Origin: Hyphochytrium catenoides
Taxonomy: Eukaryota; Protista; Hyphochytriomycota
DNA length: 41,936 nt
Direction: 5' to 3'
NCBI GenBank assembly: GCA_900088475.1
Contig: FLMG01004319.1
Location: forward strand, 1-41,936
Below, in pieces: positions 1 to 41,936 of this stretch. Each line of letters opens with the position of its first letter. Positions within the stretch are counted from its first letter, which is position 1. The position numbers were made by a program, and so were the translations under genes. The notes under the pieces were generated by a model that worked only from the letters and a program-made list of their open reading frames with translations, searched no databases and was not told where the DNA came from.

Positions 1-241
1 AGAGACAGAGAGAGAGAGAAAGGGAGAGAAGAGATGAGAGAGAATAAGAATCATCGAGCACTTTTGTGGTGGGGGAAGGTAGAGTTGACGAGAGAAAAAT
101 GGAGAGGAGAGAGGATGCGTGAGAGGGAGAAGGGAGAGAGGGAAGAAAGAGAGAGACAGAGAGGAAGACGACGGAGAACTTCAATAAGGTCTCGGGAACA
201 TCAAACCACAGCATCAATCAGATCCCATTGAACGATGGTCT

Positions 242-287
242 GGAGCCCGGAGCCTGGAGCCTGATGGAGCCTGGAGCCTGGAGCCTG
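242..287. repeat. 7-bp tandem repeat (GGAGCCT)n, about 6 imperfect copies
   Basis: Seen directly: ggagcccggagcctggagcctgatggagcctggagcctggagcctga. Confidence 0.85.
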
Positions 288-352
288 AAGCGACAAAAGA
301 AGCTGGTTGGTGGCTATTGAACCTTTCTTCGATGAGCCATGGTAGAGACGGA

Positions 353-386
<34 letters not shown>

Positions 387-926
387 GAAGGGAGAGAGGA
401 GAGGCAGAGAGAAAGGTGGAAACAGAGGAAAAGACCTCCAGCGCAAGGGAAGAGAAGGAAAGGTAAACAGGCAAAGCAGACGGCAGAACGAAAGTAGAGG
501 CCTACTTTGAAACTATGTAATGACAGCAAGATCTGACCCTCACTCACGATACACCGCGACGACTCCTTCAGAAGCAGCCAGCAGCCTCGACTCTCTCTTC
601 TTTCTTCTTGCTTCCCTTTCTGCTCTCTTTTTCTCCTTGTCTCTTTGTACTCCTCTCTCTCGCCTCCTCCCTCTCGATCGTTCGCTATCTTTGTGCCTGT
701 CTCTCTCCTTTACAAAGCAAATAGCCAATCGCTTCTACCATCCTCGCTCTTTCAGCCCTAACTTCAGTGTTGGCAGCTTCACTTATTATACCGTCCGCTC
801 ACTGACAACAAGCGCGAGGAAACGCTAATCCCTCCAGCCGACCAGGATGCTGGGCCTCTCTTCTCTCTTGGGCTCCGTGGCTGTGCTCTNNNNNNNNNNN
901 NNNNNNNNNNNNNNNNNNNNNNNNNN

Positions 927-975
<49 letters not shown>

Positions 976-1209
976 CTCTCTCCCTCTCTCTTGCCCAACT
1001 TCAACCGTATGGCCTTGCCTGATAACATATCAGCCATTGCCTGTTGCTTCACTGCTTAATATCGAATCTAAACGGGGCTCACCGTCCAATTTGACTCACC
1101 GTTCTCTCTCTCTCTGACTCTTCTCTCTCTCTCTCTGTGACTCTTCTCTCTCCCTATTCCCCGCTTCTCTCCTCGTTGCCCTCGCCCTTTCTTCACACAA
1201 ACGATATAG

Positions 1210-2639
1210 GACCAGAGATCCCAGGGTGGAGATAAAAGCTAAGGATGGGAGCCAGAAGTTCACTGTGAAGCCTGCGAACAGTGACGGCTGGTGGAACTCT
1301 CTCTATCGCACCTACAAGACAGAGATCCCGGACCTCGTGCCAGGTATCTATATCTTCTTCTTCTCTCTCTCTCTCTGTGTCGCTCCCGGGTGCAAGTGCG
1401 CCTCTCTCTACTTGCTTTCTTACCCTTCTGTCTAAACAAAGCCACGCTACAGTCCCCTGAGCAATGTCACCGCCTTCCTCGTAACTATCCCCAGCTCTTC
1501 GTCATTCTCTCCTCTCTCCTCTAGTTCCTACTCTCTTAACTCGATCAAAACTCTTTTTCTTTCTCTTATACCTCTCTCTTCTCTCCCCCAACCCAGGCAA
1601 GGAATACACCTATCAGGTCTTCCTGAATAACAATGAGGGCTCAGCGCCGAAGAAGTTCAAAGCTCCCTACCCAGAGCTCAAGGGAACCAACGCCTCTCCA
1701 GACACTCCTTGGGGCTTCTTGGTTCTTGGAGACATCGGAATATTCCCCGCTTCCAGGAAGAACCTGAAGTTGATGGCGCAGGAGAACCTTGACTTCTATG
1801 AGCTGATGATGAACGTCGGAGACTTAGCCTACGCCTTTGGCATCGATAAAGTGTGGAACGAATTCATGGAGATGATTGAGCCTGTCGCCTCACGGATTCC
1901 GTGGATGACTTGCCCTGGCAATCATGTAAGGCGCTTCTCTGTCTCAAACCTTTCTCTCTCTGTCTTTTGCCATACCACGCTCAGCAAACTTGTCAACTTC
2001 GGCTACTACTCTTCTTCGTCAACCAGCACTTGCTAAAGGACTTCCATTACCCTCTTCCTCCCGTCTATTCCCTCGCTAAGCCATTCCTCTCTGGTCATCT
2101 CGTCACTTAGGAGTTGCTCGCAGTCGACAGTGGCTTAGAGNNNNNNNNNNNNNNNNNNNNNNNNNNNNNNNNNNNNNNNNNNNNTCACCACGATTAGCAC
2201 GGATGACGACTACTTCCCTGACACTGAGCAGTACAAGTGGCTGGAGCAGGACCTGAAGGCGGCGAACACACCAGAAGCTAGAGCTGCCAGGTGAGGAAGG
2301 GAATATGCGGAAGGTTTAGCTTGATGCGGAGAGTTACAAAGAAGAAGAGAGAGAGAAAGAGAGAGACACAGAGAGACGCTAGAAACAGAGAAAGCCCCTC
2401 CGCCCCCCAAAAAGACAACTTCTCATTTCCTCCTCCTAGGCCATGGGTGATTGTAGCCATGCACAAGCCTATGTATGGCACCTTTAATAGAAAACGCACG
2501 GGCGCCGATGCACGCAGAGGAGATCCTGATAGTCTCTTGAAGGATCTAGAGCCGCTTTTTATTAAGTATGAAGTTGATCTTGTATTCGCCGGGCACAAGC
2601 ACTTCTATGAGAGGTAAGTGGTCTTTGTTCTCCAAGCTA

Positions 2640-2676
<37 letters not shown>

Positions 2677-3007
2677 CTTTTATCTCTCCTCTTCAGTGGA
2701 TCTCACCATCTCTGTCTTCGCATCTTCTTCCCTTTCTCCCTCCCTTTGTAGGATGTTTCCCGTCAGCAACGGCGGTTTAAGCATCGGCTCTTCCTACTTA
2801 TCTCCGTCGTCTCCTGTGCATATCACGGTGGGCATGGGAGGCTTCATCCGCACGACTGACGACCTTGCACCGGAGTCATACTCTGCTTACAGAGAACAGA
2901 CTTATGGCTATGGCAGAGTCAGCTTCCTTAATGCCTCTGCTGTGAAGGTGGAGTATGTAGAGCAGGACTCCGAGAATGTGAGGGACTCTGTTATCATCAC
3001 CAAGTAG
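1210..3007 (+). CDS. Purple acid phosphatase (metallophosphoesterase, ACP7/PAP-like), multi-exon; 5' end unresolved
   Basis: Spliced exons (~1210-1343, 1597-1925, 2111-gap-2290, 2440-2613, 2752-3007) with GT-AG boundaries. They give all five PAP metal-binding motifs in order: GDIG, GDLAY, GNH|E, VAMH, GHKH. An FN3-like region (PDLVPG|KEYTYQV) precedes them and a GYGRV C-terminal motif follows. The start exon is obscured by the gap at 890-926. Confidence 0.92.
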
Positions 3008-4062
3008 GTCACATCGTAGTACAAGTGAGATCCGACCGCAGAAACAGAAAAGATATTTAAAAGAGAAAAGGCATGAGCGCTTGATCACTGCAGTATGGAA
3101 GAGAGGGACGCCGACAGCGGGACCGTCAAGAGGGCGACGATGAGGCAGAGAGCCCAAGTACGGCTCGTATGGACAAGTGGAACAAGTGGATATCATTAGC
3201 AATAGCTGCCTCGTGTCTGAGTATGAGACAGTCGATCGTCCCACATGTTTTGCTAAATCAAAGGGTAACGTTAATCTAAAGTCCGACCTTCTTTTTCATA
3301 AGGTCCTCATCCTGACAAAGTACCTTTGCCATAGGCGTAACGACGCCTGCCGCTGTCCAGCACAGGGATTCTGATCTCCTCGGTTGTTTGACGATCTCTG
3401 TTTTTTCTCTTGGGACGTCTGCGTCTATCTTGCGGGAGAAGACCTTGAACTCCTTAGCGAGGCCGAGACCTCCAGAGCTCATGGTCACGCTGATCCTACC
3501 GCTCACCTCAGGAAGAAATGATCCTTAGCTAGTAAACATGGAGGAGAGAACAACTTAAGAACTCTTGACACCACTAGGTACAAAGTATAGCTCTCTTTCT
3601 TAGCTCTATATTTGGCGGGCTAAGCAATGAAATTCTGAGTGTCAGATGGATAATAAAGGCCAAAGCGGCTGATTGTGCAAGGGTGATGAGACAGCCTGAA
3701 GAGGCAGCTCCCCAGTTTCCGGGTCCTTCTCTTTGTACTGATCTGGGGACAGAAGCATGGACGCGATATTTGGGCCAAGGGACTGGCCGCGCGAATGAGA
3801 AAAGCAAGAGTTGAAGAGTACCATCGCCACATGATCGTAGAAAAATTATCGTCGCTTTGTCCATAGTTGACCTTGTTACTAAGCGTTACGTCAAGCTCCA
3901 CCTATAGCTCTGTAGCTCTTCCTACCTCTTAGTGATTAGTAGCAATCTTCCCTACCTAGCGTCGCCTACTTACAATCAAAGATGTCAGCATGTGCGATGG
4001 AGCCTGCTTTCTTAGCCTCAGCTCCACCAGATATCACATTTCTTAAACCTAAAACCTCAGCC

Positions 4063-7000
4063 TCAAGCTTGGAACCACTCATTGAACATCTCCCTCACCC
4101 ATTCCTTCTTCTTCTGATGCCCTTCAGCTGAGGGTTCTGAGACTTCAAAGCTTGGCTGCTGTGGATCACTAAAGAGGTCCACGCTGATGGCCGCGCCGGA
4201 ATTGGTGCCCGTCTCTGTGAAATAGGGGAAAGGCAACAATGAGCCAAACGCCATGCCCAGCGAAAGGGCAAGAAAGGGTGAGATAAAACAAGCCCAAGAT
4301 GGGAGAGTTGAGTCAGCCGGTCAGTGGGCAGCTCAAGCCAGCCGATTAAGAAGAAGAGCCTAAAAATTGTAGCCCGAATTGGCTAGCGTCAAGCACTGAA
4401 GCAGTGCCCTTGAAAGGTGATGACAGTCGCACACACACAAAGCAGAAGAGCAGATACAGAGATGTATGCCAGCCCGTCAATATGTCCACAGGAGCTAGTT
4501 CCTCAACCCATTAAGTTCGTCTATCCTTTTCTCTTTTGACTTTCTTACCAGCGTAGCAAACCGCCACATATTTTTGTTTGGCTCTTGCTTCCTCCCCCCA
4601 ATTCCTCTGACCGGGTTCCTGCACCCCATGGACAATATTCTCGGCTACCACTCTCCCTTGATTGACGGCAAACCCGCCCGCCTTCGGGTGAGGCTTCGGC
4701 TTCTCTAAGGGCAACATAAGGTGGGCTGTGTCTCCAATGCAATACACTCCTTCGACCTGCGTCCGCAATGTCATCAGGTCCGCTGGGATCAGGTTCTTTG
4801 GGGTAGGGGACAGAGCTGCACAAGAGGCAAGGAACCTACAACAGGACGTGGGGAGAGGAGTGAGATATGCGACAGACAAGTACGAGAGAATAACAATGGA
4901 CACCCAAATAACTTCTGTCTACAGGGATCAGGAGTCATAGGGCAAATGGCACGAAAGTCAAAGAAAAGTAAACGCAGCCGGTCAGATGCGAGAACGTGAA
5001 GGCCGAAGAAGAAGGACTCCTGATGGCAGGAGACGCGATTTCTGGAGATAGATGAGGAGCTGGATCCACTTACTTTGCTCCTCTGTGTGGCACCATGCCT
5101 ATGAGAATTGAAAAATCTTCCTTCGAGTCATCCTCAAAGGTGATGCTACCTCCTTCTTTCTTGGTTCCAGTCACTGCTTTGGGATTCATCCCTGTCTTGA
5201 AGGTGATGTTCTTCTCCTCTAGAAGCGAGCGGAAAACCTTCGGATTCTTCTCCGGCACTGCGTCTGGTCCGGGCGTGGTAAGGATGACCTAGACATAGAG
5301 GAGGGTTAGATGGAGAGTACGCTTGCTTAGAAATAGATGCTGCTGGAATCCAAGAGATTGGGTAAACAGGAGGAACAGCGTATCTTGTGACAACAGTCTT
5401 CCCAAGTGTTACCTTAACGTTGTCTCGAACACCCTTCTCTCTCAGGATGCCATCCACCAAGAACGCGTACTCATAAGGAGCAGGTGGGCACTTGTAGGGC
5501 ATCTCCGCCACTAAAATGGCTACGGTCCCGCTAGTAATACTGTTGAGCTCTTCTCTGAGTGCAAGAACTTCTGATTTGTCACACATGTCGTAGGATGCCG
5601 CTTCTAGTCCCTCAACTGCTGCCTTCTCTGGCTGCACGCCGGTACTAATTACCAGCTCATCGTATGGGACAATCTTTTCTTGTTCTCCTTCGCCCAGTTG
5701 TTCTCTCACCACTACTCTCTTGCCTTCCGTGTCTAGGGTTTCGATGGCCCCGTGGATCCTGTGCACGTGCTTGAAGATAAGTTTCTCATAGCTCCTGGGA
5801 TCATCCTCCGCCGTCTGCACATTTCTTAGGTAGAACTGGTTTGAGGCGCCGATCTTGAACTCAGAGTTTTGCTCCACAAGGGTGATCTGAACCTGGACCA
5901 TGATATTGTCAGCACTAGGCGGCCCAAAATTAGATTATAAAGAGACACTTGCTGGTCGGATCATCGCACAACTTATAATTCCAGGAGCACCAAGCGGGAG
6001 ATAGAAAGACGCCAACACGGAGGACATAAGAGTCGTCAGACGGCGAGTGGGGGCGACAAGCTCAAGCGGAAACTGGGTGAGGGAGAAAGGTACTAGAAAA
6101 CTTGAAAAGAGTCGGTACCTTGCCCTCATTGCCATCCCCAGAGAGAAACTTGTCCAGCTCCTTGCAGACGGTCAAACCTCCGAACCCTCCGCCCAGGACT
6201 ACGACCTTCCAAGGAGCAGACGCGGTAGCTGTGGGTGCCACTACTCCTTCCGCGGGCTCTGAGGAAGCAGCAGGCGTCTCGCTAGTAGCGGCTTCTACTT
6301 CTGGCTTCTTTTCTCCTTCCTCTTTCTGTTCCTCGTCTTCCTTTTTCTGTTCCACCTGCTGCTCCCTCACTTCCTCCTTGTTCTCTTCTTCAGCTGGAGC
6401 AGGAGCCCCTACCGTTGCAGTGGTTTCCACGGCGGATTCCCCTCCTGTTAATCCCTCCACGATCGCTCCTACTGCCCCCTCTACTACTGCAGCAGCTGCT
6501 TGTGCTGCATTCTGCGCGGCAGAAGTCACTGAGCTCGCTGCGTTCTCCAGGGTTGAAGAGGAGACATGAGGCATCGCATCATTGGCGGGTATTGCAGGTC
6601 CAACATTAGCTGAAGGTTCCTCTGCTGATGGTTTAGGGACCTCCTCTGTCGCCGCATTCATTGCTTCTGGAGCTTTCTCCGAAGTCTCCGTCGCATTGCT
6701 AGGCATGTCCGGAGCTTTCTCAGAAACCTCTGCTGCCATCGGAGTCTCAGTAACTGCAGGAGCTGTGACAGCTGGTGCTGGAGGTCCGTCCGCAGGTGTA
6801 TCTACGACAGCGGCAGCAACTTCCACCGCAACATCCTGAGTAGAGACCTGTGTTAACTTATGAGCTGGTCTCTGACTATGTGATCAGGGAAGCGTGAACA
6901 CTCCTATCTTATAGTAACGATGGACGGGACGTCCTAGGTCGCCCGAACGGGGACGCCTCTGAGCAGCTGAACTCACCTCTGCGCCCGTTGACGTGACAGG

Positions 7001-7258
7001 ATTCTCCGTCTTTGGCTGTTCAGCTGCATCCAGGCTTGGCACCGCGGCTGTAGCATCTTCTGGCGACTTGAGTGCGGTTACTGGTGCTTCCACCGTGGTT
7101 GCTGGTGCTTCCACCGTGGTTGCTGGTGCTTCCACTGTGTTTGCTGGTGCTTCTACCGCGGCTGCTGGTGCTTCTACCACGGTGGGGCCCGCCTCCAGCT
7201 TAGGAGGCTGCTGTGTGGAGGCTGCTGCCGTGTCGGCCTTGCTGCTGGTGCATCCCAT
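4063..7258 (-). CDS. FAD-dependent sulfide:quinone oxidoreductase / flavocytochrome c sulfide dehydrogenase-family protein (type III SQR-like) with N-terminal MGC acylation motif and long A/E/P/T-rich spacer; 6 exons, ~710 aa
   Basis: Exons 7258-6977, 6835-6119, 5892-5413, 5288-5074, 4835-4549 and 4214-4063 are all GT-AG and phase-consistent (2133 nt). Motifs: KVVVLGGGFGG (FAD Rossmann), YDELVISTG, YKCPPAPYE, VYCIGD, PKAGGFA, AVCYAETG, and a C-terminal amphipathic helix (KKEWVREMFNEWF). Confidence 0.88.
7081..7180 (-). repeat. 21-bp coding tandem repeat (about 5 copies) encoding VEAPATT-like heptapeptides in exon 1 of the SQR-like gene
   Basis: Units of ctggtgcttccaccgtggttg on the + strand translate on the minus strand as VVEAPAAAVEAPANTVEAPATTVEAPATTVEAPVT. 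Confidence 0.9.
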
Positions 7259-7533
7259 TCTTCCAAATAGCAATAGAGAGATTCAGGTCACTAGTCAGTG
7301 CTTGCAGCTGTAGAATCTCAGGAGTGAGCTCTGCAGATCAGGGCCGCTGCGGCGAAAGGCGGCAATGCCGGGCGACGGTTATGAAGCGTCAAAGGATCCA
7401 CGGACGGTAGAGGAAACGTAGACCTGGTCGGTGAGGAAAGGAATCAGGTTCCCCCACGTTCTTTANNNNNNNNNNNNNNNNNNNNNNNNNNNNNNNNNNN
7501 NNNNNNNNNNNNNNNNNNNNNNNNNNNNNNNNN

Positions 7534-7610
7534 TTCGAAATTGCATGCAATTTATCATAAGTCGCATACTTGCATGCAAATTGCATGCAACGTCACGTGA
7601 TAATCACGTG
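7534..7610. repeat. Cluster of palindromes (AAATTGCATGCAATTT; TTGCATGCAA x2; CACGTGAT-A-ATCACGTG); left copy of an imperfect direct repeat
   Basis: Perfect 16-bp palindrome at 7538-7553, TTGCATGCAA at 7570-7579 and 7581-7590, and an 8-bp inverted repeat with two CACGTG boxes at 7594-7610. The cluster abuts an assembly gap. Confidence 0.8.
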
Positions 7611-8596
7611 GGATACGAATTCTCGATCGGGCTCTTTATTCGCCATTTATCAGTCATATTCCTGAGACTATCCAGGATAGTGATATGATATTTTTTGTTC
7701 TTGTTTTAGATGGCTGAGCAACCCTCCTTGCGATTGTTAGATTTCTTCATTGATGATAAAAGAGTAACGATATGATTGCCCGCTATTATTGGCGTGACGC
7801 TTTCGCCTCTTTGAACATGCAAATCTCCTTTCATAATCAACCGGTAAGATCGTCATCATCATCATCTCCTCCTTCATCGATGTGTTGATGATATCACTAT
7901 CACTAACCTCTTCGTTAGAAGAACAGAGGGTTGAAGGGATCGTCATCAAAGTCTATCATCCCCCTCGATCCAAGATCATCTTCTTTCTTCATCTCTCCAT
8001 CATTAGCCCCACCACCTCTGTGTTTTTGTCCTCCTCTTCCTCTTTCCTCCTGAAACCTGGGCCTTGTTGATATTCCGCCTCCGCTCGCCCCAGGCCCGGC
8101 TTCTTCATCATCGTCACTGCTGCTGTTAGGTATAGGGCTGAATGAACGAGCTGACTGATAAGCAGACAGAGGAGAAAGAAGAAGAGTTTACAGAAGACCA
8201 GGAGGAGCAGAAACAAAAACACAACAACTACTAGAAGAGCAACAAGCAGCGGCAAAGTGGTGAGCAGAAGAAAGCCCGCTAGCTGCTTTTTGCATGGAAC
8301 GAATGTCACCACCACCCAGCAGGAGTCATCAGCATCATCGAAGAGCCCACCCCCACCACCAATGATACGATGAGTAAGTTCATCTCCACTCTATCTTCTT
8401 GCTGCGATGGATGATGTATCATCAGCAACCTAAACGCTGACGGTTAAGGTTTAGGTTATAAACGAATCTCACACCTGTGTATGTCCGGTAGTTGGTTGTT
8501 ATCACGGTGGATTCTTAGACTGGGTCTTCTCATCATTCTGATACCGGATTTGAGGAGACTCTTGGCATTCTATCTCCAATCCTCATACCTCCCTAG

Positions 8597-8690
8597 GTGC
8601 AATTTATGGTTGCAATTTATCAGGCAATAAATCGCAGACGCAAATTGCATGCAATTTGCAGGGGTGCAATTTGCAATCTCGCAAAGAGTC
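8597..8690. repeat. Right copy of the TGCAATTT/TGCATGCA palindrome-rich repeat
   Basis: tgcaatttatca..ataaatcgcagac.gcaaattgcatgcaa aligns with 7546-7590. It contains the 20-bp palindrome GCAAATTGCATGCAATTTGC and several TGCAATTT units. Confidence 0.75.
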
Positions 8691-8834
8691 GAAACCCTGG
8701 ATGGACAGTAGCACATCCTCCATCATGTTGATAACTGATAAACGATAATCCTCTTGGTGTAACTTCATACCACTCTTTAGTGGTCTGACAATCCGCTAAA
8801 TTGATTGTCTATGAGACTCCGGTCAGCGTGAAGC

Positions 8835-8914
8835 GGCGAAGTGTCCGAGCGGTCTAAGGAGCCACATTAAGGCTGTGGTCCGAAAGGGCGTGGGTTCGAA
8901 TCCCACCTTCGTCA
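8835..8914 (+). tRNA. trnL-AAG: tRNA-Leu (anticodon AAG, read as IAG)
   Basis: Acceptor stem GGCGAAG/CTTCGTC with discriminator A, D arm TGTCCGAGCGGTCTAAGG, anticodon stem CCACA/TGTGG with loop TTAAGGC, long variable arm CCGAAAGG, and T arm GTGGGTTCGAATCCCAC. No genomic CCA, consistent with a eukaryote. Confidence 0.96.
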
Positions 8915-8918
8915 AAAC

Positions 8919-8923
8919 TTTTT
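8919..8923 (+). terminator. RNA polymerase III oligo-T terminator of tRNA-Leu
   Basis: A run of five T begins 5 nt after the tRNA 3' end, and a second T4 run follows shortly after. Confidence 0.7.
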
Positions 8924-10763
8924 CACATTTTACTGCTTCCAGCTACAAGTACTTGTACTGTAGAACGTTCTGATCGTCAAAGAAAAAAGGCGTTGGCTCA
9001 CTCATGAGCCGATTGTCAGCGTGATGAGAGCGAACTAGAATGTAGAATGTTCTAGCTCGGAGATCTTCCTCTGCCGATCCCTGAGGATTCAATGAGGGCA
9101 GAGTTCACCCTCTCAAGCCTTGCATGACAGTAGGTTCCAAGGATGTAGACAACGGGACCTGTGTGACGACTGTGCTGGGGCAAGGAGGCAGGTTACCATT
9201 ATCGTTGCTGGCGGTTGCGTACTACGTACAGCACCTGATGGTGTTGAGGAGACGGTACCCCATCTACCAATACTACACTTACACACTACTACGGTAATTA
9301 ATGATAACTACAACTGGCTATCACTACTGTTCTGTTTTACGAAGGGAAGAGTGGCGGGAGGGTTACAGGCTGCTGATACTCCGTTCGCTCGCAACACCAG
9401 CGTTGATGTTGCCGCTTCTCGAGAGATCCGTAACTGCGTGCGCTGCAGCGAGCATAAGACGGATGCTGCACTCTTTTCTCCGCTGTTCCTTAAAAGTTGC
9501 TGCTGCTCCTCAGCGTTCTTCTGTTCTTCCTCTCTTGTTCGTTTTCTCCTGCTTCTCTACAATGGTATTACTACTGCTTCTGCTAACTGCTTGATGCTAA
9601 GGTTGATTTACTTCCAACTTGTTAGATCCACGGTCACTATTACCACCGGTAGGGAGCCGCGGCAGAATTTTTGTCCTTCACGGTGTTGTGAAGGATGATA
9701 ACTTAGCTGCTGCTCTGAGGGAGATGTGGGCAGATCCATCCTCTTTCTCCATCCGGAACAACCATTATCCCGCATATCGCTTCGCTTAAGCGGGATAATT
9801 GCCCATTCAGCAGACTGTCTTCTTACGCGCGCCGCCGTCCTTGAGCCAATAGCCAGCATAACAACAGGGGAGGAGGACTAGAATCTTCTTTTTCAGGGAG
9901 AAGAGTGCTGTACTCTTCCCCTAGTACTACTACAAAGATTCATAGACCACTATAGCACTACTCCTTACACCTCCACACGGCTCAATACTTATTGTTAGCC
10001 CTACCTCATAGTTAGCTTCCTCCTCGGGGTTGGCCTGCAGCATTAAGAGCCTCTACCAACACGTAAGAAGGGAATCGACCCCCTTTGGCTATACTTCTTC
10101 CATCAGCTGATGGTTCGTGGGTCGCTCGCTAATCAATATATGATAGGTGTCAGGGTTAAGGCGTACCGCATGATGGTAGTTGGATATCTATCTCTTCCAT
10201 AGTAGTTAGAGAGATTAGTATGGTCATCAGCTGCTGGTAGTGAGTAGTGCATAACGATGGCGTTACCATGTCGTCAATGACCACCGAGCTGACTTCAAAA
10301 CCTGCATAAAGGAAACAGGTACTTGCGGGGACCTTACGCTCTTACTAATAGTGGGCCAAGCCGCCTCTAGCGGTAATTATCATCCTGCACCACGAGAAGA
10401 TGGGCTCGTCTTTCCAGGTCAGCTGCGACGGCGAAGTTGCAAATAGAGTGTCGGCAGTAGTAGGTCTTTCGTATGTATTAATTTAATAAGTCTATAGGAA
10501 AAATTTTCACAAAGGAATGGACCGCATTCTTGCGCTTTCACTCTCATAAAACATAGAAGCCAAGGAGGAGGCAGACCATAAAGTCCCCGTTTAGCAGTGA
10601 CTCCCGAAGGGGTAAAGAGAGAACAGCAGACTATACTAGGTCTTCTGATAATGACCTGCGGCGGAAAGTATACGCGTCATGCTCTCCTTGTGTTCCGCTC
10701 TTTCCAATATACTCCTTTCAAGTTCTACTCTACCCTTGCTCCTCACACTCTTTATCTGTCGCT

Positions 10764-11729
10764 TCAGAAAAACGGGAAGAACCGTCTTAGCCACCATGAA
10801 GTGCCAGAGTCAGCCATGGATTGGGTATACGTGGCGGTCTGTGTGTTGACAGGGCGAAATATGCCATCGCCTTGGCGAAGCATGTTGACACCAGCATCTA
10901 CAGAAGCGCTGCCACCAGTGGAGAACAGAGCTGAAGAGCCGCCCTCGGCGTCCGCACTAACCTGTGCCCTATAGGGATTGCTGCTTGCTCCAAAGAAAGG
11001 GGCAATTCTGTGGTAAACCAGGGAGTTAACGATTAGCCAATGCAAACAGAAGAAGCTAAAAAAGGAGGGAGAGATGAACGCTCCACGCAAATAAAGGATC
11101 AACAAGGAGAGACGTCAAGACCACGGTGGTGCTGGTAATGAAAGAGATGCAAAACGAGGTGGAAGGAATCGACATCTTCCCATAAGCGTGAAAGATGGGT
11201 CAGAGTAGTGGGAAGCGACGGACTTCCAGAAAGACTGACAGAACCGCACGGACGAGTACGATTTGAGAGATATCTTAGAAAGAGACTGTCATGTCATCAG
11301 AACTGTAAGGTAACTCTTCTTTTCTCTTGGCTCATTTGCCCTCACTTACATATTCTGAGAATCCACTTTGATATCAACGCCCGCCCTTGCAGGGGGCCTT
11401 GGGACAAGGAACGTTAGTCCGTTTTGTGCGTCAGCAGAAGCGTGCGTGTTCACTACTGTTGTTTCGTCCGGTCCGGCGCCAAGATTGGCCACGGCATTTG
11501 ACCCCGCAGAACTGCCTAGACCGGAGGACTGTCCACCGCTTGCGACATCTACGTGAGTGACGGTACCATCTTGTCCCACGACTGTACCAAATACTCTAGA
11601 CCTTGCCATATTTGTTCCGTCATCAAAGAGTCTCCTGAGGGACCTCTTCTCTGATAATGTCTCAGCGCTGGCACTGAAGGTGAGGGCGAGGAAGACGAGA
11701 ATAGGGCCCGATGCTGGAAGAAACTTCAT
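10764..11729 (-). CDS. Small secreted Gly/Ser/Ala-rich protein of unknown function with signal peptide and KR/RSLRRL processing-type motif; 2 exons, ~194 aa
   Basis: Exon 1 (11729-11350, donor AT|GTAAGT) and exon 2 (10968-10764, acceptor CTATAG|G) join in frame as SQN-M-AQVSAD. The N-terminus MKFLPASGPILVFLALTFSASA looks like a signal peptide with an A-S-A cleavage site. Confidence 0.72.
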
Positions 11730-13778
11730 CTTTTGATGTCGTTGGACTTGGTCTTGTCAAGTTACGCTGCAACCGGGGACGGAGTTTAAAAATTGGGAAA
11801 CGCAACCTATACTTTGCGGATGCCGCTTTATCTTTGCTGGTTGGTAACCGTGCGAAGTTTACAAAATGAAGCTCCGAGCACTGCTACATCGTTCCAAGAC
11901 TGGCTTTGCTCACCAATCTTCCATAATAATATCTCTTCTCCACCCACCCCCACCCCTATAGACTTTGAAAGTCCTCTGCCCCAATAGAACTATTTTCCTC
12001 TAGTAGAGTATGAACCCACACTCAGTACAATCTAGGAGTTCTCTTCCAGAGGGGTCCAACAGGAACCCTTGCCAAGAAAGACAGAGAGAGGAAGCAAAGA
12101 CCTTCCCTCCTGAGACGCATCTTTTTGCCCATCGACACCCAGACAATCATGATTGAAGCATCACATCAGAAAATAGCGGCAGTTACTGAGAACTACTAGA
12201 GGTACCACTAGAGACGACTTCGGCAGACTGGTCCAGAAAGGGCGGTAAAAGTAACGGGTTGCACCAGGGAGCTGACATATCTGGTGGTATGAATGAGATC
12301 ACATCCAGACACAAAAGCAATACCCGGGGACCGGGTGAGGTCCTACTACCCTGCTCTTCCTTTCTTTTTGGCCTATTTTAGCTCTTTCTCCATTCTCTTT
12401 TGTTGCTTCGTAGGTATTGCATCTCTTCATCTTCTTATTAGCAAAGGCTCGACCAACGACTCAGCACTTAGAACTTACCACTCAATAGGGTTTGTCGCTC
12501 AACAACTGATGAGGATAAGAAAAAGTGGGCCCTCACAAATTTTAGTAACTTTTTTCCCATCCTTTTACTAACCATAGGCTTAGGCTTCGCGTAGCGATCG
12601 CCTGGAGCTTTATGAATAGGGCTTTCTTCATGACACCATGTCCAGTAGTAGTAGTGGTAACAAGTAAGACATTTTATGTATAGCATGTTAGCCTTTCTTA
12701 GTCAGCGCAGCCTTTGGGCGATTAGTCCCAGTGTCCGTTCTTAGAACTTCATGTAGATACAGCTTCACCAAAGCTCAAGAGAAATCCAATGATCTCTTGT
12801 CTGGTAATATCAGCACTGTTAACTTCGTTATTATTTTGTAGACACATGGAACATGGACAACTCATATCAACCTGTTCCACTGAATGGTACTTGTAGGAAG
12901 ATACTCCTGTCTCACTGTTCATCTTCTACAACTGACTATTACTCTGGCCAAGTTTCCTACTGCCCAGTCAGGGGCTAGCTCACAAGGGACTACTACTGCT
13001 TCAGTGCCCCTACTACTAGGCTTGCCCCTACACCTACCAAGGGCACACATAGTTCTCACAGCGCTTACTAAGTTGCATCGCTGCCAGCCTCCGTTGCTAG
13101 GAAGCTTCAGCAGTAGCCAGTCCTTTGCCTTACAGCCAGTAGACAGTGCGGGATAAGGCGCAGGGCAACAACTACTACTACAGCACACTTACATAGCAAT
13201 GCTAAAAGATAAGGCCATTTGGTGTGCTGCACCTCCTGGTGCGTTCCAAACCGAGGCTCGCCCTTCGAGTTCGCAATCATCAGTAGAACTACTGCTCTGT
13301 AGGAGGAGGAGGAGCGAGACCCTCAACAGATAAATAGGATACCAGCCCATATCAGCGCACCAGAAACAGTATCATGTTGAGTCGTTCACCTGCAACGAAA
13401 GATTATCAACTTTTTTTCCAGGATCGGCTCTTGCTTTTTCTGGTGCTCGCTCTCTTTTGGGGTTTTTTATAGTGTTACATTAGAGTTTATTACGGAGTAT
13501 AAATATAATGAGAAAAGATGCTGCCAACTCGTTATTTCGGCTTCCACTGAGCGTCCCTTCCTATTTTTTCTCTTTGGCATTTTATCAGAAGATTCCTAGT
13601 AGTTCTAAGGAGTGTATGATCGACTACTGTTTGAGACGTACTTGTATACGTAGTAGATAGTAGAACGACAGTGGTAGCAAAAGGAAAGGACAATTTGTTG
13701 TCTATCTCTAATCCTATAAGCCTTGAAGCAGATGGATCGCACTCCACGAAAGAGCACCAGAAGAGGTTCGCTCTGAAA

Positions 13779-13858
13779 TTATTAGTCACACTACTTTTAT
13801 TGAGGGCGACCCATCCGTTTATTAGTCACACTACTTTTATTGAGGGCGACCCATCCGT
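13779..13858. repeat. Perfect 40-bp tandem duplication
   Basis: ttattagtcacactacttttattgagggcgacccatccgt occurs twice head-to-tail (13779-13818 and 13819-13858). Confidence 0.95.
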
Positions 13859-14047
13859 GGCGGGGGATGACGCCGCTCTCCTCTCAGTAACTGCCCCGGC
13901 GATGCAGCTATCTTGATACAATCTTGATATTCAATACGAGTCCTAATGAGGTCCGCAAGTAGCTAGCGCTGCCTTAGCCCATCCGCATTTTTGAGCCCTT
14001 CCGTGTCGAAAGAATAAAATATACCAAAAGACGTCCGTAGACAAACA

Positions 14048-15759
14048 TTAGGCACTGGCCTTCTTCTTGGTCGGCTGACGATCTGGATAGAGGTTGTACA
14101 GTACTGTCAGGGCAGAAATGCAGCCCACAATACCAATGATGCCATCATGCAGACTCCTTCCTAGAACTCGCTCAGGAATGCGCACTCCCGAAGTATTGGC
14201 GGAGACTGTCCAGTCACAGGTAGACTAGGTAGCTAGAGTTAGCGGTCACCTTTCTAGCGTAACGTCAAGCCAAAGGAAACAGGTTATATAAAGCAGATAT
14301 GCAGCGCTAAGAAAATCAAGGCGGCAAAAGAGGTAGGTAGGGAACACCGGCTTCAAAGAGACCAAGAAGCGACAACACAGTGCTTATGGTACCTTAACTA
14401 CCGCCAAGTACTTGGTTAACCTATCCTTTCTGACTGTTTCAAGCTTGTCATGAAGCTCTTCCACGCTACTTGGCGTTCTCTACCATAAGAAGAGCGTGAC
14501 TGTAAGCTCGATACAAAGCTTTAGATGTATGAAACCTCAACGGGATTACGTTACCATGGCTCCTCTTGTGTTAACGTTAATCTGATCTATCAGCAGCTGT
14601 TCCTTCTCATAGTTCTGCAAGACGATACGTGAAGCACAAGAAGAGAAAGTAAGAAGTACCCCTAAGGCCAAGAAATGTTGCAGAACATATACCTCTTTTA
14701 CGCCCCATATACCAAGGAATAGAGCGCAGCAGTTTGCTAACCACCTGTGCAAGAAGATTGTTGGCATCAATAAAGCCCTAAACCAAAGGTGGAAAGAGGA
14801 GAGACAAGGAGGGCTCGTAGAAATGACACCAAGCGTACATTCTCAAGGAAATGAGCATTCGAAGATCCTGATAAATGGTAGAGGCAGAACAAGTTGAGTC
14901 AAAGACATCCGCCGGATCTGCTCACCATGACCGACCAGCTTTCTTAGCAGCCTCCTCGGCGCTCACATTGAGCACTTTCGTTTTGCTTAAGAATACGCTC
15001 GTATCACCTATCCACCATAGGATCTAAAATAAAGCGTCAGCAAAGAGCATTGGTTCTTCTCAGATGGGAGATTTGTCCCATTCCGTCGATTTGGTGTTCT
15101 GTTTCCTCTACAAGTCACACGCGCCACATCGCCATAGGCCTCATGACCTCACCCTCTCAATCGGGTCTAGATCTATCCTGATATATTTACTCCCTGTATT
15201 TCTGAGCTCCTAGTCTTTCGTCCGTTCGTACCATGGCCATGTGCTGAATGAGCCTCAAGTTCTTCTGCCAGACTGGAAGTGACTGTGCAAGGGACAACGA
15301 AGACATGTTTAACATAAAGCGATATAAGGAGAAGGGCCAAAACTTACGCTATTTTTGAGCAGAGCAAGGATCTTCTGGTACTCATTAAACCATTTGCCCA
15401 TCCGGAAAGCTTTACGGGCTTGTTGCATAGCCTTGTAGAGGTTCTCAAACCTTTCAAGACATAAAGCAAGTTATAGGTGCATCTCTTAACAAGGAAGTGA
15501 AGAACACAGGTGAAAGTCACGTACTTCTTTCCCGTCGCATTCTTGGGGTCATTTAGTAGGATATAATGCTTGGCTGAGCGGCTAGAATATTGGAGAATCT
15601 GGAGAAAAGTTACTGTGTGTCAACAGGGTCCTGATTCCTTCATTTATGCATCTCATTCTAAATGCCTACCTTATTGAACTTGTCTCTGCCTTCTAGTTGA
15701 CCTACTACCTTTAGAACATTGTCCAGATTGAGATCTGCTTTTCGCTCCAGAATGTCCAT
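14048..15759 (-). CDS. PEX11: Peroxisomal biogenesis factor 11 (PEX11 family), 9 exons, ~263 aa
   Basis: Exons 15759-15670, 15598-15525, 15450-15348, 15282-15232, 15023-14926, 14744-14693, 14614-14555, 14479-14393 and 14224-14048 are all GT-AG and in phase (792 nt). Pex11 signatures: EGRDKFNK|ILQYSSR, ARKAFRMGKWF, ILWWIGDTSVFLSK and a C-terminal HDGIIGIVGCISALTVLYNLYP. The start ATG could lie further upstream. Confidence 0.9.
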
Positions 15760-16970
15760 CTCTCAAGGATGGTCTTGCTTGGCAGGGGTTTAGGGCTTGA
15801 TGGGAGGACTCTTCGGGTAAGACTCAAGGGAGCAGGAGAAAGCTCAGACTTTGAGTAGCGCTGCAGATGAAGATATAGCCTATACTGATGGCTGACAATG
15901 ATGAAGCTCTGCCAGATGATTCTCCTAATCACTTTAAGGCATCTGCGTTAAACTGAACTAGTGCTGCTCAGCCGTGTAACTCTGTCCATCCTCCGTTGCC
16001 CAATAACAAGCTGACTTCAATCTTCAACATAATCCGACCAGCACGGCGAATCATCAGATCATCAGGCGAGCCCGCCGCCCAATCAGAACAAACCCCGAAG
16101 AGCCGAGGTCTTAGATATTCGCATTTTGGAGTAGTCTAGCTCAAGTTCTATAACTACTGTACTACTAGTGTAAAGCCCTGAGCCTGACTCTCTTTACCTT
16201 ACCTAGAGTTATCTAGCCTTAGGATGGCGGTTGATCCACTATTCGTCGCCCAATCGTAGCATCAATTACAAGGAAGCAAGGAAGTACAGTACAATACCGA
16301 AGTACCACGCCGCCCACTAGTTATCATAGCGCCGTGATGCATTCTCTTCAGCTTCAGTAACTGACTAAAGTTGAAGTCCTCTATGAAACGGATNNNNNNN
16401 NNNNNNNTCTCTCTCTCCCTCTCTCTCTCTCTCCCGCGCCCCAGCATGTTTCTATCCCAGCCTCGCTCTCTCTTTTCGCTTCCTGCGGTACCTCTCTCTC
16501 TCTCCCTTCCCTTAGCTCGTCTTTCTGGCTTAAGTGCCAACCTTCGTTCCTTCTTCTTAGTCCCCTTATCTTCCACTGTCTCGCCTGCCATTGTCGTCCT
16601 CCACCTTCCCAGCCAGCTTCTCGGATGGTCTTGTTCGCCTCACAGCCCCTTCCTTTTATCTCTCCCTCTCTGAGCTGCCTGGCCGACTTTTGTCGTTTTG
16701 CATTGTCACACTTCTTAGCCTTGGTCCCTTCATTCCGAGTCGCCTTCACTTGGTTTGGCCATGCTTTCCTTGCTCTCTGCTAAGGGTGCCGACTCTGCTG
16801 ACACATACTGAAGGGCCCCTGCAGAAAAGCATTGCTTGCCTCTCCGCTTGTACTTGCCTTTGGCTTGCTTTGCTCTCCATCCAGTGAAATTTGTGGCAGC
16901 TCTGGGGTTTAGAGGTTCTCATCCTTCACTCGACGGTTGACAAGAACCGACATAGAATTGTCAGAGTAAG

Positions 16971-19900
16971 ATGGCGATGGAGTCTCTGCCCGATCAGCCC
17001 TTTCCCCTCATTCAGATCGGCGCAGACGAACGGTTCATCGTCAACGAGGAAGTGGCTGAACTTCTTTCACGTATCGAAGGCAGCTTGGCTGTTATCTGTG
17101 TAGCGGGTAGAAACAGACCCTAAGTTATCTCTCTACTTCTCCTCCTCCATTATGTTCCCCTTCACACTCTCCCTATCTTTCCCACTTCTCACTCTACCTC
17201 TTTTTTGTCTGGTGCCTCTGTCCTCTCTCGTCTTTCCTGCTCATTCTTCTTCTGCGGGTCTATCCGGCACTCTGACTCGCACTCTGCCTCGTTCTTTTGA
17301 ATTTCTTTTTGCTCTGCTGCAGCCTCCAAGTATTTCTCTATCTCACTGTGTCAACTTGCCCCATCTCTAGGACTGTACCGTACAGGGAAGTCGTCTCTGC
17401 TAAACTGGCTGGGAAATAGAAGTGCGGGCTTCAAGGTTGGGCCCACGGTGGAGGCCTGCACGAAGGGCATATGGATATGGGGTAAAACCTCTCTCTCTGT
17501 CTCTCTCTCTCTCTGTCTCTCTCTCTCTGTCTCTCTCTCCCTGTCTCTCTCTGTCTCTCTCTGTCTCTCTCTGTCTCTCTCTGTCAGCTCTCTGTCAACT
17601 CTCTGTCTCTCTTTCAGAGTCTCGGGTCCCTCTTTTGGCTCAGTACATTCATGGCGGAGTGTGGATAGGGATAGGAATGGACAAGGGAGAGGCGACAGTG
17701 GGGAGTGACATGTAATAAGAGATAAGGCTGTTGGGCAAAAATGGCAAGACCCGAAAATTTTAACTTGCTAAAAGCAACTGATGAGATGGAACCTGGGAAC
17801 TCTCTCTCCCTCTTCTGTCTCACCCTATATTTTTCCTGCTGTCTTCCCATCACGCCTTCCAGGGAAGCCAATTGTCATTCAGACAGGAGAGGGGCAGCCG
17901 CTCAATGTGCTACTTATGGACACGGAAGGCCTGGGAGGGCTGGAAGCCTCCCAGCGCTACGACGTGAGAATCTTTTCTCTCGCCACTCTTCTCTGCTCGA
18001 GGCTGGTTTATAACAGGTAATTCGAATCTCCTTCTTCGTTCCTGGTTTGCTTGAGGAAGCTTGCTAATCTCACCAAAGTTCTCTCTTCTCCCTCTGTCTG
18101 TCTCTTTCTCTCTCTTCGTCTTTCTGTGTCTCTCTGTGTCTCTCTCTTTGTTCCCTCTCCCTTAGTCTTTTTCTCCTTCTTCCACTTCCCTTTCTATGTT
18201 AGGGTCTCTATCTGTCTCTCTACCCCTCTCTTTCTTTCGTTGTCTCTCTTTCTCTAACTATGTGTATCTATGTATCTCTCTTTCCTCCCTAACTCTGCGT
18301 CTCGTACTACCTATCTCTTCTTAATGACATTCCTTTGGTCCTTTTTTGGCCTTACCTTCTTCCTTGCTAGCTTGGGGAGCATCGACGAGACTGCCATTCA
18401 AAACCTTTCCTTCATTGCCAACCTGGCCCAACACATACGACTCAACCCAAAAGATCAAACGGAAGAGGTCAGATCTGGATAACGACGGCAAGACGACAGA
18501 GAGATGAATAGGATGGAAGAGAGAAGAGGGAAGGAGAAAGAGAGAAACCTGGAAAGGGAAGAATTAAAGGTGACATACACTGACTACCTCTGCTGCAGGA
18601 TGGCCACATTAAGGAGCTTGCTAAGGTCTTCCCTTCCTTCACCTGGGTCATTAGGGACTTCTCTCTGTGTCTCTCTTCCGAGAAGGGAGAGGACATCTCT
18701 TCGTCCCAGTATTTAGAGCAGGCACTACAGCCTCAGATGGGCTCGGGAAGACAAGTCATTGAGAGAAACAGGACCAGGCAGGCGCTCTGCTCATTCTTCT
18801 CGGTAGACCACGTTTCCTCTTCCTCTCTCTCTCTCTCTCTTGCTCTCTCTGTGTGTCCTCTTCCATGTGAGCCTTTAAATCTCCTCCTTCTTCCCGGTCA
18901 TCCACCGCAAGGGCGCGGCTGCTTTTTCCCTCCCACTGGTACCTCTTATTGGTACCGCATAGGCTTCTTCAGCCTCTCTCTCTCTTCCGACCTTTTGTTC
19001 TGCTGCCTGCCTCTTGGGTTTCTCCCCCTGCTTTCTCTTCTTATTTGTCGCGAATTGCAGCGCCGACCGGCTCCTCTTTCTCTCTTGTTCTTCTTCTTAT
19101 CGTTCCTGCCACTCACTCAGTTTCTGTCTATGTCACCTCTGTCTGCCAGGAGAGAGAGTGTTTCACGCTTGTTAGGCCCGTGATTGATGAGGAAGCACTG
19201 CAGAAGGTGGATGAGTTGCCTATGGAGGTACGTTAAGGGCTGCACTTGTATAAGCTTTACTAACCTTCTCCTTTCTTTCTCTTTCTCTCACTCTCTCTTT
19301 CCCTTCCTTCTCTGCCTCTCCCACCTCTTTCTTTCTCTCTTTGTTTCTCTCTCCCTTCTCTCCCTTCTTTCTCACACTCTCTTGCTCTTCGCTCTCTGCT
19401 CTCGCTCTCGCTGTTTTCCGCGTCGCCCATTGAGTGTTTCATTCTAGCTCTTAGCTTTTCGGGAGCTCGATAGTATTCATACAAAGATTTGGCCAACGGC
19501 TCAATACATTGAACGCATTTCTTGCGCTTCTGCTCTGTTGCCCACTCAAATTGGTCTTTCTCTGTCGTTCTCTCTCCCGCCGTCTCTAACAGTCTCTACG
19601 AGTTGAGTTCCAAGCCCAGCTGCTGGAGCTCCGTTCCTCTCTGTTCTCGTCTTCTCTTCGGCCCCAGAAAGTGAATGGAAAGGAGGTGAACGGTTCGATG
19701 TTTCTTCTCCTCTTGCGCTCCTACGTAGAAGCGATTAACGGCGGTGGAGTTCCTACTCTTTCTTCCGCTTGGGAAGAAGTCTCTAGGAGTGAATGCAAGG
19801 TAGGAAAAGTGGATTGAATGCTTAAGACAGAGCGAGAGAAAGCAACATAGGCAACGGAAACACAGAGCGAGGCAGTAAGAAAGAAAGGAAGGAGAGAGCG

Positions 19901-22319
19901 AGAGAGAAAGGGACAGAGAAACCAAAATAGACAGAGCGAGACAGAGAGAGCGAAGGAGAGGAGAGGGAGAGAGAGAGAGAATAAGAGGACTAAAGAGACA
20001 CAAGACTGGAGAAATAGCGCATAGATGTAATAGGAGGAACCTGAGGTAATGGCAGATGAGGCTATAGAAGGATGATAGCAGATCTGCAGGACTGACAATG
20101 CAGAGAGAGATCACAAACCACGACCAAGGGATAGACATCTAAAAGGAAGAAGAGAGGAAGAATAATGAATTGAGAGAGAGACAAGGGAGAGAGTATTATG
20201 TCTGTGTCTGTGTGTGAGAGGAAGAAAGAAAGAGAGAGAGAGAGAGCGAGAGAGAGAGAGAGCGAGAGAGCGAGAGAGAGCGAGAGAGCGANNNNNNNNN
20301 NNNNNNNNNNNNNNNNNNNNNNNNNNNNNNNNNNNNNNNNNNNNNNNNNNNNNNNNNNNNNNNNNNNNNNNNGAGAGAGCAGAGGCCAGGCCAAGAGCGC
20401 TCGTACTGACGCTGTCATCCTGTGTCGCTCCAGCTGGCGGTCGAGGACGCTGTGAAGAAGATGAAGAAGGGAGTGAGCTCACTAGTAAGGGACTTTCCGA
20501 TGGAGGAAAGTAACCTCAGGGAGCAGCTCGCTGAACTCATTGAGGAAGCGGTATCTCTCTTTCTTAAGAGAGCGATAGGTCCCGATACGAAGCATTGGAG
20601 GTGCGTCTCTCTCTCTCTCTTTTTCTCCTCTCGGTCTATCTCTCTCCCATATTTTTCACTTTATCTCTGTCTTCTCCATGCATGTTCTGCCCTACTTCTG
20701 CTGTGCCCTTCGCAAAGACTGTCCTCTTTGAAGGCCGATGCAGCTGGAGGTGTCAACTGCCTGCACGTTTCCTTGTGCCTCTTCCCCTCACTAATCTCCA
20801 TATATCGTCCCTCTCGCTCTCTCCATCTAACTGCTTCTTCCTTTCGCTGTTCATTACTCTTCCATCACTGAACCTGCAGTCACACTGCCACGATCCGTTT
20901 TTTGCCCATAAAATTGCCAGTGCTGGAATGTCTTTAGCTTCTCCCTTTCTGGCTGCCAAAACGCGTCTTGCCCCGACATAAACAAGAAACGCTGACCTCT
21001 TCTTATTCACTTTCAGGTCCCAGCTTCTGGAGGCATTGAGGAAGGAAGAGAGACACGCGCTGGCTGAGAATGAGAAAATGTCTCTCTCTTCCTGCTCTCG
21101 ACTTCTGCAGGTAAAGCGTTGTTTCTGAACTATTTTCTATTGTGAGCCGTGGCTCTCATGCTCTCTTCAACCTGTCTATCTAACTGTTTGAACCTTGGCT
21201 GCGATGACCCCGAGATCTTATCTGAAAAGTTACAGTCTCTCTCTCTGATTCTAACCTCCTCTTGCTCTCTATCTTCTTTCTCTCTCTGTCTCCCTCCTTC
21301 TCTCCGTCTCACTTTAACTTCCTCTCTCTCATAGACTCTGTTCACGGAGACTCTGAAACAGGAGCAGCCAGGAGGAAGCGCTGCGTTGGAGCAGCTTGAA
21401 TCTTTTGTGAGCCGATGGGGTGAGATGAAAAGACAATACTTAGAGGTAATATTTTGCCATCGCACAGCGCTGTTCATCTCTCTCTCTCTCTCTCACACAC
21501 ACACTCTCTCTCTCTCTCCCTCTCTCTTTTTCCTCACTCTCTCTCTCTCCTTTCCCTCTCATCAGCACCTGTCTTTCTCTGTCTCCCAAATGAGGGGACT
21601 ATTAGACACTGTCTCTGATCTTAAGCTATCTCTCACTCTTCCTGCTCATCTCTCTTCTCCCTTGTCTCCTTCCCAGTCTGTCGCTATCTCACATATCCCT
21701 TTAGACTGCCTCTGGGCCTTGTAAGCACGCAGCTCTGGCGGAGTTTACGGAGTCCAAGCTCACCGATGCTTTCAAGACTATCCTCTACAGGAGAGAGAAG
21801 CAGCATCAAGACAAGGTTAGAGCAGAAAGAGAGAGTCAGAGAGGGTGGCGCAAACGAAGGGAGAGAGAAGAAAAGAGGAGAGAGTGTGTCCTTGCAGAAA
21901 ATCTAGCTCTACAATAGTTCGCTTGAGAAGTATCTTGCAAGAAGTAGAGAGAGGACGTGCTCGGGAGAGGGAGACGGACAGAGCAACGGAGCAAACAGTG
22001 AAAGAGAGAGACACCGTGATCGCTCCGAGCTCATTAGAGAAACTGAGAACAGACTGACTAAAGCTGCGAAATAGAGAATAGACGAGGTAGAGGCGAGCGG
22101 GACGAGAGGAGCAGAAGGGTCCACCTGGACCATAGAACCGGTGAAGCACCTAACAATGGGCTTTTTCCTCTTCCCGTCTATCTCTCTCCTTCGGTCTGAG
22201 GCAGCTTCGAGAAGCCAAGGAAGAGAGCAGCAAGGCAACAGCCTCGCTGGCGCTGCTTGAAGGAAAGGAGATGGTAATCGACTGCGCTGTTCATATGCTG
22301 CATCCTAGGAAGAGAGAGG

Positions 22320-22356
<37 letters not shown>

Positions 22357-23026
22357 CAGAGAAGAGCAAGAGGACCGTCACATTCCCTCTCCTAAGGAAC
22401 TGCTTACTAGCCACTCCATATTGCCTGCATGGCTCTCTTTTAGCGATGAGTCTCCCTCTCGCTTCTTCCTCTTGCTACGCTTGTCAGGACGACTTCCTCC
22501 TTGTGGCTGTCTGCTAACTCATTGGCCCTCTTTCTTTTCCTGTCTCTCTCTTCTGTATCGCTCTCTAATTTCTTATCATATCTGCAGGTCTATACTCGTC
22601 AGCTGCAGACAATGCAGGAGGAGCAGGCAGACTCCATCAGAATAACAGCAAGAAGAGAAGGAGAGCTCAAGGAGCTAAGAGAAGCGACAGAGGCGCTCAA
22701 AGCCAAAACGGCGGCACTAGAAGCGGAATCTGTGGCGTTAAGGAATAAGGTCAAGATACTCTCTCTCTCTCCTCTCTTCCCCCTCTTCCGTCGCCCCCCA
22801 AATCTCTCTCTCTCTCTCCGCTGCCGACCAAACCCATCTTCCTCTATCTTCTTTCTCTTGATCGCTCTATTTTATTCCTGCCGTTCACTTTCTTTCTGTC
22901 AGTTGTGCGGTGATTGGCCCACTGACTCACACCCTGTCTCGCTGTCGATGCTATAGCATGCAGAGCAGCTGGGGACTCTAAGAGAGGAACTNNNNNNNNN
23001 NNNNNNNNNNNNNNNNNNNNNNNNNN

Positions 23027-23068
<42 letters not shown>

Positions 23069-23264
23069 TTCAGGATCCTTCTCTCTTGCCTCGTGGTTCG
23101 TGGTCTGCGTCGTGGTGGTTTTATTGCTATCCGCATCTTTCTCTCCCTCTTCGTTGTCTGATGATAACCTTGACACGTCTTGTCCTTCTTCTGCAAAGGA
23201 ATGTCTTCAGCGACTGAAGAAGGTCGAAGTCGGAGCGGAAGGATGCAACTGTGTCGTACAGTAG
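16971..23264 (+). CDS. Guanylate-binding protein (GBP/atlastin-family large GTPase) with helical coiled-coil tail and C-terminal CaaX; about 15 exons
   Basis: Spliced translation gives VICVAG|LYRTGKSSLLN (P-loop), CTKGIWIWG, LLMDTEGLG, LVYNS|LGSIDE, FTWVIRDF, RECFTLVRP and YVEAINGGGVP. The last exon (23199-23264) reads ECLQRLKKVEVGAEGCNCVVQ*; the exon before it runs into the gap at 22992-23026. Confidence 0.92.
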
Positions 23265-23616
23265 GTCCAAAGATGTCCACGCTTGGTCGTCTGTTTCCCC
23301 CTCTCTCTCTTCCTCCGCCCCTCTCTCTCTCTTTTCCGGCGATTGACAGCCTTCACCGCTGTCTCGCATCAGCTGCCTCAAGGGCGCAGGAGAGATCTAG
23401 AAGAGTAGCACGACCGATTGTTATAAGTGTCTGAAAGATTATTTTCCTCAGCATAATCTCTATAAATACATCTGCAGAAGGCTCCGGGCAGACATATCAG
23501 AAGCGTTTCCTAGGCGTGATCTTCTCTCACCTGACAAAGCTCCTTCTTCCCATCCTTCAGCCCCTTCCGCTCTCCCTCATAATCTCTCTTTCTCTTTCTC
23601 TCTCTCTCTCTTCCCC

Positions 23617-24588
23617 TCAACCTGTTATTATTCTCTCCAATCCTTCTTCCATGTCACTCGTAAAGCTGCTCTTTTGATAAACAAAGTTGACCCAGTTCCT
23701 ATAGAAGACTGCGGCGTCTGCCGTCCAGTTGCAGGTCGGCGTCCGTGTGTCATCGTCCATCGGAAAGTAGTTCGCAGGCAGCTCTATGGGGACGCCACTG
23801 CTCTTGTCTCTAAAGTACTCGCCAGCTAAGTCTTGCCTATCATACTCTGGATGGCCCTGGAAGTAAACCTCTCTTCCTCCTCTTCCTAGCGCCATCAGCC
23901 AGCCACATTCCTTGCTGTCCATCACGATCTCTATCTCTTTCCCTTTCTCTCTCAGCGCTCTGGTCGGTACATCTCCCCAGCGCGAATGAGGCGCAAGAAC
24001 AACGTCGTTGACATCGCTGAAGAGCTCTGACTGGATCTCTCTGTTGACCTCATGCCCATAGACGCCAAAGACTTTCTTAGGCGAGAGTGATCTCTCGATT
24101 CCATAGAAATGATGCAGAGCAAAGTGGCTTCCCAGACAAGAATAGACCGTGGACCAGACGTTGTCCTTAGCCCAGTCTAACACGCTGCAGAGCTCTTGAT
24201 AGTAGTGAATCCGCTCAAACTGCAGGAGCTTCCCGTCTTTATCCAGCTCTAAGTTGGCTCCCGTGACGAAGAGGCCGTCTAAGCCTCTGTCTTTCACCGT
24301 GCTGAACTTCTCATAGAAGCATTCCATCCGGTCCCGTCCAGTATTGGGCAGATAGGCGTCGAACCGGATGAGAATCGGGGAGATCTGCAATGGAGAGTTG
24401 CCGATAAGCCTGAAGAACTGGACCTCTGTCTTCTCTCTCACGGCCGCAGGCATCAGGTTGAGAAGACCTATCCGCAATGGTCGGATGTCCTGCTGCTCCG
24501 CTCGACTGGCGTCTAAGATAAAGACGCGGAAAGACCGAAGGACATCATAGACCGGAAACTTGGACCGTGAGGGGACGATGAGCGGCAT
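23617..24588 (-). CDS. metA: Homoserine O-acyl (acetyl/succinyl) transferase, MetA/HTS family, intronless, 323 aa
   Basis: An uninterrupted ORF with MetA signatures: QDIRPLRIGLLNLMP, KTEVQF.RL..NSPLQ, DGLFVTGANLE, catalytic Cys in YSCLGSH, K.FGVY.H, PHSRW, and the GHPEYD His/Glu of the catalytic triad. Confidence 0.93.
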   Translation of the reverse strand: MPLIVPSRSKFPVYDVLRSFRVFILDASRAEQQDIRPLRIGLLNLMPAAVREKTEVQFFRLIGNSPLQISPILIRFDAYLPNTGRDRMECFYEKFSTVKDRGLDGLFVTGANLELDKDGKLLQFERIHYYQELCSVLDWAKDNVWSTVYSCLGSHFALHHFYGIERSLSPKKVFGVYGHEVNREIQSELFSDVNDVVLAPHSRWGDVPTRALREKGKEIEIVMDSKECGWLMALGRGGREVYFQGHPEYDRQDLAGEYFRDKSSGVPIELPANYFPMDDDTRTPTCNWTADAAVFYRNWVNFVYQKSSFTSDMEEGLERIITG

Positions 24589-25123
24589 TTTGTGCCTCTC
24601 TTCTCTCTTCCTCGCCTACTCTGACCACGGTTCTCTCTGTCTCTTCTCTGGCTCTGGTCCCTCTGCGCCTGGACTCTCCCCTTTGGTCAGACTCCTTGAG
24701 ATGTTCTGGCCCTTGATCTCTCTATCTTACCCGCTGCGTGCTGCTCAGCTGAGGCGCGGTCCGCGGCTGCCTCGGTCAAGAGACCAGTGCTCTTCCCTAG
24801 TGCTGTTGGCCCTTGGGTTACCACTATGGCCGTCCTTCTACCACCTCTCTTTCCCTCTCTCTCTCTCTCTCTTTTGTTTTTTCTCTCTCTCTCTCCTTTG
24901 TCGTTGACAGTCCCTAATTGTTTCTCTTTAGATGCAGCCGACGCTTCCTCTTCCGTCTGTGAGACCGCAAGACTTCTGCTGCTGCTGATCGATGTCTCCG
25001 CAGCCGTTGGATCGGGGCCAAGAGTGAAGCTCAGCTTGAGACAGCTTCAACAAAACCTTGGATCCTCTCTCTCTCTCTCACACTCTCTCTCTCTCCCTCT
25101 CTCTTATGTCTGTCTCTCTCTCT

Positions 25124-25155
<32 letters not shown>

Positions 25156-25161
25156 GCTGTG

Positions 25162-25196
<35 letters not shown>

Positions 25197-25724
25197 CGAT
25201 CGTTCTTTTTCCTTCCTTCTCCATTCTTGACTTTGAACAACAGGTAAAGGACGTTAGCAGCTATCAGTTTGGCCGTTACTGGTGCTTTGAAGGCTTCTGA
25301 GGTCCTGGGGGAGGTTCNNNNNNNNNNNNNNNNNNNNNNNNNNNNNNNNNNNNNNNNNNNNNNNNNNNNNNNNNTCTCTCTTGTTCTCTCTATCCCACTC
25401 CCTTGGTCTTCTCTCTCCCTTCCTCTTGTGCTAAAGGCTCTTAGTCTCTCTCTCTCTTGCTCAGTCACCTCACTCTTGTCGTTGATGTTTGAATCTGTCG
25501 CTTGACGTGTCTCTTCCCTCTTCTCTCGCTCACTTTTTCTTCATCCTCACTTCACTTTGAAGGTCTCACACTCTGCTGTTCCTCTCCTCCGAGCAGCAGC
25601 AGTCACACGATTCTCCCTTCACAACCTTTCTTTTGTTGATCTGAAGAACGTTGTGGGCAAGCAAGCAGGACAAAGAGAAAGCAACAGAAAAATACTGCTC
25701 CCAAGAGACAGATTGGCAGAAGAA

Positions 25725-28055
25725 ATGGCTAAAGCCGCGACAGCTCAGCAGGGAGGAGGAGGAGGCGGAGGCTCCAGAGCCGCGAAAAAGAGACAGAAGA
25801 AGAAGCAAAAGCAAGACGCACCCAAGCCGGAGGCTAACAGTGAGACCAGCATAAAGAGAGACAACACGCAGGGAGCTGCAAAGAACGGCAAACGGAAAGC
25901 CTCCGGACTGGATCAGAGTGATAGAGTAAGGGTCTAAGTCTTGGCTACGGGTCCGTCCGACCTCTCTGTCAGTCTCTAGTTTCTGTCTGTTGCAGACCTC
26001 TGTCCCTCGCCACCTCTCTCTGTTCTCTCCGTCTATCTGCGCGCCTTCTTCTCGCTCTTTCCTTTCTTTATGTTTACCCTCCTGTCGAGCTGCCACTTCN
26101 NNNNNNNNNNNNNNNNNNNNNNNNNNNNNNNNNNNNNNNNNNNNNNNNNNNNNNNNNNNNNNNNNNNNNNNNNNNNNNNNNNNNNNNNNNNNNNNNNNNN
26201 NCAACTTCTAGTACTGACCATACCATGTACTTGCACAGTCCCATGAGAAGAATAGAGAGAACGGCAAAAAGAAGCAAAAGTCTCTCCCTCAGTCTGCGCC
26301 TTCCGCTCCCATCAAATTGGAGAAAGCCCAGAACGTCATTCCTCAGGAACTGCTGCGGATGGCAGAAGAGATTAGGAACCAAAAGAGAGGAAAGAAGGAG
26401 AGAAGGACGGAGAAAGAGAAGGGACGATACCAAGTTCAGTTTCCTGACGCGCAAAAGACTTATATTATCGATGTACCAGGTGCGGCTTAGCAAAGGAGAG
26501 AGGGTAGGAGAGAAGGCAAGCAGAAAAGGAATTCGAGAGACCCATGAAGGAGGCCGGAAGGGAGAGAAAAGGCCGATGATCTTGGAAAAGACGGCAGCAC
26601 GGTGGCGTAATGGGGAGAGAAAAAACAAGAGAGAGACTCAGAGAGAGAGAGAGAGACTCGGAGAGACTCCCACACGACGGAGGAGCTTGGGACTGTAGCT
26701 TTGAAAGACAGCCCGCTGGGTATATAAAAGGCGCTTGCAAAGCCATGGGAAATGTGTCAGAGATGCGGTGGTTACCCATGGCGAACAGGATGGAAGAAGG
26801 GAGAGGACAATCCAGCATAAAAGAGATATTAGGCGTCCCATTCACTTCTCTAACTCTCGCCTTCAGCCGGTCTGCCTCCTCAGGATGCGCTGGCACTTGT
26901 ACGGAAAGAGATGAGAGATAGCAGAGCGAGGTCGAGGATGCTCTTCAATTGGCTCATTGCCCCGATGAAAGCGGAGGTTAGCTCTGCTTTCTCTCTTACA
27001 ATCGGTAGACTGTATGGTCTCCCGTCTAACCTGATCCCCTCTTGACCCCGCATACTTCTTCTTCCATCTTCCCAATCTTGCTCTGACGGCGGTCCCTCGG
27101 TACAGGAGTTCTATAACCATTTCTGGGAGAAACGCCCCCTTGTTATCAAGCGCAAGTGTCCTAGCTACTATCAAGACTGGTAAGCGAGTAAAGGAGAGAA
27201 AGAGAGTGAAAAGAGAGAGAGAGAGAGGAAGAGAGGAAGAGGGACATCGAGTGAGGGAGTTCCCACTGTGTCCTCTCTCCCATGCCATGGCTTACCTTTG
27301 GGGTGTAGGTCTTATTTAGTTTAAGCTTGCACAGGACCCGTTACTCTTATCAGTTCCGCCTTTTTTTCAGACTTGAAGCATCTTTCCCTCCGCCTCTAGC
27401 TTTACAGCTCATCGTTTTATGTCTCTCTCTCTCTTTTCCTATTCTACTCGTGTGATAGGTTCAGCAGTGAGCAACTGTGGAAGATCGTAGAGGAGCACTC
27501 GCTAGAGTACGGGAGAGACCTTGATGTCACCGAGTACAAAGATGAGAAGCGCCACACGCTCAACCCAGAGGGAGGAGGAACTGTGGATGCGAAAAGGGTG
27601 AAAGAGGACTACAAAAAGGGGAGAAGTGTCCGCTTTCTCCGCCCTCAGAACTATTCCGATACGCTGTGGGCTCTTCTCTCTTCTCTTGAGCCCGAGTGGG
27701 GAAGCATGGCAGGGGCTAACACTTACCTTACCCCCGCAAAGTCCCAGGTTCGGAGAGGACTCAGCCTTTGGAAGTCTTGTACCTGTTTCCCGTGTGCCGT
27801 CACATCAAAAACTCTCTCTTCCTGTTTCCATTTCTTTGACCGATGTACCTTTACCTTTCGCGAGTCCTGGACCTCGCGCCGGTAATCGGTAGATAATCAG
27901 CGCGCTTAAACTCTTTATTCTCTAGGGATTTGCGCCTCACTACGATGACATCGAAGCCTTCATCCTCCAGGTATCTGCCGATTAGGGTGTCTACGAAGAA
28001 AAGGCTTTAGTTAACTTTTAGATAGGATTTCAATCTTTCTTACCTCTCTCTCTCC

Positions 28056-28096
<41 letters not shown>

Positions 28097-30794
28097 GCTC
28101 CAAATCTCGGCCCATTTAGTTGATGCCACGTTCAGGATCACTACATCTGCTCAGGACCTTACATTACGCTTCCTTCTCGCTCATGGTGTCTCTCTCCGTG
28201 CCTGCATATCATTTTTACAGGTCGAAGGCAAGAAGAACTGGAGAATCTATGGCAACATGAGTGACGAAGACACGCTGCCACGATTCTCCAGCCCTAATTT
28301 GGAGCGAAAGGATCTCCCCAAGCCCATGTTGGAGGTCAACTCCTCTGCCAACCGTCTTGCCTTCTCATTCCCATGTTCACTCTATCGTCTTACCTCCTGC
28401 CCAGCTCCATCACTTACCCTCCCCTAATCCTGCGCCAATATCATCTCTTCCGCTGGTCTAGTTACTCTCGGTGAGCTCGTTTATGTTAGTGCGTCTTTAT
28501 CTCTTCCATGTCCTTAAGCACTCTTCTTACCTTGCCCGTATGTAGAATACTCATCCAAGCTAAGCTCTTGAACTTGTAGGTGACACTATCTGCAGGAGAC
28601 CTGCTATACTTCCCACGAGGATACGTACACGAGGCAAAGTCTTCCGACAAGGTAGGCAGAAAAGAAAGACTAGAGGCGGTCACGTAAGGGGCCGGGCAGT
28701 AAGACCAGAAGATGAGGGCGTAAAATAGAGCAGGGACGGGGTTATTCTATCGCCTACCAGGCCGGATGCTGTTCTGCTGTCTCTTCCTACATCCTGCCTT
28801 GCTGATATGTTTCCGCAATGCTCAACCCTGTGCTCTGCTCGCTCATGGACTCTAGGTACACTCTCTCCATGTCACAGTCTCTTGCGGCCAAAATAACTCG
28901 TGGGCGGATCTTCTGGAGGTCGTGGTGCCGCAGGTGTGCTAGATGAGCTGAACTGCCTCGTGTTTTATATGCGGTTGGCTTCTCCTTATATCTCTCTCTC
29001 CAAAGATCTTCCCCTCTCCCTGCCGGTCCTCAGTTGATGGCTTTTCTGGCAATGACAACGCTGAGTGTGGATTTTGTCAATCTCTTCTACTATCTTTAGG
29101 CTCTTGGTTCCGTGATAGCGAGTGACGCCCGCTTCCGAAGGTAAAGCTACAAAAATGCGTCTGGCCATCTAAGGGCCAGGGTGCATAGGGAGGGAAGGAA
29201 GAGCGGACAAAGTGGGAGAGAGAACGTAAAGAAGAAATATGGAGATTGGGCTCTTGCAGCCAAACTCACGGGTCAACATGGCGCAGCATTCGTCGGCGGA
29301 TATATTCTAACTTGCTGTTTTCCACTTTCAAATAGAGGCCTTCCTAGGGATTACCTGGACTACATGGGCCTCATACACGCAGAGGATGTAAGCAACAGCT
29401 GTCTCTCAAAGTCATAGTTCACATCCGCTTCAGCCGTGATGCTAATCCTCGTCGCTATCCTGGCACTTTCTGTTGACCCCGCTGTGGTGCCTCGCTCTTT
29501 GCCTGCTACTGGTCTTTCGGTGGTTTACTTCCATATCTGGGGAGTGCTTTTTCCGCGTACCTCTTGTTCCAGAAGAAGAACTTCCCTTACTCGTGATTAG
29601 ATTTTGGTATGCTTGCTGACTTGCCTTCTCCAGGATGGTGAGGACCCTAGGAGAGAGGAGTTTAAGTCTCTGTTGGGATCTCTATGTAATAGAGTAGCGG
29701 AGGAGGCACTGCAGATTATTGACCCGGCAGCGGACCAGATGGCGGTCAAGTTCCTTCACGACAGGCTTCCTCTTGTGGTATGCATGACACTTCATTCTGC
29801 TTCAGCCTAGCCGCTTCCTTCTTTCCAACTTTCGGTCCCTTTCTGGCTTGCTACCCGGTCCCTTTGCTTGTGTGAGGTCCCCTTTCACCTACCTTTTTCA
29901 GGTCTGCGTGCCCTGGTTGTAGCTCTACTCGTTTTTACAAGGTCTTCTTGGTCCAAGAGTCTCTCGTTACCTTCACTAACTCACTTGCTTGACTGTCACA
30001 TGTGATCCGTAGCTCACAACTCGAGAGGAAGACTACAGCGCGGAGGGCAGCCCTCTTCCTAAGATTACCGTCGATACGTCCGTCCGAGTACTGCGCACGG
30101 GCATTGCGCGACTGACGGTCGAAGATGGCAAGGCTGTTCTCTATCATTTAATGGATAACAGCAGGGAGCATCACGGTAATCAGCCCTGGAGCGATTTATA
30201 GGCGAAGAGAAGGAGCGCGGGGCGGAAGAGCGAGGAAGAGGGATAGAGTGTTTCAGCGACAAACTAACCAGATGGGGCTGTTGGCTCTGTGTCGATGGCG
30301 CAAATGTCTTCCTCTTATGTCTCTCTCTGTCTTTCTTTATATTTCTCGCCGTTTCTATTCTCCCTCTGTCTCTACTACCGCTTGCTGACGCTCACCCGTC
30401 GTCGCTTCTGCTCTACTTCATCCCTTTCTTCTTCTCTCTCTTTCCCTCTCATATTTTTTCAGGCAATCCTCTTAGCCCCCTCGAGTACGAACTGGACGAT
30501 GCCGAGGCTCTAGAAGTGCTGCTGACAGCATATCCTGAGTACGTCCGCGTAGGAGACCTTCCTCTTCCTACCAATGACGACCAGGTGGAGCTAGTTAAAT
30601 CTTTGTACAAAGAAGGCATCTTAATGCTACAGCCTGAGGGGGAGGAAGAAGATGAAGAGGACGACGAAACAGGAACAGATGGAGAAGAAGAAGAAGATAG
30701 TGGCGAGGAAGAAGGAGAGAGTGATGAGGAAGGAGATAAAGGAGGCGAGAGCGAGGGAGGAGAAGAAGAAAAGGAGAGTGAAGATGATGACTAA
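25725..30794 (+). CDS. RIOX1: Ribosomal oxygenase NO66/RIOX1 (JmjC cupin), multi-exon, with basic N-terminal extension and acidic C-terminal tail
   Basis: Spliced exons give EFYNHFWEKRPLVIKR, GANTYLTPAKSQ|GFAPHYDDIEAFILQ|VEGKKNWRIY (HxD), GDLLYFPRGYVHEA (distal His), HSLHVTVS, GLPRDYLDYMG and AADQMAVKFLHDRLP. Stop codon ends at 30794. Confidence 0.93.
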
Positions 30795-31315
30795 TGGATC
30801 AGACTACGAAGCTGAAGAGTAGTGTGGCTAACCGAAACAATGCAGCAAGAGGTAAAAGAAATAGCACAGGATCTGTCCAGCTATGATGTGAGTGATGGGA
30901 CTGGGCGTAGGGCGATAAATAGGATTAAGCCTCATCTGCTGTTGTCCAAGAGCCAGAGATTTTCAGCACTGCTACGATAAAGTTGTTAGCCGGTGGACGA
31001 CCCGTGCAGAGAGAGTCTGCCAAGAGCAAGTAAGAAAGCAAGGGAGCTAAGAAATATAAACGGACTATGCCGCCAGATAATAGTAGAACCTCCCGAACAC
31101 CTTCAGCCCAGGAAGCTATCTGCATCTCAAAATCTCACGACTAGCAAGGGCTAAGCACCAGTTGATAGGCCTACATCGTCAGGGCCAAGCAAATTATAAA
31201 AAAATAAAGGTGTATAGAGCTTTATCTAATAGCACAAGGTGGAAGAAGAAGGTCCACGCGTAACCTACTATAGATTTAGCAGAAGATGAATAGAAGAATG
31301 CCTCTAGAGCAAAGC

Positions 31316-32770
31316 TTAGGATTCACGGAGTGAGAGCCGCGCTGCTCTGTTCTCCGCCAACCTCCTCTCGCAGAGACGTGAGAGATTATCTCTCAGCGCC
31401 GCTTCGACTATGCCAAGGGCATCCTTTCCCAGGTAATTCTGATGGAGATCAATCACCCGCAGAGATTCCAGATGTATTGCTCTGCGAAGAATCTCTGGTA
31501 TGGCACTTGCTCCCAGGCCTTCAATCCAGTTTCTAGACAGATCCACGTATTGAAGAGACGTTAAGGACGTATTGTGACGCAGAGCGCCAAGAAGGGAGAG
31601 CCCTCCGTAAGTAGTGATGCCATTGCCACTAAAGTCGATGATCTCCAGCGAAGTGAGCGTGATGTTACCAGCCAAAGCTCTGGCTAGAGCAGAGGCTCCA
31701 TCATCCCCAATGTAGTTTCCATGAAGATCAAGACATTGTAGGCCAGCCAAATCTGGAGCTTTCGCAATGACATCCGCCAAAGACTGAGCACCACTGGGGC
31801 CCATGCCAACGCCGCTGAGAACTAGACTCCTGAGCCTCAAGGGGCTTTGAAGTAGCTTCGCTATTGCCCCTACGCCCTCGTCACCGATGGGATTGCTGCC
31901 AAAACGAAGAGAAGCTAGTTCCAAAAGCATCGAATTGGCCTCGATGGCCTCGACAAACGCAATAGTACCGTCTTTGCCTATGGAGTTGCCATCTAACTCC
32001 ACAGATAAGAGAGAAGGAAGCGAGGACCGTCCTAAGGCCCGCGAAAACGCACCCAGTCCTATGTCCGTTATGCCATTGACACGCAGCGCGACACTTCGCA
32101 AGTCGGTACAGAGGTCCGGATGGAGCTCAATAAACTCTGCTAAGACCAACATTCCACTGTCTCCGACATCATTATAGTTGAGATTCAGAGATTGAAGCTT
32201 TCCCAGATTGCGCTTATTGACTTTTAAGCTCGCGAGCAGAGCCGATAGTCCCGTACACCTAATATTATTGCTGGCTAAGTTGACGGACTCAAGCTTCGGT
32301 AGAGAATAATTACCGATGATCTTCGCAAGCAGCTCCGCTCCGGCATCAGACAGATCGAGGTAGGTCAAGTCGAACTCTTTCAGTTGGCTTAAGGCCAAAG
32401 GATCTTCTTCAAGACAGTCAAGGAGGAAGTTCAGCGCCTCCGTTCCCGTCGGCGACGGAGACAAGGCAGGAGAAGAAGCCAAATGGGCAGAAAAGAAAGA
32501 GCTCAACTCCAGGCTCTCTCTCTCGCGTAAGCTCGAACAGATCTCCTCCTTTAACTCTTTGCACTGCTCTCGTCGGAGCTCCTCCCATAAGAGTCTCTTG
32601 CTCTTTTCGTGCTCTGCTCTCCGGCGTAGCTCTAATGCAATCAGATCTTCAGTTGTTGGCTTCCTCCGCTTCTTGAGTGTCATCTCAGAGGATGAGGGCA
32701 GTCCCATGGTGAACGAAGAGAGAGATGTACGAGGATGAGGAAGAGAGATTTGCTGGATAGCCTTCAGCAT
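31316..32770 (-). CDS. Ribonuclease-inhibitor-like leucine-rich repeat protein (NLRC3/RanGAP-like LRRs), intronless, 484 aa
   Basis: About 11 repeats of roughly 28-31 aa matching LxxLxLxxNxIGDxGxxxLA (e.g. LQSLNLNYNDVGDSG, LQCLDLHGNYIGDDGASALA), preceded by a basic/coiled-coil N-terminus (LKKRRKP). Confidence 0.88.
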   Translation of the reverse strand: MLKAIQQISLPHPRTSLSSFTMGLPSSSEMTLKKRRKPTTEDLIALELRRRAEHEKSKRLLWEELRREQCKELKEEICSSLRERESLELSSFFSAHLASSPALSPSPTGTEALNFLLDCLEEDPLALSQLKEFDLTYLDLSDAGAELLAKIIGNYSLPKLESVNLASNNIRCTGLSALLASLKVNKRNLGKLQSLNLNYNDVGDSGMLVLAEFIELHPDLCTDLRSVALRVNGITDIGLGAFSRALGRSSLPSLLSVELDGNSIGKDGTIAFVEAIEANSMLLELASLRFGSNPIGDEGVGAIAKLLQSPLRLRSLVLSGVGMGPSGAQSLADVIAKAPDLAGLQCLDLHGNYIGDDGASALARALAGNITLTSLEIIDFSGNGITTYGGLSLLGALRHNTSLTSLQYVDLSRNWIEGLGASAIPEILRRAIHLESLRVIDLHQNYLGKDALGIVEAALRDNLSRLCERRLAENRAARLSLRES

Positions 32771-33288
32771 GACGGCAGCGGAGTTCTATTGCTGCTTTAG
32801 CATTGACATTAGGCAATCATCGGGCCAGCGAAGACGTTGTAAAGTGATGAAGTCATGAGCCATAGGTGCACACTGGCAGCAGCAGAGTCAGGACGAGGAG
32901 CCACAGATAGAAGGACCAAACTAGAGGTGGCTTTTCTCACTAGACTTCCAAGAGGAGAAGGAAGAGAGGCGCACCTATGCTTGAGACGTTAAATCAAGGA
33001 TGATGACTGATGAGGCCTCTCTGCTCTTCTCTCGTGCTTCTTACTCGTTCTTTGCTTCCTTCTTTCTCTCTCTCTTCCTCTTTCTGGTCGTCGCTCGCTT
33101 GTCTCTTCTCTCTCCTCTCACTCATGATCTTGTCCTTTCACACTAGTCTCTTGCTATCTTCTCTCTTCTTACGTGTCTCAGTCCGTCCCTGGCGTCACCT
33201 CATTTTGGCGTCAGCTCTTGCGGCCTATTGCTGCTGCTTCTCCTGGGCTTCTGCCTGCTCCTCATGCTGCTGGTTGGTCCGTCAGTGG

Positions 33289-33315
33289 CTGCTGCTGCTG
33301 CTGCTGCTGGTGCTG
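33289..33315. repeat. (CTG)n trinucleotide repeat
   Basis: gctgctgctgctgctgctgctggtgctg seen directly. Confidence 0.85.
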
Positions 33316-33581
33316 GAGCTCGTTTGAAGGACCAAAACCTTGAGACCAAAGGCCACAAGAAAGCTTTCATAAGAAGCGTTTATTTTGTATGTGAAAGTTT
33401 GAGTGTTACTGTTATAGGGAATGGAGGTCATTCCTTTCTTTTTTGCGTGAAAGATAACCATCAGAACTTTGGCCCTTGTGAGATAGGGGCTAACGGCTAT
33501 CTTTGATGGGGAGGCGTTACAAGGAGAGGAGGGAGCGCGAGACAGACGCAGAAAGAGAAAACAGGCGAGAGAGGGGCAGTA

Positions 33582-33653
<72 letters not shown>
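33582..33653. repeat. (AG)n/(AGAC) microsatellite, representative of many similar tracts (e.g. 17489-17610, 20231-20290, 35354-35470)
   Basis: Direct dinucleotide runs; most N gaps in the window abut such tracts. Confidence 0.95.
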
Positions 33654-33654
<1 letters not shown>

Positions 33655-34276
33655 AAGGGGGAGACAGAAAGGGGGAGACAGAATGCGAGAGACCACCGAG
33701 AGAACATCGCGAGAGCGAACGAAAGAGATAAAAGACAGGAAGGGAGAGAAAAAGAGAAGAGAGAGTGAGAAGACAAAGGGAGAGAGCAGCAGAAGTAGGA
33801 GAGACATCGGGGGACTGATGACTATATGGAAGAAGAGAGAGAGACTAGAGAGGGAGATCACAGAAATGAGGAAGAGATAAGACAGAGAACGACAGTAGAA
33901 GTAGAAAGGCAGGAGAGACACGAGACGGTCGTTCTTCTTCTCCTTAGGCATGGCTGAGGTTTACTTTTAGCCGCCTTCTCCTCCGTCTGTCTCTGTGTCC
34001 GGATAAGAAGAGGGACTGCCCCAGACGGCACCGCAGGAGGCCCGCACTTCTAACGCTCTAAAGATCCTCTCCTAGGAAGAGTGCGGAGCCTTCTTGTCGC
34101 TCTTATTATTAGCCGCTTTCTTCCCTGTTCTTGAGAGGAAAGAGCCACAGCATTACTGGTCTCAATCTGGTCACTTCGAGGGGACACACTAGAGCAGCCG
34201 AACGCAGGGACGAGGAGGAAGAAGAGACAGAGTAGAGAGACAAGAAGGAGAAAGAGAGAAGCGAGAGACGACAGAG

Positions 34277-35352
34277 ATGGGGACGTCGCAAAGTCCCCCT
34301 CTTCCTCTCTCTTCAGCCTCTCCTCCACCGGCTTTGCTGCACAATCCGCGCACTACTGCCAAGCGTCAACCTTCGCCCCTCCTCGTCCGGGACGCTCTCT
34401 CCCCCAACCTCCGCCTAGCCAAGGGAAGCGCTGTTCTACTGCCCGCTCCGAGCTTTCTCTCCTCTCCGTCTCGTCCACATCTCTCCTCTTCTCCATCTTC
34501 TCTTTCTTCTGGCTCTGCCTCTACCGCTGTTACCACGGAGGAGGAGACAAGCAGCGGCAGTGGAAGAAGAGGGAGAAGAAGCAGAGGAAGAGAGGAAGGC
34601 AAAGACAAAGAAGATAGGAGTCTGCTGCCAAACCCTTTGTCCAGAGACAAAGTACCAGTGCCTCTTCTTCTCCCTTCGTCTTCTTCCTCTGCGGCATCTG
34701 TCTTCTCCGCCCCTTCTCCCTCTGCCTCATCCACTTTTCCTTCTCCTATCCATCCTCTTTGGACCCCAGAGACTGGCATAGGAGAACGGAAGAGAAAGGG
34801 GAAGACTCAGCAACCATGGGAGAGGAAAGACGAAGTGGAACGAGCATTGGAACTTCTCTTTGACGATGATAGTGAAGATGAGTTGGAGCTTAAAGAGAGA
34901 AGACAAGAGAGAATGCGGATAGAGCAGAGAAACGAGCAGAAACGGGGGAAGTTGGCATCCTCTGGACAAGAGAGAGAGGCGAGAAGGACAGGAGAAGTCG
35001 GGGAGGAGGAGGAAGAGGATTTAACAAGCATGACAGGAGCCAGAAGTGCACAGCAGCAGCAGAGAGAGAGAGAATGGAATCCTCCATCCTCTCCGTCAAG
35101 ACAAGGTAATCTGTCTCTCCTTTCTCTTCTTCCCTTTCCTCCGTTTCTTTCTTTCCTTTACCAATATCTCTCTTCTCTAGCACCTCCACCTCACTACTCT
35201 CTTTCTCCTCATCTCGTTGGAAGGGCCCATACTGCTCGTCCTTCAGGTCAATGATTTGTCGGCTGATCCACCATCCTCCCCTTCCTTCCTTCCCGCCAGG
35301 ATTGTGCTTTGCAACTTTACCCTGTCTCCGCCGTTCTCATCTTTGCTGTTGG

Positions 35353-35385
<33 letters not shown>

Positions 35386-35426
35386 TTCTCTGTCTCTCTC
35401 TCCCTCTCTGTGTCTCTCTTTCTCTC

Positions 35427-35475
<49 letters not shown>

Positions 35476-37060
35476 CTCTCTCCCATCATTGTATATGTTC
35501 CTGACAATGCGTTCTTCCTCTCCTCTCTCACTCCACGTCCCCTTCGACTCTTCTTCCTTCTTCGACCTTCTTATTGGAAGCGATTGACGCCAGAAAGATG
35601 AGGTTTATTCCTGCGACCCCTTCTCTCTCAGACTCCCATCTGCTTGCCATCACCAGCAACCCCAGCTCGGGCAGAGCGCCGACAGCCGGAGAGACGACAG
35701 TGCGCTCAACCGAGAGACGACAGAGGGAGAGAGAGACAGACAGAGAAGAGGGTTACCGCAGCTCTCTCCTCTCTGCTGAGGCTTCGTTAAGAGAGTTTCT
35801 CGCTGTTGCTGACTGGTCTTCAGGCACCCCCAACCACTCCAGGGCCAGCGCTAGTGCCGGCATTCTAATGCAGTTTGCCTTGGCTGTGAGACCTGAGAGG
35901 TGAACGCTTCCCTCTCTGTCTATCTCTTCTTCCCTTGACTGTCTCGCTTCTTTCTCTTTTGCCTCCTTACATGTTACTGCGCCCCTACAGTCTCTCTTGG
36001 CTAGCAGTTTTCTCTCTCTCTCTCTCACACAAAATCATATCTTGTCTCTGTCTTCTCTCTTCCCCCTCCTCTCCCCAAACAAGCGATGTTCTCTGGCAGG
36101 TGACCCAGCAGTTAGTTCGCTGCATCTATCGGAATGGCGATGAGTTGCTTCAGCGAGCGCTTGAAGAACGGGAGGAAGACGAAGAAGAGGGGAAAGAAAG
36201 AAGAAGAAGCATTGCTCTCTTCAGGAACCAAGGCGACGCTTTCTTCGATCATCAGGTACCGAGAGGGAAGAGGAAGTGCGTTTAAGCAAAAGAAGTGGGA
36301 GAAAGAGCTTAGGGAAGAGAAGCGGGTAGGAAAGGGAGATAGACAATAATAACTGGATGACAGAACCCCTCTCCAGAAGAGAGAGACAGAGCAGAGAAGA
36401 GAATTGCTTTCCATCCTCTTCTCTCTAACAGTTGCTCGTCTATCGTCTCTTCTTTCTTGTTATCCCCTGCTTACAATGCCCTCAGCCTGATCCCTCTGTG
36501 GCGGAAGAGATGCATAAGATCCGGACAAAGAATGCAGTGTGGGAGAAAGAGAAAGAGAGGATGGACGCTGAGCTTAGAAGGAGAAAAAGGATGCTCGCTT
36601 ACGCAGTGAAGCTGTGGAGAGAAGCGCTTCTTCGAACGTCTCTCTTCCACTGGACATCCTTTCTAGAGATCAAGAGGAGCAGAGATCGCAGGTAAAGAGA
36701 CCGCGACGAGAGAGAGAGAGAATCATCGCGTTAAGGTCGGTCACAATTTCAAAGTCACGTTGCTCTCGTCATGTTCGTCTTACGGGTTGATGGACCTCTA
36801 CTTGTCAGTGAACCTCACTCTCTCCCCATCTTGTCCCGAACAAATGCCCGTTGTTGCTTGCCCTCCCCTCTTCTATTTGCGGCTGTTATAGATATTATAG
36901 ACGAAGGCAACGCATCTGGTTTGAAGGCTGGAGAAGAAGAGTGGCGGCGCGGAAGCTGATAGCGCTCATGAGGTAGTCCAACGAGGACATTGGACGTATG
37001 AAAAAACGATTGTTCTGCAAGATGTTCGTCTAAGAGGGAGAAAGGATAGAAGCCAAGAGG

Positions 37061-37091
<31 letters not shown>

Positions 37092-37405
37092 TGGAGTTAG
37101 ACATACTCTCCTACTCGTTCCGTCTGCTCAAACTGTCCCCATCGTCCTTCTCTCTCTTCCCTTCCAATTCCCCTTTGTGAACTACCTACGGTTCTTTACT
37201 CTCTCCTACACTTCTTTCCTCTTTGCTATGTGTCAGGCAAGGAGTAGATCCGGACCAAGACGATAAGAGTGCGGAACAAGAAACAACTGAAGGCAACAGG
37301 GAGACTGCCGCTCCACAGCAACTAGGAAAGGAGACAGACATAGAAGAGAAAGAGCAATTTGACAAACGCAACGATAGCCAAGGTGAAAAATGGGAACAAG
37401 AGTGA
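34277..37405 (+). CDS. Hypothetical multi-exon protein with Ser/Pro-rich N-terminus, coiled coil and Sfi1-like (centrin-binding) motifs
   Basis: Probable exons ~34277-35105, 35581-35899, ~36100-36255, 36486-36691, 36891-36972 and 37236-37405 with GT-AG ends. The 3' exons join in frame: AYAVKLWREALLRTSLFHWT...RDR|RYYRRRQRIWFEGWRRR...LM|RQGVDPD. The 5' structure is less certain. Confidence 0.55.
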
Positions 37406-37676
37406 TCTACGCAGCTAAGACGAGGCAGCTCGTGATAGGGCAGAGGTGCATGGCGCTCATGGAAGAGGAGCATAAGGAGGGATGTACTCGTTGTTTCATT
37501 AGCCGAACGCCCGTCACAACATTATCAAAGCCACACAAGGCTCTCAGCCAGTTTCCTAGTCTAAAGGGAGTTAGCAAGGAGAAGTAGACATGGGGAAAGC
37601 AGAAGGATACTCTTATCTGCTCCCGCTCCCTTCCCTCGCTCACATCTGTCTGTTTGATCGTTTCTTTCCTCGTGTT

Positions 37677-40302
37677 CTAGCCAATGTGCTTGTTCTCATT
37701 CCACATCTTGGCTGCTTCATCAGGCCCAATCGCTTTAGCTGCTGCCTCTTTGACAGGGTTGAAGTATGGGTGACCCATTGCTTCCACGGTTGTTAGACGT
37801 TCTTGATGGTCATAACTATAGTGTAAGGAAGGTGGTCGATCATTAGCGTGATCTTCGTGAGAGAAGAGAAGATCTAGAAGCGCAAACAAGACAACAGAGA
37901 CCGAGAAAAGGAGGAAATGCGATAAAAGAGGACAGAGGGAAAGAGAGAGTTGATAAAGGTGTTTACTCGACGCAAGGAAGTGCGAGAGGAGCAGGCATGC
38001 AGGGAAGGGCGGCTGTCTTACCGCAGTAGCTTGCTAAGAAAATCGATGGCATCAGGTGTTGCAAGATGCTCATTTTCTGAGTTAACAAACTTGATAAATG
38101 GTTTCTTAGAGTGGCGGCCAAGAATGCCATCAAAGTGTGGGTCCAACTCCAAGTCATAGAGATCCAGATACTCGAAGAGCTCGTCAGTGCCGAGGACCTT
38201 AATGTAAAGAGAGGAGGGAAAGCACAACGTCAACCCGAGGAAGAGTATCAGGAAGACACATATAGTATTTCAATGAAGGTGCAGAGTATTCAAAAACCCA
38301 CAGAGTTGAGAAGAATGCGGTTAAGGAAACCATCTGCTCGTGCAAAACCAATTTTTGCCAGCGAGAGTCTAATATCAGGCAAGAGCCTACTCAAAGGGAG
38401 AAGGCTGGAGCTCCACGCGTGGCAAAGGGAACAGATTGCTCTCACCTTTGCTATTTTCACCAGCTGATCATAGTTGTCGTGCCCATGGAAAAATGGCTCC
38501 TTTCTGAAAATCTGCATACCAGCAGTCGCAAAAGAAAGGTTTGGATGAGCCAAAGGCTTGATAGATCTCCGCAGGTGCAAAGCTATCGACTAATCATCGT
38601 CACAACGGATAGAACTGTAGACTCGGCGAATAAAAGCAGCCTAGAGTATTTAGACGGAGAGAATAGAGTGATGACAGCTGCCAGAGCAAAGTTGAGTCAA
38701 GAAGTGGCAGGTGCACTAACCATGCCAGCGAACATGCAACCTAGACTCCACATGTCAAGGGCATAGTCATAGTCTTGCAGGTCAACGAGCAGCTCTGGTC
38801 CCTTAAAGTACCGGGAAGCTACTCTCACGTTGTACTCCCGCCCTGCATACACCAGAAGCAGGGATTATGTCAAGACCCATCAGGGAGAAGCGTAGAGCCT
38901 TCAGCAAGGAAGGGAAGCCCAGAAGATTGAGAATGAAGACTTTAAGACTTCTGGTAAGTATTACCAGGATGATAGAACTCTGCGAGACCCCAATCGATGA
39001 GCCTAAGTTGTCTTTTGTCGTGATCTATCATCACATTGTGAGGCTTCACGTCCCGATGCATGATACCGTTAGAGTGACAGTAGTCCAACGCCTAAAGGAA
39101 AAAGAATTGAAAAGAGGAAAGGCAGTAAAGCAGAGGAACGGAATGTCCTCAGTACTTGCCGCCACTTTGAAAGACATGACCCTGGTCAGCCTAGTAGACC
39201 ATTTCTCTGCCTTTCTCTTCCTCTTTTAGCCCTCTACCCCGTCTGCTCCGCCCGTGACGAGGCGTGTACAACTCACCTTCAAGAGCTCGAAGATGTAGAA
39301 CCTGATATCGAAGTCCGTAAGTGTAGGGTATAGCACTTTGAAGTCTTTGTTGTTGATGTGTTCGAACACGAGTGATGGGGTCTTAGACTGAGAGTCGCGA
39401 ACAACGTCTAGCAGTTGGATGATGTTCGGTCCGCCGCATAGATTCTGAAGTATCTTTATTTCTCTGGATACAAGCAAGACCAGCAGGAGGCAATGAGTAT
39501 ACTCACCCCAGACCACAAGTAAGAGGGAAAGAAGGCATTTCGCCAATGGAAGTAGGACGAACTTGAAGAACGAAACAGCAAAAGGATGACATGACTGGGA
39601 ACAGCTGAGCAAAAGGTGCTAGAAGTCTTCAGGCCATTTTAGACTGCATGCATCTGGGACAAGCAGAGACGATAACCAGAAGATAAACTTCGTTGCCGAA
39701 GACAGCAAAGAAGGAGAGTGTCGCTTATGTGCCAACAGGGACAGGCAAGGGGTCTCATAGATACCTCTTGATCTTCTTCTTCTTTACTGGTTTGAGTATC
39801 TTGATCACACACTTCGTGTTGTTCGTGGTGTTCCAGCCCTCAAACACTTCGCTGTACTTGCCTCGTCCTATTTTTCTCACTACCTCATAATCATCCTGGT
39901 TCCTAGAGGTGGCAACGTACGTTAGCGCAGTCAGCTAAGCTCATGAAGGAATTTTTTTAGCCAGTCAGCTAAGCTCATGAAGGATTTTAGAGGCAGGCCC
40001 GCCCACGCTGACAGAGAGAGGTCAACACACGATCGCCCAGAAGAGCGACAGCAGTCTGGCAAAGGAGTCCCAGCACAAGAAGAAGAGGCGAGCAGAGAAG
40101 GAAACATGCACAGACATGGAGACATATTCAACAGCTAGATTGTTCCAAGAAGAGGCGGCCGTAAGAGGGGCACCAGTATAACTCTAGACAAGCCAAGGAA
40201 TCGACAACTATCGATACATGCCACACTCACCCCCAGCTCACAGCAAGGTTCTCATAGTCCCAGTACTCGCGTGGGCGGTTTGTGTTGATATCAGCGTATA
40301 TT
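37677..40302 (-). CDS. CKA1: Casein kinase 2 catalytic subunit alpha, multi-exon; first exon upstream of 40302 unresolved
   Basis: Exons translate to [114 protein letters not shown] and [16 protein letters not shown]. Confidence 0.96.
39928..39984. repeat. 23-bp direct duplication inside a CK2 intron
   Basis: cagtcagctaagctcatgaagga occurs at 39928-39950 and 39962-39984. Confidence 0.85.
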
Positions 40303-41719
40303 CTGTGCAGGACATAGAGTAATGGCACATTGACGTTCAGAGATAATTGCAGCGAGAGAGCAGTGAACAGTCACAGAGCGCGGCGGTTCCCCGCTGCAGA
40401 ACATAGAAGCTTAAGTAGCGGAGATCACTTCTAGGCACAGGTCCCAATAAGCAGGACAAGCCAAGAAACAATACTTCCCGAAAGGAGATGGACATCTTTG
40501 AACTTCGAACCTTGCTACGCTTGACATTCCTATTAAGTGGGTCTCTGAGCTCCGCGGTCGCAGTGCAAGACCAGATGATAATGGACGCCCCAGACGGGAC
40601 AAAGAGCCAAGGCGAGTAGTGGCAATTGTTCTGCTCACTAGGAGAAGGTAGGGCAAGCCCACCCACAGCCTCAATCGCAAAGGTACTTCTAAGAGACAGA
40701 GGTAAGATGTCCGCAGTTACTTCTTGCCCTCGTGAAGAGATCCTCCTCCTTGTCCTCACGCCTTGATATGACACCTCGATTCGCGTGCTTCCAATGCTCT
40801 TGTTGCTGCTGAGGGCTAGCCAGTCCCAGTTCAAGCCTATCGAAGATGCTGCCGGCTTGCGTGCCTGCCTAGACCCTGGTAACTGTTGGGCCAGTGTGTC
40901 CTTGGCCTCGTTATGATTGCTCAAGTTCATCCACCCAGAGATTCCTATTGCAGATTTCCGATGATCTTGTACACAGCTATCTCATGCACGACTAGACCCT
41001 ATCTCCACCGCCCTCTTCCTCAGCGCTAAGCCCATAGTTTACATTCTTTTATCCCTCTCTTTGCGATCTGTCTGTTCTGACTCGGCCCTCTGTCTCTCCC
41101 ACCACAGTCCCACACTTCACTCTCGAGGTCAAGTGGCTACCCTACGAAGGCCACATTTCTTGCAGAGACGGCTGCTGCTCAGTGCCTAATAAACACCATC
41201 TTCTTCCCAAGGCACCTCATAAAGGTGTGTCACTCTTGATTTATTAGTTATCAGAGGTAGATAATCGTAGTGAAATCGCAATAGTGCAAGAGTTATTCTC
41301 GGACACGAAGGGGACACAAAAGACAGCTCTTGACTCCTTTCCGAAACTAATTTGCCCCCCTCAAGGCTAGCTAGCATATATCTCACATCCGCAGTAGTTC
41401 CTAGCGTGTCCGATGCTCCATGGGGCGGCCTGGCTCTGGGGTCTCTCGTCTTTGGCGGGCCCTGTGTTAGCCTGTCGGCATCTCTTGAAGGAGGCGGCAG
41501 ATAGACGGCGTCGTCCGTTGTCGTCATTATTGCCGTCCGCCCGCTTCTTGCTCCCGAACATCCGCCTACCGCTGCGTTTCCTCCTTCTGCTGCTCGAGTC
41601 TTCCTTCCACTCGTCTCTCCCATCTGCCGTCGCACTTCTGCTTATGTCGTCTCTATGTGTCCTCCTTGTTGAGAGCAGTCCGGTCACGACGTACCAACCG
41701 GCGCGCTAACAGAAAGAAC

Positions 41720-41936
41720 TTACGAGGAACAGTGGTTAAGCCGATCACCTCACAGATAGGTCAAAGAGCTAATACAGCGGTAAAGCTGTTATGAAGGCCG
41801 TTCAGCTAAAGACGCTTTAGCAGGTTGGCTAGCTGATTTTTCTGGTGCTTGGCAAATTGCAGAATAGCTGGAAGTCCTCAAGGCAATCAACAGTTGCTTT
41901 GTCCAGCACGGAGGCGGAGTACATAGCTTTGTGCAC
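41720..41936 (+). mobile_element. Degenerate Ty1/copia LTR-retrotransposon pol fragment (RT end / RNase H), continues beyond the window
   Basis: 41866-41936 translates as SWKSSRQSTVALSSTEAEYIALC, the copia RNase H signature. Upstream frameshifted remnants LRGT (41720) and LAGWLADFSG resemble YLKGT and LxGYxDADxAG. Confidence 0.82.

What the first reader, a model, noticed from the sequence alone, without database searches (positions are those of the whole stretch)
4063..7258. Prokaryote-type SQR/FCSD-family flavoenzyme on a lipid anchor and ~300-aa stalk: candidate non-mitochondrial membrane sulfide-handling system
Seen in sequence: a six-exon, in-phase gene starting MGCTSS, then ~300 aa of A/E/P/T-rich repetitive spacer, then a complete flavoprotein domain with YKCPPAPYE and AVCYAETG cysteines and PKAGGFA. 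Established: MGCxxS is the eukaryotic N-myristoyl plus S-palmitoyl signal for plasma or flagellar membranes. CPxAPxE/PKAG-type motifs typify bacterial/archaeal type III SQR/FCSD-like enzymes, whereas canonical eukaryotic SQOR is a mitochondrial type II enzyme with a KCAGAPQK-like motif. Inference: a prokaryote-derived sulfide/polysulfide oxidoreductase has gained introns and been retargeted to the cytosolic face of a surface membrane on a flexible tether, possibly for sulfide detoxification, sensing or persulfide signalling. I do not recognise this architecture from described proteins.
Basis: partly seen in the sequence, partly recalled or inferred. Interest (0 to 1): 0.82.

Follow-up and report, generated by a model that had tools for sequence, protein, structure and literature searches.

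The report
Lipid-anchored sulfide-oxidase-like enzyme in protists
This protist gene encodes an enzyme of the sulfide-oxidising flavoprotein family with a fatty-acid membrane-anchor signal and a long floppy spacer instead of a mitochondrial address. The same layout recurs in several other protists, which points to an unstudied, non-mitochondrial way of handling hydrogen sulfide.

Summary
A six-exon, all GT-AG gene on the minus strand (7258..4063) encodes 710 residues: MGCTSSK, about 295 residues of acidic A/E/P/V/T-rich linker, then a complete 400-residue SQR/FCSD-type flavoprotein domain. Exons 2-6 tile the roughly 380-residue prokaryotic homologues end to end.

The domain is neither mitochondrial SQOR nor FSP1. 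It sits in a well-supported, mostly eukaryotic clade (Hondaea, Thecamonas, Pigoraptor, a diatom, MMETSP transcripts). That clade is sister to Thermoplasmatota-like archaeal proteins, inside a prokaryotic radiation whose nearest named family is type III SQR.

Both redox cysteines, a third cysteine matching the Aquifex SQR Cys124 position, and both quinone-stacking aromatic positions are present.

The lipid-anchor N-terminus is not unique. Four clade members start MGC or MGSQC and one group starts MGNCC; their linkers run from about 20 to 115 residues. Prokaryotic relatives sit beside DsrE and rhodanese genes, and one is fused to DsrC.

Not shown: splicing of exon 1 to exon 2 (no usable RNA data), lipidation, location and activity.

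Verdict: new variant of a known kind. It is probably an extramitochondrial, membrane-tethered sulfide:quinone-type oxidoreductase.

The parts
7238..7258 (-). Start codon and N-terminal MGCTSSK: N-myristoylation (Gly2, Ser6, Lys7) plus S-palmitoylation (Cys3) consensus
   Evidence: Sequence. Matches PROSITE-type pattern G-{EDRKHPFYW}-x(2)-[STAGCN]-{P}. An in-frame stop lies 8 codons upstream.
6977..7258 (-). Exon 1 (94 codons, phase 0): acylation motif plus A/P/V/E/T-rich repeats
   Evidence: The GTGAGT donor is at 6976. If unspliced, the ORF ends 31 codons after the donor.
7076..7178 (-). 21-nt tandem repeat, 4.9 copies, 90% matches, encoding (T/N)(T/A)VEAPA heptads
   Evidence: Tandem Repeats Finder.
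6836..6976 (-). Intron 1 (141 nt, GT..AG); the join is unverified by RNA
   Evidence: No transcript data span it.
6119..6835 (-). Exon 2 (239 codons): acidic low-complexity linker, then the start of the catalytic domain
   Evidence: AlphaFold2 (single sequence) gives pLDDT below 50 for 132 of 239 residues. Two helices are predicted at exon-2 residues 93-131 (Ala-rich) and 154-171 (E/K-rich). Two 151-nt metatranscriptome contigs lie at 6332-6482 and 6490-6640.
6176..6205 (-). FAD-binding Rossmann motif VVVLGGGFGG (residues 305-314)
5413..5892 (-). Exon 3 (160 codons): core of the flavoprotein domain. Carries Cys437 (YDMCD, 5578-5592) and the Cys468 motif MPYKCPPAPYE (5470-5502)
   Evidence: Pfam FCSD_central and Pyr_redox_2. 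PDB 5n1t 1.9e-9. Cys437 aligns with A. aeolicus SQR Cys124 and Cys468 with Cys156. Conservation table.
5074..5288 (-). Exon 4 (215 nt): second beta-alpha-beta domain. It lacks a GxGxxG NAD(P)H motif
   Evidence: Weak Pyr_redox hit.
4549..4835 (-). Exon 5 (287 nt): GD motif VYCIGD (4730-4747), PKAGGFA (4667-4687), and Cys658-Tyr659 at its 3' end
   Evidence: PKAG aligns to the PKTG of solved SQRs, and Cys658-Tyr659 aligns to A. ferrooxidans Cys356-Phe357.
4063..4214 (-). Exon 6: completes AVCYAETG. Carries the C-terminal helix KKKEWVREMFNEWFQA (4066-4113) with Trp699, then the TGA stop
   Evidence: In the family profile, the K..W/F position aligns with A. ferrooxidans ..KVAF(394)EK. Trp is present in 25 of 27 clade sequences; the two exceptions are one truncated sequence and one Ile.

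Best explanation
This is an intact nuclear gene for a lipid-anchored, extramitochondrial member of an undescribed, mostly eukaryotic clade of type-III-like sulfide:quinone oxidoreductase (SQR) homologues.

Shown here: the gene structure; a myristoylation/palmitoylation-type N-terminus; a roughly 295-residue acidic, mostly disordered linker; and a complete FAD domain. That domain has the SQR redox pair (Cys468, Cys658), the conserved Glu474, a third cysteine (Cys437) at the position of A. aeolicus SQR Cys124, and aromatic residues (Tyr659, Trp699) at the two positions that sandwich the quinone head group in A. ferrooxidans SQR.

Inferred: Gly2 is myristoylated co-translationally and Cys3 is then palmitoylated. 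This fixes the chain to the cytosolic leaflet of a plasma, flagellar or endomembrane. The tethered catalytic domain docks on that membrane through its short C-terminal amphipathic helix. It oxidises H2S (or a closely related sulfane-sulfur species) on the Cys468-Cys658 bridge and passes two electrons through FAD to a membrane quinone. It hands the sulfane sulfur to a thiol or carrier acceptor. The anchor would compensate for the missing second C-terminal membrane helix of classical SQRs. The linker length looks like neutral repeat expansion rather than a tuned stalk.
For: Gene model and motifs.

Collinearity of exons 2-6 with uninterrupted homologues.

Family assignment: Pfam FCSD_central. A family profile against PDB gives SQOR 230 bits, FCSD 190-198, SQR type I about 180-187 and FSP1 98. 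An AlphaFold2 model of homologue P0010 has pLDDT 91.8. Its best structural matches are SQOR, FCSD and SQR, all at TM 0.70-0.74 and 19-23% identity.

Nearest named family: type III SQR by NCBIfam.

Phylogeny: the window falls in a 24-row clade with all named eukaryotes (SH-aLRT 98). That clade is sister (98) to Thermoplasmatota-like archaeal proteins.

Active site and quinone site: alignments to A. aeolicus and A. ferrooxidans SQR and the conservation table. Alignments to FCSD stop before the C-terminal helix.

Acylation motif as a family trait: P0010 MGSQCS (Hondaea), P0041 MGCVSS, P0172 MGCLQSK, P0193 MGCTLS, P0028 group MGNCCRS. No clade member shows an obvious mitochondrial presequence, and many start directly at the Rossmann fold.

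Sulfur chemistry in the wider family: DsrE in 11 loci and rhodanese in 13 of 80 prokaryotic loci, mostly directly adjacent and on the same strand. One bona fide type III SQR is fused to a DsrC domain. A published type III SQR sits in an operon with TusA and DsrE2 and is induced by H2S (PMC10205796).

Disordered linker.
Against: No transcript evidence joins exon 1 to exon 2. The only RNA run held two 151-nt contigs inside exon 2.

No member of the eukaryotic clade, its archaeal sister group or the surrounding roughly 380-aa prokaryotic subfamily is known to me to have been characterised, so substrate and acceptor are extrapolated from solved SQRs that are only about 20% identical.

The aromatic after Cys2 is not conserved across the eukaryotic clade (F or Y in 13 of 27). 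That weakens the quinone-site argument for the clade as a whole.

The nearest relatives of the window protein (P0011, P0173; 38% identity) have no N-terminal extension at all.

A 295-residue tether is an odd design for an enzyme that must sit on the membrane to reach quinone.

The DsrE/rhodanese linkage is seen in deeper prokaryotic branches, not in the immediate archaeal sister group.

One subclade member (P0016 group) lies on a contig with bacterial-looking neighbours, so the clade may not be purely eukaryotic.

Myristoylated proteins can also end up on or in mitochondria.
Confidence: 0.5

Rival explanations
1. Same anchored flavoenzyme, different chemistry. It acts on another sulfur species (persulfide, polysulfide, thiosulfate, selenide) or delivers electrons to a soluble or protein acceptor rather than to membrane quinone. 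The lipid anchor then only localises it.
For: No characterised close relative exists. The similarity to SQOR, SQR type I and FCSD is equally low. The aromatic after Cys2 varies within the clade. The second C-terminal membrane helix of SQRs is absent: profile alignments end near residue 400 of the 430-437-aa SQR chains, and the homologue model has a single terminal helix. A long tether suits a domain that works off the membrane. Selenide is a known ligand of A. ferrooxidans SQR crystals (entry title).
Against: Both redox cysteines, the Glu and the C-terminal aromatic aligned with Phe394 are nearly invariant. FCSD-type features are absent: there is no cysteine at the position of the FCSD 'YYTCY' motif. 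By my recollection, not checked here, that is the flavin-linked Cys42.
Confidence: 0.25
2. The MGC exon is not part of the main mRNA, or the motif is not used. The protein would then be a soluble cytosolic enzyme like its nearest relatives, which start at the Rossmann fold.
For: The exon 1-2 join is unverified. In-frame Met codons exist in exon 2. P0011, P0173 and many clade members have no extension.
Against: The donor (GTGAGT) and acceptor are canonical and the junction is phase 0. A stop lies 8 codons upstream of the ATG. It would be a remarkable coincidence for an optimal MGCxxSK start to sit in frame upstream of a gene whose homologues in other protists carry the same motif. Exon 2 stays open for about 200 codons of linker that would have no purpose.
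Confidence: 0.12
3. It is a mitochondria-associated enzyme after all, on the outer membrane or in the intermembrane space. Some myristoylated proteins are directed there (from my own knowledge, not checked here).
For: Canonical eukaryotic sulfide oxidation is mitochondrial. The database annotation of the Hondaea homologue says 'mitochondrial', but that is automatic.
Against: No presequence is present. Cys3 next to Gly2 is the classical dual-acylation signal for plasma or endomembranes. The domain is not an orthologue of SQOR.
Confidence: 0.08
4. It is an FSP1/NDH-2-like NAD(P)H:quinone reductase that merely resembles SQR.
For: FSP1 is likewise N-myristoylated.
Against: The second GxGxxG NAD(P)H-binding motif is replaced by VAILVAEMPYKC, which carries the SQR cysteine. 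The family profile scores FSP1 at 84-98 bits against 180-230 for SQR, FCSD and SQOR.
Confidence: 0.03

Closest known systems
Type III sulfide:quinone oxidoreductase (SqrC; Caldivirga maquilingensis, Methylacidiphilum fumariolicum; NCBIfam NF049943)
   Same: It is the best-scoring named family. It shares the compact size of about 380-400 aa, the P-[YF]-K-C-P-P-A-P-x-E and PKAG motifs, the redox cysteine pair, and the aromatic after Cys2 and in the C-terminal helix. The prokaryotic relatives are linked to DsrE, rhodanese or DsrC, as the published type III SQR operon is to TusA and DsrE2.
   Different: Scores are far below the family cut-off: 78-131 bits against 525, while P0053 passes with 567. 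It falls in a separate, strongly supported clade. It has Cys instead of Tyr at the position of A. aeolicus Cys124, and Trp instead of Phe in the C-terminal helix. It is eukaryotic, has introns, and carries the lipid-anchor motif and linker.
Mitochondrial SQOR (type II SQR; human 6oi5, 8dhk)
   Same: Same fold (TM 0.71-0.73), the top PDB profile hit (230 bits), the same redox cysteine pair, and a eukaryotic host.
   Different: About 20% identity. The human motif PVKCAGAPQK contrasts with MPYKCPPAPYE here. The window protein has no presequence, a shorter C-terminal membrane region and a different evolutionary origin.
FSP1/AIFM2 (N-myristoylated extramitochondrial CoQ reductase)
   Same: The same design logic: a two-Rossmann-domain flavoprotein taken to non-mitochondrial membranes by an N-terminal myristoyl group. 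Its proposed job, reducing membrane quinone, is also the same.
   Different: It belongs to a different branch of the superfamily (98 bits against 230). FSP1 uses NAD(P)H through a second GxGxxG motif that is absent here. FSP1 lacks the SQR cysteine pair and has no long linker.
Type I SQR (Aquifex aeolicus 3hyv, Acidithiobacillus ferrooxidans 3t31)
   Same: Three cysteines at equivalent positions: Cys124/156/347 in A. aeolicus against Cys437/468/658 here. The quinone-stacking aromatics also correspond: Phe357 and Phe394 in A. ferrooxidans against Tyr659 and Trp699.
   Different: 19-22% identity. Type I enzymes have two C-terminal amphipathic helices and about 30-40 more residues. They are bacterial and have no lipid anchor.

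Membership tests
SQR/FCSD flavoprotein superfamily | N-terminal FAD-binding Rossmann GxGxxG, plus the GD and PK(A/T/S)G motifs | tested here: met
   VVVLGGGFGG (residues 305-314), VYCIGD, PKAGGFA. PKAG aligns to the PKTG of solved SQRs.
SQR/FCSD flavoprotein superfamily | Redox-active cysteine pair (A. aeolicus Cys156/Cys347; A. ferrooxidans Cys160/Cys356) | tested here: met
   Cys468 and Cys658 align to these residues. They are invariant in 59 of 61 family sequences compared.
SQR/FCSD flavoprotein superfamily | Significant sequence and fold similarity to solved members | tested here: met
   Pfam FCSD_central 32.5 bits against a cut-off of 27. PDB 5n1t 1.9e-9 with exon 3 alone. Family profile 180-230 bits. 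The homologue model reaches TM 0.70-0.74.
Type III SQR (NCBIfam NF049943) | Score at or above the curated cut-off (525 bits) | tested here: not met
   Exon 3 scores 78.5 bits and eukaryotic homologues 96-131 bits. P0053 passes at 566.8. Caveat: the model is an 'exception' model for the selenoprotein subtype, and the spliced window protein could not be submitted whole.
Type III SQR (NCBIfam NF049943) | Placement inside the type III clade | tested here: not met
   The type III-like group (P0053, P0004, P0023, P0231, P0121) forms a separate clade (SH-aLRT 100). The window lies in a distinct clade on the other side.
Type III SQR (NCBIfam NF049943) | Sulfide-dependent quinone reduction | not testable with these tools
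   Needs an enzyme assay.
Mitochondrial SQOR (type II) | Orthologue-level similarity and the KCAGAPQK-type active-site motif | tested here: not met
   19-21% identity for homologue P0010. The human motif prints as PVKCAGAPQ(K/E) against YKCPPAPYE. Scores to SQOR, FCSD and type I SQR are about equal.
Mitochondrial SQOR (type II) | N-terminal mitochondrial targeting presequence | tested here: inconclusive
   By inspection the N-terminus is MGCTSSKADTAAAST, followed by an acidic linker with a net charge of about -40. That is unlike a basic amphipathic presequence. No predictor was available.
FSP1/AIFM2/NDH-2 | Second GxGxxG dinucleotide motif for NAD(P)H | tested here: not met
   The equivalent strand-loop reads TVAILVAEMPYKCPP. 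The family profile scores FSP1 at 84-98 bits.
Flavocytochrome c sulfide dehydrogenase (FccB) | Flavin-linked Cys (Cys42 of A. vinosum FCSD, by my recollection) and no SQR-type C-terminal helix | tested here: not met
   The 1fcd 'YYTCY' motif aligns to window 'FKIGAS', with no Cys. FCSD alignments end before the family's C-terminal helix, while SQR alignments include it. No cytochrome gene was recognised among the nearby ORFs scanned against Pfam.
Dual-acylated (myristoyl plus palmitoyl) N-terminal anchor proteins | Met-Gly start; a permitted residue at position 3; Ser, Thr or another small residue at position 6; not Pro at 7; Cys close to Gly2 | tested here: met
   MGCTSSK fits the PROSITE-type pattern and has Cys3, Ser6 and Lys7. 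The same holds for P0010, P0041, P0172 and P0193.
Dual-acylated (myristoyl plus palmitoyl) N-terminal anchor proteins | Actual lipid attachment and membrane localisation | not testable with these tools
   Needs metabolic labelling, mass spectrometry or imaging.

The most novel reading that the evidence does not exclude
Protists from several supergroups have an extramitochondrial sulfide-oxidation system. A dual-acylated SQR on the cytosolic face of the plasma, flagellar or endomembranes would burn H2S to keep the non-mitochondrial quinone pool reduced. That would make it a sulfide-fuelled functional analogue of FSP1, combining sulfide detoxification, membrane antioxidant defence and local persulfide production. 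The enzyme would derive from an archaeal, type-III-like SQR.
Probability: 0.3. Interest if true: 0.8.

Novelty: new variant of a known kind. Interest (0 to 1): 0.6.

Why it matters
All characterised eukaryotic sulfide:quinone oxidoreductases are type II enzymes of the inner mitochondrial membrane. A second, independently acquired SQR lineage that carries a plasma- or endomembrane lipid anchor would mean that some eukaryotes oxidise sulfide outside mitochondria. That is of interest for life in sulfidic sediments and decaying plant material. It also bears on persulfide signalling and on the recently recognised role of extramitochondrial ubiquinol (the FSP1 pathway) in protecting membranes. The family also offers a natural experiment: a lipid anchor may replace the missing second amphipathic helix of a monotopic membrane enzyme. 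Database entries such as the Hondaea protein are currently mislabelled 'mitochondrial SQR'.

Tried and rejected
1. Transcript evidence. The look-up of sequencing runs found one RNA run with 6% of the sampled words. Laying it (3,301 letters, within the operators' limit) gave only two 151-nt contigs inside exon 2 and no junctions. Exact searches of JGI metagenome contigs for the spliced exon 1/2 junction and for a 30-mer of exon 3 found nothing.

2. Submitting the whole protein. I used exons by reference and folded homologue P0010 instead.

3. Close relatives. The exhaustive HMMER search with exon 3 found 798 relatives, none above 37% identity among those aligned over most of the exon (up to about 50% over partial stretches) and none with E below 1e-30. 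This organism's own protein and any close orthologue are therefore absent from the 15-billion-protein collection.

4. Careful tree. The 'careful' IQ-TREE run did not finish in two 300-s calls. Support values are therefore SH-aLRT from the quick search only.

5. Placement against all six SQR types. A phylogeny with curated reference sequences could not be done, because no referenceable copies of those sequences were available. Placement rests on NCBIfam scores, PDB profile scores and the tree of retrieved homologues.

6. Literature. Searches for an acylated, extramitochondrial or eukaryotic type III SQR found nothing relevant. The Lencina 2013 paper on the Caldivirga enzyme was not held.

7. 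Readings rejected. Mitochondrial SQOR orthologue, FSP1/NDH-2, FccB, pseudogene and bacterial contamination (four introns lie inside the domain).
Full report
**Observation**

The gene lies on the minus strand. Reading 7450..3950 and assembling six exons gives a 2133-nt CDS of 710 codons with a single terminal stop. The exons are 7258-6977, 6835-6119, 5892-5413, 5288-5074, 4835-4549 and 4214-4063, and every intron is GT..AG.

The first ATG (7258) is preceded by an in-frame stop 8 codons upstream. If the first donor were not used, the ORF would end 31 codons later.

The product starts MGCTSSK. Residues 8-299 are A/E/P/V/T-rich (53 acidic, 13 basic) and include a 21-nt x 4.9 tandem repeat. From residue 305 (VVVLGGGFGG) to the C-terminus there is a complete flavoprotein domain.

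The only correction is that the last two junctions split codons, so the exons are not all 'in phase', although the frame is kept.

**Is the model right?**

The end of exon 2 and exons 3-6 align, junction by junction and without gaps at the joins, to uninterrupted prokaryotic proteins of about 380 aa. The match runs from the Rossmann motif to the last residues: window ...EWVREMFNEWFQA against P0002 ...QFEKERFFRWFGE (A1). That validates four of the five introns by homology.

The exon 1/2 join lies in low-complexity sequence and could not be tested with RNA. One metatranscriptome labelled 'plant metagenome' held only two 151-nt contigs, each with one mismatch, inside exon 2. Exact junction and exon searches in metagenome contigs were blank. 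Support for the join therefore comes from splice-site quality, frame and comparative evidence (see the lipid-anchor section below).

**What the domain is**

- Pfam gives FCSD_central above threshold, plus Pyr_redox_2.
- With exon 3 alone the best solved relatives are FCSD flavoproteins and A. aeolicus SQR.
- A 53-sequence family profile scores human SQOR at 226-230 bits, FCSDs at 187-198, type I and type V SQRs at 175-187, NDH-2 at about 142-160 and FSP1 at 84-98.
- An AlphaFold2 model of the Hondaea homologue P0010 (pLDDT 91.8; N-terminal 32 residues disordered) superposes equally well on SQOR, FCSD and SQR (TM 0.70-0.74, 19-23% identity).

So this is a separate branch of the SQR/FCSD superfamily. 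It is not an orthologue of mitochondrial SQOR. Human SQOR shows PVKCAGAPQ(K/E) where this protein has MPYKCPPAPYE. It is also not FSP1/NDH-2, because the second GxGxxG NAD(P)H motif is replaced by the cysteine-bearing loop.

The only specific NCBIfam model hit is type III SQR (NF049943). The scores form a gradient:

| Group | Bits against NF049943 (cut-off 525) |
|---|---|
| P0053 (bona fide member) | 567 |
| Type III-like P0004, P0231 | 348-362 |
| Prokaryotic genes linked to DsrE/rhodanese | 208-246 |
| Archaeal sister group | 161-185 |
| Eukaryotic homologues | 96-131 |

**Relatives and phylogeny**

An exhaustive HMMER search of 1.84 billion cluster representatives with exon 3 gave 798 hits. 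None aligned over most of the exon exceeds 37% identity.

Several of the best hits are eukaryotic:
- Hondaea fermentalgiana GBG30163.1, auto-named 'SQR, mitochondrial'.
- Thecamonas trahens XP_013757280.1.
- Pigoraptor chileana.
- Epithemia clementina.
- MMETSP transcripts.
- P0187, on a contig with homeodomain/PHD, MYND, RING and CTLH genes.

In two maximum-likelihood trees (quick search, LG+C20) the window protein falls in a clade containing all of these (SH-aLRT 99 and 98). It is nearest to the environmental sequences P0011 and P0173 (38% identity). The clade is sister (98) to a small group that includes a Thermoplasmatota MAG and another archaeal MAG. The type III-like sequences form the outgroup.

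The wider prokaryotic family is common in Nitrosopumilus and Nitrososphaera, Chloroflexota, Actinomycetota and others. The ESM Atlas gives it only generic names.

One member of the 'eukaryotic' clade (the P0016 group) lies on a contig with bacterial-looking neighbours, so the clade may not be exclusively eukaryotic.

**Active site**

Residue-level alignments and a 61-sequence comparison give the following.

| Window residue | Equivalent in solved SQRs | Conservation in the family |
|---|---|---|
| Cys468 | A. aeolicus Cys156; A. ferrooxidans Cys160 | Invariant, with one exception |
| Cys658 | A. aeolicus Cys347; A. ferrooxidans Cys356 | Invariant, with two exceptions (one of them a truncated sequence) |
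| Glu474, Glu661 | — | Glu474 near-invariant; acidic at 661 in all sequences that cover it |
| Tyr659 | A. ferrooxidans Phe357 | F or Y in 13 of 27 clade sequences |
| Trp699 | A. ferrooxidans Phe394 | Trp in 25 of 27 clade sequences (one truncated, one Ile); Phe in prokaryotes |
| Cys437 | A. aeolicus Cys124 | Cys in 22 of 27 clade sequences and both sister sequences; Tyr in 31 of 33 other prokaryotic sequences, including all type III-like ones |

Phe357 and Phe394 are the two residues reported to sandwich the quinone head group (PMC9666304). From my own recollection, not checked here, Cys124 is the flavin-linked cysteine of A. aeolicus SQR.

Alignments to FCSDs end before the C-terminal helix. 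Alignments to SQRs include it but stop about 30-40 residues before the SQR C-terminus. The family therefore looks like an SQR that keeps the first C-terminal helix, which contacts quinone, and lacks the second, which binds the membrane.

**Sulfur context in prokaryotes**

I clustered ORFs around 80 prokaryotic homologues. A DsrE-family gene occurs in 11 loci and a rhodanese gene in 13 loci, mostly directly adjacent and on the same strand. These loci are spread over Pseudomonadota, Bacillota, Actinomycetota, Chloroflexota, Nitrospirota, Nitrososphaerota and Methanobacteriota.

One bona fide type III SQR (P0053) is fused to a DsrC domain. A published type III SQR is co-operonic with TusA and DsrE2 and is induced by H2S (PMC10205796).

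This supports sulfide or sulfane-sulfur chemistry for the family. The linkage is seen in deeper branches rather than in the immediate archaeal sister group.

**The lipid-anchor motif is a family trait**

Clade members with N-terminal extensions include:

| Sequence | N-terminus | Linker |
|---|---|---|
| P0010 (Hondaea) | MGSQCS | about 40 aa |
| P0041 (MMETSP) | MGCVSS | about 115 aa, repetitive and helical |
| P0172 | MGCLQSK | about 65 aa, A/P/V-rich |
| P0193 (MMETSP) | MGCTLS | about 22 aa |
| P0028, P0162, P0163 | MGNCCRS | about 36 aa |

The first four and the window protein fit the myristoylation pattern and have a cysteine within residues 3-5.

Other members, including the window's nearest relatives, begin directly at the Rossmann fold. 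None has an obvious presequence.

Recurrence of so rare a start in one family is strong indirect support that exon 1 belongs to this gene. Linker length is not conserved.

A single-sequence AlphaFold2 run on exon 2 predicts mostly disorder, with one Ala-rich helix and one E/K-rich helix.

**Mechanism and likelihoods**

I put the chance that this is a real, intact gene with this domain composition at about 0.9.

I put the chance of the full reading at about 0.5. That reading is dual acylation, tethering to a non-mitochondrial membrane, sulfide oxidation on the Cys468-Cys658 bridge, and electron transfer through FAD to membrane quinone held between Tyr659 and Trp699.

The main alternatives are a different sulfur substrate or electron acceptor (0.25), an unanchored soluble form (0.12), mitochondrial-surface targeting (0.08) and FSP1-like NAD(P)H chemistry (0.03).

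**Context**

Nearby ORFs scanned against Pfam show no sulfur-metabolism link. A purple-acid-phosphatase-like gene lies downstream on the plus strand.

Earlier unchecked notes of this scan call the genome a fungus-like or oomycete-like stramenopile. They also report a myristoylated triple-FSP1 gene elsewhere in it. If true, that would make lipid-anchored quinone reductases a theme in this organism.

**Novelty**

I found no paper describing an acylated or extramitochondrial SQR, or eukaryotic members of the type III-like radiation. I rate it a new variant of a known kind, with an interest score of 0.6.

Noticed in passing
P0053 (prokaryotic protein), residues 400-581: A bona fide type III SQR (566.8 bits against the 525 cut-off) carries a C-terminal DsrC-like domain (Pfam 74 bits) ending ...PKPRGCV. 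It is a natural fusion of SQR and a sulfur-relay protein.
   Followed up: partly
L017, L022, L023, L027, L028, L029, L031, L041, L046, L065, L070 and others (genome-contig loci): There is a recurrent rhodanese - DsrE - SQR-like gene arrangement, mostly on one strand, across at least seven prokaryotic phyla. In Nitrosopumilus the conserved upstream neighbour is instead a short-chain dehydrogenase.
   Followed up: partly
P0088, P0206, P0216 (bacterial, 472-481 aa): These are SQR-like proteins with an N-terminal extension of about 95 aa. The extension gives weak AhpC/TSA and Redoxin hits below the Pfam cut-offs, so they may be redoxin-SQR fusions.
   Followed up: partly
window 23617-24588 (-): An intronless 323-aa ORF has a very strong homoserine O-succinyltransferase (HTS/MetA) Pfam match (5.4e-92).
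   Followed up: partly
window 31316-32770 (-): A 484-aa uninterrupted ORF is made of RNI-type leucine-rich repeats (LRR_6, 8.8e-28).
   Followed up: no
window ~1700-3010 (+): Exons of a purple-acid-phosphatase-like gene (Metallophos, Metallophos_C) lie downstream of the SQR-like gene on the other strand.
   Followed up: no
window 7466-7533 and seven other N runs: An assembly gap lies 208 bp upstream of the start codon, so the promoter and 5'-UTR of the gene are incomplete in this assembly.
   Followed up: no
L082 (contig of P0171, P0016 group): A member of the otherwise eukaryotic clade sits beside alpha-amylase, PEMT/ICMT and AbrB-family genes in a compact, intron-free arrangement that looks bacterial. 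This may reflect transfer between domains within the clade.
   Followed up: no
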